In this document: piece by piece, positions 1 to 64,000 of the stretch | Layout: every line of letters begins with the position of its first letter | How positions within the stretch are numbered: position 1 is the stretch's first letter | Source of the DNA: Acidobacteriota bacterium | GTDB taxonomy: Bacteria; Acidobacteriota; UBA890; WLXD01 | Reading direction: 5' to 3' | DNA length: 64,000 nt | Assembly: GCA_965205505.1 (NCBI GenBank) | Contig: CBDBHB010000008.1 | Coordinates: 896,001-960,000, forward strand | Translations under genes and position numbers: made by a program | Notes under the pieces: generated by a model | Databases searched by the model: none | What the model saw: the letters and a program-made list of their open reading frames with translations, nothing else | What the model was told of the DNA's origin: nothing

Positions 1-750
1 GGCCAGGGGTATGAAGCTGAAGAATCCACCGGTACGGTCCTGCAGTGCGCGCAGCAGGAGCATGTGGTTGATGCGCTCTTCATACGTCTCAATATGGCCG
101 TATAGCAGCGTGGCGTTGGTGCGAATCCCCCGACCGTGCGCGATCTCGTGGATCTCGAGCCAGCGCTCGTGTCCAATCTTGCCGCGGTACATCTCCCGGC
201 GAACGCGCTCCGAGAACACCTCGGCGCCTCCCCCGGGCATGGCTACCAGGCCGGCTTCTTGAAGACGGTCGAACACCTCCTCTACGGAGATCTTCTCGCG
301 CCGCGCGAAGAAGTCGATCTCGACAGCAGTGTAGGCCTTGATCTGGGCCTCGGGGTTCGCTTCGCGAATGGTCTCTAACACCTCGAGGTAACGCTCGAAC
401 GGCCAATTCGGATGAAGCCCACCGACGATATGCACCTCGCGAATGGGCTCCTGGACCCGCTCGCGGATCTGCGCCAACGTCATCTCGTAGGCGTGATCGT
501 CGTTCTTCTTGGCGGCGAAGTCGCAGAACTTACAGCTCAGCACGCAAACGTTCGTTGGGTTTATCTGTCGGTTGAGCACGAAGCCCACGAACGCACCGGT
601 ACGACGCTCTTTTTCCGCGTTGGCAAGTCGCCCGAGACCCACGACATCGTTGGTCGACAGCATCGCCATTCCGTCATCGGAGTCGAGACGCTCACGCGCG
701 GCGACTTTCTCAATGACGCGTTGAAGGCGGGGGTCGCTGGATCGTCTCAT
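1..750 (-). CDS. mqnE: Aminofutalosine synthase MqnE-like radical SAM protein (runs off window edge)
   Basis: Not in ORF track. Manual translation from ATG 750: MRRSSDPRLQ...NRQINPTNVCVLSCKFCDF (CxxxCxxC)...EVHIVGGLHP...MPGGGAEVF...TNATLLYGHIET...GGFFSFIPLA, typical of CofH/MqnE; follows ubiD/ubiX/ubiA-family genes. Confidence 0.85.
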   Translation of the reverse strand, partial: MRRSSDPRLQRVIEKVAARERLDSDDGMAMLSTNDVVGLGRLANAEKERRTGAFVGFVLNRQINPTNVCVLSCKFCDFAAKKNDDHAYEMTLAQIRERVQEPIREVHIVGGLHPNWPFERYLEVLETIREANPEAQIKAYTAVEIDFFARREKISVEEVFDRLQEAGLVAMPGGGAEVFSERVRREMYRGKIGHERWLEIHEIAHGRGIRTNATLLYGHIETYEERINHMLLLRALQDRTGGFFSFIPLA

Positions 751-775
751 CGTTCCGGTCGGCTCCGAGGGAAGC

Positions 776-2659
776 CTAGTCTAGCCCGTATTCTGCCCAC
801 CTGCGGCTCACCTTGTCGAGTAGCTCGTCCGGCATCACGAGCCGATCCGGGTAGCCTGGCTTGAAGGTGGCGTCGATACCCATCGTCCCGTAGCAGGTAG
901 TCCATGGACCGCGACATTCGGTGCGCTCGAAGACAACGTCGCGCGCGCAATCGAAGCGGGTGAACAGGCCCCAGAGCCGCTGGTCGGGATCGTCCAGGTC
1001 GACGTCGTCGCTGAGCGCGGCAACAACCCGAACCGGGCCCAGATCGACATCGACGAGCCGCTCGACGACAGCGCGACCCTCGGCGCTCACCTGTACCAGC
1101 ATGAGCGAATCCTCGAGCACCCGGTACGCCGTTACACGCCTGTCAATGGCACGCGGATCGGCGATACGATTGCCACGACCCGACCGCTCGTCGGCCGAGC
1201 CGGCCGAATATCGAGTCGGATCGCGTAACACAGCGCTCATTTCTGGCGCATCGGCGGCGCCGCCCAGCGCCGCTCGGACAGCCTCATGATCGGCTCCGGG
1301 CGCACCGTGCAGCGCTTCCGTGGGGCCGCTGGTGGCATCGACAATCATCTTGCTACCGAGGTTCATTCGGTAGCTGGTGAAGTCGAGCGTGTCGAGCGGC
1401 ACGCCGGGCAGGAGCAGGAAGTCTCTCTCGGGCTCGAAGTTGTCACGCATGGCGCGCAGGACGGCGCCGAAATCGCGTACCGGTACCCCCTCATCGACAA
1501 GCACAAGGCACTTCGTCAGCGCCAGTTGCCCAGTACCCATCAGTGCCAGGGCGGTCTTCACCGCCTCCTTGTAGAAGCGCTGACGCACAGAGACCACCAG
1601 CAGGTTGTGGAACCCGGCTTCGAAGTAGGCCCACAGATCGACGATCTCATGGTGAATGAGCTTGATGAGCGGCCCGAGGATGTCCTGGGTGGCGTTACCG
1701 ATGAACTTATCCTCCTGGGGCGGCAACCCGACGACCGCCGACAGGTAAATGGGCCGGCGACGGCGGGTGACGCGCCGCACCTTGAACACCGGAAACGGCG
1801 CCGCGTGCGAGTAGTGGCCGAAGTGATCGCCGAACGGCCCTTCGAGCCGCCGCTCGTCGGGCACCACCTCGCCCTCGAGAACGATCTCGGCGTTGGCCGG
1901 CACCTCCAGGTCGATGCTCGAGCACCGTATCATCGGGCACGGCGCCCCTCGCAGGATGCCGGAGAAGGCGATCTCATCCATGCCCTCCGGCAAGGCGGCG
2001 ACCGCCGACAGCAATAGCGCCGGGTCGACCCCGATTACCACTGCTACCGGAAGCGACCGGCCCAACTCTTCGGCACGCGCGTAGTGGAACCCGCCGCCCT
2101 TGTTGATTTGCCAGTGCATGCCAGTGACGTCGTTATCGTAAACCTGCAGACGATAGACGCCCATGTTGCGCTCGCCGGTCAGCGGGTCGCGGGTAATCAC
2201 CAGGCCGAATGTGATGAAGGGGCCGCCGTCCTCAGGCCAGCAAGTCTGCACCGGAAACTGGTGCAGGTCGGGCGCCTCGACCACCTCCTGGCAAGGCCCT
2301 CGGCGGACGCGCCGCGTCCGCATTGGCAGCAGCTGCATCAAGTTGGAGCGCAGCCGCCAGACCGCCTTCGGCGACGGTGGGTTGAGCCCCTCGGCAGTAG
2401 CCAACAGCATCGCGCCGATCTCGTCGGCCGGCCGCCCGAGAGCGAGCTGGATGCGTCGCTCACTCCCCAGCGAGTTGATCAGCAACGGGTGCTTGGCGTC
2501 GTTGACGTTCTCGAACAGCAACGCGGGGCCGCCGTCCTTGACCACCCGGTCAGCAATGGCGGCGATCTCGAGATGCGGGTCAACGCTCGCCTGGACGCGC
2601 CGCAGCTCACCGGCGCGCTCGAGTGCGTCGACGAAACCGCGTAGATCCGTGAAGCTCAC
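776..2659 (-). CDS. UbiD-family (menaquinone futalosine pathway) decarboxylase
   Basis: EGPFGDHFGHY and WPEDGGPFIT motifs; next to ubiX and mqnE; long form with repeated C-terminal subdomain. Confidence 0.9.
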   Translation of the reverse strand: MSFTDLRGFVDALERAGELRRVQASVDPHLEIAAIADRVVKDGGPALLFENVNDAKHPLLINSLGSERRIQLALGRPADEIGAMLLATAEGLNPPSPKAVWRLRSNLMQLLPMRTRRVRRGPCQEVVEAPDLHQFPVQTCWPEDGGPFITFGLVITRDPLTGERNMGVYRLQVYDNDVTGMHWQINKGGGFHYARAEELGRSLPVAVVIGVDPALLLSAVAALPEGMDEIAFSGILRGAPCPMIRCSSIDLEVPANAEIVLEGEVVPDERRLEGPFGDHFGHYSHAAPFPVFKVRRVTRRRRPIYLSAVVGLPPQEDKFIGNATQDILGPLIKLIHHEIVDLWAYFEAGFHNLLVVSVRQRFYKEAVKTALALMGTGQLALTKCLVLVDEGVPVRDFGAVLRAMRDNFEPERDFLLLPGVPLDTLDFTSYRMNLGSKMIVDATSGPTEALHGAPGADHEAVRAALGGAADAPEMSAVLRDPTRYSAGSADERSGRGNRIADPRAIDRRVTAYRVLEDSLMLVQVSAEGRAVVERLVDVDLGPVRVVAALSDDVDLDDPDQRLWGLFTRFDCARDVVFERTECRGPWTTCYGTMGIDATFKPGYPDRLVMPDELLDKVSRRWAEYGLD

Positions 2660-3237
2660 TCCGCCGGCTCCGGCTCGAGTTGCTCTGACCGCCAGGCGCG
2701 AGGCGTCTCGGCCCCTAGGGTGGCCGCGACCTTGTCGACGAAGTGCTCGATGAGTTGCTCGAGATCGGCAGGTTGATGGTAGAAGGGCGGCGACGCTGGC
2801 ACGATGATCACACCGTCACGTGACAGTCGTACGGCGTTCTCCAGTGCGTTCGTCGGCCACGGGGTCTCCCTCACCACCAGCACCAGCCTGCGACGTTCCT
2901 TTAACGCCACCATCGCGGCGCGGGTGATCAGCGAGTCGGCCAAGCCGTTGGCGATCTTCGCCAGGGTGCTCAGGGAGCACGGAATCACCACCATGGCATC
3001 GAATGAGTTGGAGCCCGACGCAAAGGCGTTGGCAAGATCCTTGTCCGAAAAGATCCGCCGTACCAGCGGACGCAGGTCCTTCTCCGTCAGACCGGTTTCC
3101 TCTTTCAACACCATGCGGCCCCAGTTACTGAGCACCAGGTACGCCTCGCCGAGGTCACGTCTCAGCAAGGCCACCGCGTAAGGCGCTCCGGACGCACCGG
3201 TCATGCCTACGAGAATGCGCCGCGGTCGAGCGCTCAC
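2656..3237 (-). CDS. ubiX: Flavin prenyltransferase UbiX
   Basis: VGMTGASGAPY, ASGS, PCSLSTLAKIANG, LKERRRLVLVVRETP, PPFY motifs; overlaps ubiD start. Confidence 0.93.
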   Translation of the reverse strand: MSARPRRILVGMTGASGAPYAVALLRRDLGEAYLVLSNWGRMVLKEETGLTEKDLRPLVRRIFSDKDLANAFASGSNSFDAMVVIPCSLSTLAKIANGLADSLITRAAMVALKERRRLVLVVRETPWPTNALENAVRLSRDGVIIVPASPPFYHQPADLEQLIEHFVDKVAATLGAETPRAWRSEQLEPEPAE

Positions 3238-3346
3238 GGGCCTGACTCTCCGCCGTTTGGAAGGTGCCGTATCAAGCGTTTGACGTCCTGTCCAACAAGT
3301 GACGGCGGCCGCTGTAACCAGATCCGCCAGAGTTCTTCAGCACTAG

Positions 3347-3890
3347 TGGCCTGTAACAGATGATCGTTGCATATCGTGGTGGCGAAATGGGCTCGGATGC
3401 CAGGCGCAACGACGAGACGATGTTGGCCCATCTTGGAGGAGAAGCAACGCCGCAGACGGGCCCATTTCGCCGCCATCCTGCGGACAGATGGGCAGTTGTG
3501 GGCGATATCGGCGTTGCGCCTCGTCAACGATGCCCCAGCAGGTCGTGATGGAAGTGTGATGGGTCTGGTTACGCCACCAAGGGCGCGGATCCAAGGCGCC
3601 GCGTCGCAGGCGATGCCCGTGCGCATCGTCTAGGAGCGGCAACGCCGGAGACGCGCCCTTGGCGGCGTAACCTGTAGGGCAAGTGGGAGTCACGGGCGAT
3701 GGCGGCGTCTCTCCTCCTCGACGATGGCTCCAGCATCGCCTCATCGTCGATCCTTGTCCTAGCCCGTGAGTCCCATTTGCCAGACCCACCACACTTCCAT
3801 CACGGCCTGCTAGCATCGCCCTCCTCCCCGCGCCTTGATCTCACCCGCAAATCCCATCTGCGATATGCAACGATCATCTGTTACAGGCCA
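3347..3890. mobile_element. MITE-like element (family A) carrying a nested second MITE
   Basis: Perfect 30-bp terminal inverted repeat TGGCCTGTAACAGATGATCGTTGCATATCG (3347-3376 / 3861-3890) flanked by CTAG on both sides; no credible ORF. Confidence 0.85.
3539..3809. mobile_element. Nested MITE-like element inside the family A copy
   Basis: Inverted repeats CAGGYCGTGATGGAAGTGTGRTGGGTCTGG (3539-3568 / 3780-3809, 2 mismatches) flanked by CCAG/CTAG; removing it restores colinearity with the 49.6 kb copy. Confidence 0.75.
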
Positions 3891-3899
3891 CTAGATCCC

Positions 3900-4784
3900 C
3901 TAAAGCCCGGCGACTACGAACGCCAGGACGACAAACCCGACAACAATGTTGATCTGGAAGAACGCCAGACTCACGCGGTCGGCTAACCACTGCTCCGCCG
4001 CCAACAAGATCGCTACGGCGACCAGCAACGTCGCCGACACGATGCCGCCGAGGTAGCCGAAGTACAGCACCAGCAACGCTCCGACCGCAACCGTGTGCGT
4101 CGCGGCCGAAATCCGCAGCGCCGCCGCACTGCCAAGGCGACAAGGAAGGCTATGGAGGCCGGCGCCACGATCGAAGCCCTCATCGAGCGTGGCGTAAATG
4201 ATGTCGAACCCCGCAACCCACAGCAGGGTGAACAACGCCAGGAACAGGGCGGGCGCAGCCGCCTGTACGGTGCCCGTGACCGCTACGTGGCCACCCAAAG
4301 GAGCGAGCGCCAAGGCCAGGCCGATGCCGAAATGTGCCAGGGGTGTGACGCGTTTCAAATACGGGTAGCCCACGAACACGACTACCGGAACCGGCGAAAG
4401 CCACAAGCACAAGGGCGGTAACCGGCTGCACGCAACCAGATAGATCGCCAGGCCGACGCCGGCGATCACCCAACCCTCTGCCACGCTCATGTTACCGCTC
4501 GGCAGCTCGCGGTCCCGTGTACGGGGGTTGGCGTCGTCGAGGCGACGGTCGATCAGCCGATTGAGCGACATCGCCAAAGTGCGCGCGCCAATGCCTGCGA
4601 CCACCGCCCAACTGAGCGGTCGCCAGGCTGGCTGCCCGCCGCTCGCCAGCAAGGCACCTGCGATCAGCATCGGCAACGAGAACAGCGTGTGCTCGACCTT
4701 GATGAACGCCGCCCACGTGCGGGAGCGAGAACGTGGCACGGTGTTCGCGCCTCCAACCCGCGCACTCCGGATCATCGAAATCAT
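3900..4784 (-). CDS. UbiA-family prenyltransferase (MqnP-like)
   Basis: IKVEHTLFSLP, NRLIDRRLDDANPRTRDRELPSG, WVAGFDIIYATLD; multiple TM helices; mqn context. Confidence 0.9.
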   Translation of the reverse strand: MISMIRSARVGGANTVPRSRSRTWAAFIKVEHTLFSLPMLIAGALLASGGQPAWRPLSWAVVAGIGARTLAMSLNRLIDRRLDDANPRTRDRELPSGNMSVAEGWVIAGVGLAIYLVACSRLPPLCLWLSPVPVVVFVGYPYLKRVTPLAHFGIGLALALAPLGGHVAVTGTVQAAAPALFLALFTLLWVAGFDIIYATLDEGFDRGAGLHSLPCRLGSAAALRISAATHTVAVGALLVLYFGYLGGIVSATLLVAVAILLAAEQWLADRVSLAFFQINIVVGFVVLAFVVAGL

Positions 4785-4805
4785 GTGCCTCCGCTACGGA
4801 CGAGC

Positions 4806-6440
4806 CTACCGGATGCGGATGCCGTACTTGTCGAGCAGCGTGCCGGTGGCGCGCGCTAGCTCCGCCGTCGCCCGCCGGTGCTCGATACGAGCACGCAGCT
4901 CCTGCGAGCGTGACACGGCAAGCTGGTCCTGGAACTGCAACACCTCGAAGTTCGTCGACATCCCGACGCCGAACCGGTCTGTCTCTATGCGTAGCTGCTC
5001 CTCTGCAAGCTCGCGCGTCTTGCCGGTCGACTTCACCGCTTCGAACGCAGTACGCACTCCTCGGGCAGCCTGTCGCACCTCGAGCACAACCTGCTGCTCT
5101 GTACGGAGTCGCTCTGTGCGCGCTCGCTCCTCGTTTAGCGTCGCCTGCGCGTAGTTGCCCTCGGCAGTGCTGTTGCCCAGCGGTATGGTGATGTTGAACC
5201 CCGCGCTCCAGCTCGTGAAGTCGAGCCCCAAGAGCTCTTTGACCGCGTCGTTGTAGCCCCCAGGAATGACCTCGATCACCTCGCCGCCGAAGAATCCATC
5301 GCGGACTATGAGGTCACCGCCGATTCCGTTGGCTGAAAGCTGCCCAATGAGATCGAGCTTCGGCAGCAGCGCGTTACGGGTTGCCTTCACCTCTACCTGG
5401 CGTGCGTTGATGGTAGCCTGCGCCCCGGCGAGCTCAGCACGGCGTTCCCGGGCCTGCTGAATCGCCGCGTTGACGTCGATCTCGGTAGCTACGACAGTGG
5501 GCTCTTCGGTGGCGATGAGCTGGGTATCCCAGCCGGCGGGCAGACGATCGGCTCGTAGTAACGCGCGCAGCGCGTCGCGACTGTTATCGAGCGCGTTGCG
5601 CGCCACGATGAGGTCCGTCTCGCGGCCCGCAACTTGCACCTCGGCCTGGGTCGCCTCCACCGGCGCGATCAAGCCCACCTCGACCTGCGCCTGCGTGCGC
5701 TCGAGCTGCTCCAATGCCAGTCGCTGAGATGACTGCTTCACCTCGAGGTCGCGCTCGGCAAACACCAACTCCCAGTAGGCCCGCTCGACCTGCAACAGCA
5801 CCTGCTCGACCTGTGCCACGAACGAGGCGCGACTGACGGCAGTGTTGGCGCGAGCCAACAGCAATGGGGCTTCGGTGGCCGCACGTCCACGCCCGTTCAA
5901 CAACGGCTGTACGACGCTGACCGCCACGGTGTTGTTCCAGGCCGGATTCAGGCTGTTGAAGATGCTGTTCGAGTCGGTCCTCGAAGCGACGTAGCTAACG
6001 TCGTATCGCAACCCGAAGCCGAGCTGCTGCTGGAAGTCGAACAGCGACGCAAACGACCTCTGCGTGGTTACGTCGGCACCTGCCAGCGCCGTCGATGCCG
6101 GGAATCGCTGATCGGAGTAGCCAAGCCCGCCAAATCCGACACCGCCGCCGAAAGCACCGCCAGTGGGAAAGGGGGTGACGCCGATGGCACCGGGGATACC
6201 GAAGAACAACGACGGCTCGAACTGCCCCTTGGCAGTCGTTACTCGCTCGTCGGCAATCGACCGGTCGTAACGGACGACGCGGATGTCGAGGTTGTGTTCA
6301 AACGCCAGCTGTACCGCCTCGGGGAGGCTGATCTCGAGCTCGGCCTCCTGGTGCGGCGCGGCATAGACAAGGGCTGGTGTGGCCAGGGTGACCACGAGCA
6401 GGCGGAAGGCCGACCTGCCGAGAACCGATGAATCGAACAT
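4806..6440 (-). CDS. TolC-family outer membrane efflux protein
   Basis: Signal peptide from likely ATG 6440; ISLPEAVQLAFEHNLDI, VERAYWEL, RFGVGMSTNFEVLQFQ, ELARATG. Confidence 0.88.
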   Translation of the reverse strand: MFDSSVLGRSAFRLLVVTLATPALVYAAPHQEAELEISLPEAVQLAFEHNLDIRVVRYDRSIADERVTTAKGQFEPSLFFGIPGAIGVTPFPTGGAFGGGVGFGGLGYSDQRFPASTALAGADVTTQRSFASLFDFQQQLGFGLRYDVSYVASRTDSNSIFNSLNPAWNNTVAVSVVQPLLNGRGRAATEAPLLLARANTAVSRASFVAQVEQVLLQVERAYWELVFAERDLEVKQSSQRLALEQLERTQAQVEVGLIAPVEATQAEVQVAGRETDLIVARNALDNSRDALRALLRADRLPAGWDTQLIATEEPTVVATEIDVNAAIQQARERRAELAGAQATINARQVEVKATRNALLPKLDLIGQLSANGIGGDLIVRDGFFGGEVIEVIPGGYNDAVKELLGLDFTSWSAGFNITIPLGNSTAEGNYAQATLNEERARTERLRTEQQVVLEVRQAARGVRTAFEAVKSTGKTRELAEEQLRIETDRFGVGMSTNFEVLQFQDQLAVSRSQELRARIEHRRATAELARATGTLLDKYGIRIR

Positions 6441-6904
6441 TCGTGGACCCTCCGGATATCTGCGATTCTCGCTCCGCCGAGCGAGACAAGCGGAGCGGCG
6501 GTATGCGCGCGTATTAACGAAGATTACCCGTTCCGGCGACCCCTGGTAGGCAGCCCGCATACTCAAATCGACGGACGGGCGGTGGTCGGCGCGGGACTCT
6601 CTCCTTGTTTCTCGTGGACACCGAGTCGGGAGATCGCGGCGGGCCAGAAAGTCCCTGACGAGCCGAGGTTGACCTGCATCTGGCGCGCCTCTCCTGTCCG
6701 GTCCTGTCCAGCCACGTCCGCTGTTGCCGTGAACTGTCAAACTCTGCTTATGCGTGCCTCCTGGATGCACGACGACCATCCTAGACGTGTACAATAGGTG
6801 CTCAAAGTCCCCCAATTGATAGGATGTGGTGGGCTGTGATTCGGGGCCGCGCATCCGACCCAAAGAGATCGTTCCGCGGTGCCCACCCTGGAGGAGTAGA
6901 TCTA

Positions 6905-8710
6905 ATGCGTCGCACACTGGTTCTGGTCGCTGCACTAGCGCTCGTGGCCACGACAGGTACTGCGGCTTTTGCGCAGGCGAAGAACGACCCGACCCAGGAA
7001 GGCACGACTGGTCTGTTTACCGTGGCGCGCGCCAGCGTGCTGGAGCCCGGGAAGTGGTCGCTCGGCGTTTTCTTTGATCGGATCGCCCGCGAGGAGGGCG
7101 ACTCCGTCATCACCTCCTACGGTTTCTCCGGCGCCTATGGCCTCGCCAACCGCGTCGAGGTGTTCTTCGGCGTAACCCCGCGCGTCGAGGTCGACCGGCG
7201 GTTCACCTCGGAGGCCACGCTGTTCGACATGCATCTCGTACCCGGCGGCAGCGGGCTTTTCTTCCTGCCACCGCTCTGCTGCTCGGGTCTCAACGACCAT
7301 CCGTTCGCAGCGCAGCGTGACCAGAGCGGATTCGGCGACGTCTGGATGGGCGTCAAGGTGAAGGTTGCAGGCGATCTCCGTGAGTACGGCGGCGTCGCCC
7401 TTCAGGGAATGGTCAAGCTACCGACCTCCGCTGCCAGCGACGGCATCGGTACCGGCGCTTTCAGCGTTGGCGGCAAGCTCATCGGCAGCACTGCGCTGGG
7501 TCGTCTCGGCGTCAACGCCTACGGCGGTTACCTGTGGCACGCTACGCCCGATCCCGCCGACAAGATCACCAGCCTCGTTGGGCGCAACATCACCGGAGCG
7601 CCGCTCGTGGCCCCGGAGACCGTGTTTCCGACCCTCTTCAATTTCGAGGTCAGCCCCGAGGTGCTTTACGGCGTCGGACTGCAGTTCCCGACCGACGGCC
7701 AGCTACAAGCGATCACCGAGTGGACCGGGGTCGCCGCCACCCAGAGCTCGACCGAGAACGACTTCATGGGCTACGCCGATCAGTCGGTCTACCGACTCGG
7801 CCTGCGTGCCGCGCTTGATAGTGGACTGTCGCTAAGCGCGGCCGCCAACTACCAGAGCCAGATCAACGTCCGCGATATCGCCTGGCAGACCGACGCGAGT
7901 GCAATCGACGGCGCGCTCAGGCGCTGGGGACTGCTGTTCGGGCTCGCCTACACCAATGGCGAGGGCAGGTCGGCATCGGAGGCCGAGGCGCGGCGCTTGG
8001 CCGAAGAGGAAGCGCGGCGCTTGGCCGAAGAGGAGGCGCGGCGCTTGGCCGAGGAGGAGGCCAGGAACCGAGCCCCGACGCTCACCTGCGAGGTCGAGAG
8101 GTCGACGGTTCGGCAGGGTGAGAGCGTGCGTGTGCGAGCGGTGACCAGCGACCCCAACGGCGACCCTGTAACCGTCACCTGGAGTGCCGCGGCGGGGAGC
8201 CTGAGCGCCACGACCGGCGACGTCGTTACCTGGAACAGCAGCGGCGTGGCGGCCGGTTCGGGTAACATCACCGGGCGGGCCAGCGACGGCCGGGGGGGCA
8301 CGGCGGACTGCACGGTTCGCATTGTCGTCGAGATACCGGAAATGCCGGACCTCACGCCGGAGGAACGTCCGTTCGATTGCTACGACTTCGGCTCGGGGAG
8401 CGCCCGGATCGACAACAGGTGCAAGGCAGTGCTCGACGACGTGGCCTTGGTGCTACGGCAGAACCCGAGCGCCACGGTTGCGATCACTGGGTACAGCGAC
8501 TTGGCAGGAGCGGCTACCGCCAACGACGAGCGTTCGCAGCAACGCGCCGACAACGCTCGGGCGGACCTCGTAGACCGTCATAGCATCGGCGCGTCGCGGA
8601 TCCATACGAGCTCGCGTGGCAGCAGCGAACAGATTGCCGACAGCAGCACCGCCGCCGGGCGGGCGCGCAACCGCCGCATTCACATCGTCGTTACGATCCC
8701 ACCGCGCTAG
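6905..8710 (+). CDS. OmpA-family protein (barrel, charged helical repeat, Ig-like domain, peptidoglycan-binding domain)
   Basis: GAGGAG RBS, signal peptide, EGTTGLFTV N-terminus, SDPNGDPVTVTWS Ig-like segment, C-terminal ITGYSD...SQQRA...NRRIHI. Confidence 0.85.
   Translation: MRRTLVLVAALALVATTGTAAFAQAKNDPTQEGTTGLFTVARASVLEPGKWSLGVFFDRIAREEGDSVITSYGFSGAYGLANRVEVFFGVTPRVEVDRRFTSEATLFDMHLVPGGSGLFFLPPLCCSGLNDHPFAAQRDQSGFGDVWMGVKVKVAGDLREYGGVALQGMVKLPTSAASDGIGTGAFSVGGKLIGSTALGRLGVNAYGGYLWHATPDPADKITSLVGRNITGAPLVAPETVFPTLFNFEVSPEVLYGVGLQFPTDGQLQAITEWTGVAATQSSTENDFMGYADQSVYRLGLRAALDSGLSLSAAANYQSQINVRDIAWQTDASAIDGALRRWGLLFGLAYTNGEGRSASEAEARRLAEEEARRLAEEEARRLAEEEARNRAPTLTCEVERSTVRQGESVRVRAVTSDPNGDPVTVTWSAAAGSLSATTGDVVTWNSSGVAAGSGNITGRASDGRGGTADCTVRIVVEIPEMPDLTPEERPFDCYDFGSGSARIDNRCKAVLDDVALVLRQNPSATVAITGYSDLAGAATANDERSQQRADNARADLVDRHSIGASRIHTSSRGSSEQIADSSTAAGRARNRRIHIVVTIPPR
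7985..8062 (+). repeat. 24-bp coding tandem repeat (EARRLAEE x3)
   Basis: GARGCGCGGCGCTTGGCCGARGAG three times in the OmpA linker. Confidence 0.85.
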
Positions 8711-8719
8711 CAGGCCGCG

Positions 8720-10771
8720 GTGACAGCTCGGAAAACCCGGGCGCTGGCTCTTACGGCTGGGGCGATGCTCGCCATCGCCCCAGCCGTATTCTCGTCGTCG
8801 GCGACCGGCACCCAGGAATACACGCCCGAACGCATCACGGCACACCTTGGCACGCGCGTCGGCCGGAGCCTCGGACCTCCAGGCGGGGAGGTTCGGTCTC
8901 TCGTAGTGTCGCCGAGCGAGCCGACTCGCCTGTACCTGGGGACCGCAACGGGCCACGTGTACGCCTCGCTCGACACCGCCCAAACCTGGGAGGAGCTACC
9001 GATCGCTCTCGGACACGACGCGGTGATCGACAACCTGCTAGTTCACCCCGGCGACGCCGACATCGTGTTTGCGGCCTATTGGACGCCGCAGGGCAGTGGC
9101 GGCCTGGCCCGCACGAGTGACGGTGGCGCGACATGGAAGCTCGTGTCGCTGCCGGGCGATCCGTCGCTGCGGTCCATCGCCGTCGCCCCTTCGCGCGTGC
9201 GCACCATGTACGTGGGCGGGATCGGCGGCGTCTGGCGCAGCGACGACGGCGGCGACTCATGGACGAACGTCAACGGCGAGGGCCTAGTGGCCGAGTTCGT
9301 AGAGTCGCTGGCGGTCGACCCACGCGACCCCGATCACGTCTACGCCGGTACCTGGAGGCAGGTCTATCGAAGCCACGACGGCGGAGCTACCTGGCATCGC
9401 GTCTATCAGGGGATGGCTATCGATCGCGACATCTTCTCGTTGGCTATCGACCCCAACGATCCTGATACCGTGCTCGCGGGCACCTGCAACTTCCTGTACT
9501 GCTCTAACAACGCAGGCGACACCTGGGCTGAGCGCCGCACCGGAGTGTCGCCCGCGCACAATCGCATACACACGATCGTCCACGACCCTCGCAACCCCGA
9601 AGTGATCTACGCGGGCACTCGCGGGGCCCTCTATCAATCCACCGACAGTGGTATCAACTGGTCGATTCTTCTTGGCGCCGTCTCGGTGAGCGCCCTCGCC
9701 CTCGGACCGCGGGGGGACCAGCTCTTCGTGGCAACCGAGGAGCGCGGCGTTCTGGCGGGCACTCCCAGCGACGGCTTTGGCGAGCGCAACCGCGGCCTTC
9801 ACAGCGCTCGGGTCGTGGCGTTCGACGTGTTGCCAGGCGCGCCACGCGTCCTGTTCGCCGCACGCAGCGACGGACCCCTGCGTGAGTCGGTTCATATCTC
9901 CACCGACATCGGTCAGACGTGGCGGCCGCTCGGCGTAACCCCCTCGATCGGCTCGATCCGATTCCTGCGGGCACAGATCGACCCCGTCAACCGTGCGTTG
10001 GTTGTCGGCGAGACGGGTTGGTGGAGTGTTTTCCCAGGCGGTCGCTGGGTGCCCATTCCCTCCCCTCCCGGGGACCTCACGGCCCTCGAGATCGCCCACG
10101 CGGTGGATGGACTTGTCATCGCCGCCACTAGCAGCGGCCTGTACCTGGCGGCGGCCACCGCTCTCGACGACAAGCAGGGTGCCGCACAGCCTTTCGACGG
10201 CGATGCCGCACCCGTGTGGCGGGCAATATGGAGCGGCGCCGCCGTCGAGGCACTGACGGTTGGCGATACGTTCGCGCTCGCCGTGGGCGACGGCTGGGCC
10301 GTGCGAGGCGACCTCCGTGAGCTGGTCACCGGACAGCGGCCCCAGACGGCGAAGCTCAAGGGATTACCGGGAGGCGTCGAGGACCTCGCCCTCCACCCCG
10401 AGGATCGGAACATCGCCTACGCGGTGACTGCCAGCGCCATCTACCGGACGGAAGACGGTGGAGTGGCCTGGACGCAGCTGCCCATTCCCTGGCCAGCCTC
10501 GGGGCTGCGCGCGGTGGAGGTGGACCCCGCCAATCCAGATCAGATACTGGCGCTCGACTACAGCGGTGCTCTGTACCGCGGCCACGGCGAGGGTCAGCAT
10601 TGGCTCGTTCTCGACGAGGACCCCGGCCTCGATCGAGCCTGGGCGCTGCGACTCAGCGCGCAGGCGCCGGGGTATGCTTTGGTAGCTACCCGCGGCCACG
10701 GCCTGCGAGTGGTCGACATTAGTCCACTCGCGGCACCGACTGCTGGCCGGGGTGACAAGCCCGACGCGTGA
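8720..10771 (+). CDS. Secreted BNR/Asp-box repeat beta-propeller protein (VPS10/YCF48-like)
   Basis: Signal peptide; many SxDGGxTW Asp-boxes and 'LAVDPRDPDHVYAGT' blades. Confidence 0.8.
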   Translation: MTARKTRALALTAGAMLAIAPAVFSSSATGTQEYTPERITAHLGTRVGRSLGPPGGEVRSLVVSPSEPTRLYLGTATGHVYASLDTAQTWEELPIALGHDAVIDNLLVHPGDADIVFAAYWTPQGSGGLARTSDGGATWKLVSLPGDPSLRSIAVAPSRVRTMYVGGIGGVWRSDDGGDSWTNVNGEGLVAEFVESLAVDPRDPDHVYAGTWRQVYRSHDGGATWHRVYQGMAIDRDIFSLAIDPNDPDTVLAGTCNFLYCSNNAGDTWAERRTGVSPAHNRIHTIVHDPRNPEVIYAGTRGALYQSTDSGINWSILLGAVSVSALALGPRGDQLFVATEERGVLAGTPSDGFGERNRGLHSARVVAFDVLPGAPRVLFAARSDGPLRESVHISTDIGQTWRPLGVTPSIGSIRFLRAQIDPVNRALVVGETGWWSVFPGGRWVPIPSPPGDLTALEIAHAVDGLVIAATSSGLYLAAATALDDKQGAAQPFDGDAAPVWRAIWSGAAVEALTVGDTFALAVGDGWAVRGDLRELVTGQRPQTAKLKGLPGGVEDLALHPEDRNIAYAVTASAIYRTEDGGVAWTQLPIPWPASGLRAVEVDPANPDQILALDYSGALYRGHGEGQHWLVLDEDPGLDRAWALRLSAQAPGYALVATRGHGLRVVDISPLAAPTAGRGDKPDA

Positions 10772-10808
10772 TCACCGAGCCTGCCACACCGCGACCTGCT
10801 AGAGACCC

Positions 10809-11381
10809 ATGGAATCGATTGGCGCCGTGCTCGACCCGTCTCACCGTCGACGCATCATCCTGATCACCAGCGTCTGCGTGCTGGTCATCGACCAGATCAC
10901 CAAGACGCTATGCTGGATGAACATTCCCCTGCACGCGCGGGTACCGGTGTTCGGCAACGTGCTCTCGCTCACGCATGTACACAATCGCGGGATGGCCTTC
11001 GGCTTCTTCAACACCGGACAGGCCGAGTGGGTTCGCTGGGTGTTGGTAGCGGTGGCGATCGCGGCGGTTGGGATCATCTGGTCGTACGCTCGTCACGAGA
11101 GCACGCAACGGTCTGTGGTCGTTGCCTTCGGGGCGATTCTTGGCGGCGCCATGGGGAACCTGGTCGATCGGTTGCTTTACGGTTACGTCGTCGACTTCGT
11201 GCTTCTGCACTGGAACCGGCACGAGTTCCCCGCTTTCAACGCCGCCGACTCAGCCATTACCATGGGTGGTATCGCTCTGTTCCTGGCACTGGCCCGGGAT
11301 ACCGAGGAACCAGCAGAACCCGAGCACTCCCCGAGCGACGTCGTAACACCGGCCGATGAGCCGGCGAGTGACGACGCCTGA
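10809..11381 (+). CDS. lspA: Lipoprotein signal peptidase II
   Basis: DQITK, NRGMAFG, GGAMGNLVDR, VVDF, FNAADSAI. Confidence 0.95.
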   Translation: MESIGAVLDPSHRRRIILITSVCVLVIDQITKTLCWMNIPLHARVPVFGNVLSLTHVHNRGMAFGFFNTGQAEWVRWVLVAVAIAAVGIIWSYARHESTQRSVVVAFGAILGGAMGNLVDRLLYGYVVDFVLLHWNRHEFPAFNAADSAITMGGIALFLALARDTEEPAEPEHSPSDVVTPADEPASDDA

Positions 11382-11396
11382 GGTCACGAGGTTTCG

Positions 11397-12296
11397 ATGT
11401 TCCCGATTCTGTTTCGGCTGCCGATCCCCGGCATCGGCCCCATTACAATCCACACGTATGGCGTCCTGCTGGTCGTTGCCTTTCTGGTCGCCGTCATCGT
11501 GGCGCGTCGTCTGGCACGTCGCGAGGGCATCGACCCAGATCAGATGGTCGACCTCGGCGTCTACGTCATCCTCGGCGGTCTGGTGGGAGCGAAGCTGCTG
11601 CTGCTGCTCGTCGATCACGACTTCTACGGTCGACAGTTCAGAAGCATCCTCGAGGACGGCGGCGGTGGTGTTGGCGAGGCGCTCTCGCCGTATCTCGGCA
11701 GCTTCGGCGCGTTCCTTGGAACGGTCTCGCGAATGGGGCTGAGCTTGCTGCAGGCCGGAGGCGTCTTCTACGGCGGCATGATCGCCGGCTTGGTGGTCGG
11801 AATCTGGTACATACGCCGCTACGCGATGCCCTTGTGGAAAGCCACCGATGTCGCAGCACCGGCAATCGCCATCGCGCATGCGTTCGGCCGCGTCGGCTGC
11901 TTCGCAGCGGGCTGCTGCTACGGCATCCCCACCGATGCACCCTGGGGCGTTACGTTCGAGAACAGTTACAGTGGCACGCTGGTGGGTGTTCCACTGAATA
12001 TCCCTCTGCATCCTACGCAGCTGTACTCCGCGCTCGGCAACTTGGCGATCTTCGGGCTGTTGCTGTGGTTGTACAAGCGCAAGAAATTCGACGGCCAGGT
12101 GTTCTGGGTGTACGTGCTGGGATACGGCGTTTTCCGATTCGTGCTCGAGTTCTGGCGCGGTGATCCTCGAGGGACAGTCTTCGGCGGCATGCTTTCTACC
12201 TCGCAGTTCGTCTCCATCGTGATGGTGACGCTGGCACTGGGTATGTTGGCGCGCTTGCGCACCGGGATGCAGAAGACAGCGGAGAGCACCACCTGA
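11397..12296 (+). CDS. lgt: Prolipoprotein diacylglyceryl transferase
   Basis: MFPILF, HTYG, GGVFYGG, GRVGCFAAGCCYG, HPTQLY, RFVLEFWRGD. Confidence 0.95.
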   Translation: MFPILFRLPIPGIGPITIHTYGVLLVVAFLVAVIVARRLARREGIDPDQMVDLGVYVILGGLVGAKLLLLLVDHDFYGRQFRSILEDGGGGVGEALSPYLGSFGAFLGTVSRMGLSLLQAGGVFYGGMIAGLVVGIWYIRRYAMPLWKATDVAAPAIAIAHAFGRVGCFAAGCCYGIPTDAPWGVTFENSYSGTLVGVPLNIPLHPTQLYSALGNLAIFGLLLWLYKRKKFDGQVFWVYVLGYGVFRFVLEFWRGDPRGTVFGGMLSTSQFVSIVMVTLALGMLARLRTGMQKTAESTT

Positions 12297-13291
12297 GTCC
12301 ACCCGATCTACGTCCCGAGCCGACGACGATACGGCTCGAGATCGGCGACCAGGAGGCCGGCGAGAGACTCGACCGATTGCTGGCACGCCGGCTCGCCGAC
12401 GTGTCGCGTTCTCGTGTGCGTCGTCTGATTGATGCAGGCGCTGTGCGCATCGGAGACAAGCCCGCCCGCAAGGCCTCCATCCCGGTTAGCTCGGGACAGA
12501 TCATCCACGTCATCCTCGCGCCACGTCCGCCAGACTGGGACGTCACCCCCGAGGATATCCCGCTCGATGTCCTGTACGAGGACGCCTCGCTAGCGGTGAT
12601 CAACAAGCCGGCCGGCATGGTCGTGCACCCGGCTCCTGGCCATCCCACCGGCACGCTGGTGCACGCGCTGCTGCACCGCTATCAACGACGCCTCTCGGCG
12701 CTGACCGACACCGCCAGGCCAGGCATCGTCCACCGCCTCGATCGCGGTACCAGCGGTTTGATCGTCGTCGCAATGACCGACATGGCGCATCAGCGAATCG
12801 CCGACCAGTTCGCCAACCGCACAGTGAGCAAAGAGTACCTGGCCCTGGTTTTTGGGCGGCCGAAGACACGCAGCGGCACGATCGACACACCGCTGGGACG
12901 TGACCGATCCGATCGCAAGAAGATCTCCGCCAACACCGCCCAGGCGCGCGACGCCCTCACGCGCTGGAGCTTCGAAGAGGATTTTCCGGGACCGGGTATC
13001 ACACTGCTACGCGCGTTTCCGCATACCGGCCGTACGCACCAGGTACGTGCGCACCTGGCGCACATCCACCATCCGCTGGTCGGTGATTCGCTGTACTCCG
13101 GGAAACAATGGAAGGGGATCCAGGACATCACAGTCCGGCGGGCGATCGCTGGCTTCGGGCGACCCGCGCTTCACGCTCACAGGCTTGCGTTCGAACACCC
13201 CGACGACGGTCGACGGATGGAGTTCGAGCTGGCACCGCCCGACGACATGAGCACCCTACTCACCACCCTGAGGCAGGCTCGGCCGTCCTGA
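12293..13291 (+). CDS. rluD: RluA/RluD-family 23S rRNA pseudouridine synthase
   Basis: S4 start GERLDR lies upstream of the tracked start; INKPAGMVVHP, GIVHRLDRGTSG, TGRTHQVR, GDSLY. Start inferred at CTG 12293. Confidence 0.9.
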   Translation: MSPPDLRPEPTTIRLEIGDQEAGERLDRLLARRLADVSRSRVRRLIDAGAVRIGDKPARKASIPVSSGQIIHVILAPRPPDWDVTPEDIPLDVLYEDASLAVINKPAGMVVHPAPGHPTGTLVHALLHRYQRRLSALTDTARPGIVHRLDRGTSGLIVVAMTDMAHQRIADQFANRTVSKEYLALVFGRPKTRSGTIDTPLGRDRSDRKKISANTAQARDALTRWSFEEDFPGPGITLLRAFPHTGRTHQVRAHLAHIHHPLVGDSLYSGKQWKGIQDITVRRAIAGFGRPALHAHRLAFEHPDDGRRMEFELAPPDDMSTLLTTLRQARPS

Positions 13292-13477
13292 GGCCAGATC
13301 GGAACGCTCCCCTGCTACTCCAACGAACGCACAAAGATCACCTTGACCATGGTACCATCCAGCGCTTTCGCGCAGTCTTCGCGCCGACCGGTTCTTCGTC
13401 GGCCCGCACGGCCCCCCCCTTGATCCCGCTGCGTGCCTGTCGGCGGCGCTACCCTGAAAGAAGGAGCGAGGGTAGGC

Positions 13478-15562
13478 ATGGCCAAGTTCGCGAGCGAGGA
13501 TCTCCGGAACGTAGGTGTTATCGGGCACGATGACACCGGTAAGACGACCCTGGTGTCGGCGTGCCTTTACACCACTGGAGCTGTAAGCCGGCTCGGGCGG
13601 GTCGAGGATGGTCATTCGACCACCGACTTCGACGAGGAGGAGATCGACCGCCAGATCTCGATCCAGGTCGGCCTCGCCTATGCGCAGTGGCGTGGCTCCC
13701 AGATCACTTTCGTGGACACTCCCGGATACGCCGTATTTCGGGCCGAGACCAAGGGCGCGATGCGAGTGGTGGACGGCGCGCTGGTCACCGTCGACGCCCT
13801 ATCGGGCGCCGAGGTCATGACCGAGAAGGTGTGGGAGTACATGCGCGACCTCAAGGTCCCGGGCGTCATCGTCATCAACCGCCTGGATCGCGAGAACGGC
13901 TCGTTCGAGCGTCCCGTCGAATCGTGCGTCGACTCCTTCGGGCGCGAGGTCGTGGCTTTGCAGCTACCGATCGGCGCGGCCGACAAATTCAGAGGCGTAG
14001 TCGACTTACTGGACATGAAGGCCTACACCTACGCCGTCGATGGCGACGGCAAGGGCACCGTAGGCGACGTTCCGGACGACATGAAAGACGCCGCCGAGGC
14101 GGCGCGCGAGGCGCTCGTGGAGATGGTCGCCGAGAGCAACGAAGAGCTCATGGAAATCTACTTCGAGGAGGGCGGTCTCACCAGAGACCAGCTCACCGAA
14201 GGTGTACGCCAGGCGGTATTCGCGATGAGCTTGTTCCCGGTACTGTGTATGTCGGCAGCGCACAATATCGGCACGGATCGGGTGCTTGATGCATGCCTCG
14301 ACTTCCTTCCATCGCCTACCGATCGCCGACAGCTGCTGGCACGTGACGAGGGCGAGGACGTGTGGATTGACGCCGAGGCAGACGCCCCATTCGCCGGACT
14401 CGTCTTCAAGACGGTCTCCGACGCGTTTGCCGGTCGCATCAACTATGTCAAGGCGTTCACCGGCGGCGTCAACGCCGACGCTACCGTCGTCAACGCGCGC
14501 ACCGGATCGAACGAGCGACTCTCCAACATGTCCTTGGTGCAGGGCAAGCAGCTCGAACCCCTCGCCGCGGCGGTCGCCGGGCAAATCTTCGCGGTCACCA
14601 AGCTCAAGGACACCGGAACGTCGGACACCTTGCGCGACAAGCCGAGCAGGGCGGTGATCGAGCACGTCACGTTCCCGAAGCCGGCGATCTCGTTCGCCCT
14701 GGAGCCCGAGAGCAAGGGCGACGAGGAGAAGATCAGCAACGCCATTGCGCGCCTCAGAGACGAGGACCCGACGCTCGGCGTGGAGCGTGACCCGCAGACC
14801 CACGAGCTGTTGCTCTCGGGCATTGGACAGCTGCACGTCGAGGTAACCCTGGCGAAGATGAAACGTCGCTATGGGGTCAACGCCAAGCTGCATCCGCCCA
14901 AGGTTCCGTACCGCGAGACCATCCGCGGCACCGCCCACGCCGAAGGGCGTCACAAGAAGCAGTCTGGTGGTCGCGGACAGTTCGGCGTCGCCAAGATCAC
15001 TGTCGCGCCACTTCCCGCCGGGAGTGGCTTCCAGTTCGAAGACAAAATCTTCGGCGGTTCGATCTCGCAGTCATATCGTCCGGCGGTCGAGAAGGGCATC
15101 ATCGAGGCATCGGCTCGCGGCGTGTTAGCCGGATACCCGATGGTCGACTTCAAGGTCGAGCTGACTGACGGTAAGGAGCACGCTGTCGACTCATCGGAGA
15201 TGGCGTTCAAGATTGCCGGCTCAATCGCCTTCAAAGACGCTTTACCGCGGGCGAGGCCGGTGCTGCTCGAACCCATCATGAAACTGGAGATCAACGTGCC
15301 CGACGATTCTATGGGCGACGTGATGGGGGACCTGAATTCCCGCCGCGGGCGCGTGCAGGGCATGGATCCCCGCAAGAACCGGCAGATCATCCACGCAGAG
15401 GCGCCGCTGGCGGAGCTGCTCAGCTACGCTGTGGAGCTCAACTCGCTCACCGGCGGGCGCGGCACGTACACGATGGAGTTCTCCCGCTACGATGACGTGC
15501 CGCCGAACGTCGCGCAGAAGGTGATCGAAGCGAGCAAGCGAGCTGCGGATGCAGCGAACTAG
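13478..15562 (+). CDS. fusA: Elongation factor G paralogue (EF-G2-like)
   Basis: GHDDTGKTT, DFDEEEIDRQISI, DTPGY, VPYRETI, KKQSGGRGQFG, VDSSEMAF, LLEPIM; not in an rpsL-rpsG operon. Confidence 0.92.
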   Translation: MAKFASEDLRNVGVIGHDDTGKTTLVSACLYTTGAVSRLGRVEDGHSTTDFDEEEIDRQISIQVGLAYAQWRGSQITFVDTPGYAVFRAETKGAMRVVDGALVTVDALSGAEVMTEKVWEYMRDLKVPGVIVINRLDRENGSFERPVESCVDSFGREVVALQLPIGAADKFRGVVDLLDMKAYTYAVDGDGKGTVGDVPDDMKDAAEAAREALVEMVAESNEELMEIYFEEGGLTRDQLTEGVRQAVFAMSLFPVLCMSAAHNIGTDRVLDACLDFLPSPTDRRQLLARDEGEDVWIDAEADAPFAGLVFKTVSDAFAGRINYVKAFTGGVNADATVVNARTGSNERLSNMSLVQGKQLEPLAAAVAGQIFAVTKLKDTGTSDTLRDKPSRAVIEHVTFPKPAISFALEPESKGDEEKISNAIARLRDEDPTLGVERDPQTHELLLSGIGQLHVEVTLAKMKRRYGVNAKLHPPKVPYRETIRGTAHAEGRHKKQSGGRGQFGVAKITVAPLPAGSGFQFEDKIFGGSISQSYRPAVEKGIIEASARGVLAGYPMVDFKVELTDGKEHAVDSSEMAFKIAGSIAFKDALPRARPVLLEPIMKLEINVPDDSMGDVMGDLNSRRGRVQGMDPRKNRQIIHAEAPLAELLSYAVELNSLTGGRGTYTMEFSRYDDVPPNVAQKVIEASKRAADAAN

Positions 15563-16130
15563 TGCTCCTCTCGCACACGCCGTCCGATTAGGCGCCGTGC
15601 TGGCGCCCGCGATCGCGATGCTGTTGCCAGCCTACGTCGCCAGCGCGCAGCTGGTGCGCGAGCGTGCCGAGTCCACCGCCATGGTCGCCACGAGCCCGGT
15701 GGCGCGCGGCGGAACGCTGCGGGCGGCGATGGAGATCCGCGTCGCCGAGGGGTTCCATATCAACGCAAACCCGGCGTCGGAGGACTTCCTGATCGCCACC
15801 GAGGTAAACCTGGCGGCGGCGGACGGATTCGCGATCAGCGAGGTCTTCTATCCACCCGCCCACGAGCTCACGTTCGGCTTCTGGGACGGACCGCTACGAG
15901 TGTGGGAAGGGTCCGTCGTGGCCGGCGTGGTGCTCGAGGTTGCCGATACGGCGGCGCTCGGATTCCGCGACCTGGAGTTCGTTGTCCTGTATCAGGCTTG
16001 CAACGACGCAGCTTGTTTCGCGCCGGCCGAGACTACCTACAAGCTGGCCGTGGATGTCGTTGAACAAGGATCCGCGACGCGCGCGCTGCAATCGCCGTTG
16101 CTGAGTCGAGCTCGGTTCGAGCGGCAGTAA
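15549..16130 (+). CDS. Exported DsbD N-terminal-domain protein
   Basis: Signal peptide; GFHINANP, YPP, YQACNDAACFAP (CxxxxC). Start uncertain. Confidence 0.75.
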   Translation: MQRTSAPLAHAVRLGAVLAPAIAMLLPAYVASAQLVRERAESTAMVATSPVARGGTLRAAMEIRVAEGFHINANPASEDFLIATEVNLAAADGFAISEVFYPPAHELTFGFWDGPLRVWEGSVVAGVVLEVADTAALGFRDLEFVVLYQACNDAACFAPAETTYKLAVDVVEQGSATRALQSPLLSRARFERQ

Positions 16131-16132
16131 GG

Positions 16133-16819
16133 CTACGGGCTCTGCGAGGTGGCCTCGAACGGTCGCTGCCCACGTGGCACGTGGGTGCGGAACACGTAAT
16201 CCCACAGCGGCGAGCTCACCCCGTACCAGCGCTCCTCGGCGGAGAAGTGGTGCTGCAGATGGCGTTTGCGTAACCCGACCCCGATGCGGTTCTTCGGTGT
16301 CACGAAATGAGTATAGAAATGGATGTAGTCGTAACAGAGGTAACCAATCGTAAAGCCGCCCCAGAACGGAAACAGCGTCGGAGTACCGAGAATCCAGTAG
16401 CCGACGCTCATCAGAACCAGGTATAGCGGTACTGCCATCATCGGCGGAGCCAATAGCCGATCCCACTCTTGCACGTCGTGGTGCAGCCGGTGCAGTGGGT
16501 AAAGGAACTCTTTGAGCCGCGCGTGCTGTGGCTCCCAGTGGAAGACCCAGCGATGCAGGCAATACTCGGTGAATGTCCACGCGAAGGCACCGAAGATCGA
16601 CAGGGCGATGACGGTTCCGACCGACAGATCGCGCAAATACCCCAGATAAATCAGGGCCAACGCGACCGGCCCCCAAATGGCGATCGGTACCGCCGGGTGG
16701 ACGCGAGTAAGCGACTCGAGGAAGTCGTTCTCGTAGAGCCGTACCTCGCGCTCACGAGTGACCCGTGCTTTCTTCACCACAGCTCTTGCCTCACTAGGTC
16801 GCCGCAACCTGGGCGGCAA
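16133..16819 (-). CDS. Fatty acid hydroxylase / sterol desaturase family protein
   Basis: His boxes EYCLHRWVFH, HRLHH, YDYIHFYTH, HLQHHF and YGVSSPLWDYVFRT (FA2H/Scs7-like). Confidence 0.88.
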   Translation of the reverse strand: MPPRLRRPSEARAVVKKARVTREREVRLYENDFLESLTRVHPAVPIAIWGPVALALIYLGYLRDLSVGTVIALSIFGAFAWTFTEYCLHRWVFHWEPQHARLKEFLYPLHRLHHDVQEWDRLLAPPMMAVPLYLVLMSVGYWILGTPTLFPFWGGFTIGYLCYDYIHFYTHFVTPKNRIGVGLRKRHLQHHFSAEERWYGVSSPLWDYVFRTHVPRGQRPFEATSQSP

Positions 16820-16870
16820 CTCGTCCCGATCTTCCAGTGTAGAACGTAACCCGTGAAAGAGAATAGATCC

Positions 16871-17176
16871 TCAAAGCCTCACCCGCACCGCCGCCCCCTC
16901 GATAACGACCTCGTAGGTTCGCAGCCAATCGCCGGGAGAGTTGAGGCACTCGCCACTGGCCACGTCGAAGCGCCAGCCGTGCCACGGGCAGCTGACGGTA
17001 TGACCGTCGAGATCACCATCACCGACCGGACCGCCGCGATGACAACAGGTGTTCTCAATGGCGTGGAACACTCCGCCAACGTTGAACAACGCGATCTCTT
17101 TTTCGCCGATCTCGATCGTTTTCCCGGTACCTTCCACGAGGTCAGTAACGCCTGCGACCGTCTTCAGCTCACTCAA
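16871..17176 (-). CDS. Rieske 2Fe-2S ferredoxin
   Basis: CCHRGGP...CPWHGWRFD; probable TTG start at 17176. Confidence 0.88.
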   Translation of the reverse strand: MSELKTVAGVTDLVEGTGKTIEIGEKEIALFNVGGVFHAIENTCCHRGGPVGDGDLDGHTVSCPWHGWRFDVASGECLNSPGDWLRTYEVVIEGAAVRVRL

Positions 17177-17271
17177 CTTTGGGCCTCCGAAGCCCGCCCG
17201 ATGACGGGAACCGCGCCCTTGTCGACACCTCATGCGACGCGAGGAGGCTTATTCTGGCACGCTCTCTAATC

Positions 17272-18024
17272 GTGGGCAAAGAACTCGATCGTGACAGCCT
17301 CGCTCCCGACCGCGTCGAGGCTGCCGGCGGATCGTTTACCAACGCCGTGCAGCGGATGTTCGATGGCCTCGCGCCGCGCTACGACACGTTCAACCGCTGG
17401 GCCAGCCTCGGACTGGACACCGCGTGGCGGCGCGCTGCGATCCGCCAACTCGGGGTGCCGGCCGGCGGTTCTGTGCTCGACATCGCCACCGGAACCGGCG
17501 ACCTTGCACTCGCCTCGGCCATCGCCGGCCATCGCGCGGTGGGCGTCGACTTCGCCCGCGAGATGATCAACGCCGCCCGCGCCAAGCGATCGCGAGCCGA
17601 CCTCCCGGTGCCGTTCCACGTCGCCAGTGCCGAAGCCCTTCCCTACGATGAAGCCAGTTTCGACGGAGCCCTTTCCGGTTTCGCGATGCGCAACGTCCGC
17701 CCCATCCTGTATTCCGTGCTCGCCGAGGCACACCGTGTGCTCAAACCCGGCGGGCGCTTCGTGATCCTCGAGTTTTGCGACCCTCCATTTGCTCATGTCC
17801 GCTGGGGGCACCGCCTCTACACGCGAGCCGTCGTCCCCAACATCGGTCGCTGGCTAACTGGCACCTCCGTCCCGTTCGACTACCTCAACCGCAGCATCGA
17901 TGCCTGGGAGAGCCCGGAGTCATTCGCCGCTATCCTCACCCGCGCCGGCTTCATCGAGGTCGCGTATCGCCGCCTCACCCTGGGTACGGTCGCCCTCCAC
18001 TGGGGCGCCAAGCCACGCAGTTAG
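17272..18024 (+). CDS. menG: Demethylmenaquinone methyltransferase UbiE/MenG
   Basis: MFDGLAPRYDTFN, VLDIATGTGDLA, FAMRNV, RVLKPGG, YLNRSI. Confidence 0.9.
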   Translation: MGKELDRDSLAPDRVEAAGGSFTNAVQRMFDGLAPRYDTFNRWASLGLDTAWRRAAIRQLGVPAGGSVLDIATGTGDLALASAIAGHRAVGVDFAREMINAARAKRSRADLPVPFHVASAEALPYDEASFDGALSGFAMRNVRPILYSVLAEAHRVLKPGGRFVILEFCDPPFAHVRWGHRLYTRAVVPNIGRWLTGTSVPFDYLNRSIDAWESPESFAAILTRAGFIEVAYRRLTLGTVALHWGAKPRS

Positions 18025-18121
18025 ATGAGATGAGAAGGCCAACCTCCTGAACGCAGTAGCCTGACGGCTCTGCAAACGTTTCTTCAAACGTAACGGGCTC
18101 GAAGCCCAAGGAGGTTGGCCG

Positions 18122-19166
18122 ATGATAAGTGTAACGATTGGACTGGACGTAAGCGACCGGTACAGCCGTATGTGCGTGCTCGACAGTAAGGGCAGGGTGA
18201 TGGAGGAAGGGCGGGTGAGGACGAGCCCGGAGGGGCTGGCGAGGCGGTTCGGGTGCGAGGAGCCCGCTCGAGTTAGTGCTGGAGGTTGGAACGCACTCGC
18301 CGTGGATGAGTGAGCAGTTGAAGCAACTGGGTCATGAGGTGCTGGTGGCTAACCCGAGGCGGCTGAAGCTGATCTATGGCGAGCACGGACCGACCGGTTG
18401 GATGCCGAGCACCTGGCACGAGTGGGCAGAATGGACCCAAAGCTGCTTAAGACGGTGCAGCATCGAGGCAGACAAGCGCGAGCGGATCTAGCCGTGATTC
18501 GGAGCCGAGATGCTCTGGTAAAGAGCCGCACGCAGTTGGTGAGCCATGTGCGTGGTGCGGTCAAGTCGGCCGGTTGTCGTATTCCCAGGTGCTCGACGCC
18601 GGCGTTCGCGCGCACCGCGCCAGAGCACATACCGGAGCGGCTCAAGGGAGCGCTCGAGCCGGTGCTTGAAACGATCGCCATGCTGACGGGCAACATCCAG
18701 CAATACGAGCGTCAGATCGTGCAGCTGTGCCAGGGGCGATACCCGGAGACACAGCAGCTCCAGCAAGTGGCCGGGGTCGGAGCTCTGACCGCACTGGCGT
18801 ATGTGCTGACGCTCGAGGAGCCGGAACGGTTCAATACCTCCAGAGCCGTGGGCCCGTACCTGGGACTGAGACCGAAGAAACGGCAGTCGGGGGACAAGGA
18901 CCCTGCGCTACGAATAACCAAGGCGGGCGACAAAATGCTCCGACGCCTGTTGGTGGGGCTCGGCGCATTACATCCTGGGCCCCTTCGGGCCCAATACTGA
19001 GCTCAGACGCTGGGGGCTCAAGCTGGCCGGACGCGGTGGTCCTCATGGCAACAAAAAGGCAGCAGTTGCTGTCGCCCGTAAGCTCGCCGTTGTGCTGCAC
19101 CGACTGTGGCTGAGTGGAGACGAGTACGAACCGTTGCGCGCACCTGTAGAGGTTTCAGCAGCATGA
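18122..19166 (+). pseudogene. IS110 DEDD recombinase, split by about 3 frameshifts
   Basis: [55 protein letters not shown] spread over several frames. Confidence 0.9.
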
Positions 19167-19412
19167 ACTAACCCGCAACCAGGAGGTCGGTAGGGCGACG
19201 CGACCCAACGGTTATCGATCTGACCGCCCGGTCCGGGCGACTGCGAAGGTCACTACGAGCTTCGAGCTCGGCAGCTAGATTGCAGCGCCTCGAATCGGGA
19301 CGGACCCCAGAATGCACCGGACGACCTGAATCCTCGTCCACCAGAGTGCGAATAGGAGCATGGCGTGCAGATCGATTCTTCGCTGGGCACCACATTGCCC
19401 TTGACCGAACTA
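19167..19412 (+). ncRNA. Candidate bridge RNA / seekRNA of the IS1111 element
   Basis: Stem CTGCGA/TTGCAG enclosing an internal loop (AGGTCACTA; GCAGCTAG) around hairpin CGAGCT-TCG-AGCTCG matches the insertion site; second loop (CTCGTC; ATAGGAG) matches the joined IS ends. Boundaries approximate. Confidence 0.7.
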
Positions 19413-19428
19413 GGCCTTCTCATAGAAG

Positions 19429-19446
19429 TGGCCTGAGTCAGGACAC
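19429..19446. repeat. Collapsed family A MITE footprint
   Basis: TGGCCTGAGTCAGGACAC is a left end joined directly to a right end of family A. Confidence 0.6.
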
Positions 19447-19509
19447 CTGGCGGAGCGGTGAGACAGCCGGTTTCCGTAGCCGGACCCACCAGAGTTCTTC
19501 AGCATCCTG

Positions 19510-19893
19510 CTACGCTGAGAACGAATGCCCGCAGCCACACGTCCCGGTGGCGTTCGGGTTCTTCACCGAGAACCCGCTGCCCATCAGAGACTCGGTGTGA
19601 TCGACGTGACACCCCTCCAGGTAAGGAAGACTGAAGGAGTCGAGAAGCACCTCGATGTCGCCCTGCGGGATCACCAGATCGCCTTCCTTGTGCTCGTCGA
19701 ATGAGAACCCGTACTCGAAGCCTGAACAGCCGCCTCCTTGAACGAAGATGCGCAGCATCTTGCCTTGGGCGTCCGGCTTGGTGTCCAGGAACTCGCGTAC
19801 CTTGGCGATGGCGGCCTCGGTGAACACGAGCGGTGCTTTCGAGGTCGGCGGCGAGGCCGGGCTTTCGGGCTGCTCGCTAGCTGTGGCTTCCAT
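19510..19893 (-). CDS. erpA: Iron-sulfur cluster insertion protein ErpA/IscA
   Basis: GGGCSGFEY, NPNATGTCGCGHSF. Confidence 0.92.
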   Translation of the reverse strand: MEATASEQPESPASPPTSKAPLVFTEAAIAKVREFLDTKPDAQGKMLRIFVQGGGCSGFEYGFSFDEHKEGDLVIPQGDIEVLLDSFSLPYLEGCHVDHTESLMGSGFSVKNPNATGTCGCGHSFSA

Positions 19894-20097
19894 GAAGGCT
19901 CCGTGACGTCGTAGCGGATGACACGTACTTCTATCAGGATAAACGTTGTCCCGGTGTGGTCACAAGACTCGTTCGCGCCACTCAATCGAGCCGCATGCCG
20001 ATATCGTGATCCGAAGCCATCTGGTTCTCGGCCCAAAGCGCCCCCAAGTCAGCAAGGGCCGTGCAGGTTGCTGAAAAACTCTGGCGGGTCTGGCGCT

Positions 20098-22224
20098 TCA
20101 GTCCTGCGTTCCGAGCTCCGCCAACCGCACCCGCGCTCGGGGTGCGAGCCGAGGCCCGTCATTATGAAAGAGTCTCGCCTCGGAGTCGGCCGCCGCCCGG
20201 GTCAGAGCTTGGCGAGCCGGCTGCGCGCCGTCGGCCGAGCTCGCTAGTAAGGCCACCCCTAGCCAATAATCCACCGCGCCGGCACCGAAGGGGGCGCCGG
20301 CGGGCGCACGCACGCGACGTAGCACGTCCACTGCGGCCCCAAAGCGCCCTTGCTCCAGCAGCAAGTGGGCCATCTGTAGCTGCAGCACCCAGCGCGGCGT
20401 TACGGAGTCGCCAGCTCCCAGAGCCACTGTGGCCGCCGCCCACAGCGCCACTGCCCGCGCCGGATCTACGCCCGTCAGGAGCGTTGGGCTAGAGCCCAGC
20501 GTGACGCTCGCTACGCCAGGCGAATTGCCACGCTCGTAGCCGATAGCGAGCCTGTTGAACGGCGGCGAACCCATCAACACCTCTTCCACTTCGGCGGCGC
20601 CGGCTATCGGGCGACCATCGATGGTCAGGATGTGATCGCCGACGCTCAGGCCAGCGCTGGCGGCAGGCCCACCAGGCGTCAGCGATGCAACGATCCCATT
20701 GCCCTCGGGCCCGCCGTCGACTATCAATGCTCCCAGCCAGGCACGGTCGCCCGCCAGCGGCGCGTTGAGCTCGTCGACCCATGCCGTGAGCGCGTCGCGA
20801 TCCCCGCGAGGCAACCGGACCACGCCATGCGACAGGCCCGATCCGGCGGCCCACAGGCGCAGCACCACCTCCGTGGCCGGCGTCGACTCCAGTTCGACGG
20901 TGATGAACACGCTGGCCGGGATCTCTTCTTCCAGCCGATGCTGAGCAGCAGCGTCCAGGGTGCCGTCGTTCTGGAACTCCAGATCGGCGATGCGGTGGCG
21001 GCGATCCATCTGGAACCAGCCGCTGGCGCTGCCGAGCTCGCCGACGAGGTCGCCCAGTACCTCGTCGCGATCTAGCTCGTCACCACCTCGGGCACCGAGC
21101 ACGGCGATCCCGGGCAACAAGCGCACCTCCAGGCTGCGCGTAGTGCCGTCCTCGAGCCGGAACGGCATTTCGAACACGCCCGCACCCGGCATCGACACCA
21201 TCACGCGGTGGTCTCCGACCGGCAGCTCCAGGCGCGCCTGATCGCTAACGCCATCCTGCCGCATCGGTTCGGTGAGCTCGCCGTCGACGTACAAGTTGGC
21301 CGCGGGAGGCAAGCTGCGCAGCAGCAGCATTCCCAAGGCCGCGTCGAGATGCAGAACGCCAAGGTCGTAGTCGCTCAGGTCCGGCACCTCCAGCCGCTGC
21401 CGGAAGGTCCGGTGCTCGGCCAACGTGACTTCGATCTCGTACCACCCCGGGAGCAACGCGTCGACAATCAACGGCAACGACACGGTTGCCGCCGGGTTGA
21501 TTGTCGAGGCCAACGTCGTGCCCATTACTTCACCATTGAGGGTCAAGACTGCGCCTGGCGGATCGGTCGCCAAGCGCAGCGTGGCACTCGATCGCTCCAG
21601 CGATAACCCGACGCCCTCCGTACGGTTGTTTCGCACGCTGACCTCTTCGCGCTGACTGGCGTATCCGGCACGTCGGCCCACGACGACATGATCGCCGGCA
21701 AGTACCGGCAAGATGTCGGGAATGTCACCCAGCTCGCGACCATCGAGAAAGACTCGCAAATCGGCCGGGAAGCGCCCGATGCGCAGGAACCCGACCCTAC
21801 GCTCGCGACGTCGGCGAAAACGAGACGCGAACTCCGCCGACACCGACTCGGCGTTTATCTCGTAGGAGGGCGCCAGCTCGATCACTTGGTCGAGATCATC
21901 ATCGACCTCACCCCTACGACCGACCTCCCAGAGCGCTCGTGCTCTTGACATCAGAGCGCGTCGCAGCAGCAGCCGCAGCACCTCCGAAGGCGCCGCGCCA
22001 GAGGTGTCGAATCGCCCGATCATCCGATCCAGGAGAACAATCGCACCTTCGTGATCACCGGCCCGGATTATTGTCTCGGCACGAGCGTAGAGAATTCCCA
22101 GCTCCTCGACCGGGCCCTGTACCTCCACCAACGGTTGATCAATGGCGACCATCGCCAACGACGCGACGACCGCGAGAAGTAGCCCACGCCGGGCGTTGCC
22201 GGTCCGCGCCTCGAGGCTCCTCAC
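20098..22224 (-). CDS. Exported TPR / PEGA-repeat / PDZ domain protein
   Basis: Signal-like N-terminus; PEGA-like TDPPGAVLTLNG and PPAANLYVDG; PDZ-like GPAASAGLSVGDHILTIDG. Confidence 0.7.
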   Translation of the reverse strand: MRSLEARTGNARRGLLLAVVASLAMVAIDQPLVEVQGPVEELGILYARAETIIRAGDHEGAIVLLDRMIGRFDTSGAAPSEVLRLLLRRALMSRARALWEVGRRGEVDDDLDQVIELAPSYEINAESVSAEFASRFRRRRERRVGFLRIGRFPADLRVFLDGRELGDIPDILPVLAGDHVVVGRRAGYASQREEVSVRNNRTEGVGLSLERSSATLRLATDPPGAVLTLNGEVMGTTLASTINPAATVSLPLIVDALLPGWYEIEVTLAEHRTFRQRLEVPDLSDYDLGVLHLDAALGMLLLRSLPPAANLYVDGELTEPMRQDGVSDQARLELPVGDHRVMVSMPGAGVFEMPFRLEDGTTRSLEVRLLPGIAVLGARGGDELDRDEVLGDLVGELGSASGWFQMDRRHRIADLEFQNDGTLDAAAQHRLEEEIPASVFITVELESTPATEVVLRLWAAGSGLSHGVVRLPRGDRDALTAWVDELNAPLAGDRAWLGALIVDGGPEGNGIVASLTPGGPAASAGLSVGDHILTIDGRPIAGAAEVEEVLMGSPPFNRLAIGYERGNSPGVASVTLGSSPTLLTGVDPARAVALWAAATVALGAGDSVTPRWVLQLQMAHLLLEQGRFGAAVDVLRRVRAPAGAPFGAGAVDYWLGVALLASSADGAQPARQALTRAAADSEARLFHNDGPRLAPRARVRLAELGTQD

Positions 22225-23528
22225 CGGATCACGTAAACGATGGAGGCACCGCGATCGGCGACGTATACACGCCCGGTGCCGTCGACGGCGAGATCCCGGG
22301 GGCTGCGCATCTGCACGGCACTAGGGAAGTCAGGGCCGAGGCGGCTGAACGGATTGCCGTCAGCGTCGAACACGTCGATCAGCTTCGCGTCCCGGTCAAG
22401 CACGTAGATATTGTCCAGGCCATCGATCTCGATCGCCTCTGGACGTCGCCAGTTCCCCTGAACGACAACTACGTCTCGGCGGCCGGCGGCGTCGAAACGA
22501 ATCACTTGATCCGAGCGGCGTTCGAGCACCAACAACCGGCCACGCCCGTCAACAGCGAGGTCAACAGGCTCTTCGTCGCGGCCCGTGATCTGTCGTTCGA
22601 ACCCCCCTTCTGGGGTAAATCGGAGCACGCGCCGCGGGTCCGAGTCCAACAGGTACCAGTACCCCTCGGGTGTCCGTGTCCCACCCTGCAAATCCTCCAA
22701 CGGCACCGGTCGGCCAGCCTCGCTGGCCACGAATCGGAGCTGGGATCCACCGAGCGCGATGACACCCGCCTTGCGCGTTGGCAAGTATGGCAGCCCATCG
22801 ATTCCCCACCATGGTCGGCGATGGTCGTCATGCGGAAGTCGGCTGACCCTCGACGCGTCGGCCCAGATCAACAGCACGGCCGCTATGCCCTCGTCGACGA
22901 CCAGTAGCTGACCGTCGCGGCTGGCTGCTAGCGCGATGGGGCGCCGAAGCTCGTGACCAGGCGTAGATAGCACGCCGGCCGCGGTCCAGTACGGCGTACC
23001 ACTACGGGGTCGTATCCGGAACCGTTGGATCAAGCCCAGGCGCTGCCGCGCTTCGGTTGCGGCTCCAGCATCGCCCTCCAGCGACCCGGCGTCGGTAGCG
23101 GTGATTACCCGCTGCAACATATCAGCGGCCGAAACCCAATCACGGTCGAGGAGGGCAACACTGGCCAATCCGAGGCGAGCCCGTGACGTCCAGGCCGACG
23201 GCGGCTCTTGCTCGAGCACCCGGACATACTCGCCGCCAGCCAACGCGAATGCACCCGAACGCCAGCGTAGGTCGCCGAGACGAACCCGGGCAGCCGCGCG
23301 CCATGACACGGCCGGCGCGACCGCAGCACCGAACTCGGCGACGATGCGCTCGTAGCCCATACGCGCCTCACGCAACCGTCCCAGCCGCAAGAGGCCCTCG
23401 GCCTCGGCAAAGAGGGCCCCGGCAGCCTCGGCGGTCTCCGTCTGTTGCGCCGAGGCATCGGCGATCTGCCCGACGGTGCCGCAGAGAGCCAACGCTAGCG
23501 CAGCGCTGCGGGTCAGTTGTCCGCGCAT
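22221..23528 (-). CDS. Exported TPR plus NHL-repeat protein
   Basis: Signal peptide, TPR helices, NHL blades PVDLAVDGRGRLLVLE and PRDLAVDGTGRVYVAD. Confidence 0.75.
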   Translation of the reverse strand: MRGQLTRSAALALALCGTVGQIADASAQQTETAEAAGALFAEAEGLLRLGRLREARMGYERIVAEFGAAVAPAVSWRAAARVRLGDLRWRSGAFALAGGEYVRVLEQEPPSAWTSRARLGLASVALLDRDWVSAADMLQRVITATDAGSLEGDAGAATEARQRLGLIQRFRIRPRSGTPYWTAAGVLSTPGHELRRPIALAASRDGQLLVVDEGIAAVLLIWADASRVSRLPHDDHRRPWWGIDGLPYLPTRKAGVIALGGSQLRFVASEAGRPVPLEDLQGGTRTPEGYWYLLDSDPRRVLRFTPEGGFERQITGRDEEPVDLAVDGRGRLLVLERRSDQVIRFDAAGRRDVVVVQGNWRRPEAIEIDGLDNIYVLDRDAKLIDVFDADGNPFSRLGPDFPSAVQMRSPRDLAVDGTGRVYVADRGASIVYVIR

Positions 23529-24246
23529 ACCACCACGACGACGGTGATGTTGTCTCGACCGTCGCGCTCGCAGGCGCGGTTCGCCATCACCTCCGCCGCG
23601 ACCTTCGCTTCGCTATTCTCCTTCACGATGCGTGCGATCTCGTCGGGAGGCGTCGAGGGGATGAGGCCGTCCGAAGCAAGCACGTAGATATCGGCGTGAC
23701 AGCGCCCTCCGCGAGATCGACTTCGATTTCTTCCTGAATCCCCAGGCACCGGCTGAGCACGTGGCGCATCGGGTGGGTCTCGGCATCCGCTTCGGTGAGC
23801 ACACCGTCGCGCACCTGCTGACCCACGACAGTGTGATCCTGGGTGAGCTGTTCGATCACCCCGCCGCGAATACGCCAAGCACGACTATCACCTACGTGAC
23901 CAAGCAGCAGCTGGTCGCCGTCAACCACGATCGCCGTAACGGTGGTCCCCATCCCCTCGCGCTCAGGCGAGTTGCGAGCCTCGGTCAGGATGCCGTGGTT
24001 GGCTCTGTCGAAGGCGTCGAGAACCAGATCGAGGTCGGGTGAGTCACCGTTGTCGCGAGCCGTCTGCAGCGTGCGCGTGAGCACCTCCACCGCCATGTTG
24101 CTGGCGTGCTCGCCAGCCCGGTGGCCACCGAGACCATCCGCAACCACGAAGAGGCCGAGATCCTCTTCGGCTCGACAGGCGTCCTCGTTGTGGCGCCGGA
24201 CGGTACCTACTAGCGACGTTGCTCCCGCGTGGATTCTCAGCGACAT
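23513..24246 (-). CDS. PP2C/Stp1 Ser/Thr phosphatase (frameshift near 23690)
   Basis: [35 protein letters not shown] in one frame; LASDGL and GRDNITVV in another. Confidence 0.88.
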
Positions 24247-24427
24247 TCTCCATTGATTCCGGGCGGTTCAGATCAGCGCGCACCGGCGAGGGAATTTTCT
24301 TTCGGCGCTATCAACCTGTCAATAACCGACCGGCACCGGTGCGAGGGCATTTGGCGTTTCGACCGTCAACTACCGTACCTGATATCCTAGCCCGCGCTCC
24401 ATGAAGCCGGACTGACAGGAGGTCATC

Positions 24428-25332
24428 ATGACCGCCGCTGATGACGACGCCACTCCGCCCGAAGAAGAAACCCCCGAGCCCGTTGCGGCCGAGCCCGTTG
24501 CGGCCGAGCCCGTTGCGGCCGAGCCCGTTGCAGCCGAGCCCGTTGCGGCCGAGCCCGTTGCAGCCGAGCCCGTTGCGGCCGAGCCCGTTGCAGCCGAGCC
24601 TGTTGCAGCCGAGGCCACTGCGGCCGAGCCCGCTGCAGCCGAGCCCGTTGCAGCCGAGGCCACTGCGGCCGAGCCCGCTGCAGCCGAGCCCGTTGCCGAG
24701 CCGAGCCCGTTGCAGCCGAGCCCGTTGCAGCCGAGCCCGTTGCAGCCGAGCCCGTTGCAGCCGAGCCCGTTGCAGCCGAGCCCGTTGCAGCCGAGCCCGT
24801 TGCAGCCGAGCCCGTTGCAGCCGAGCCCGTTGCAGCCGAGCCCGTTGCAGCCGAGCCCGTTGCAGCCGAGCCCGTTGCGGCGGCCAAGGCCGAAGCGGCG
24901 GATGTTGCCGAAGACTCCACCTCGGCCAAGCCGGCCAAGAAATCGGCCCCCGACGCCGAGGACCCTCCGCCGCCGCCACCCCCTCCCGACCCGGCCACCT
25001 GCAAGGGGATTGTCATCGGACAGTTAGCGTTCGAGGATTCAGTGCTGGCGGGCGAGTTCGACGACTCGGAATTCCTTTTCTATCTAGAGCCGCCGGGCGT
25101 GCTGAACGCCAACCTGCGGTGCATGCACGCCTACCCTGCCGAGACCGTTCGCGGCGGGATACTCATGACGAAGGCCGCCCGCGACGCCAAGAAGGTGTTT
25201 CTCGACGATGGCGTCAACCCCGACGAATACGAGCTCGAGTTTCCCAAGGAGTTCGGCTACGTAAAGTCGCTCCAGCACTATGTGCCGGAGTCGCGCGAAC
25301 ACGCCAAATTCCCGTGGTCAAAGAAGTACTGA
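24428..25332 (+). CDS. Hypothetical protein with (EPVAA)n tract, broken by a 2-nt insertion in the repeat
   Basis: CAGGAGG RBS before ATG 24428; the 17-nt unit at 24686-24702 shifts frame by +2, exactly the offset to the 25042-25332 frame. Confidence 0.65.
24476..24882 (+). repeat. 15-bp tandem repeat, about 27 units
   Basis: Unit GAGCCCGTTGCRGCC with variants GAGGCCACTGCGGCC and GAGCCCGCTGCAGCC. Confidence 0.95.
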
Positions 25333-25402
25333 CTCGGGCCCTCGCAGCGGCGCTGGACAGACGGGAAGGGGCCTTTCGTCCTCCCCCCCGGTCAGGCCTC
25401 GG

Positions 25403-25436
25403 AAATGTTGACAAAAAAGTCATGTTTTCGTATTCT
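25403..25436 (+). promoter_or_regulatory. Sigma70 promoter of the suf operon with overlapping candidate Rrf2 operator
   Basis: TTGACA (25408-25413), 17 nt spacer, TATTCT (25431-25436); TGAC-A6-GTCA dyad in AT-rich flanks over the -35. Confidence 0.7.
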
Positions 25437-25530
25437 GAACCCTGACGCGCGAGTTTCTGGCTAGTTCCAGTCCAAGCGCATGAGCGACCGAGCCGTTTCC
25501 GGCTCACCTTTCTCACTCCGGAGCATCTCC

Positions 25531-26061
25531 GTGAAGATCACCGCCCTCGAGGAGTACGGTCTGCGCTGTATGTTGCAGCTGGCGCTGAACGACCCCGGGC
25601 AACCTATGTCAGTAAATCAGGTTGCGACGAACGAGGGCCTCAGTCCCGAGTACGCTGGCAAGCTGCTGAACATGTTGCGCCACCAGAGGCTCGTGGACAG
25701 CGTCCGCGGCCGCAACGGCGGCTTCCTGCTGACCCGCACGGCCGCCGACATCAACCTCGGTGAGATCGTCCTGGCGCTATCTAACCAACTCTTCGACTCG
25801 GAGTATTGCGAGCGCCACGCCGGCACCGGGGAGGTCTGTGTGCACGACACCGCGTGCGCGCTGCGCCCGGTCTGGTCAACGCTGTCAGAGCATGTGAGCC
25901 AGCTGCTCGAGAGCATCACACTGGCAGATCTGCTGCGCTCTGAGCGTCAGATGTGTCGTGAGCTCCAACCCATGGTTGAAGCCATTCCGAACCTTACGAG
26001 CGAAACGAAGTTCCCGGCTGCCCCGACCCTCCACAAGGTGCAGCTAACCGAATCCAACTGA
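25531..26061 (+). CDS. Rrf2-family Fe-S transcription regulator
   Basis: EEYGLRCML, SVRGRNGGFLL, three Cys (YCERH...VCVHDTACAL); heads the suf operon. Confidence 0.9.
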   Translation: MKITALEEYGLRCMLQLALNDPGQPMSVNQVATNEGLSPEYAGKLLNMLRHQRLVDSVRGRNGGFLLTRTAADINLGEIVLALSNQLFDSEYCERHAGTGEVCVHDTACALRPVWSTLSEHVSQLLESITLADLLRSERQMCRELQPMVEAIPNLTSETKFPAAPTLHKVQLTESN

Positions 26062-26106
26062 ATTGCTGACTTGTAGGCGAGAAATGATTACAGGAGCACC
26101 ACGCTG

Positions 26107-26874
26107 ATGAGCGAGCAGACACCTTTGTTCGAGGTAAAGGGCTTGCGCGTAGCGATCGAAGGCAAGGAGATCCTGCGCGGTCTCGACCTCAAGATCGACC
26201 GCGGTGAGGTCCACGCGCTGATGGGTCGTAACGGCTCTGGCAAGAGCACCCTTGCCTACGTGACCCTCGGGCATCCGCATTACGAGGTGCTTGACGGCCA
26301 GATCCTCTACAACGGCGAGGACATAACCGAGCTCGACACCGACGAGCGCGCCCGCCTCGGTATGTTCCTGGCGTTCCAGTACCCGATGGCGATATCTGGC
26401 GTGACCGTATCGAAGTTCATGCACTCGGCGCTGAAGGCACGCGACGAGAGCCTGGCCATACGGGACTTTCGCGAAAAGCTCAACGCCGCCATGGAGCTGC
26501 TCGGCGTAGACAAGTCGTTCACCAGTCGTTACGTCAACGAGGGGTTCTCGGGAGGCGAGAAGAAGCGCCTCGAGATTTTGCAGATGTTCATGCTGGAGCC
26601 GGACTTTTGCATCCTCGACGAGACCGACTCAGGACTCGACATCGACGCCCTCAAGACGGTCGCCGAGGGCGTCAACGCGACGCGCTCGCCGGAGCGCTCG
26701 CATCTGGTGATCACCCACTACCAACGAGTGCTCAACTACATCACTCCCGATGTGGTGCACGTGATGATGGACGGGAAGATCGTCCGTACGGGAGGGCCGG
26801 AACTGGCGCACGCCCTCGAAGAGAAGGGCTACGAGTGGATCGAGGACGAGTTGCTGCAGCCGGCGGAGGCCTGA
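26107..26874 (+). CDS. sufC: Fe-S assembly ATPase SufC
   Basis: GRNGSGKST, FLAFQYP, NEGFSGGEKKR, LDETDSGLDIDAL, ITHYQR. Confidence 0.97.
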   Translation: MSEQTPLFEVKGLRVAIEGKEILRGLDLKIDRGEVHALMGRNGSGKSTLAYVTLGHPHYEVLDGQILYNGEDITELDTDERARLGMFLAFQYPMAISGVTVSKFMHSALKARDESLAIRDFREKLNAAMELLGVDKSFTSRYVNEGFSGGEKKRLEILQMFMLEPDFCILDETDSGLDIDALKTVAEGVNATRSPERSHLVITHYQRVLNYITPDVVHVMMDGKIVRTGGPELAHALEEKGYEWIEDELLQPAEA

Positions 26875-26875
26875 A

Positions 26876-26946
26876 TGTCCTGTAACAGACGGATCCGACC
26901 CGATCGCGCGCGTCACGATATGCAACGAACCTCTACCGAAGGACAC
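26876..26946. repeat. Internally deleted family A MITE remnant between sufC and sufB
   Basis: Left TGTCCTGTAACAGA; right CGATATGCAACGAACCTCTACCGAAGGACAC; both match family A ends. Confidence 0.65.
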
Positions 26947-26952
26947 TGAGCC

Positions 26953-28365
26953 ATGTCGACACAAGCCGATGACCTGAACATCAACGACGAGTACAAGTAC
27001 GGCTTCCACGATCCCGAGGTTGCCGTCTACAAGGCCGAGCGTGGCCTCAGCGCCGACGTCGTGCGCGACATCTCGGCGATGAAGAAAGAGCCCGAGTGGA
27101 TGACCGAGTTCCGGCTGCGCTCGCTTGACATCTTCGAGTCCAAGCCGATGCCGCGGTGGGGCAACGAGGAGTTGTTGAACTCGATCGACTTCGACGAAAT
27201 CTACTACTACCTGAAGCCGACCGAGGAGCAGGGCACGGACTGGGACGACGTTCCGGAGTACATCAAGAACACGTTCGAGAAGCTCGGTATACCCCAGGCG
27301 GAGCGCAAGTTCCTCGCCGGCGTGTCGGCGCAGTACGAATCCGAGGTCGTGTACCACTCGCTGCAGAAGGAGATCGAAGAGCAGGGTGTGATCTTCACCG
27401 ACATGGACACGGGCCTGCGCGAGCACGAGGAACTGGTCAAGAAGTACTTCGCCAAGCTGATCCCGCCGGAGGACAACAAGTTCGCGGCGCTCAACTCGGC
27501 GGTGTGGTCGGGCGGCTCGTTCGTCTACGTGCCCCCGGGTGTTGAAGTGACGATGCCACTGCAGGCCTACTTCCGCATCAACACCGAGAACATGGGCCAG
27601 TTCGAACGTACGTTGATCATCGCCGACGAGGGCTCGCGCGTGCACTACATCGAAGGGTGCACGGCGCCGACGTACGTAAGCGACGCGTTGCACTCGGCGG
27701 TGGTCGAGCTGGTGGCGCTACCGGGCTCGCACCTGCGCTATACGACCATTCAGAACTGGTCGAAGAACGTATACAACCTGGTGACCAAGCGCGCCGTCGC
27801 GCACGAGAACGCCACCGTGGAGTGGGTCGACGGCAACCTCGGCTCGAAGCTCACGATGAAGTTCCCATGCGTAAACCTGGTGGGCGAGGGCGCTCACGGC
27901 GAGATCCTCTCGATAGCGTTCTCCAACGAGGGCCAGCATCAGGACGCTGGCGCCAAGATCTATCACGCCGCGCCGCGCACGACCTCGCGCATCACCTCGA
28001 AGTCGATCTCCAAGGACGGTGGGCGGGCTTCATACCGCGGCATGGTGAAGGTCTACCCCGGCGCGGTGGGCTCGAAGGTGCACGTGGAGTGCGATGCGCT
28101 CCTCATGGGCGCCGAGTCACGCTCCGATACCTATCCGACGATGGAAGTCGCCGAGGAGCAGGTACAGGTCGAGCACGAGGCGCGCGTCTCGAAGGTCGGC
28201 GACGAGCAGCTCTTCTATCTCATGAGCCGTGGGCTCACCGAGGAGGAAGCGCTCGTGATGGTGGTCAACGGATTCATCGAGCCGTTCGTAAAGGAGCTGC
28301 CGATGGAGTACGCCGTCGAGCTCAACCGGCTCATCCAGCTCGAGATGGAAGGTTCCGTCGGCTAG
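26953..28365 (+). CDS. sufB: Fe-S assembly protein SufB
   Basis: [51 protein letters not shown]. Confidence 0.97.
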
Positions 28366-28392
28366 CCGCCAGGGCTCAGACGACGATTGGGA

Positions 28393-29715
28393 ATGACATC
28401 GATGGAAGCGACTGCTCAATCCTCCGTGAGCTCCGATGACGTGCGTGCAATCGTCCAGGCAGCCGGTGAGCCCGAGTGGCTGGCGCAGAGGCGCCACGAC
28501 GGCTGGGATGCCTACTCCGCTGCTCCCCTGCCCGATCGCGTTGCCCACCTGTGGCGCTACTCGGAGCCCGAGAAGTTCCTTCCCGACCGCATCACCCCGC
28601 TAGTTTCCAGCGGCGCGGTTTCTGACAGCGACGCCGCTGACGATTTGCCCGGCGATCCGGCGGCGGTGGCCGTGGTCGAAGACGCGGTGCTGCGGTCTTG
28701 CTGGATCGACCCGGCGTGGCGCGACGCCGGCGTCGTGCTGATGGACCTGGGCACGGCGGCGCGGGAGCATGCAGATCTCGTCCGTGCCCATCTCGGCACT
28801 GCAGCCGGCGCCGAGTCGGGCAAGTTCGAGGCACTCAACGCGGCCCTCTTCTCCGGCGGCCTCTTTCTCTACGTGCCTCGCAACGTGAAAGTGGACAAGC
28901 CCATCCACCTGTTTCAGCGTGCCCGCGCCGATCTGGCCGGCCTGTTCGCGCGGCTGCTGGTAGTGGTCGACGAGGGCGCCGAGGTGACCCTGTTCGACGA
29001 GTACAGCAACGGCGGTGAGCATCCGCGCGTGCTGGCGAACGCGGTAGTCGAGGGTGCGCTGTTGCCCAACTCGCGGCTCTCCTACTTCAACGTCCAGCGC
29101 TGGGGCGATCGGACCCGGAGCCATGCGCGACAGCGGTTCCTGCTGCAACGCGATGCCTCGGTAACCACCGTCAACATCGGGCTCGGCGGCCAGTACAACA
29201 AGGCCGACCTGGGCAATGTCCAGCAGGGTGGTAACGCCCAGGCCGAGATGATCGGCGTGATCTTCGGCGGCGATCACCAGCACTTCGACAACCACACCGA
29301 ACACGTCCACGAAGCCGGCAACAGCTTCTCCGACATGGACTTCAAGGTGGTGCTCGAGGACCGGGCACGCTCGGTCTACACCGGGCTCATCCGTATCGAC
29401 CGATCGGCGGCCAACTGCGAGGCCTATCAGGAGAACCGCAACCTGATGCTCGATCCCACGTGTCGTGCCGAGTCGATCCCCGAGCTCGAGATCCTCAACG
29501 AGGAGGTCCGCTGTACCCATGGCGCCACCGTGGGCCCGATCGACGAAGAGCAGATCTACTACCTTCGCACGCGTGGGCTGCGAGAGTCCGAGGCCGAGCG
29601 GCTGATCGTGGAGGGGTTCTTCGGACCCGCCCTGGACCGTATCGAGGACGACGAGATCCGCGACCGGTTGTGGGGCTACATCGACGCCAAGCTCGCTGGT
29701 AGAACCCGCCTATGA
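28393..29715 (+). CDS. sufD: Fe-S assembly protein SufD
   Basis: LWRYS, PELEILNEEVRCTHGATVGPIDEEQIYYLRTRG. Confidence 0.95.
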   Translation: MTSMEATAQSSVSSDDVRAIVQAAGEPEWLAQRRHDGWDAYSAAPLPDRVAHLWRYSEPEKFLPDRITPLVSSGAVSDSDAADDLPGDPAAVAVVEDAVLRSCWIDPAWRDAGVVLMDLGTAAREHADLVRAHLGTAAGAESGKFEALNAALFSGGLFLYVPRNVKVDKPIHLFQRARADLAGLFARLLVVVDEGAEVTLFDEYSNGGEHPRVLANAVVEGALLPNSRLSYFNVQRWGDRTRSHARQRFLLQRDASVTTVNIGLGGQYNKADLGNVQQGGNAQAEMIGVIFGGDHQHFDNHTEHVHEAGNSFSDMDFKVVLEDRARSVYTGLIRIDRSAANCEAYQENRNLMLDPTCRAESIPELEILNEEVRCTHGATVGPIDEEQIYYLRTRGLRESEAERLIVEGFFGPALDRIEDDEIRDRLWGYIDAKLAGRTRL

Positions 29716-30074
29716 GCACGACGACACAGACGTGGGTCGAAGTGGCAGCATCGGATGCGATTCCCGACGGCGAGGCGCGCACGTTCACGGTGGCTGGGGT
29801 CCGTATCGCGGTGGCCCGCGTCGAGGGCGAGCTGTTCGCGGTCCAGGACCTGTGTACCCACGACGACGGGCCGCTGGGTGAGGGACGGCTCCTGGGGCAC
29901 GCCATCCAGTGCCCGCGCCACGGCGCCCAGTTCGACATCCGCACCGGCGAGGTGCTGTTGATGCCCGCGCTCGTGCCCATCGACACTTTCCCGGTGCAGG
30001 AGCAGGACGGCAAGGTACTGGTCAGCGTGCCTGAAGCCGCCCGCGCCGCAGCCGATTCCGGCGACGACTGGTAG
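29712..30074 (+). CDS. Rieske ferredoxin of the suf operon
   Basis: CTHDDGPL...CPRHGAQFD. Confidence 0.9.
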   Translation: MSTTTQTWVEVAASDAIPDGEARTFTVAGVRIAVARVEGELFAVQDLCTHDDGPLGEGRLLGHAIQCPRHGAQFDIRTGEVLLMPALVPIDTFPVQEQDGKVLVSVPEAARAAADSGDDW

Positions 30075-30086
30075 GCGAGGGCCAAG

Positions 30087-31355
30087 GTGCCTACGTCAAC
30101 AGCGAAAGCCACCGAGCCGCAGGCGATCGACGTCGCGCGGGTACGCGCCGACTTCCCCATTCTGAGTCGGGAGGTGCACGGCAAGCCCCTCGTCTACCTC
30201 GACAACTCGGCAACCACGCAACGGCCAGAGGCGGTGATCGAGGCCATTGCCGACTTCTACCGGACGAGCAACGCCAACGTCCACCGCGGCGTGCACGCCC
30301 TGTCGGAGGAGGCTACCGACGCCTACGAGGGCGCCCGCAAGAAGGTCGCGAGCTTCCTCAATGCCGCTACCCCGGAGAGCATCGTCTTCACCCGCAACAC
30401 CACCGAGTCGATCAACCTCGTAGCGCACTCCTGGGCGCGCCGTCACCTGCGCGCCGGTGACGAGATCATGCTCACCGTCACCGAACACCACAGCAACCTC
30501 GTCCCCTGGCAGATCCTCTCTCAGGAGATCGGCTGCAAGCTGCGCTTCCTGGACATCGACGACGACGGCCACCTGCGCATCGACCAGATCGACGAGGTGC
30601 TCAACGAACACACCCGCCTGGTGGCTATCAGCCACGTCTCCAACGTGCTCGGCACCGTCAACCCGATCCCCACGATCGCCTGTGCCGCACGGGCGGTTGG
30701 CGCCAAGGTGCTCGTCGACGGCGCTCAGGGCGTGCCGCACGGGCCGGTCGATGTGAGCGCGCTGGACTGTGATTTCTACGCCTACTCGCCCCACAAGGCG
30801 CTCGGCCCACTCGGCATCGGCGTGCTGTGGGTCGACCGCGATCTGATGGAGGAGATGGACCCCTTCCTCGGCGGCGGCGAGATGATTCGCGACGTGACGC
30901 TCGAGCGCAGCACCTGGGCAGCGGTACCGCATAAGTTCGAGGCGGGCTCGCCGTCGGTGGCCGACGCCGTGGGGCTGGGCGCCAGCATCGATTACCTCGA
31001 GTCGCTCGGCATGCAGAATGTCCGCCACCACGAGGTGAGCATCAACGAGTACCTGCTCGAGCGGCTGCAAGAGCTGCCGTGGGTGACGATCTTCGGGCCC
31101 AAGAATCCGAGCGATCGCTGCGGTCTGGTGACTTTCAACGACAACCAGATTCACCCCCATGACCTCGGTACCGTCCTCGATCAGCACGGCGTGGCGATTC
31201 GCACCGGGCATCACTGCGCCAAGCCGCTCATGCGGCGGCTGGGGGTGATGGCCAGTGCCCGCGCCTCGTTCTACATCTACAACGACAGGAGCGAGGTCGA
31301 TGTGCTGATCAACGCGCTGCTCGCAGCGCGCGAAGTGTTCGGCCTCTCGACCTGA
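30087..31355 (+). CDS. sufS: Cysteine desulfurase SufS
   Basis: VYLDNSAT, NVHRG, EHHSN, DGAQ, SPHK (PLP lysine), RTGHHCA. Confidence 0.96.
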   Translation: MPTSTAKATEPQAIDVARVRADFPILSREVHGKPLVYLDNSATTQRPEAVIEAIADFYRTSNANVHRGVHALSEEATDAYEGARKKVASFLNAATPESIVFTRNTTESINLVAHSWARRHLRAGDEIMLTVTEHHSNLVPWQILSQEIGCKLRFLDIDDDGHLRIDQIDEVLNEHTRLVAISHVSNVLGTVNPIPTIACAARAVGAKVLVDGAQGVPHGPVDVSALDCDFYAYSPHKALGPLGIGVLWVDRDLMEEMDPFLGGGEMIRDVTLERSTWAAVPHKFEAGSPSVADAVGLGASIDYLESLGMQNVRHHEVSINEYLLERLQELPWVTIFGPKNPSDRCGLVTFNDNQIHPHDLGTVLDQHGVAIRTGHHCAKPLMRRLGVMASARASFYIYNDRSEVDVLINALLAAREVFGLST

Positions 31356-31372
31356 CGCCTGGAACCAAACAG

Positions 31373-31855
31373 ATGCAAGGACTCGACGATCTGTACCGGG
31401 AGGTCATTCTCGACCACTATCGGACCCCGCACGGCGCCGACGTGATCGATGCCCCGTCGGTACAGGTGGAGGGGTTCAATCCGCTGTGCGGCGACGAGCT
31501 GGTGATGAGCCTCGACATCGACGATGGCCGTATTCGCGGGCTGCACATAAAGCCGTCCGGGTGCTCGATATCGGTGGCTTCGGCTTCAATGCTGGCGCAG
31601 CAACTGGAAGGCAAGACCGTGCAGGAGGCGATCCAGCTCAAGGAGAGCTTCAAGGCGGTGATGCGCGGCGGCGACTGGCCGGCCGGAACCGACCCCGGTG
31701 ACCTCGAGGCACTCGAGGGAGTGAAGAGGTTCCCCGTCCGTATCAAGTGTGCGCTGCTCGCCTGGATGACGCTCGAGCAGGCGCTGGCGCAGCACGACCC
31801 GGAGCTCGCCTCGCAGGTTGAGACCGACAAGGACATCGAAGTCAGGGTCCACTAG
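31373..31855 (+). CDS. sufU: SufU (NifU-like) sulfur transfer protein
   Basis: LYREVILDHY, NPLCGD, GCSISVAS, RIKCALL. Confidence 0.93.
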   Translation: MQGLDDLYREVILDHYRTPHGADVIDAPSVQVEGFNPLCGDELVMSLDIDDGRIRGLHIKPSGCSISVASASMLAQQLEGKTVQEAIQLKESFKAVMRGGDWPAGTDPGDLEALEGVKRFPVRIKCALLAWMTLEQALAQHDPELASQVETDKDIEVRVH

Positions 31856-31920
31856 GCACGGCGCGGGACCGAGCAACCCGCGTCGAGCAGTGGCCCGAAA
31901 CCACGCCAACGGAGTACCGC

Positions 31921-32238
31921 ATGTCGTTACCGAACAGGGAAGAGGTTTTCGAGGCGCTGAGGCCGATCGTCGATCCCGAGATGAACGTCTCGATCGTCGA
32001 CCTCGGGCTCATCTACGATGTCGAGGCCGAGGAGGAGGATAGCCGTCTGCGCGTGAAGATGACCCTCACGTCGCCGATGTGCCCGGTCGGCCCACAGATC
32101 ATGGGAGCGGTGCACACCACCTGCTTGCAGATGGAAGAGGTCGAGGACGTTGATATCCAGCTGGTTTGGACGCCGCCTTGGGACCCTCGTGCGATGGCGA
32201 CCGAGGACGTCAAGATGATGCTCGGTATCTGGGACTGA
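31921..32238 (+). CDS. Metal-sulfur cluster assembly factor (SufT/PaaD-like)
   Basis: DPEMNVSIVDLGLIY, MTLTSPMCP, WTPPW. Confidence 0.9.
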   Translation: MSLPNREEVFEALRPIVDPEMNVSIVDLGLIYDVEAEEEDSRLRVKMTLTSPMCPVGPQIMGAVHTTCLQMEEVEDVDIQLVWTPPWDPRAMATEDVKMMLGIWD

Positions 32239-32367
32239 CCACCGACCCACCGGAGACCTCAGGTGGGGATGCGGTCCAGATCGGGCCGAGACCCGGCCCA
32301 ACGGCTGTGCTAATCTCAATTCGACGCTGCCGTTACCGTCTGCCGCACCGTCCCCAGGACCACGACC

Positions 32368-32916
32368 GTGATTCGTTCCCGCGCCCTTGCGCTGTTTGCC
32401 ATGATCCTGGCGGCAGCTCCGTTGCACGCGCAGGACTCACCGACCGCGGAAGAGGTGCTGTACGCGCTCCAGGACGTAAGCCTGACGCTCGATAGTCTGC
32501 AGGTGCGCTCCACCCTGGCTACCGATGTCGGCGGCAGTGCCCTGTTGCAGCTGCGTGACGGAACGCTCATCGACGTTCGCCTCGCCGCCGCCGCGGATAG
32601 CGGCTGGTCGGTGCAGGATATCTCGATGGTCGCCGGCAGCGGCGCTACATTCCGTAGCTGGACGCAAGGCTGGCGCGCCCGCGTGAACGCGGCGGAGAAC
32701 TTCCTTGCCGGCGTCGCAACGGCCGGAACGCCGACTCGGACGGCCGAGGAACTGGCGACGCTTTCGTGGTTCGAGGATCCGGACCAAAGCACCCGTCTGT
32801 GGGGCATGAACCCGGTGACCTACCGGATGATGCAGGCGCTGCAGATGATGCCAACGCTGCAGGGCCCGACGGGCGGCGGGACTCTCACCAACCCGGTACC
32901 CCGTCAGCAGCAATAG
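32368..32916 (+). CDS. Hypothetical exported protein
   Basis: Signal peptide ending PLHA-Q; no recognised family. Confidence 0.55.
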   Translation: MIRSRALALFAMILAAAPLHAQDSPTAEEVLYALQDVSLTLDSLQVRSTLATDVGGSALLQLRDGTLIDVRLAAAADSGWSVQDISMVAGSGATFRSWTQGWRARVNAAENFLAGVATAGTPTRTAEELATLSWFEDPDQSTRLWGMNPVTYRMMQALQMMPTLQGPTGGGTLTNPVPRQQQ

Positions 32917-32974
32917 CTCCGCGGCTGGCCCCAACTCGCCGCAACCAGGCCCGCCACACTTCTGCCACGGCCTG

Positions 32975-34282
32975 CTAGAACCTCCGGCGACGGCCGCCCT
33001 CCCGGCTCCGCGGCAAGTCCGAGCTCAGCTGGATGTGGACACGATAATCGGACATCTGGGCCCAGTCCGCCACCATCTCCGCCATCGGCATTCCCATGCT
33101 CGGATCCCGCGCTTCCGGTCCCGGTTCAGCGCCGAACGCGGCAGCCTCGTCGCCCGTTGCAATCATCACGGCCAGCTCGCCTGGCTGGACTTCCAGCCGC
33201 TCGGGGATGCGCACCATGCAGTGATTGGAGCTCATCTCGCCGACGAACGGACACCGCGTGCCACGAATCCACACGTGTCCGCCGCCCACCACCGCCTCCG
33301 GTGGATACCCGTCCGAGTAGCCGATCGGTAGCAAGGCGATAGTCTGCGGCGTCTCGGCCACATACACGCGGTGGTATCCCACCGACTCGCCCTGCCGAAG
33401 CCTCTTCACGCTGACCACCCGAGCGCGAAGCCCAAGCACCGGCTTGAGCCCCAGATCGGGCTCGCGGTCGCGCGCCGCGCGCGACGGATAGTGACCGTAC
33501 AAGAGAATCCCGGGTCGCACCATGTCGAGGTGCGCATCGCGCATCTCCAGGAGCGCTGCGCTGCTGGCCGCATGGCGCCGTCCGATGTCGATTCCCTCGG
33601 CGACAGCGCGCTCGCAGATCTCGTTGAGACGCCCCAGTTGCACCCGATCGAAGTCGGCATCCTCGGCGAAGGCGGTGCTCACCCCGGCGATGCGCACCCG
33701 CGATCGGCCGCCGATATACCTGAGCAGCTCGGAAGCCTCACGCCAGGGCACCCCGACCCGACCGAGGCCAGTGTCGATATGCACATGAACCACCGCCTCC
33801 GACTGCTGCATGGCGGCTCCCGCCACCAGATCCGACACCGCATCGCGTGAATCGACCATCTGCTCGAGCCGATGCTCGATAATCAGCTCGGCCCCCGGAC
33901 CGAACACGCGTCCGAAGTGCAGGATCGGTGTCTCGATCTCGGCGTCGCGCAGCGCCACTGCTTCCTGAGTATTGGCCACCATGAAGGCCTCGACTCCGGC
34001 GGCAGCGAGCGTCTGGGCAACGGGCACGAGACCGTGTCCGTAGGCGTCGGCCTTCACCACGGCCATCACCGGCAAGCCGTTGGCACGCTCGCGAACGAGC
34101 GCCAGATTGGCGTTCAGGTTGGCCACGTTGACGCCCACCCAAGCATCGAAGCGGCGACCCCGAGCGCCGCGCGAGAACCCGAACTGCCGGGACGTGGACG
34201 GCGACGCAAGCCCGGCGCGCCCAGTAACCAGTCCCGCGCCTACGGCGCCAACTCCGGACCAAAGCAGGTCACGCCGCTTCAC
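32975..34282 (-). CDS. alr: Alanine racemase-family protein with Tat signal
   Basis: AVVKADAYGHG, HIDTGLGRVG, DMVRPGILLYG, SVGY, IGYSDGYP; N-terminus MKRRDLL. Confidence 0.88.
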   Translation of the reverse strand: MKRRDLLWSGVGAVGAGLVTGRAGLASPSTSRQFGFSRGARGRRFDAWVGVNVANLNANLALVRERANGLPVMAVVKADAYGHGLVPVAQTLAAAGVEAFMVANTQEAVALRDAEIETPILHFGRVFGPGAELIIEHRLEQMVDSRDAVSDLVAGAAMQQSEAVVHVHIDTGLGRVGVPWREASELLRYIGGRSRVRIAGVSTAFAEDADFDRVQLGRLNEICERAVAEGIDIGRRHAASSAALLEMRDAHLDMVRPGILLYGHYPSRAARDREPDLGLKPVLGLRARVVSVKRLRQGESVGYHRVYVAETPQTIALLPIGYSDGYPPEAVVGGGHVWIRGTRCPFVGEMSSNHCMVRIPERLEVQPGELAVMIATGDEAAAFGAEPGPEARDPSMGMPMAEMVADWAQMSDYRVHIQLSSDLPRSREGGRRRRF

Positions 34283-34317
34283 AGGCCACCTCCTGCCGCG
34301 CTCCGCACCACGGCGTG

Positions 34318-34645
34318 CTAGTGAACGAACCCGATGTCATCCGGATTCGGTATGCTGCCCTGGGGATCCTGAATGTCGCCGAACTGCTCTTCATATTTGC
34401 GCAGATTGTCGCTCAGCGCGCTGACGATGCGCTTGTAGTGCGACGGCGACACGATTACCCGCGACACCAGGTGCCCTCGCGGCCCCTCACCCGCCGGTGT
34501 GACCGAGAAGAAGTCGCAGACGAATTCCCTCCGCTGTATGGCTCACCGACATCAGGTTGGCGTAGCGACCCTTGAGGTCGTCGTCGGTTGCGGAGATCTG
34601 AACGTGCCCCTCCGATGTCGGAACGATGTCTTCCGGGTTATCCAT
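34318..34645 (-). CDS. DUF3467-like protein (frameshift near 34530)
   Basis: GRYANLMSVSHT then, in another frame, EFVCDFF...VSRVIVSPSHYKRIVSALSDNLRKYEEQFG. Confidence 0.7.
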
Positions 34646-34851
34646 GCGTTTGCCTGCCCTAAGGAACCGAAGATCGAGAACAAATGCCACGGGCCGTGGA
34701 AAGTAGCCATACTAACGGCTCACCCCCGGCTGTCCACAGCAGCACCCGCCGCTTGGCGCGCCCGGACGTGGCCGCTATCATAGGCGGCTGCTGAGTCCGT
34801 GTGATCAGGCACTCCACCTCGGCAGGCTCGTTCGAGCCAGACGACCCAGGT

Positions 34852-34924
34852 GGGCGCATAACTCAGCGGCTAGAGTGCCATCCTCACACGGTGGAAGTCC
34901 CAGGTTCGAATCCCGGTGCGCCCA
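34852..34924 (+). tRNA. tRNA-Val(CAC)
   Basis: Acceptor stem GGGCGCA/TGCGCCC, D arm, anticodon arm CCATC-CTCACAC-GGTGG, GGTTCGAATCC T loop; CCA not encoded. Confidence 0.95.
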
Positions 34925-35086
34925 CTCTCTCCAACCTCCTGTGGTCAAAGGGCTTCTCGCCTACGTCAGGTTCCCCCTCCGATTCCTCGGGGCGGCGGGC
35001 TGATCACGCCCCTGTCGCTCCAATCTGATTTGCATCAGACTGCTACGGCAGCATCAAGAAGTTCGAACATAGGTGAGAGGGCATCC

Positions 35087-37053
35087 ATGAAGAACCCCGC
35101 GGCCGACGCTAGAGACTTCGCGAGGCTGCGTTGGCTACTGGCCGTCGCCGTTGTCGGTGCGTGTGGCCCGGCAGACGGACCCGGTGGGCGGGCGGTGACC
35201 AATGCTGGGGTAGACGAGCCGTCATCGAGCACCGTGCAAATCTCTTCTGATTCGACGCCGTTGCCGCTCGACATGATGCTCTCCGGCAGCGATCTGGCAG
35301 CTCCGGTCGACAACGCCGGCTTCTATCCCCCCAGCGACGCCACACCGGCTCCGGCGCTTGCTGTGCGGCTTGCCATCGAGCAGACGCGGATGCTGTTTGA
35401 ACCCGAGATCCCGCAGCCGGTGTGCGATGGCTCGGCGGTCGAGCTGGGCGGGTCGTGCCGGGGTGGCCACGACAAGCGCCTGTTGCCCGCGTTCACTCTG
35501 GACTTGTTCACCGCCGGCGAAGTTCTCGCCGCGATTCAGATCGGCGAAATGCTTGGAGACGAACGCACCGGTGGTAGCCGGAGCTACTGGCACGTGATCC
35601 CGCAGTACGGGCGTGTGTGGCGACAGCCCGGCGATGGCGACTGGTCGCGCGCCGCCTTCGCCCTGATGTTGGTACATGACATGGAGAATCACGCCCATCA
35701 AGGCCTCGCGAGTTTTCTATACGCCGGTGGCGAGGTCACCGATCTGCGGTTTCAGTTTGTCCAGCAGACGGCGCCATTTAACATTCCGGTGCACTTCGTC
35801 GCCTGGGGCGCGGCGAAAGCGTCGTTCGAAGCGGTGGCATTCGGCAATCTCGAGGCCCGGCGAGCCCGGGTCGATTCAGAGTTGGCGGCGAGGTTGCCGC
35901 TGCGACCCTGGGGCGAGTTGGTGGCGGCGTTGGCGGACGAGGGTTTGCCAGAAGCAACGCTCGAGGGTTTTGGCGGCCTGCTTCCGGACGACTATGTGGT
36001 CGCCAAGGGCCCTGGTCCGCGACGGCGTTGTCTACCACCAGGGATCGCAGACCCCCTACGGGCCCTATCCGTATCCGCAGGAGATGCGGTTCGGGCCGCG
36101 ATCGGTGGCCAAGTCGGTTACGGTGCCCCTGGCGCTCGGTCGTCTGGCGCAAGTCTACGGTCCCTACGTGCTCGACCTTAAGATCGGCGACTACGTCGCC
36201 GGGCTGGATCCCGAGTACGACGAAGTGCGCTTCATCGACGCCGCCAACATGGCCACTGGCATGGGTGGCCATGGAAGCTCAGTTACCAGTCCTAACAGCA
36301 CCGGCGATGGCTACGTCGACGACACCTATGACGATTGGTACAACGGCGCGTTTTCGAACGCCGAGAAGATCACCAGCATCACCGAGAACGGCTCGCCGTA
36401 TCCCTGGGGAGCGGGGATCGTCATGCGCTATCGCGATCGCGACTTTCACCTGCTCGGCGCTGCGACCGACGGGTTCCTGAGGTCGGCCAGGGGCCCGGAC
36501 GCCGACATCTGGGAGATGCTCGAGGAGGAGGTCCTCGCACCCATCGGCATCCATCACGCGCCGATCGTAAGGACGCGCGAGGCCGATGGAGAGTTAGGTC
36601 TGCCCTGGTTTCATGCTGGCATCTACGTAACCCTCGACGACGTGGCCAAGATTTTCACCCTGTACCAGAACCTCGGCCAACACGACGGCGAGCAACTCCT
36701 GCACCGGGGGCTGGCCGCCCAGATCTTCAGCACCGAGGGCGCGATCACCAAGGAAACGGATCTCTCCGTCGCTGCCGCATTCGGCCCGACGCGCGCCAGT
36801 GCCGCTGGCAGCCGGCGAGGGACTCTACAAGATGGGTTTCCATCTCACGCCGCATGTCGATCTCGATGGCGGCGCGGTCGTTTACTTGCCGGGCGCCTTC
36901 GGCGCCGGCTCCAACCAGGTAATCATGTACCCGCAGGGTCTGATCTCGATTCGCATGGCCAAGGTATGGGACTGTAGCGAATGCCAGGGGCTCTCCGGTC
37001 CGGAAGGCACGATAGCGGCGGTCAATAGGTTGCTCGGCACGCTCGTGCGCTAG
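35087..37053 (+). CDS. Beta-lactamase-like serine hydrolase lipoprotein (frameshifts near 36010 and 36800)
   Basis: Lipobox-like VVGAC; SVAKS (SxxK); AANMATG; MRYRD; EVLAPIGI. Confidence 0.7.
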
Positions 37054-37094
37054 CGCGGCCCTGTTGAGCTCGCTCGACTCGAAAGCTCCTCATC

Positions 37095-37230
37095 GGGTAC
37101 TGTCAAGTTAACTCGAAATCGGCAAAACAACGCGCGTGACCCGTAGGACTGGAAACCCCTGTTATTCGGGCGTTTGCGGTCTGGGCGAGGTGCCTAAGCG
37201 GGCAAGAATCAGCTTAACTTGACAGTACCC
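37095..37230. mobile_element. MITE-like element, family B (136 bp)
   Basis: Perfect 17-bp terminal inverted repeat GGGTACTGTCAAGTTAA. Confidence 0.8.
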
Positions 37231-37634
37231 ACCCGAGCACTCGCACGCCAAGCAGGGTCTGATGCGCGGCACGCTGAATCGCCAGCTTCTGGTGTCTCGG
37301 GAGCTGCCAATCGACCCTGCATGTCACGCTGCTATCGTAGGGGCGCTGCAGTCACCTGGCGCCGTCATGCTCTCGTGAAGTGCAGGTGGGGAGTCTGACG
37401 ATCTCGACAGGCTCCCCTGCCCGTAGCCCCCGTCGGTAGGCTCCGCCCCCGGCCCCCGCATGCTCAGCCAGCGGAGAAGCTCGTGTCACCGGTTCTCGTC
37501 TGGGGTGCTGGTGGGCTAGTAGGCCATGTAAGCGATGATACGGGCGTCTCGCGCGCAGCTGTAAGAAACCCCGATAGCCCTGCACTCACCATCGAGTGGC
37601 GCACTAGACCGCTCTCAAGCCAACTCGATGGAGG

Positions 37635-38648
37635 ATGGAAATGACCAAGCTGCGCAGTTGGATCCTGTTGTCCCTTGCCCTACCCACCATGGCCATTGCC
37701 AGTTCGGCCAGCCCGCTGTCGCACCAGGTGCCTCAGTACCGCGGCGAGGTCAACGCGATCCAGACGGACGTGTTGGTTCTGGACGACCAGGGACTGCCGA
37801 TGGTCGGTCTGACGTTGGACGACTTCGAGGTCTACGAGGACGGCGTCAGACAGCGGCTGTCCAGTGTAGAGATGATCGGTTCGCGCTCTGACGAGGCGAC
37901 GGTGGAGGTTACGCCACGCCGATTCGTCTTCGTCATCAACCGGCTGGGCGCCACGCCCGTATCGTTGGTGAAAGCCCGAAACGCGCTGGAGGGCTTTGTC
38001 ACGACCTTTCTGACCGACGACGATAAGGTCATGGTGGTCGACATCGGCTATACGGTCCGAGTGCTTCAACCATTCTGCGGCTCGAAGGACGCGACCATCC
38101 GCGACATTCGTAATCTCCCGCTCCTGCGCGTTGACTACCCGCATCACTCGCACTACGGCGAGCGATATGTCTTCGAGGCACTCGAGAGCCTTGGCGAAGC
38201 GCTCGGAGACGTTCCCGGCCGCAAGATCGTCATCTTGCTGTCAAACGAGCTGCACAGCCGGTATGGCGAAGACATCGACGACACGATCGATGCACTCAAT
38301 GAATCCAACAGCACCGTCTATTCGATCGACCTGGAACTCGTGTACCAGCGCGTGCGCCGTCGCTTATTCCAGCGTCACACTCGCTATGCAATCGAGGGTC
38401 TGTTCCCACTCGCCAATGAAACCGGCGGTCGCTACTTCTACAACCAAACGAGGTTCGAGCGTCCGGTTCGACGCATTGGCGAGGAAAACAGCAGCTACTA
38501 CCTGCTCACCTTCACGTCGAGCAATCGTGCGCTGGACGGCGAGTATCGGAAGCTGCAGGTAAAGGTCAAGCGGCCGGAAATGAAAGTCGTCGCGCGGCGC
38601 GGCTACGTAGCCCCAAGAGTCGACGAAGCCGGCCTTGCGGGCGGGTGA
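37635..38648 (+). CDS. Acidobacterial-type VWA domain protein
   Basis: Signal peptide; GLTLDDFEVYEDGVRQ, PGRKIVILLS, LANETGGR, YYLLTF, DGEYRKLQVKV, ARRGY. Confidence 0.85.
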   Translation: MEMTKLRSWILLSLALPTMAIASSASPLSHQVPQYRGEVNAIQTDVLVLDDQGLPMVGLTLDDFEVYEDGVRQRLSSVEMIGSRSDEATVEVTPRRFVFVINRLGATPVSLVKARNALEGFVTTFLTDDDKVMVVDIGYTVRVLQPFCGSKDATIRDIRNLPLLRVDYPHHSHYGERYVFEALESLGEALGDVPGRKIVILLSNELHSRYGEDIDDTIDALNESNSTVYSIDLELVYQRVRRRLFQRHTRYAIEGLFPLANETGGRYFYNQTRFERPVRRIGEENSSYYLLTFTSSNRALDGEYRKLQVKVKRPEMKVVARRGYVAPRVDEAGLAGG

Positions 38649-38679
38649 GATCGGCAATGGAAGACACATCCTTCCGCGG

Positions 38680-38989
38680 GGTACTGTCAAGTTAAGTCGA
38701 TTATGGGGAGCTGAGGCCTCGTCGTGATGACTGTCGGCGGCCTTTGGTAATCCTCTGGTAAACGCCGCTCTGCGACGTCGTATCGTAGCGGCTGCGACGG
38801 CCTATTCAGCGTGTAACTTCAAGTAGCGTAAAGAGATACCCGTCTTCGCGCTGTTAGTGCTTTCTACGCTCGGCGGAAGTCACAGGTTCGAGTCCCGGGG
38901 CCCTGCTCCGCCCAAACGTGCCGTCTTTCGCCTCTATTTTTCGAGGTCGGTACGAACTGTGCCAGGCTGCCCGTTAACTTGACAGTACC
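38680..38989. mobile_element. MITE-like element, family B (310 bp)
   Basis: 16-bp terminal inverted repeat GGTACTGTCAAGTTAA at 38680-38695 and 38974-38989. Confidence 0.8.
38871..38900 (+). repeat. Degenerate copy of tRNA-Val 3' half (att-like)
   Basis: 26/30 identity to 34889-34918. Confidence 0.65.
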
Positions 38990-39561
38990 GACTCGGCCAC
39001 GGTGGTGGAGGGTCTTGCCCTGCGCAGCGAGGCAGGTGGTACAACCTGGTTGATGGCGCCTGTCTTTACGTCGTAGACCAAGCCGGATACGACTAGCCGA
39101 TCGGGGGCACTGAGTGTGCCTCGGAGCCGTTCGACGTCGGATTGAACCGACTCCGCCGGATCAGCGATCGCCATTGCCGCTATCTCTTCAACGCTACGGT
39201 CGAGCCGTTCCGCCGCCTGCCGTTGAAGTTCCGGATTGGTGAAACGGCTCATCCCGCAATCAGTGTGATGCAGAATGACTAACTCCGTTTTCATCTTGCT
39301 GGGCCCTGGCATGTTGGCTGCCAGAACACCGAGGATGGCGAGATCTTCCAACACCGCAGGGGTTATCCTGCCGCCGGCGTTGCGCATGACGAGGACGTCG
39401 CCGAGCTCGAGGCCGAAGATGTGTGCCGGATCGACGCGGGCGTCGAGGCAAGTCAGGACGATCGTTGGCATGCGTGGTCGAATGGGGAGATCTCCTGCCT
39501 CGAACTGCTCGGCGAAGCTCCTGTTGCGATCCAGTAGCGTAGTGAATGAGTCGGAAATCAT
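38974..39561 (-). CDS. Beta-class carbonic anhydrase
   Basis: TCLDARVD, RNAGG, HHTDCG zinc motifs; stop codon supplied by the MITE repeat. Confidence 0.88.
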   Translation of the reverse strand: MISDSFTTLLDRNRSFAEQFEAGDLPIRPRMPTIVLTCLDARVDPAHIFGLELGDVLVMRNAGGRITPAVLEDLAILGVLAANMPGPSKMKTELVILHHTDCGMSRFTNPELQRQAAERLDRSVEEIAAMAIADPAESVQSDVERLRGTLSAPDRLVVSGLVYDVKTGAINQVVPPASLRRARPSTTVAESVLSS

Positions 39562-39919
39562 CTCTCTCTCCTTGGTACGCGTGTCAGGCGCTGGACCGAG
39601 TGCGAACGGGTTGGTGAACGTGGGAGGCCGGCAGAAGGAGAAGCTTCCGCTGCTCTGCAGCTTCGCGCCAGTCTCGGCTGTCGTGGGCTAGCAAGGGTTC
39701 CCGCAATATCGGGTGACCGCGATCCCGCTCCCAGCCATCGAGATCGGGGACGGGCGTCAGGATCATCTTGGCCATGAAGGCGAGAGCCTGTAGCTTCGTG
39801 CCTGCCCTTAGGCCAGGATAGATCAGATCCGGCTGTGCGATGTACCGTCGGGCCGCCGTCTCGGAAAGACTCCGGCGGCCTGCCGGTGATCTCTTGAACG
39901 TGCCTCGGCGGGACCGCGG

Positions 39920-40078
39920 CGTGAGTACCGATTCGAAGGCTTCCGTTTCGAGATCGACTCCGGCTTGCTGTATGACGGGGGGGGGGGCGAGGTGGTGCTG
40001 CCGCCGCGAGCCCTGGCGGTGTTGGTGTGCTTTCTGGAGCGGCCCGGGAGCGTCCTGACGAAGCACGAGCTGCTCGCG
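39920..40078 (+). pseudogene. Winged-helix (CadC/OmpR-type) DNA-binding domain fragment
   Basis: EYRFEGFRFEIDSGLLYD..EVVLPPRALAVLVCFLERPGSVLTKHELL, cut by an IS end. Confidence 0.65.
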
Positions 40079-40170
40079 TGTGTATTTCGGTGATGGTGAT
40101 CGCTCATTACGGAAACGTGATCAGCCATTACGGTTGATCGTGATCACCCATCGGAGCGAAGCGACGGATA
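40079..40170 (+). mobile_element. Orphan IS21-family terminus
   Basis: TG-initiated end with repeated GTGATC..CATTACGG units followed by ATCGGAGCGAAGCGACG; no istA/istB. Confidence 0.6.
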
Positions 40171-40260
40171 GGTTATCTCCTAGTGAGTGAAGCGTGCAGA
40201 GATGGTAGCCGTAGAGGCTGTGGAGCCTGTGCGACGGCTGGCATCGACCCGCCTGTGACG

Positions 40261-40395
40261 TTCCATTAGTTCCGAAGCCACTATGCCAGCGCCTACCTCA
40301 TGAACCGCGGATCGCCGACGGACTTGGCCGAACAGCTCGGCTATTCCGATACCAAGATGATCGAGGAGAACTACAAGCACTTGGTCGCACGATGG
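40261..40395 (+). pseudogene. Tyrosine integrase C-terminal relic
   Basis: FH*FRSHYASAYLMNRG...LAEQLGYSDTKMIEENYKHL: HxxR, LG(H), catalytic Y pattern with in-frame stop. Confidence 0.7.
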
Positions 40396-40650
40396 AGGTC
40401 GGAGCAGGTGCAGCGGACAGGCCGTCGCTCGGCATCAAGCGTGGCAAGGTGCGGCGAATGAGGAGACCGCGGTGAGCGTTGGACCGCTGCTGTTGGCTCT
40501 GGCACGCGAGTGTCTTGGGGGTTGGATTTAGTGATCAGGTGAAGATTGTTTGGGTGATGGTGCTTAGGGCGCGTACCATCTATCATCAGAGCTTGAAGAA
40601 ATGGAGCTGGATTTCGAGGCCTACACCTCGATCCTTGAGGAGACCTGACA

Positions 40651-41862
40651 ATGAAGAAGAGCGACCGCGAGCTGGGCATGAACCGGGAGATCAACCGTCG
40701 CGACTTGCTGAACGGAGCGAGCATCACGATCGCGGGAACGGTGCTCGCGCCGGGGGCCTCGGACGCTAGCACCGCTTGGATGGTGCCAAGTCCTCCACCC
40801 ATAGATGAACCTGTGCCAACAGGGGGTACCGGCCACTTCCTGTATGTAGCGACTCCTGGTATCAGAGATTATTTGGGCTATGGGGGTCACGGATTGCTGG
40901 TTTTTGATATAGACAACAATCACAAATTTGTAAAACGAATTAGCACCAGGGGGTTCCATGAAGATGGCAGCCCATCAAATGTCAAGGGCATTGATGTCAG
41001 CGTGCCGCTCAACAGTGTCTATATCACCACCTTGGAAGGTATGCAGCGAATAGATCTGAGTACGGAAGAGGTGCTGTGGGACATCGCTTTCGAGGGCGGC
41101 TGTGACCGTATGTCAATTTCACCTGATGGAATGACCATGTATTTGCCATCATTAGAAAAAGAGTTTTGGAATGTCGTTTATACCGAAACCGGTGATGTCA
41201 TTGCCAAGATCGTAGTAGATACCAGTGCACACAACACGATTTACGGTCCTTCAGGAACTCGAGCATATATGGCGGACTATAAATCTCCCTGGTTGTACGT
41301 TGCAGATACCAAAACGCACACAGTCGTACAGAAAATAGGCTTTTTTAGTGGAGCTGTTCGACCGTTTACCATCAAGAGCGACGAGTCGCTTGTGTTTGTG
41401 AACGTTGATGATTTGCTGGGATTTGAAGTGGGTGATTTGAAGACAGGAGAAAAGGTAGCGAGTGTTCGGGTCCAGGGTTGGGACAAAGGTCCCGTACAAC
41501 GACATGAAAATCCAAGTCACGGTATAGCTTTGAACCCAGATGAAACAGAGATATGGATTAGCGATGGCCACAATATGCGAATGCATGTTTTTAGCGCAGA
41601 AGCCCCTTATCAACAGCTCACCACCATTGCACTACGTGATATGCCGGGTTGGGTCACTTTTAGTATGGATGGTGAGTATGCCTATGCATCTAGTGGCGAA
41701 GTGATTCATGCCAAGACACGGAGAATTTTGTATTTGTTGCAAGATGACAATTACAATACCGTTTGCAGCGAAAAGATGATTGAGCTACATATGCAAGGCG
41801 GCACAGTAACCAAGGCAGGTGACCAATTTGGCTTGGGTAGATTGCATGTAGCAGGAGATTAG
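40651..41862 (+). CDS. YncE/YVTN-like beta-propeller with SpdH-type Tat signal
   Basis: NRRDLL signal; GGCDRMSISPDG, AHNTIYGPSG, SHGIALNPDE, PGWVTFSMDG blades; body is AT-rich. Confidence 0.8.
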   Translation: MKKSDRELGMNREINRRDLLNGASITIAGTVLAPGASDASTAWMVPSPPPIDEPVPTGGTGHFLYVATPGIRDYLGYGGHGLLVFDIDNNHKFVKRISTRGFHEDGSPSNVKGIDVSVPLNSVYITTLEGMQRIDLSTEEVLWDIAFEGGCDRMSISPDGMTMYLPSLEKEFWNVVYTETGDVIAKIVVDTSAHNTIYGPSGTRAYMADYKSPWLYVADTKTHTVVQKIGFFSGAVRPFTIKSDESLVFVNVDDLLGFEVGDLKTGEKVASVRVQGWDKGPVQRHENPSHGIALNPDETEIWISDGHNMRMHVFSAEAPYQQLTTIALRDMPGWVTFSMDGEYAYASSGEVIHAKTRRILYLLQDDNYNTVCSEKMIELHMQGGTVTKAGDQFGLGRLHVAGD

Positions 41863-41914
41863 GGTTGAGTAGAAATTCGGGTATCCGTCTCAACCGCTAC
41901 ATGCCAGCAATTCA

Positions 41915-42020
41915 GAAAGCGTAGTTTCGAGTACGCCACGAGCTCGCCGTCCTCGATCGTGACCGCAGTAGCCAACGGGTTGCCGTCGTCCATCGTCACG
42001 ATGTCGCCGCCCCTGATCCC
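41915..42020 (-). pseudogene. Amidohydrolase N-terminal fragment
   Basis: IRGGDIVTMDDGNPLATAVTIEDGELV directly after the SpdH-like stop, then truncated. Confidence 0.5.
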
Positions 42021-42026
42021 ACTCCT

Positions 42027-44012
42027 TCAGGTTCGCTCGGCCCAGGGATATTGGAACTCGGGCCGAATGACGTCGGTGATCAGCTCTTGGACCGCACGGT
42101 GCGCCTGGTCGAACGCCGCCTGTGTAAGACAACTCGCGGCCGCGTCGGAGTTCGCGATAGCGATCCGCCCGAACCGCTTACGGCCCAATACCCAGGGAGC
42201 CTCGTCGTACCCCCAGTCGGGGTCGAAGAGGTCATTGCCCGCTCCCGCGTACCCGTGGGGCCAGCGGTTGACGAAGATGGCCTCGATGTCCCGGGCGGGA
42301 TCGAAGCCTCCCTCCCCCAGGGCACGAGCAAGCTGATCCCTGATGCCACGCTCGAACGTTTCGAACGACATGGCCAGAAGCTCCTCCCGTACGGCCCGCC
42401 ACTGGTCCCGTACGGGGAGCCCCGGAGCGATCGGAGATGCCCAGAGCCCTACGACGACCGGTTCGTCGGGCAACTGGGCGGTCTGGTAATCCCCGAAGCT
42501 GTTGCTGTAACCGTCAAGACTGACACTTTCGAAGTAGGCGCCCGGGCAATGGATGCGCGCCACACCGAGCCGCTCGAACGCTCGCCAGCCGCGAACCACG
42601 ACGTTTCCCGCAACGAAGGGTCTGCGCACCGCCATATGCAGGTGTTCTTTCTGGTCCTCCGGCAGCTCGGGACACAGATACGGGACCACCGAGTTGTAGC
42701 ACGCCATCACGCAGGTACCTGCGCGCACGCGATGCGCCTGGCCGTCCCGTACGTACGTGATCTCCACCGCGTTCGCCTTTGCCCGTTCGCCCACGTGGTG
42801 AGCATTCACCACCGTGCTGTTGAGACGGATGCGCACGTCGTTTTCCGCCCGGTCGAGGGTCGAATACCGGACCCGCGTCGGCACCGAATCGTTCATCGTC
42901 TCGCCCGGTAGCGAACCCGGAATCAGCCAGCGCACGAGCAGGCGGGCGACGCCAGCGTTTCCGTCGGGGAAATGCATGCCATCGAACGGATTCTCCAGCC
43001 CGTGGAATCCGTCTCTCGGCGGCGGCTCCCCGAGCCCGAGGCCCTGCAGCCCGGGTAAACCGCTGTACCGGAACGCAGCCCATCCGCTCAACGTATCGAT
43101 ACCGGCGATGCCATTGGCATCCGGGGCGCGGCGCTTGAAGAAGGGGATCACGTCCGGGTGGACGCCGACGACGTTCAGCAGATAGTCCTGATAGCTCATC
43201 TTGCGGAGCCGAGCGATCTTCTCCTCCACCGACAATCCGGGGAAGTAATCCTCCTGCGTCTGGTACAGCTTCGCGATGTCCTTCTGCACCCGGTCCGAGA
43301 GCGGCGTCTTCTGAAGCCATTCCGTCCACGCCTCCGGCTCGTCCGATCCGGGCACTCCTACAACCAGCCGATCCTCACCGAACGTCTCCTCGTCGAACAA
43401 GACCGCGCTTCCCAAACCCGGCTCTCGCGCCCGTAAGCTTCGTCCCACGTTCGCACGCCTGTACACCTCCGCATCCAGACCGATGTCGTGCATCAACTCC
43501 AGGCCTTCGTACGTATAGGCTCCCGTGATGTACGTCGTGCCTCCCCAGCCGATGACCTGGCGCCCGTCGACCATGGCCTCGTTCCGCTTCGCGTGCCCTC
43601 CGAAGTCGTCATGGTTCTCCAGAATCAGGACCCGAGCCTCAGGCATCGCCTTCCGGAAGTAGTAGGCCGCTCCGAGACCGCTCAACCCGCCACCCACCAC
43701 GATCAGGTCGTACTCTTCCCCTGTTTCCTGCGGGTCGTCCCACGTCTCGCCGAGCCGCATGCCATGAGCCACCTCGAACGACCCCGGATGGCTGCCCCGC
43801 ATCCCCGTACGTGTCGGCGGATAGTACGTCTCCTGGCTCGCAGATTGATCGACAACTGGAGATGCGGCCGGAGCCAGCCGGGCATCGCGCCCCTGCGCCC
43901 CCACATCCCCCGGCGCAACGACCGCTCCCGCGATCGCGATGCTCGTTCCGCTCACGAAGTCGCGACGGTTGATTTCCCGGTTCATGCCCAGCTCACGATC
44001 GCTCTTCTTCAT
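42027..44012 (-). CDS. Tat-exported spermidine dehydrogenase-like flavoprotein
   Basis: NRRDF signal; GMRGSHPGSFEVAH, VVGGGLSGL, DDFGGHAKRNE, FPDGNA, NRWPHGY, IAIANSDA. Confidence 0.82.
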   Translation of the reverse strand: MKKSDRELGMNREINRRDFVSGTSIAIAGAVVAPGDVGAQGRDARLAPAASPVVDQSASQETYYPPTRTGMRGSHPGSFEVAHGMRLGETWDDPQETGEEYDLIVVGGGLSGLGAAYYFRKAMPEARVLILENHDDFGGHAKRNEAMVDGRQVIGWGGTTYITGAYTYEGLELMHDIGLDAEVYRRANVGRSLRAREPGLGSAVLFDEETFGEDRLVVGVPGSDEPEAWTEWLQKTPLSDRVQKDIAKLYQTQEDYFPGLSVEEKIARLRKMSYQDYLLNVVGVHPDVIPFFKRRAPDANGIAGIDTLSGWAAFRYSGLPGLQGLGLGEPPPRDGFHGLENPFDGMHFPDGNAGVARLLVRWLIPGSLPGETMNDSVPTRVRYSTLDRAENDVRIRLNSTVVNAHHVGERAKANAVEITYVRDGQAHRVRAGTCVMACYNSVVPYLCPELPEDQKEHLHMAVRRPFVAGNVVVRGWRAFERLGVARIHCPGAYFESVSLDGYSNSFGDYQTAQLPDEPVVVGLWASPIAPGLPVRDQWRAVREELLAMSFETFERGIRDQLARALGEGGFDPARDIEAIFVNRWPHGYAGAGNDLFDPDWGYDEAPWVLGRKRFGRIAIANSDAAASCLTQAAFDQAHRAVQELITDVIRPEFQYPWAERT

Positions 44013-44094
44013 TTCATATCTCCTCGAGCGTCAAGGTGTGGGCAGTGAGACAGCGCCGCTGACGCAGTGATCGAAGAATTCCCTTGGGACAACA

Positions 44095-44249
44095 CACAGC
44101 TGTAGAAGTCTGCCGTGGCCAGGCGATCCCTGTCTACCTCGATGCCCAGACCGGGTCGATCCGGTGCCACTACTCTCCCGCGGCCCAGTAAGTTGCCGTT
44201 CTTCATTCCAAACTCGAAGGCCTCCTTGGGCATCGGCGCTTCGAAGTAC
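44095..44249 (-). pseudogene. C-terminal remnant of enolase-superfamily gene
   Basis: YFEAPMPKEAFEFGMKNGNLL...RPGLGIEVD..RLATADFYS, nearly identical to the end of 52137-53447; cut at the IS3 end. Confidence 0.85.
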
Positions 44250-46763
44250 TGACCTGACCCCACGGTTAGTACCACGTCTTATCTCAGTAACTCGGTGCTT
44301 GACCCCAAGGGGTTGTTGAGTACCAGGCGAAGTTTAGGATTCGGTAGTTCCGAAGCTTCAACAACAGCCAGCCTCCTGGCGAACTCGGTGGTTCGATCGC
44401 CCAGTGAGCTGTGCGGTCTGCATGCGGTATTGTACTGCAAGCCTCCAATCTCTCGATCAGAACCTTTCGCCTCGCGTGAGCGATCGTAGAAGATCAGGTC
44501 GGCGTTGAGGCATTCGTCGCGAAGCCGTCCGTTGAAACTCTCGACGAACGCATTCTCCACGGGCTTTCCCGGCCGAATGAAGCTCCAACTGCACGCCTCT
44601 TCGGTACGCCCAGGAGTCCATCGCCTCGGGAGTAGAATTCCGAGCCATTATCGACGGTGATGACCCGTGGCAACGCCCCGGCAAACGACAGCCTACTCGA
44701 GTGCTCCAGCCACCGCCTTGCCGGTCATCGACACGCTTCCGGCTCACGTAACGGACATTCACGGCTAAACTGATCGACCACCGTCAGCACCCGAAACGGC
44801 CGGCCACTCTCGAGCCGATCGGTCACGAAGTCCATGCTCCAGCGCTCGTTGGGCCGCTCTGCGGGCGGCAGCACAAGCCGTATGTGACTCGCCCGCTTGC
44901 GCCGTCGCTTTTTGGTCCGTACCTCCAGCCCCTCCTCTCGATAGATCCGCTACACTCGCTTGTGGTTCACTACCCATCCCTCGCGGCGTACGCAACACGC
45001 ACAACCTCCGATACCCGAACCGCGGACGCGTCGCGGCGAGCTCGCCAAGACGACGCCGCAGCACGGGGTCGTCCGGTCCTTGTGCTCTGATACCGATGGC
45101 TGGTGCGCGACAACTCGATCAGCCGACACGCTCGACGCTCACTGACACGGAACCCAGTCCTGCAGGTACCGCACCACCTCGCGCTTGCGCGCCGGCTTCA
45201 CACCTTTTTTGACAGCACCTCCTGGAGCATGTGCTTGTCCAAGCTCAGATCTGCCACCAGCTGCTTCAACTTCCGGTTCTCATGGCGGAGTTGTTGTAGC
45301 TCCCGAAGTTCGGCCACAGCCCATCCCGGCGAACTTGCGGCGCCACGTGTAGAACGTCTGCTCGCTGACGCCCAGCTTGCGACACACCTCCTTGATACCC
45401 GGCGTGCCCGCCTCAGCCTGCCGCAGCGCGTAGGCGATCTGCTCGTCCGTGTACCTCTTCCGTCTTCATCTGTCCTCCTGCTTGGAGGACGACGGTACAC
45501 CGATTTCCTAAACATGTACCCTGGCACCGTTTTCGGGGTTTGGGTCATGCTGACAAGGGGTTGTTGAGGCCGGCGAAGCGGAGCGTAGCCGGCTTCAACA
45601 ACAGCGCCTCCGGGGCCGGTGGTCGGTAGCCCAACGAGCTGTGCCGGTCGCATGCGGTTGTACTGCTGCCTCCATCTCTCGATCAGAACCTTTGCCTCCT
45701 TGAGCGTGTAGAAGATCTCGCGTTGAGCAGCTCGTCTCGGAGCTTGCCGTTGAAGCTCGACGTAGCCGTTCTCCCACGGCGAGCCCGGCTCGATGAACAG
45801 CGTGCCCACACCGCCTACCGAGCCAGTCGCGAACCGCCTCGGCGGTGAACTTCCGGTCCGTTATCGGACCGGATGTGCTCAGGTATGCCCCTTCTGCACG
45901 AACAACCACCCGAGCCGCTCGAGCACGTCCTCCAGTTGAGCTTCCGTGCCACGTCGATCGCCAGGCTTTCTCGTGTGTACTCATCGACGATCGTCAGCAG
46001 CCTCATAGCCCGACCCTCGTGCGTCCGGTGATGAACGAAGTCGTACGCCCAGACGTGATCTTTGCGCTGTGGTCGCAGCCGGATGCACGAGCCATCGCTG
46101 AGCCACAGCCGGGCTCGTTTGGGCTGCTTTGTCGGTACTTTCAGCCCCTCACGCCTCCAGATACGCTGCACTCGTTTGTGGTTCACCCACCAGCCCTCCA
46201 TACGCAACTGACGCCGTCACTCGCCGATACCCGTAGCGCCCGTATTGTCGGGCTAGATCCACGATCCGCTCCGTACAACATCTGCTCATCGCCCGGTTCT
46301 CTTGGCATGTACCTGTGTGTCGTGCGTGGTTGTTTCAGTACCCGGCACGATCCGCCTCTGGAGACGCCCAGCCGCCCCCGTACAGGTGCGCCACCGCCTC
46401 GCGCCGTCGAGCTGGGCTCAGAAGTTTCCCTCCGCGACTTCCTTCAGGATCGACAGGTCGAGCTCTTTCTCCGCCACCAGTTTCTTGAGCACGGGCGTTT
46501 TCTTTCTCCAGCTGCTTGAGCCTTCTGGCCTGGTTGACCTTCAGCCCCCCGCTCCCGCAGGCCACCGATAGGAGGTGTGCTCGGTGATCGCTAGCTTGCG
46601 GCAGGCATCCTTGACCGTCCCGCCTTGCGCCTGCTCCACTTCAGCCTCCCGGAGCTTGCGTACGATCTGCTCGGCGCTGTGCCTCTTCGTCGGCATTCTG
46701 ACCTCCCCTTTTCGACCCAGATCGCTGAGATTACCTCTGGATCCGTTTTGGGGGGTCAGGTCA
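44250..46763 (-). mobile_element. Outer IS3-family element (frameshifted orfA/orfB at about 45570-46696)
   Basis: Terminal TGACCTGACCCC at 44250 and its inverse at 46752-46763; RHSAEQIVRKLRE, WAYDFV, IRSDNGPE, PGSPWENGYVE. Confidence 0.88.
44300..45547 (-). mobile_element. Inner IS3-family element nested in the outer element's right end
   Basis: TGACCC...GGGTCA ends flanked by 4-bp TGCT duplication (44296-44299, 45548-45551); [41 protein letters not shown]; many frameshifts. Confidence 0.82.
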
Positions 46764-46949
46764 GCCGACCGCGTGTGACGATCTTTTGTTGCGCCGACCA
46801 CTCGCCACCCGGGCGGCTCACCGGATCCGCAGGCAACCTTGCGCTAGCCGCTTGATGTACCCGAGTCCTAACCCAAGAAAGCGTACCCATCTGCAGACGG
46901 AAAGTACCCGCTTCCTTGCAGTTGCTCGCCGCTCTGGCCCCATGAACCT

Positions 46950-47396
46950 TTGTTGCCTTTTGCACACGTCGAGATTTGCGTTCCTAGGCCAATTTATGGT
47001 TATCCACAGTCACCAAGACACATCGGGGAGCACATCAAGAGGCGCAGGATCGGACTGGGCCTGCGTCAGAGAGACGTTGCCGAACAGATAGGCGTCACGA
47101 GTCGAACGACCATCAACTGGGAATCAGGCGAGACGCAGCCTGCCGTCCGGTTCGGCCCGCAGGTCGTGAAGTTCCTCGGATACGACCCTCTCCCCGAACC
47201 GACTGACTTCGGCCAAGAAATATGGAAGCTCCGATGGCAACGGGGTCTCACTCAGCGCGAACTGGCAGCCCAGTTACACACGGATGACAGCGTCGGGCGC
47301 GACTGGGAACGAGGAGAGCATCTGGCGGGAGCTAGGCTACGCCCTCGGCTGGAGGCGCTGATGCGGGAGTTTCTCGTCAAGGCCGAGGAGACGTAG
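46950..47396 (+). CDS. Tandem XRE helix-turn-helix protein
   Basis: [18 protein letters not shown]...NWESG and [13 protein letters not shown]...WERG. Confidence 0.75.
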
Positions 47397-47548
47397 CCGT
47401 TCTCGTAACACCCACCCCCAACGCGAGAGTGGGCACCGCAACGATCGTGAGTCCTGGCGACCAGCGTAGGGCGCGGAACGCATAGCGGAGATCCTGCGAC
47501 CAGCCGCTCATCATCATCGCCATGTCGTCGTTGACGGACTTCCGCAGA

Positions 47549-48750
47549 TCAATCCTGAATCAGCTCGCGGAAACTAGGGCGATCCCGCAGGGCGATCAGA
47601 TCGTCGTCGAGCGCTGCTTCTGAGCGACTGAACCCAGCGTCGACCGCACGCGAAATGCCTTCGAGCGCGTCGTTGAGTCGACCTGCGAGAGCGTGGACCA
47701 CGGCCAGCCGGTACAGGGCGTCGGCGTTCCGCGGCTCGAGGTCGATCGCCGGCTGCGCGTGGATCGCGGCCTCAGCATGGTTCCCCAGCTTGGCCAAGCA
47801 CAGGCCCAGAAACACGGCGCTGTTCGGATTGACCTGCAATCGCTCTCGCGCGATCTCGATAGCCCGCCCGTAGGCAGCAACCGCATCGTCCTCCCGAGGC
47901 AGTTTGCGATAGGCGTCGCCGAGGTTACGGTATCCCACGGCGTCTTCCTCGAGCTCCAGCGATTCGGCGAAAGCGGCCGCCGCGGCCTCATAGTTCTCCT
48001 GCCGATAGTGAATCACCCCGAGGTTGGATAGAGAGGCTGGGCTCGCTCCGATGGCGATCGCCTTCTCGTAATTGACGATCGCCTCGTCCAGCATGTCCTC
48101 TTGGTGGTATGAGACTCCCAACATCTGGTGGCCCCAGGCAAGATCAGGCTGCAGCTCGGTGATCCGCCGAAAAGACCTCCTGGCCTCCGAAAACTCGCCC
48201 AACCTGTAGTGAAACACGCCCAGTTCGCGATGGTTTCGCCAAAAGTCCGGGCGGATATCAATCGCGGTCTTGATGGCATCCACTGCCTCATCGACCAATC
48301 CCTGGCCAGCGAGAATGCGTCCGAGAAGCCGATGCGCCTCGTCGTAGCGTGGCTGCAGCTCGAGTGCTTCGTTCAATTCCACCAACGCCTCGTCGTGGCG
48401 CCCCATACCTTCATAGATCACCGCGAGGGTCTGGCGGACCTCCGGATGCGTTGGATCACGACGTCGAGCCTCTTCGGCCGAGCTCATCGAGAGCTCGATC
48501 AACTGCTGATCCAGGGTGTCTCGATACGTTTCCCAAAGCGCCTCCGCGAGGCCTGCGTGCGCCAGCGCGAAGCTCGGGTCGCGCTCGATCGCACGCTCGA
48601 ACAGGCGGGCTCCCCGATCGAGGTTCCCGGCAACGTCGGGGCGCTCCAGAAAGGCCCGACCCTGCGAGTATTCGGCATAGGCGTCTCTGTCGCGCGTCGG
48701 CGGCCGGTTGAACCGTTCGATGTCTCCCGGCCGCAGGGGGTCCTTGCTGC
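47549..48750 (-). pseudogene. 5'-truncated TPR protein (C-terminal part of kinase/TolB-TPR type)
   Basis: Frame continues upstream of 48502 (AYAEYSQGRAFL...AIERDPSFALAHAGLAEA) without a start; many TPRs; ends [11 protein letters not shown]. Confidence 0.7.
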
Positions 48751-49504
48751 ATGCGGCGTTCTCGCTGCCCCTACGCCACTCATGCAGGTTGGTGTGATTG
48801 TCTTCGGTGGGCTTGTAGGGCTCATGTTTCTCAAATCCTAGGCATCAGCGGAACATGTGTCGCTCGGCATCAATGTCAGCCGCGGTCTCGCGGTCGCATC
48901 ATTGCTATTGTTCTTCGCCGCACTGATCGGGCTGCCAATACTCGCAACGGCATATCCGTCTCAGACGCTCGCTCTCGTCGAAAGTTTCTATTCGTCTGGA
49001 TCGCTTGTGTTTGGTGGTGGTCACGTTGTGTTGCCGTTACTGCAATCGTCTGTTGTCCCGCCCGGTTGGGTTTCAAACGATGCGTTCCTTGCCGGGTACG
49101 GTGCGGCCCAAGCGGTTCCCGGCCCTCTCTTTACGTTCGCGGCTTACCTTGGAACCGTGCTGGAGCCGGTCCCCCATGGGCTGACCGGTGGACTTATTTG
49201 TCTCGTGGCAATCTTTATTCCGTCATTTCTGCTTGTCGTCGGTGCCCTGCCATTCTGGGATGCATTGCGGAAGGCCAAGGCGATGCAGACGGCGCTTCTC
49301 GGTATCAACGCCGCTGTTGTCGGGCTTCTGCTCGCAGCCCTATACAATCCGGTATGGACGAGCGCGATTCTGTCGTCATCGGATTTCGGGCTGGCGATTA
49401 GCGCGTTTACTTTGCTCGTGTTCTGGAAATTGCCGCCGTGGCTTGTTGTTATTCTGACAGCGTTCGGTGGCTGGGCGGCCGCGGCGCTTCCGGCGATGTT
49501 TTAG
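48748..49504 (+). pseudogene. chrA: Chromate efflux transporter ChrA, C-terminal half only
   Basis: GSLVFGGGHVVLPLL, GAAQAVPGPLFTFAAYLG, GINAAVVGLL; N-terminal half missing, break near 48840. Confidence 0.8.
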
Positions 49505-49599
49505 CAAGGTTGGACAAGTGATGTTCATGAATAGGAAGGCTCACGGATATTTCTCCGCGATCAGCCCCAGGGCTCCTTCACGACGCGGTCGTGACCTAG

Positions 49600-49873
49600 C
49601 AGGGTGCTGAGTCAGAAATCCGTTGCATATTGTGGCGAGCGCGACCGAGGCGGATCCCAGGAGGCGCGACGACGGCGATGCAATAAGCATCGTCGAGGAG
49701 TGCCGACGCCGGAGGCGTCCGGTCCCGCCGCCACCCGGAAGGTTGGGCCGATATGGGGGCAATCTCGGCGTTGCGATTCGTCGACGAGGGGCGTGGCATC
49801 GCCATCCTCATCGCGCCTTGAGCTTGCCCCCATCTCGGCCCAGCAATATGCAACGGATTTCTGACTCAGGACA
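49600..49873. mobile_element. MITE-like element, family A
   Basis: Perfect 26-bp inverted repeat CTGAGTCAGAAATCCGTTGCATATTG (49607-49632 / 49844-49869); CTAG at 49596 and 49874; interior similar to the 3.3 kb copy. Confidence 0.82.
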
Positions 49874-51844
49874 CTAGGTTCTCTCCGCCCACGGATACTG
49901 GAATTCGGGTCGAATGACGTCGGTCAACAGCTCCTGGACGGCTCGATGGGCCTGGTCGAACGCCGCCTGCGTGAGCGAGATCGCCGCCGCATCTGAGTTC
50001 GCGATCGCGATGCGCCCGAACCTCTGGCGCCCAACGACCCACGGGGCCTCGTCGTAGCCCCAATCCGGATCGTATAGATCGTTGCCTCCCCCGGCGTAGC
50101 CGTGCGGCCAGCGGCCGACGGTGATGCCGGCGATGTCCCGGGCCGGGTCGAAGCCGCCCTCGCCGAGGGCACGGCCGAGCTGGTCGCGGATGTTGCGCTC
50201 GAAGGTCTCGAACGGGGTCGCCAGCAGCTCCTCGCGCCCGGCGCGGAACTGGTCGCGCGCCGACAAGCCGGGACGGGTCGGAAGCCGTTGTAGCCACAGC
50301 AGGATGGGTTCCTCGGGCGAGGCCGAGTGGCGGTAGTCGCCGACGTTCACGCCCCAATCCAGATCGATGAACTCGCAGAATCCACCCGGGGTGTGGATGT
50401 CTTGGATGCCGAGATTCTGGAAGGCAGTCCAGTTGCGGATCGCGACCTGCGTGTAAACGTAGGGCTTGCGCACGGCCATGCGTAGCGCCGAGGCCTGCTC
50501 GGCCGGCAGCTCCGGGCACAAGAAGGGGATCATGGCGTTGTAGCAGGCCATGACACACGTATCGGCGGCCACCGAAAGCGCCTTGCCGTCCTGCACGTAC
50601 GTCACCGTCACGCCCGACGACGCGCGACGCTCACCCGCGTGCCGCACACCGACAACGGTGGAGTTCAGGCGGATTCGCACAGGGCTCGTCGGAAGGTCGA
50701 GTTGCGAATAGCGCACCGGCGTGGTCACCGAGTCGTGCATCGTGCTCCCGGGCAGCGCCGACGGGATGAGCCAGCGCACCAAGAGGCGCGCCACCCCGGC
50801 GTTGCCGTCGGGAAAGTGGACTCCGTGGAAGGGGTTGCTCTCCGTCCCGGCGTTTCGCGGGGGCCGCGGCAGGCCGAGTCCCTGGAAGCCGGGAAACGTA
50901 TCCTCGCGAAACGCGCCCCAGGAGCTGTACGAATCGATGCCCGCCGCTCCGTTCGCGTCGCCCCGCTGCCGCAGGTAAGGGATCACATCCTCGCTGACGC
51001 CCACTACGTTCAAGACGTAGTCCTGATAGCTCATCTTCCGCAGACGATCGACCTTCTGCTCCACCGTGAGCTCCGGCAGGTAGTCGGTCTCATCGGCGAA
51101 CAGCGTCAGGATGCCGCGCTTGGCGTCGTCCGAAAGCGGCGTCCTGGACAGGTACTCCGTCCACCGCTGGCGCCCTTTTTCGCCGATCACACCACTGGAG
51201 AAGGAGCCCCAGGGCTCGCCAACGACGAGTCGATCTTCACCGAACACTTCGCGGGTGAAGAACACTGCCGACTGGAGGCCCAGTTCGTCATACAGGCTGC
51301 CGGAGCTGCTGCGTGGCAGGTTCGCAGCGTCGAGGCCGATGTCCTCAAGCAGCGAAACGCCTGCCGGGGGGTAGTGGCCGTCGATGAACTGGGTTCCGCC
51401 GTAGCCGATCAGCTGTCGGCCGTCGACATCGAACTCTACGCGCTTCGCATGCCCGCCGAAGTCGTCGTGGTTGTCGAGGATCAGTACGGAGGCGTCGGGG
51501 AGCGCTTTGCGGAAGTAGTAGGCGGCGGCAAGGCCGCTCAGTCCGCCGCCGACGACGACCAGGTCGTAGTGCTCGCCCAAATCCGCCGCCTCGTCCCAAG
51601 TCTTCCCGTATCGCATCTCGTGGGCGACCTCGAAGGAGCCGTCGTGGCTTCCCCGCATGCCGGTCAGCCGCGGCGGATAATAGTCGCCTGAGGCTTGCGG
51701 TACGGTGTTCTGCTGAGCCTTGCTGCGGGCATGAGCGGTCGATGAAGAGAACACCGCCCCGCCGATTGCTACGCTGGCACCGTCGAGGAAGTCGCGTCGT
51801 GTGATCTCACGATCCATCCCGAGCTCACGGTCCTTCCTCTTCAT
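49874..51844 (-). CDS. Second Tat-exported spermidine dehydrogenase-like flavoprotein
   Basis: TRRDFL signal; same motifs and near-identical C-terminus to 42027-44012. Confidence 0.82.
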   Translation of the reverse strand: MKRKDRELGMDREITRRDFLDGASVAIGGAVFSSSTAHARSKAQQNTVPQASGDYYPPRLTGMRGSHDGSFEVAHEMRYGKTWDEAADLGEHYDLVVVGGGLSGLAAAYYFRKALPDASVLILDNHDDFGGHAKRVEFDVDGRQLIGYGGTQFIDGHYPPAGVSLLEDIGLDAANLPRSSSGSLYDELGLQSAVFFTREVFGEDRLVVGEPWGSFSSGVIGEKGRQRWTEYLSRTPLSDDAKRGILTLFADETDYLPELTVEQKVDRLRKMSYQDYVLNVVGVSEDVIPYLRQRGDANGAAGIDSYSSWGAFREDTFPGFQGLGLPRPPRNAGTESNPFHGVHFPDGNAGVARLLVRWLIPSALPGSTMHDSVTTPVRYSQLDLPTSPVRIRLNSTVVGVRHAGERRASSGVTVTYVQDGKALSVAADTCVMACYNAMIPFLCPELPAEQASALRMAVRKPYVYTQVAIRNWTAFQNLGIQDIHTPGGFCEFIDLDWGVNVGDYRHSASPEEPILLWLQRLPTRPGLSARDQFRAGREELLATPFETFERNIRDQLGRALGEGGFDPARDIAGITVGRWPHGYAGGGNDLYDPDWGYDEAPWVVGRQRFGRIAIANSDAAAISLTQAAFDQAHRAVQELLTDVIRPEFQYPWAERT

Positions 51845-52136
51845 GTTTCCCTCCTCAACCAGGGGTTTGCCTTCCTCTTTCGCGCTCATCCCGTCCCCTA
51901 AGCTCTCTCCGCCGATGAGCTCAGAGAGCTGGCAAGTCCTTGACCATTCGCACTCTATCGCCGGCAGCGTCTAGCATCAAAGGAGTACGCCAGTCCGCGA
52001 CACGCGAGACCGCTGGGCGCGCCCGTTGCCCCTCGCCAGGGGGGATGGCAATCGTTCTTGGGGGCCCAGTTGGATCCTTTCAGACCCGCCTCACAGAATC
52101 CGCCTCACGATCGGTCCCTCATGGTACGGTCCACCG

Positions 52137-53447
52137 GTGGATAACCGTCACCGGCACGAAAGCCACCGGCCAACCCGTCGGTTCCGAGCAGGGCCGATCG
52201 TTGCCTTGCTTTGCCTGCTGGTTGCCCGAGCCGAGTCTTCCTCATTGTCCGGCAGAGCCTCTCTGAATGCGGTTGAGCTCTTGACGGCGTTCTCGGGTGA
52301 GAGCGCCGAGCAATATGAGCCGTTCTTCCGCTTCGCCGAGGAAGCCAGAATCGTCGGTGTGGAGATTCACGCCGTCGGAACGGAGAGCACCACGGCCCGG
52401 TATTCCGGTAGGAACAGACCTTCGAAATCGGTCAACAACATCTTGCGGCTCGCGACCGCGGACGGATTCGAGGGTATATCCGGCGTGGCGTCCTATGGAC
52501 GAGAGTTCAGCCGAGAGCGTCTGCTGGAGTTGCAGGGCGTTGCCGCTGATCTCCTTGCCCTGCAGTCACTGGACCCGGTCGAGGTCGGGACGATGCTCGA
52601 GCGGACGAAACCCGGCTTGAGCGATGCAGCTCGCTCGAGCATCGATATCGCGCTGTGGGACTTGGCGGCACGTAAGGCAGATCGTCCTCTCTACCAGCTG
52701 CTGGGGGCAAAGCGGGACTCGATCGAGCCCTACGCCAGCCTGCCCTTCTACGATTCGCTTCCCGAGTACGTCGACGCGGTCAACGAGTACGCCAAGCTCG
52801 GCTACAGGACCTTCAAGTTCCACGTCTGGGGCCTGATCGAGGAGGACTCGCGACTCGTGGAGTTGGTCCAGCAGACATTTGCAGACTCTCCCTATCGCTT
52901 CATGATCGATATGGAGGGAGCGTACGGCTTTGAGGACGCCCTCAGGCTGGGCGGGGAAATGGATGAGCGACTGTTTGTCTGGTTCGAGGGACCGATCAAC
53001 GACGAGCTTCTGGAGGAGTATAGGCAGCTCAGGAGCAGGCTCGCGGTACAGATCATTCCTGCCGGATACCGCATCTATTCTCCCGAGTTCATCAGACAGG
53101 GGATCGAGGCCGGTTCATGGGATGCGGCCAGAGTCGATGCAACGGCGATCGGCGGGATCTCGAAAGTGCTCGAGATCTTGACGATCACCAACGATGCCGG
53201 CCTGGCGATCGAGATCCAAAGCTGGGGCCACTCGCTGGCCCAGGCAGCCAACCTCCACCTGATGCTGGCCAATGAGCGCACCCGGTACTTCGAGGCTCCG
53301 ATGCCCAAGGAGGCTCATGAGTTCGGGATGAAGAACGGCAACCTGCTCGATCAGGGGCGGGCCGTTGCGCCGCAGCGGCCAGGTCTGGGCATCGAGGTAG
53401 ACTGGGATCGCCTGGCCACGGCCGATTTCTACTCCTACTCGAAGTAG
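52137..53447 (+). CDS. Mandelate racemase/muconate lactonising enzyme family protein, possibly exported
   Basis: IDIALWDLAARKADRPLYQLLG, GYRTFKFH, WFEGP, PGLGIEVD; RR plus hydrophobic N-terminus; start uncertain. Confidence 0.82.
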   Translation: MDNRHRHESHRPTRRFRAGPIVALLCLLVARAESSSLSGRASLNAVELLTAFSGESAEQYEPFFRFAEEARIVGVEIHAVGTESTTARYSGRNRPSKSVNNILRLATADGFEGISGVASYGREFSRERLLELQGVAADLLALQSLDPVEVGTMLERTKPGLSDAARSSIDIALWDLAARKADRPLYQLLGAKRDSIEPYASLPFYDSLPEYVDAVNEYAKLGYRTFKFHVWGLIEEDSRLVELVQQTFADSPYRFMIDMEGAYGFEDALRLGGEMDERLFVWFEGPINDELLEEYRQLRSRLAVQIIPAGYRIYSPEFIRQGIEAGSWDAARVDATAIGGISKVLEILTITNDAGLAIEIQSWGHSLAQAANLHLMLANERTRYFEAPMPKEAHEFGMKNGNLLDQGRAVAPQRPGLGIEVDWDRLATADFYSYSK

Positions 53448-53592
53448 AGCGGTCACCGCGGCTCCAGCGATCTCTTGCCAGCACCGATTCTATGAGCTAA
53501 CCAGTGGCCTCACCACTTACGGCAGGTCACCTGTACTTCACCGATCTGGTACAGGTTCTCCGCATGGATCAGCAAACTGAGAAGCAGCACAC

Positions 53593-54504
53593 ATGAGAAC
53601 ACTTCTACGAGAACCCCTATTGTATTTCCTGCTGCTTGGTGCGGCGATGTTCGGTAGTTACCGATTAGTCTCCGATGCCGGATTCTCCGGCAACCACCCA
53701 TTGGAAGAAATAGTCATCACCGAGGGCCACATCGATGCGCTGATTCTGGGATTCGAGAGAGACTGGCAACGCCCGCCCACAGAACAGGAACTGGATGGTC
53801 TGGTACAGGCCCACATTCGTGGAGAGGTCATGTACCGCGAGGCGCTGGCTATGGGTCTCGATCGTGACGACCCCATCATCCGGCAGCGTTTGCAACAGAA
53901 GCTGGCATTTCTTACCGAAGATATCGCCAGCCTGAGGGAACCCACTGAGGCCGAACTGGAGGCTTTTCTGGCAACAACTCAGGAACGCTTCCGTGAGCAA
54001 ACTCGTTTCAGTTTTGAGCAGGTCTATTTCAATGTCAGCGAGCGTGGTAGCTCGGCCGAGGCAGATGCAGAATTGCTTTTGGCTGAACTGCGACAGCCTG
54101 ATACGACGGGGCCTGGTGACGACTCCAATTCCAGTATCGATACGGCTCTGCTGGGCGATCAATTATTGTTGTCGCAGTTCAACAACGCCTATGAGCGCGA
54201 GATACTGCGTGCACTGGGACGCCAGTTCTTAGCGGGACTGCAATCTTTGCCAGTTGGCAGCTGGCAGGGACCCATTGAATCCGGCTTTGGCCTACACCTG
54301 GTCAAGCTTAGTGAACGGATTGAAGGAACCGTTCCGCCGCTTGATGATATTCGGGATCTCGTGTCACGGGATTGGACGTCTGCGAAACGCGAAGAAGCCA
54401 ACGAAGCTTCTTATAACGCCTTGCGTGACCGTTATATTGTGACGCTTGCCGAACCGACTGCATCCGACCTGACCGCTGTCGCTGTCAGTTCCCGCGAGGA
54501 TTAG
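53593..54504 (+). CDS. PpiC/rotamase-like periplasmic protein
   Basis: LLREPLLYF, YREALAMGLDRDDPIIRQRL, WQGPIESGFGLHLV. Confidence 0.82.
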   Translation: MRTLLREPLLYFLLLGAAMFGSYRLVSDAGFSGNHPLEEIVITEGHIDALILGFERDWQRPPTEQELDGLVQAHIRGEVMYREALAMGLDRDDPIIRQRLQQKLAFLTEDIASLREPTEAELEAFLATTQERFREQTRFSFEQVYFNVSERGSSAEADAELLLAELRQPDTTGPGDDSNSSIDTALLGDQLLLSQFNNAYEREILRALGRQFLAGLQSLPVGSWQGPIESGFGLHLVKLSERIEGTVPPLDDIRDLVSRDWTSAKREEANEASYNALRDRYIVTLAEPTASDLTAVAVSSRED

Positions 54505-54518
54505 GGGAGTGGCTGACC

Positions 54519-55561
54519 ATGAATAGATTCCTGCTCATCGCCTTGCTTACGCTGCTGTCAGTTGGAACTGTACAGGCAGACGAGTACCGGCCGGCGTTTC
54601 TGGAGCTGCGACAGTCCAGTGATGAAGTCTTCGAGGTGTTGTGGAAGGTGCCGGCCCTGGGTGGTCGGCGCCTCGGCCTCTATGTTCGATTCCCCGGCCG
54701 ATGTCGACACGGTCAGTACGGTACGCGCTTCTATGATCGGTGGCGCCTACATCGAACGTTATTCGATAAGCAGTAAGTGGTGGCCTGGCCGGCTCAGAAA
54801 TTGCGATCGAAGGCTTGTCTACGGTGTCTACCGAGGTCCTGGTGCGCATCGAACGGCTGAACGGCACCACCATCGTTGCCCGACTGCTCGCCGCCAATCC
54901 TTCCTTCGTAGTCGGCGAATCTCTATCGCGCTTGGAGGTGGCAAGGACTTACACGGTGTTTGGGATCGAACACATCCTGGGTGGGCTTGATCATTTGCTG
55001 TTTATCGCCTGCCTGCTGCTGATCGCAGTCACCGGGCGCCGCATCCTGATCACCGTCACCGGCTTTACACTTGCTCATTCCATTACCCTGACCCTGGCCG
55101 CCCTGGAACTAGTGCGATTGCCGATACCTCCAATCGAGGCGGTCATCGCACTATCTATTGTGTTCCTGGCGCGAGAGATCGCCCTGCAGCGACGCGACAC
55201 GCTGACCTGGCGCTATCCCATCGCGGTATCGGCGTCATTTGGCTTGTTACATGGTTTTGGTTTCGCCTCGGCGTTGAGTGAGCTCGGGCTTCCGCAGACG
55301 GAGGTGCCAGCCGCGCTGCTGGCGTTTAATGTCGGCGTAGAAATTGGTCAGATTCTGTTTGTCGGCGTCATCATCACGACTGTCTGGGCCATAACGTCGA
55401 TCATGGGAACGTTGCGATTTATTGACAGTGCCAACTCGAGACTCGGCAAGAAACTCAAGCCGCTCGACTGGCTGCGACGAATTGAACAGCCGCTGGCTTA
55501 TGCCGTCGGTGGCATCACGATTATCTGGACCGTGGAATGCACCATGGTTTTCTGGCGATAA
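54519..55561 (+). CDS. HupE/UreJ-family protein (frameshifts near 54690 and 54790)
   Basis: GIEHILGGLDHLLF, FTLAHSITL, FGLLHGFGFA, FNVGVEIGQ. Confidence 0.85.
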
Positions 55562-55600
55562 GAAGATTCGATTTCCATCAATTGGATTCAGGCGGACGAT

Positions 55601-57016
55601 ATGATCTCTCGACGCTTTTTGGCGCATCGTACTCTGCTTACAATTTCTTCGACGCTGCTGCTGCTCTCCGTTGGGAGCGTGCTCGGACAACAGTCCATGC
55701 TGGGCGAGCTGCAGGCGCAAGCGAGCGCGCTGAGTCAGGCACAAGCGAGCATGCTGACTGATGATCAGATCGAGTTCATTACATCAGGCGCGATACTCGA
55801 ATACATGCCCGATCGACAGCTCGAGCACGAGCTCGCCACGCGTGACGCAGACAGCTTGCGTTCTCTGCTCGACGACGTGATGTCGCTCGCCGAGAGAATG
55901 GGTTATGACCCGGAGCGAGACATGGGCGCGACACCGCTGAACCTCACTACCAAGGATTTCGGCATGCCCATGCCTACACCCGCACTGCTGCGCGATTTCA
56001 AACGCGAGCCGGGTCCGTTCGCGGTGCACCGTTACCTGGTTCCGGAATCCGGTGTACCCACGTTCGGTGGCGCCGACGTCGCCATCTGGCCGGAAGATCT
56101 CGTCGCGGGCAATGTCGACGTGGCGATCGTCGGCGTGCCAAGCAACATGAGCAGCGGCCGACGCGACGCCAGGAACGGCCCGAACGAAATGCGTGGCCTG
56201 AACACCATTGCCGCGACGGACGTGCAATCCCTGGTGAAGCCGTTCGAAACGCTCTCCGTGGTCGACTACGGTGATTTCGCTGTCGACCGGAGGAGCATCG
56301 AAAGAACCGTCGCCCACGTCGCCGCCATGGTTGCCGAAACCGCGGGCACCGGCGCCATCCCGATGCTGGTCGGCGGTGATACTTCGTTGCTCTACCCTGC
56401 CGTCGGCGGCGTCGCCCGGGTACACGGCAATGGGAGCTTCGGATTGCTGCACTTCAGCGCCCACCCGGATGTCGAGCGCAACGATGACCATACGATCTCT
56501 GACCGTCAGGCGCTTTTCCGGCTGCTGGACGAGGGCATCGTCGAAGGCAGCGAAACCGTCCAGGTGGGCCTACGCGGGCCCGCGGTAGATGCTGACACAC
56601 TGCAGTGGCTGCGTGACCAGAGCGTGCGCTACCACACGATGGCTGAATTCCGGCAGCGCGGATCCGAGATGGTGCTGCAACGGGTCCTGCAGGAAGTCGA
56701 AAGAGGCCCCGATGCCTACTTCGTCTCGATCGACGTGAGCGTCGTCAACCCGGCCGAGATGGTTGCGGCCGGGCGTGCGACGCACCATGGCTTGCGTCTC
56801 GAGGAAGTGACCCACACGATCCGCCATGTGTGCGCGGCCAAAGAGATCGTCGGTTTCGAAATTACGGACGTGGCCCCGATGTTGGATTCCACTCGACTGT
56901 CGGTAATGCATGCAAACGCTGCGCTGAATGCCTGCCTAGTTGGCATCGCGGTGCGCAAGGCCGGTCTCGCCCCGGACTACGTTCATCCCCTGGCGCTCGA
57001 TCATGGCCAGCAGTAG
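55601..57016 (+). CDS. Exported ureohydrolase (agmatinase) homologue with degenerate metal site
   Basis: Signal peptide; GGDTS, HFSAHPD, SIDVSVVNP and EITDVAP in place of GGDHS, DAHxD, SxDxDxxDP and DxVEVxP. Confidence 0.82.
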   Translation: MISRRFLAHRTLLTISSTLLLLSVGSVLGQQSMLGELQAQASALSQAQASMLTDDQIEFITSGAILEYMPDRQLEHELATRDADSLRSLLDDVMSLAERMGYDPERDMGATPLNLTTKDFGMPMPTPALLRDFKREPGPFAVHRYLVPESGVPTFGGADVAIWPEDLVAGNVDVAIVGVPSNMSSGRRDARNGPNEMRGLNTIAATDVQSLVKPFETLSVVDYGDFAVDRRSIERTVAHVAAMVAETAGTGAIPMLVGGDTSLLYPAVGGVARVHGNGSFGLLHFSAHPDVERNDDHTISDRQALFRLLDEGIVEGSETVQVGLRGPAVDADTLQWLRDQSVRYHTMAEFRQRGSEMVLQRVLQEVERGPDAYFVSIDVSVVNPAEMVAAGRATHHGLRLEEVTHTIRHVCAAKEIVGFEITDVAPMLDSTRLSVMHANAALNACLVGIAVRKAGLAPDYVHPLALDHGQQ

Positions 57017-57050
57017 CAGGCGCCCGGCCCGCGCGTATCGGAGCTTTGTC

Positions 57051-58619
57051 ATGGCATTTGTTTCGACTGGAATTCGCGCCGCGCTGCTCTTGCTCGTGGC
57101 GGCGGCACCGCTCGTCTGGGCCCAGGAACAAAGGCCTGCCACCCAGGAGCACGTGGTCGGGGAGCAGCCGTATCCGTTTGATACCGTCGACCCCCGCGAG
57201 GAGGAACGGCCGCCCATTGATCTTCCCGACAGCGTGGCGCCAAAGCTCGAATTGCTGACGCCGGAGCAAATCGAGTTTCTGAAGAGCGGCGACGCGCGCG
57301 CCTTTACCGGGCCGGCCGAAGAAACCGTTGAAGCGCTCGAGGAACGCACACCAGAGGAAGTAAAGGCATGGGTCGAGGCCATGCAACAGGTGGTGGAGCA
57401 ACGCCGCTACACCGAAGGACGGGACTCGCCCAACATTCCCTTCAATACCGAATCGCCCGATTTCAATGCGTGGCGAGTACTGCGTCCCCGCTCCATGGAT
57501 CCAGGGCGGGAGGCGGGACCGGTCGCGCTCGGTCGTTATCGCAGCGGGGGCGGTCCCCCGACATTCGGCGGCTTCCCCCTGGCGCTGTCGAAGGAAGATC
57601 TGATCGCCGGCGAGGTCGACGTCGCCATCCTGGGCGCCCCGCTGAACATGGGCGGGGGATGGCGCGACTCGGGCGAGCGAGCCACCGTCGAACTTCGCCT
57701 GCTCGGCCGGTACATGGGCTCACAGGACCAGTATGTGCAGGTCAACGCATCACAGGTACTGACCGTCGTGGACTACGGCGACGTTGCGGTAGACAACAAC
57801 AGCACCGAAAGGTCCATGCGCCACGTACGCGACATCGTACGCGAGATCGCCGAGACGGGAGCCGTGCCCATGATTGTCGGCGGCGACCACTCATTGGAAT
57901 ACCCCAACGTTGCGGCCCTGGCGGACGTCTACGGCAAGGAAAAGGTATCGGTTATTCACTTCGACTCCCATTACGACGCGTGGTGGGGCGGCGCCCATCT
58001 GATCAGCCATGGGCTCCCCGTTTACCGCCTCATCAATGAAGGTCATGTGCGGGCTGCGGATTACATCCAGGTCGGGCTGCGCTCGGCCGGACCCGACAAG
58101 TCGGGTTTCACATGGATGCGGGAACAGGGCATGCGTTATCACACCATGGCCGAAATTGAGCGGCGGGGCTGGGATGCCGTGCTCGACCGAGTTGTCGCCG
58201 AGGCCAGTGAAGAGGGGCGCAAGTTGCACATCTCTTTTGATATTGATGTTCTCGATCCCGCATTCACGGTGGCTACCGGCACACCGGTTCCGGGCGGGCT
58301 CACCATGCGCGAAGCAATCACCATCGTGCGCCGCCTGTGTGCGGAGTCCAATGTGGTGGGTTTCGACCTGGTCGAATTGCATCCTGGACTGGATCCCACC
58401 TACACGACGACGCTCAACAGCGTGCATATCGTCAAGGCGTGCCTGACGGGACTCGCGATGAACAGGGAAGGGCTGACTGAGACGCATTACCTGAGCCCGT
58501 TGTCATCCGAGCACGCCATAGACGACTACTATGGCGACCAGCAACAGCACCTGGACGCGACAAAGGCAGAGGAAGAGAAGGAGGAGGAAGAGAAGGAGGA
58601 GGAACAAAAGAAGGAGTGA
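57051..58619 (+). CDS. Exported ureohydrolase (agmatinase family), intact active site
   Basis: Signal peptide; GGDHS, HFDSHYD, SHG, SFDIDVLDP, GTPVPGGL, DLVELHP. Confidence 0.88.
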   Translation: MAFVSTGIRAALLLLVAAAPLVWAQEQRPATQEHVVGEQPYPFDTVDPREEERPPIDLPDSVAPKLELLTPEQIEFLKSGDARAFTGPAEETVEALEERTPEEVKAWVEAMQQVVEQRRYTEGRDSPNIPFNTESPDFNAWRVLRPRSMDPGREAGPVALGRYRSGGGPPTFGGFPLALSKEDLIAGEVDVAILGAPLNMGGGWRDSGERATVELRLLGRYMGSQDQYVQVNASQVLTVVDYGDVAVDNNSTERSMRHVRDIVREIAETGAVPMIVGGDHSLEYPNVAALADVYGKEKVSVIHFDSHYDAWWGGAHLISHGLPVYRLINEGHVRAADYIQVGLRSAGPDKSGFTWMREQGMRYHTMAEIERRGWDAVLDRVVAEASEEGRKLHISFDIDVLDPAFTVATGTPVPGGLTMREAITIVRRLCAESNVVGFDLVELHPGLDPTYTTTLNSVHIVKACLTGLAMNREGLTETHYLSPLSSEHAIDDYYGDQQQHLDATKAEEEKEEEEKEEEQKKE

Positions 58620-58658
58620 CTAACAGGCCGAGCACAAGGCCCAGCTGCGATCAGGTCA

Positions 58659-60629
58659 TTACTGAACCGACGCAGTAGCGGCGCGCTGCGGGATCACCGG
58701 CAGGAGCAGGTGCGACGGGTACTCGGCCGAGTGGTGCACCGTCTGTCGGGCCACCTCCCACTCGCTCTCGTCGTAGTTGTTGCCACCAGTGTTCAGGTTG
58801 CGGTCGAAGCGTGGGAAGTTCGAGCTTGAGATCTCGAGGCGGATGCTATGTCCCGGAGCGAAGTAGTTACTGCTGGCGTACATATCGATGCGCAGCTTGG
58901 CGACCTCGCCCACGCTCATCCAGACCTTCCTGTCATAGCCCTCACGATAGCGAGCCCGCATGATGCCTTCCTGGATGTTGTAGGCTTTGCCGTCCGGGGT
59001 CACGTCGACGAGCTTGGCGGTGAAATCGGTGTCCTTTGCGGACGACGAGACATAGAGCACCACCTCGATCGGGCCGGTGACCTCAACACCCCTCTCGAGC
59101 ACCGGCGAGGTGTAGACCAGCACGTCGTGGCGCATCTCGGTCTCCGACTGGTCGAAGCTACCAGCACGCATCAGCCGCGTACCCAGGCAGCACCACTGGC
59201 CGCCGCGCGATGGAACCGGTGTGCCCGGGTCATAGGTGAACAGATCGGCGGGCTCATTCCGGGGCGGAGCGGTACCGAGCGTTCCTGAGCCAAAGCGACC
59301 GTTGGCACGGCCGTCGCTGTGCAGGTAGTAGGGCGTAAGCTCGGTGTTGGCAAGCGGCCACTCCCCTGCCTCGCGCCATTCGTTCGCGCCCATCATGTAG
59401 TACTGCACCTTGGCCATTTCGGTGACGCCGTTGTCGACGCCCTTTAGCCAATGGTCGAACCAGTCGAGATAGATGCGCCAGAAGTTCTTGCGCGCGTCAC
59501 CCATGTCACGCTCGCCGATGACGGTGCGCTCGGTGGCAGACTCGGAGCCGCAGTGAGTTGATGGCGAGGTGATGATGAACTGGTTGTCGCGACCACGCGC
59601 GCTCGCGGCGTTGCGGCGCAACAGGTTGAACTCGTGAAAGAGATCGCGGGCACCGTAGTCGTACCAGGAGTTGATGAACAGCGCCGGAACATCGAAGCGA
59701 TCGTCGTCCTGGAGGTAGCCGAAGTCGTCCCAGTACTCGCCCACCAGATCGGCCTCGAGCAGGTCCTCCCAGTCGGTCAACGGTCCGCCACGGGCGCTAA
59801 CCATGTCGACGATCGGCAGCGTGTTCCACGCCTCCTCGTAGTCGATCTCGGGCAGTGTCGGCCGCTGCTCGAACATGTCGGCCTGGGCCGAGGTGAACCA
59901 CTCGGAAGCGTCCATGTTGTCGGGCGGGCCGTAGTAGACCTTGTTGCCGGAGCCCCAGAACCAGCCGAAGCCATACGCGAGCTCGAGGGCACCACCCGCG
60001 AAGAGGCCGCCGTAGCGGATGCGTCCGTCAATCGCCCCATACGAGCCGCCCGAATGCTGCGGAACCATGGCGGTCAAATGGGGGTTGCGGTGCCGCGACT
60101 GCAGGATCTGCACGTCACCCAGGTACGAGCAGCCGAATGTGGCTACCTTGCCGTCGGACCACGACTGCTCAGCCAGCCAATCGACGGTGTCGTAGCCGTC
60201 GAGCCCATCGCCGTTGTACATGGCGTAGCGACCCTTGTACGACTCGTACTTGCCGCGCTTGTCTTGCACGGCGACGACGTAGCCGTGCTGCCCGAAGATG
60301 TACGGCGCGCCGCGCTCGCGACGCCAGTAGTTATTCTTGTCATACGGGGTGCGCAGCAGGATGACCGGCAGCTTGTCGCCGGCGCCTTCAGGGAAGTACA
60401 GGTCGGTCGAGAGCTCGATGCCGTCCCGCATCGGCACCATGATGCTGCGCCGTACCGAAACCTCGTATTCGCCCTCCGGCGGCATGATCCGGCCTCCCGA
60501 TCCACCCACCGCCTGCCCCTGACCGGGTTTCGCCGCGCCACTCACGGCCGCCATCGCAGCCAACGCGGCCACCGCCAGGGAGCTTCGCGCCAATAAAACA
60601 CCCACACCTCGTCTGCCGACGGTCTTCAT
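58659..60629 (-). CDS. CocE/NonD family hydrolase
   Basis: PMRDGIELSTD, RTPY, GCSYLG nucleophile, SSSNFPRFDRN; signal peptide. Confidence 0.92.
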   Translation of the reverse strand: MKTVGRRGVGVLLARSSLAVAALAAMAAVSGAAKPGQGQAVGGSGGRIMPPEGEYEVSVRRSIMVPMRDGIELSTDLYFPEGAGDKLPVILLRTPYDKNNYWRRERGAPYIFGQHGYVVAVQDKRGKYESYKGRYAMYNGDGLDGYDTVDWLAEQSWSDGKVATFGCSYLGDVQILQSRHRNPHLTAMVPQHSGGSYGAIDGRIRYGGLFAGGALELAYGFGWFWGSGNKVYYGPPDNMDASEWFTSAQADMFEQRPTLPEIDYEEAWNTLPIVDMVSARGGPLTDWEDLLEADLVGEYWDDFGYLQDDDRFDVPALFINSWYDYGARDLFHEFNLLRRNAASARGRDNQFIITSPSTHCGSESATERTVIGERDMGDARKNFWRIYLDWFDHWLKGVDNGVTEMAKVQYYMMGANEWREAGEWPLANTELTPYYLHSDGRANGRFGSGTLGTAPPRNEPADLFTYDPGTPVPSRGGQWCCLGTRLMRAGSFDQSETEMRHDVLVYTSPVLERGVEVTGPIEVVLYVSSSAKDTDFTAKLVDVTPDGKAYNIQEGIMRARYREGYDRKVWMSVGEVAKLRIDMYASSNYFAPGHSIRLEISSSNFPRFDRNLNTGGNNYDESEWEVARQTVHHSAEYPSHLLLPVIPQRAATASVQ

Positions 60630-60697
60630 CGCTGCAAACCTCCTCGGGTTGGTAACTCGCAGCACTTTGTCCTGTCGACGCCGAACGGGCAAGGTGA

Positions 60698-60800
60698 CAT
60701 CGCGATCTGAAGCCCGCCAACGTACAGGTCTTCCCCGACGGCACCGCCAAGGTGCTCGACTTCGGGCTGGGTAGGGCCTACGAAGCGGACGGCAGCGGCG
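60698..60800 (+). pseudogene. Ser/Thr protein kinase catalytic-loop relic
   Basis: HRDLKPANVQVFPDGTAKVLDFGLGRA with no start or rest of domain. Confidence 0.75.
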
Positions 60801-60875
60801 CACGCCCGTCTGGAATCCGGTCAGGCCTAGGCAAGGACGTGGTTCAGATCAGCGCCTGACTGGGGCGCCGTTCAG

Positions 60876-62042
60876 CTAACCACCCGGCGCCGCGGCCGCC
60901 TCCACCGCGCGCAACACCCGCAGACAGTTGCCGCCGGCGATCGCGCGCAGCTGGTCATCGGTGTAGCCACGACGCGCCAGCTCGACGAACAGGTCGGGAA
61001 ACTTCGAGACGTCCTCGAGGCCCTCGGGGATCTCGTCGATGCCGTCGAAGTCAGCGCCGATGCCGACATGCTCGTGGCCCATGGCGGAGCATAGGTAGTC
61101 GATATGGTCGGCCACGTCGCTGAGCGTTGCGCGCGGTGCCGGATTGTCGGCGTCCCAGGCGGCAAGCTCGCTGTCGCGTCGCTCGCGATTGTCTGGATAC
61201 CTCTCCGCCAGGCGGGCCTCGCGGCCCAGGCGATTGGCGCGGTGCTCCATCACGGTGGCCGAGACGAACCAGGGAACGAACGTTGCCATCACGATGCCGC
61301 CGGTGTCGCGGATCATCTCCAGCACGTCGTCGGGAACATTGCGCGGGTAGTCGAGGATCGCGGCCGCACCGGAGTGAGTGCAGGCCACCGGCGCCCTCGA
61401 CGCCTCGATGGTCTGCCGCATGGTGTCGGCGGAGGCGTGCGACAGATCGATCATCATGCCGAGGTCGTTCATGAGCGCCACCACCTCGCGCCCGAAATCC
61501 GTGAGGCCACCGTGCACCGGATCCAGGTGGGCGCATTCGGCCCAGTCTGTGTGGACCTGGTGCAGCAGCGTCATGTACCGGGCGCCAGCCTGGTAGGCCA
61601 GACGCAGCGCGCCGAGCGAGTTCTCGATGCCGTGGCCGCCCTCGACAGCAAACAACGAGGCGATCTTGCCTTCGGCGTGGATGCGCTCGATGTCATCGGC
61701 GCAGAAGGCCGGCTCCAAGGAGTCCGGGTAGGCCGCGACGAGCCGCCTAGCCACTTCGAGCTGCTCGAACATCACCCGCGCGGCCCCCGGGCCGGCCACG
61801 TCGTAGGGCACGTAAGCAACCCAGAACTGCGCCCCGACGCCACCGGCGCGCAGGCGCTTGAGGTCGGTATGCATCGGCGGTTCGAGGGCGCTGGTGTCCT
61901 CGAAGTCGAAGCTGTCGCGGTCGAAGCTGTTCAAGTCGTTGTCGGACCGCGCCAGGAACTGGATCGCCGTATCGTTGTGTCCCTCCACGAACGGAGATCC
62001 GGCCAGCAGTCGGAGAACGCGCTCTCGTATGTCTTCACTCAT
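60876..62042 (-). CDS. Membrane dipeptidase (M19) family protein
   Basis: EGHND, GGVGAQFW, VEGGH, MIDLSH, THSGA, RNVPDD, GIGADFDG, GGNCLRV. Confidence 0.92.
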   Translation of the reverse strand: MSEDIRERVLRLLAGSPFVEGHNDTAIQFLARSDNDLNSFDRDSFDFEDTSALEPPMHTDLKRLRAGGVGAQFWVAYVPYDVAGPGAARVMFEQLEVARRLVAAYPDSLEPAFCADDIERIHAEGKIASLFAVEGGHGIENSLGALRLAYQAGARYMTLLHQVHTDWAECAHLDPVHGGLTDFGREVVALMNDLGMMIDLSHASADTMRQTIEASRAPVACTHSGAAAILDYPRNVPDDVLEMIRDTGGIVMATFVPWFVSATVMEHRANRLGREARLAERYPDNRERRDSELAAWDADNPAPRATLSDVADHIDYLCSAMGHEHVGIGADFDGIDEIPEGLEDVSKFPDLFVELARRGYTDDQLRAIAGGNCLRVLRAVEAAAAPGG

Positions 62043-62625
62043 GGTTGGCAGCCTCCAGACGCTGCCTTCGCAACTTGCCGTCAGCGTACAAACTGAGGCC
62101 GGTGACCATCAGCACCGCCAGCGTCCCGAAGACGGTGCTGCAGAAGAACATCGGGTCGGTGACGCTCCCACTCGGCCAGCGCCCGTGCGGCCGGTACCTG
62201 GTCGAGATGCAAGCAGTCTTCGTCGCTCTCCCACTGATCATTGCCAACATCGCCCGCATGAGCCCCGACCGCACAGCGGTGGAGTTCGGCGTGGGCGCAG
62301 CGAGCCTCACCAGCACCGCCCTGCTGATCGGCGTGGCCCGGCGCATTCAGACTGTGTTGAACGAGGGCGGCATAGTGGACACAATGGTCCACGGTATCAG
62401 CCTTCCCCTTCGGGAGCTTCCGGGGGGCCGTTTTCGCCGTGGAACTGTTCTTCGTTCAGAGTCTCGCCAACTTCTTCATTCCCTCGGGAAGCGGCCAAGC
62501 CTATGTCACCGTCCCGATAATGGCACCCCTGGAACACCTCGCGCTCGTGGCCGTACTGATCGGATACGTTTGCGAACGCCCATGAAACGATTTCACGTAG
62601 ATATCACTCTCAGCGGAGTCGTTTG

Positions 62626-63972
62626 ATGGCTAGATACCGTTCTGCGCCTGTCCCTTCCGCCGAGATGCCCAGCGGTATTCCTTATATCCTCTCCAATGAA
62701 CTCGCGGAGCGGTTTAGTTTCTCTGGAATGCGAGGGATATTGGTCGTTTTCATGACGACCTATCTGATGGGACGCGAAGGCGAACTTGCCATCATGGGCG
62801 AGGACGACGCCAAGACGTACTACCATTTGTTTATCGTGGCGGTCTATTTGTTTCCGCTCGTCGGCGCGTTCATTGCCGATATGTTCCTTGGCAAATACTA
62901 CACGATTATTGCGTTTTCGCTGATCTATTGCCTGGGACACGGGGCACTCGCTCTCGACGACACCCGACTTGGGCTCTTCGCGGGACTGATCCTCATCGCG
63001 GTTGGCTCGGGTGGTATCAAACCGTGTGTCGCGGCTCATGTGGGTGACCAGTTTGGCGCAACCAATCAGCACTTGCTGTCGAAGGTATTCGGCTGGTTCT
63101 ACTTTGCCATCAATCTCGGGGCCTTAGCGTCTGCGCTTCTGACGCCACTCTTGCTGAAACACTACGGCCCTGCATGGGCCTTCGGTGTACCGGGAGCAAT
63201 GATGCTCTTGGCGACACTTTGTTTTCGGATGGGGCGAAACAAGTTTGTCCACATCCCTCCCTCGGGAACGGGTTTCGTTCGGGAAGCGATCAGTCCTCAG
63301 GCGCTTCGCGCGATTGGGAAACTGAGTATCGTATTTGGTTTCCTCATCGTGTTCTGGTCTTTAATCGATCAGACGGGATCCGCGTGGGTGCTTCAAGCGC
63401 AACACATGGACCGAGAATTCATGGGCATCGAGTGGTTACCCTCTCAGATTCAAGCGGTCAATCCTCTATTCCTGATGGTCCTAATTGTGCTGTTCAATTA
63501 CGTCTTGTACCCGGCTGTTGAGAAAGTGGTTCGTCTCACACCGCTCCGCAAGATCTCCGTGGGGCTTTTCGGGACCGCTGCGGGCTTCTCCATTCCTGTA
63601 TGGATTGAGGCGCAGATTCAGGCCGGCAACACGCCGAATATCGGTTGGCAGTTGCTATCGTATGGCCTTCTGATGGCGTCCGAAGTTCTGGTTTCAATAA
63701 CCTTTCTAGAATTCTCCTATACGCAAGCGCCAAAACAAATGAAAGCCGTGGTGAGCGCCATGTGCTATCTCACGGTTTCGGCCGGGAATATGCTTACCGC
63801 TGCGGTAAATTATCTTATTCAGAATGAGGACGGGACGTCAACACTGGAGGGTGCAAGCTACTACGCCTTCTTCACGGGAATGATGTTGGCCTCGGCCATT
63901 CTGTTTGTGTTCGTCGCCTACTTCTACAAAGAAAAGCGCTATGTCCAAGATGAAGAAGTAGGCGGTGCGTGA
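62626..63972 (+). CDS. POT/PTR2 proton-dependent oligopeptide transporter
   Basis: ELAERFSFSGMR (ExxERF), GSGGIKP, FYFAINLG, EFSYTQAP. Confidence 0.92.
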   Translation: MARYRSAPVPSAEMPSGIPYILSNELAERFSFSGMRGILVVFMTTYLMGREGELAIMGEDDAKTYYHLFIVAVYLFPLVGAFIADMFLGKYYTIIAFSLIYCLGHGALALDDTRLGLFAGLILIAVGSGGIKPCVAAHVGDQFGATNQHLLSKVFGWFYFAINLGALASALLTPLLLKHYGPAWAFGVPGAMMLLATLCFRMGRNKFVHIPPSGTGFVREAISPQALRAIGKLSIVFGFLIVFWSLIDQTGSAWVLQAQHMDREFMGIEWLPSQIQAVNPLFLMVLIVLFNYVLYPAVEKVVRLTPLRKISVGLFGTAAGFSIPVWIEAQIQAGNTPNIGWQLLSYGLLMASEVLVSITFLEFSYTQAPKQMKAVVSAMCYLTVSAGNMLTAAVNYLIQNEDGTSTLEGASYYAFFTGMMLASAILFVFVAYFYKEKRYVQDEEVGGA

Positions 63973-64000
63973 TCGTCTCGTTCTTCTTGTCCTTGGAAGG

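Follow-up and report, generated by a model that had tools for sequence, protein, structure and literature searches.

The window, that is, the whole stretch of 64,000 nucleotides analysed here, contains at positions 18025–19428 a copy of an IS element of the IS1111 group (IS110 family), whose borders have a 2-bp ambiguity owing to an AG dinucleotide. The ORF upstream (17179–18024) resembles ubiE/COQ5 methyltransferases, and its stop codon TAG (18022–18024) doubles as part of the left target half. Excision of the IS in silico fuses GCAGTTAG to TGGCCTGAGTCAGGACAC, as had been described in an earlier, sequence-only reading of this DNA. The non-coding parts of the element measure 97 nt upstream of the transposase gene tnp (18025–18121) and 262 nt downstream of it (19167–19428), an asymmetry typical of the IS1111 group. 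Its subterminal inverted repeats are of 11 bp with a 5-nt extension at each end, within the limits used here for the IS1111 group (repeats of 7–17 bp and short terminal extensions). The stem predicted for the left end masks a GGAGG Shine-Dalgarno sequence directly 5' of the ATG at 18122. The features of the element and of its target are collected in Table 1.

Table 1. Features of the IS copy, its predicted RNA and its target site (positions in the window).
Feature	Position	Strand	Basis or remark
Left target half TTAG, core AG 18023–18024	18021..18024	+	CTAG at the other 27 left ends
Left terminal extension ATGAG, 5 nt	18025..18029	+	Varies among homologues; covaries with RNA segment
Left subterminal inverted repeat ATGAGAAGGCC	18030..18040	+	Reverse complement of 19413–19423; kept in 64 loci
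Left-end stem, GGCCAACCUCCU with AGGAGGUUGGCC	18037..18121	+	Predicted fold, MFE -48.3 kcal/mol, z -6.7
DEDD transposase gene, frameshifted in window copy	18122..19166	+	Domain matches, intact copies
Target-loop closing stem, 5' strand	19224..19246	+	Pairs with 19280–19303; consensus fold, compensatory changes
5' target guide AGGUCACUA	19247..19255	+	Complementary to top strand T-AG-TG(G/A)CCT
Target-loop inner hairpin CGAGCU-UCG-AGCUCG	19256..19270	+	Fold
3' target guide GCAGCUAG, then AU	19271..19280	+	Same sense as left flank plus core
Target-loop closing stem, 3' strand	19280..19303	+	Fold, consensus
Candidate 5' donor guide ACCCCAGAA	19304..19312	+	Homologue segment covaries with left terminal extension
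Donor-arm stem UGCAC/GUGCG around hairpin GGACGA 19319–19324 / UCGUCC 19334–19339	19313..19350	+	
3' donor guide AAUAGGAGC	19351..19359	+	Same sense as IS right end CATAGAAG except for G in place of A at one base
Conserved terminal hairpin GGGCA/UGCCC, then TTGAC	19385..19405	+	TTGAC invariant in 15 aligned sequences
Right subterminal inverted repeat GGCCTTCTCAT (19413–19423) and 5-nt extension AGAAG ending in core AG	19413..19428	+	
Right target half TGGCCT heading solo TIR-like mini-palindrome TGGCCTGAGTCAGGACA(C)	19429..19446	+	

The assignment of the transposase is based on several signatures. An intact copy matches PF01548 (E 1.4e-17) and PF02371 (E 5.4e-17), PF01548 being matched only by fragments in the window copy, and the NCBIfam model NF033542 ('IS110 family RNA-guided transposase') is hit with 202.8 bits against a cut-off of 140. 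The translation can be read as GLRPKKRQSG at the GL-P----S(T)G motif, as defined in PMC11187229. Among 36 aligned relatives, D9, E54, D92 and D95 are invariant and S257–G258 (nearly) invariant; the solved transposases of IS621 and ISCro4 are weakly similar in sequence. Three relatives (P0002–P0004) are 92% identical, and a scan of genome contigs with a single protein recovered only one distant locus (43% identity).

The genome carries 27 full-length copies of the IS, with 28 left and 31 right ends. Insertion is site-specific and without true target duplication, the dinucleotide AG preceding both junctions in every copy. The left ends follow CTAG in 27 of 28 cases and TTAG in the window copy, and the right ends precede TGGCCT in 30 of 31 cases and TGACCT in one. 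In the alignment of flanks that had been proposed as a check, 28/28 left and 31/31 right ends share (C/T)TAG|TG(G/A)CCT, with at least 26 distinct left flanks and only about 10 bp of constrained target. Among the 139 CTAG+TGGCCT sites of the genome 30 are occupied and 109 empty, whereas all 87 CTAG+TGTCCT sites are empty (30/139 versus 0/87, Fisher p 2e-7). Three free targets had been predicted in the window. Two of them, reading CTAGTGGCCT, are indeed unoccupied at 3343–3352(+) and 3885–3894(-), and are the two ends of one 544-bp MITE; the third, at 49877, is not confirmed: it reads CTAGTGTCCTG, a near-cognate type of site that forms the end of a sister repeat family, with 0/87 genomic sites occupied. 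The statement that these termini lie at TAG stop codons is true for about a quarter of them (the TAG is a stop at 5/27 occupied and 30/109 empty sites).

Ends of a MITE family of about 270 bp make up 20 of the 31 right flanks, and the other 11 are non-MITE sequences sharing only TGGCCT(G). The family is short, non-coding and multicopy, with TIRs beginning TGGCCTGTAACAG; its paired ends lie 17–614 bp apart (11 pairs at 269–270 bp), and CTAG is found on both sides in 12 intact pairs, which may reflect a duplication either of CTAG or of TA within a CTAG target. A partner of more than 614 bp with these ends, which could be an autonomous relative, was not found in this genome. The proposal that the IS sits on a MITE terminus is thus correct as to the type of site, a family end, but not for the window copy, which lies on a solo TIR-like palindrome of 17–18 nt with no full MITE, followed by a different short repeat. 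Four genomes of the same genus contain 89, 83, 37 and 2 matches to the MITE ends, and no transposase of this element was found in them at E<=1e-30. The left flank of the window copy was found in four same-genus genomes, in which the intergenic sequence is diverged and contains further repeats; the orthologous empty site was not recovered from these four genomes.

The region downstream of tnp is predicted to encode an RNA with a target-binding loop and a donor arm. The four motifs claimed for it are located as described (AGGTCACTA at 19247–19255, GCAGCTAG at 19271–19278, CTCGTC at 19333–19338 and ATAGGAG at 19352–19358), and the proposed closed internal loop is recovered as well, with both target motifs flanking a hairpin and closed by CUGCGA/UUGCAG. 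A consensus fold of 15 sequences retains the stems, 12 of 30 pairs showing compensatory changes (RNAalifold on 15 of 66 anchored loci, picked for short length, together with per-sequence stem checks). Pairing of the 5' target guide AGGUCACUA involves a G–U wobble at TGGCCT and is perfect at the one TGACCT site. The 3' guide GCAGCUAG is followed by an AU that matches the two bases with which the IS left end begins, in the manner of a handshake guide. The effective match of the left guide in this IS is of only 4–5 nt, and a preference for the GCAG of the guide at left-flank positions -5 to -8 is not evident among 27 copies, where these positions are near background. The window copy alone has GCAG at -5 to -8, a single case; this match may compensate for its TTAG.

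Guide strands and flanks have been found to covary across homologous loci. Of 592 relatives in a metagenome scan 80 were kept, and loci lacking the anchor motifs (16 of 82) were dropped ahead of counting; no statement made here is based on locus L039, from genome G047. From 81–82 loci, 64 entered the right-flank and 54 the left-flank comparison. An uninterrupted stretch of 5 nt or more in the right flank is complementary to the 5' loop strand in 50/64 loci, against 207/3918 mismatched pairs (5.3%), and 4 nt or more are common to the left flank and the 3' loop strand in 41/54 loci, against 186/2788 mismatched pairs (6.7%), counts that overstate independence because the loci are interrelated and about 11 belong to one target group. 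When distinct right-flank target groups are considered, 40/52 match. For example, the homologue in a genome of the same order (G011) has different loops, CGGACUCUA and CCGAGUAG, which match its own different, non-MITE flanks (left GAGTAG, right AGTCCG). In addition, the dinucleotide that follows the core in the 3' guide is identical to the opening two bases of the IS left end in 44/48 loci (48 of the 81–82 being analysed) and to the right flank of the target in 0/48, which suggests that handshake-like bases exist in this subgroup.

The matches of the donor arm are less exact. The 3' donor guide proposed by the sequence-only reading, ATAGGAG, is supported; it is imperfect in this copy (ATAGGAG versus ATAGAAG), and in homologues the segment covaries with the right end (e.g., the ATGGCAG, ATAAGAG and ATGGGAG cases; 51 of the 81–82 loci compared). 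The candidate 5' donor segment reads here CCCCA versus the expected CTCAT, a 3/5 match to ATGAG. The 5' candidate put forward earlier, CTCGTC, was rejected as an unpaired guide, since it is the 3' arm of the covarying GGACGA/UCGUCC stem (checked in 61 of the 81–82 loci).

Independent signals of the RNA were also searched for. Rfam gave no match in 17000–20500 at E<=1, a database that may hold no model of IS1111-type bridge RNAs, and a scan of 17950–19550 found no sigma-70-like promoter and one terminator-like site, on the minus strand and at chance level. The TTGAC after the terminal hairpin may represent the -35 box of a promoter formed at the circle junction. In one metatranscriptome study, contigs of runs X18 and X19 overlap the 3' portion of the element, and in a second study contigs of run X20 span 18933–19089; being assembled contigs, they cannot separate transcripts from contaminating DNA, nor show ends or strand. 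We infer that the guide RNA is made and bound by the recombinase.

Altogether, 18025–19428 very probably represents a frameshifted, non-autonomous IS1111-group copy guided by RNA to CTAG|TGGCCT at MITE ends. The IS would move by the known RNA-guided route, with the DEDD recombinase supplied in trans from 10 intact copies. It would be excised as a circle in which the right and left ends are joined at the AG core, and the RNA from the 262-nt downstream region would bridge donor and target. In the target loop, AGGUCACUA would pair with the top strand (T-AG-TGGCCT, with the G–U wobble) and GCAGCUAG with the bottom strand (N-CTAG), so that the insertion would occur between CTAG and TGGCCT, with AG shared. 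The 10-bp site is the outer junction of the genus-wide MITE family (TIR TGGCCTGTAACAG, CTAG flank), and the IS would have spread by landing on MITE ends and solo TIR-like palindromes.

Other explanations for the shared site have to be weighed. Many of the targets are palindromic (e.g., the 17-nt mini-palindromes), only some 10 bp are constrained in this IS, and the guide RNA is a prediction for which the metatranscriptome contigs cannot tell transcript from DNA; the recombinase might then read the MITE terminus directly, through protein–DNA contacts or a hairpin of the palindromic TIR, and the complementarity of the 3' region would be coincidental or used otherwise, for instance in regulation. 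This is very unlikely, as loop strands and flanks change together in the 40/52 target groups, of which most have no relation to this MITE, the loops of the G011 homologue match its own target, which is not a MITE, and the tolerated TGACCT is the perfect complement of the guide while TGTCCT is never used. A slightly smaller chance still is given to the idea that the flanks are shared by co-amplification (segmental duplication, gene conversion or movement of the MITE) instead of targeting. One left and one right flank were each seen twice, and a single repeat accounts for the majority of the right flanks. Against this, there are the 26 or more distinct left flanks and the 109 empty versions of the site; the insertions use both MITE ends, several MITE sub-families and the 11 non-MITE flanks with only TGGCCT(G); and long homology past both junctions was not seen in most copies when those of the genome were compared. 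Moreover, the IS is placed outside the MITE, between CTAG and the TIR, and therefore transposition of the MITE would not carry it.

A separate question is whether the frameshifts are real. The window copy is indeed frameshifted (a T is inserted at 18273, 4 bp are missing after 18387 and a G is inserted at 18955), and the proposal to repair them ahead of a recombination assay is unneeded because an intact 348-aa transposase is encoded by 10 natural copies elsewhere in the genome. The 4-bp deletion recurs in 12 copies, and 5 copies share a 1-bp deletion next to a substitution, both groups carrying linked substitutions; 16 copies have shared frameshifts, and each of them still encodes the predicted RNA. 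It could be argued that these are assembly artefacts and that all copies are autonomous, given that the assembly passes through about 30 repeats in only 9 contigs, suggesting long reads, that single-base indels make up two of the three changes of the window copy, and that a contig of DNA run X1 has the intact version. We consider this improbable: indels shared by 12 and 5 copies together with linked substitutions are no error pattern, and the contig of X1 collapses about 36 copies into one consensus. The frameshifted copies have probably spread by mobilisation in trans.

Under RNA guidance, a broader reading can be offered, to which slightly less than an even chance is assigned: the IS would be a parasite of another mobile element, the guide of the IS reading a junction made by the MITE with one-base discrimination, and the trans-fed module of guide plus ends would be the unit of selection. 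The guide target (CTAG plus the first six TIR bases) would exist only where a MITE has inserted; if the MITE spread through the genus before arrival of the IS, about 140 mostly harmless landing sites would therefore have been ready. With each insertion a MITE end would be separated from its flank, and the MITE concerned may lose its mobility. The guide U opposite the third base would take G or A and exclude the T of the sister family, hence a single-base discrimination between two co-resident MITE families. Finally, the 16 frameshifted copies appear to have multiplied via transposase in trans, in which case selection would really act on the guide-plus-ends module. For the specificity of an RNA-guided recombinase the genome serves as a natural experiment, in which about 31 insertions stand beside 109 perfect sites and 87 one-mismatch sites that are not used, and the roughly 60 metagenomic relatives with diverse guides widen the covariation evidence for IS1111-type bridge/seekRNAs. 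Both are of use for cataloguing programmable recombinases and the ways in which IS elements exploit other repeats as safe havens; the known mechanism is unchanged by the present element.

The combination of guide and MITE is less new than had been implied. RNA guidance by IS110/IS1111 recombinases has been published (PMC11187229, PMC11208160), as has insertion of IS1111-family elements into MITEs, REPs and transposon TIRs, including that of IS1111 itself into a Coxiella MITE (PMC5896051), and therefore the present element is a clear but expected example of a known mechanism. Similar in organisation are ISEc11, ISPa11, ISKpn4 and ISPst6 (Siddiquee et al. 2024, PMC11187229), in which a DEDD transposase of 330–350 aa carries the GL-P----SG motif, the subterminal inverted repeats bear terminal extensions, and a long non-coding region follows tnp; as in the seekRNAs of that type, the top-strand match lies 5' of the bottom-strand match and both overlap in the target. 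Unlike them, our element targets CTAG|TGGCCT. The IS621 bridge RNA (Durrant et al. 2024, PMC11208160; Hiraizumi et al. 2024, PMC11208158) likewise has two loops, for target and donor, that address both strands around a dinucleotide core, with handshake guides (PMC11208158) in which core-adjacent bases match the partner DNA after strand exchange, and its target is also inside a repeated element (a REP); however, IS621 belongs to the IS110 group, with the RNA in the left end, core CT and very short STIRs. The element described here has its predicted RNA in the right end, AG as core and sTIRs of 11 bp, and similarity to the IS621 protein is weak (E 9e-8 over the C-terminal half). The targets of the IS4321/IS5075 type lie within the 38-bp TIRs of large plasmid transposons, whereas the target here is a chromosomal MITE end plus its flanking tetranucleotide. 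In both cases an IS1111-group element lands specifically on the TIR of another element (IS4321/IS5075 as cited in PMC11208160). In Coxiella burnetii, 20 of 21 IS1111 copies are found in the MITE QMITE2, often small or partial (Wachter et al. 2018, PMC5896051); the site there is a GTAG REP inside the MITE, unlike the outer junction used here, CTAG plus the first six TIR bases. Finally, ISPpu9 and ISPpu10 of Pseudomonas putida REPs (PMC12288879) share with this IS the AG at both ends, a single position in a repeated palindrome and non-autonomous derivatives mobilised in trans, which in our case would be probable, although ISPpu9 differs in being a member of the IS110 group, its bridge RNA preceding tnp.

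The reported insertion of the window's IS1111-group element (IS110 family) at a repeat end, with a matching predicted guide RNA, is real, and the main reading of it is correct with corrections. In the element, a transposase gene lies between a short left end and a non-coding right end of 262 nt. Its excision leaves the AG-joined site that had been described, with a boundary movable by two bases because AG precedes both junctions. Alignment of the flanks has shown CTAG or TTAG followed by TGGCCT or TGACCT at all copies in this genome: CTAG at 27 of 28 left ends (TTAG at the window copy) and TGGCCT at 30 of 31 right ends (TGACCT at one). Upstream of CTAG the bases are essentially unconstrained, with at least 26 different left flanks. 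Unoccupied CTAGTGGCCT sites number 109, whereas base composition would predict about 13. Occupied CTAG+TGGCCT sites amount to 30/139, compared with 0/87 for CTAG|TGTCCT, the ends of a sister repeat family (Fisher p 2e-7); the site at 49877, proposed as a free target, is of this latter type and is discarded as such. The guide U opposite the third right-flank base can pair with G or A, not with T. The sister family ends read CTAG|TGTCCTG, as at window 49867-49877 (-), and some of them belong to 17-nt mini-palindromes flanked by CTAG.

The 19215-19312 region is predicted to fold with a long stem closing an internal loop, which contains both guides named in the sequence-only reading. The 5' loop strand is complementary to T-AG-TGACCT; therefore, its pairing with TGGCCT includes one G-U wobble, while its pairing with the only TGACCT site is perfect. 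The 3' loop strand has the same sense as the left flank and core together. Covariation of these strands with the flanks has been observed in homologues. The protein family is very large (7996 of 8000 candidates scored in a protein search have E<=1e-40), and a metagenome scan kept 80 loci at 50-71% identity from 592 relatives; the scaffold and right end were anchored in 66/82 loci. The right flank agreed with the 5' loop strand (at least 5 contiguous bases shared once the first 8 bases of the flank are reverse-complemented) in 50/64 loci, versus 207/3918 mismatched locus pairs, and the left flank with the 3' loop strand (at least 4 contiguous of the six bases upstream of the core) in 41/54 loci, versus 186/2788. 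These rows are not independent, because one group, with flanks starting TTCGC, accounts for 11 loci; by distinct right-flank groups, 40 of 52 match. A homologue in a genome of the same order (62-68% protein identity, interrupted by an unrelated insertion) keeps the scaffold with different loop strands, CGGACUCUA and CCGAGUAG, and has ...GAGTAG as its left flank and AGTCCG... as its right flank. The consensus fold of 15 sequences retains the closing stems, inner hairpin, UGCAC/GUGCG stem and terminal hairpin, with compensatory changes at 12/30 pairs. In a large metagenomic subgroup (L065, L067, L069, L071, L073, L075, L078, L079, L083, L084, L086, L091, L095, L110 and L128), the target is ...TC(C/G)GAAG|TTCGC..., probably another repeated element of their hosts.

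On the donor side, ATAGGAG (19352-19358) lies directly 3' of the GUGCG stem strand, and its counterparts in homologues have the sequence of the IS right end, rare variants ATGGCAG, ATAAGAG and ATGGGAG included, as expected of the donor guide it had been taken for. The other proposed donor guide, CTCGTC, has been rejected: it forms the 3' arm in a GGACGA / UCGUCC hairpin whose stem has at least 5 bp in 48/61 loci, with 44 different arm sequences, and it is instead the segment 5' of UGCAC (19304-19312) that covaries with the left terminal extension (e.g., TTAGA with UCUAA, TTGAG with CUCAA, ATGAA with UUCA). In this IS and its closest metagenomic relative among the loci kept, segment CCCCA and extension ATGAG match imperfectly. 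A consensus scan recognised no promoter in the IS region, 19401-19428 included. All 15 aligned homologues have the TTGAC found within 19401-19428, which precedes the (C)ATAGAAG of the IS terminus by 16 nt; judging by sequence, this may be the -35 element either of a promoter that the circle junction completes or of an outward-reading one.

The target is largely a MITE-like family whose paired ends are separated by 17 to 614 bp (11 units measure 269-270 bp), with TIRs starting TGGCCTGTAACAG and CTAG on either side; a longer, potentially autonomous partner was sought in the genome and none was found. Of the right flanks, 12/31 open a unit whose inverted partner can be recognised 31-551 bp off; 8/31 are the same repeat, lacking a partner by a strict pattern, and 11/31 are unique past the first 6-20 bases. 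Insertion on a MITE end, as originally claimed, describes most right flanks, but the window copy falls in the unique class: it adjoins a solo palindrome-like head of 17-18 nt, TGGCCTGAGTCAGGACA(C), after which comes a different short repeat. The other short repeat of this flank (window 19474-19512, core about 30-39 nt) occurs in more than 30 genome places, sometimes inverted, and a same-genus genome carries it in the opposite orientation in the orthologous spacer. Four further genomes of this genus have CTAG|TGGCCTG MITE ends (89, 83, 37 and 2 matches), but the transposase of the IS was not found in them at E<=1e-30; therefore, the target predates the IS in this lineage. An orthologous empty site for the window copy was sought in same-genus genomes, and none was recovered. 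The suggested location of targets at TAG stop codons stands as a real enrichment, but for a minority of sites: the TAG ends a gene-like ORF at 5/27 occupied and 30/109 empty sites, compared with 202/3000 random CTAG sites. The window copy, at the stop of a ubiE/COQ5-like methyltransferase gene, belongs to this minority.

Features of the window copy and its predicted RNA
Feature	Window position	Description
IS element	18025-19428	1404 bp
Subterminal inverted repeats	18030-18040 and 19413-19423	11 bp, each with a 5-nt terminal extension
Left-end stem	18037-18121	12 bp, GGCCAACCUCCU / AGGAGGUUGGCC; MFE -48.3 kcal/mol, z -6.7
Defect 1 vs intact form	18273	additional T, common to 3 copies
Defect 2 vs intact form	after 18387	4-bp deletion, common to 12 copies
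Defect 3 vs intact form	18955	additional G, window copy only
Target loop 5' strand	19247-19255	AGGUCACUA
Target loop small hairpin	19256-19270	between the two loop strands
Target loop 3' strand	19271-19278	GCAGCUAG

A genome search found 33 IS matches in the window's own genome, 27 full length at 98-100% identity; in a DNA sequencing run (X1), the depth of the IS contig was about 36x that of the flank, which fits the copy number in the assembly. A 348-aa frame is open in 10/27 full-length copies; its protein carries both PF01548 and PF02371, scores 202.8 bits (cut-off 140) against NCBIfam NF033542 'IS110 family RNA-guided transposase', and is weakly similar to the IS621 and ISCro4 transposases of solved structure. 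The gene is disrupted in the window copy, with fragments still matching both domains. Copy alignment shows shared defects among the 17/27 defective full-length copies (the 4-bp deletion and, in 5 copies, the loss of one base at window position 18528), each copy at its own locus, which suggests that non-autonomous copies have spread by transposase supplied in trans. The IS has also given rise to a MITE-like deletion derivative, a 95-bp element (G000:C9:2875347-2875441) in which positions 1-96 of the left end run straight into TTCTCAT and CTAG. A copy lying some 4 kb upstream of the window, with positions 696-1058 swapped for about 116 bp (G000:C8:891218-892373), retains both ends and the RNA region. 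The left end at G000:C9:2702238 has three tandem ATGAG units where two are usual; the left extension and sTIR start form a tandem repeat whose copy number can change. In the predicted fold, the left-end stem, a pairing also seen in the same-order homologue, buries the GGAGG ribosome-binding site directly upstream of the ATG at 18122, and on this model may keep read-through transcripts from being translated.

Published work already describes RNA guidance in the IS110/IS1111 elements and places the RNA of IS1111-type members in their right end (PMC11208160, PMC11187229), and REPs are classic targets of such elements (PMC12288879). In the available portions of the literature on IS1111/IS110 bridge RNA, seekRNA and MITEs, ISfinder and supplements aside, no description of this element or of the CTAG|TGGCCT target is apparent. 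From what the accessible text of the cited papers describes, the predicted RNA has the same guide order and core overlap as IS1111-type seekRNAs (Siddiquee et al., PMC11187229). In the 3' target strand, the dinucleotide that follows the core is identical to the start of the IS left end in 44/48 loci and to the target right flank in 0/48, a pattern resembling the handshake guides of IS621 (PMC11208158). IS1111 itself is located in a MITE in Coxiella (PMC5896051); and IS4321/IS5075, as cited in PMC11208160 and PMC11187229, also target the TIRs of another transposable element.
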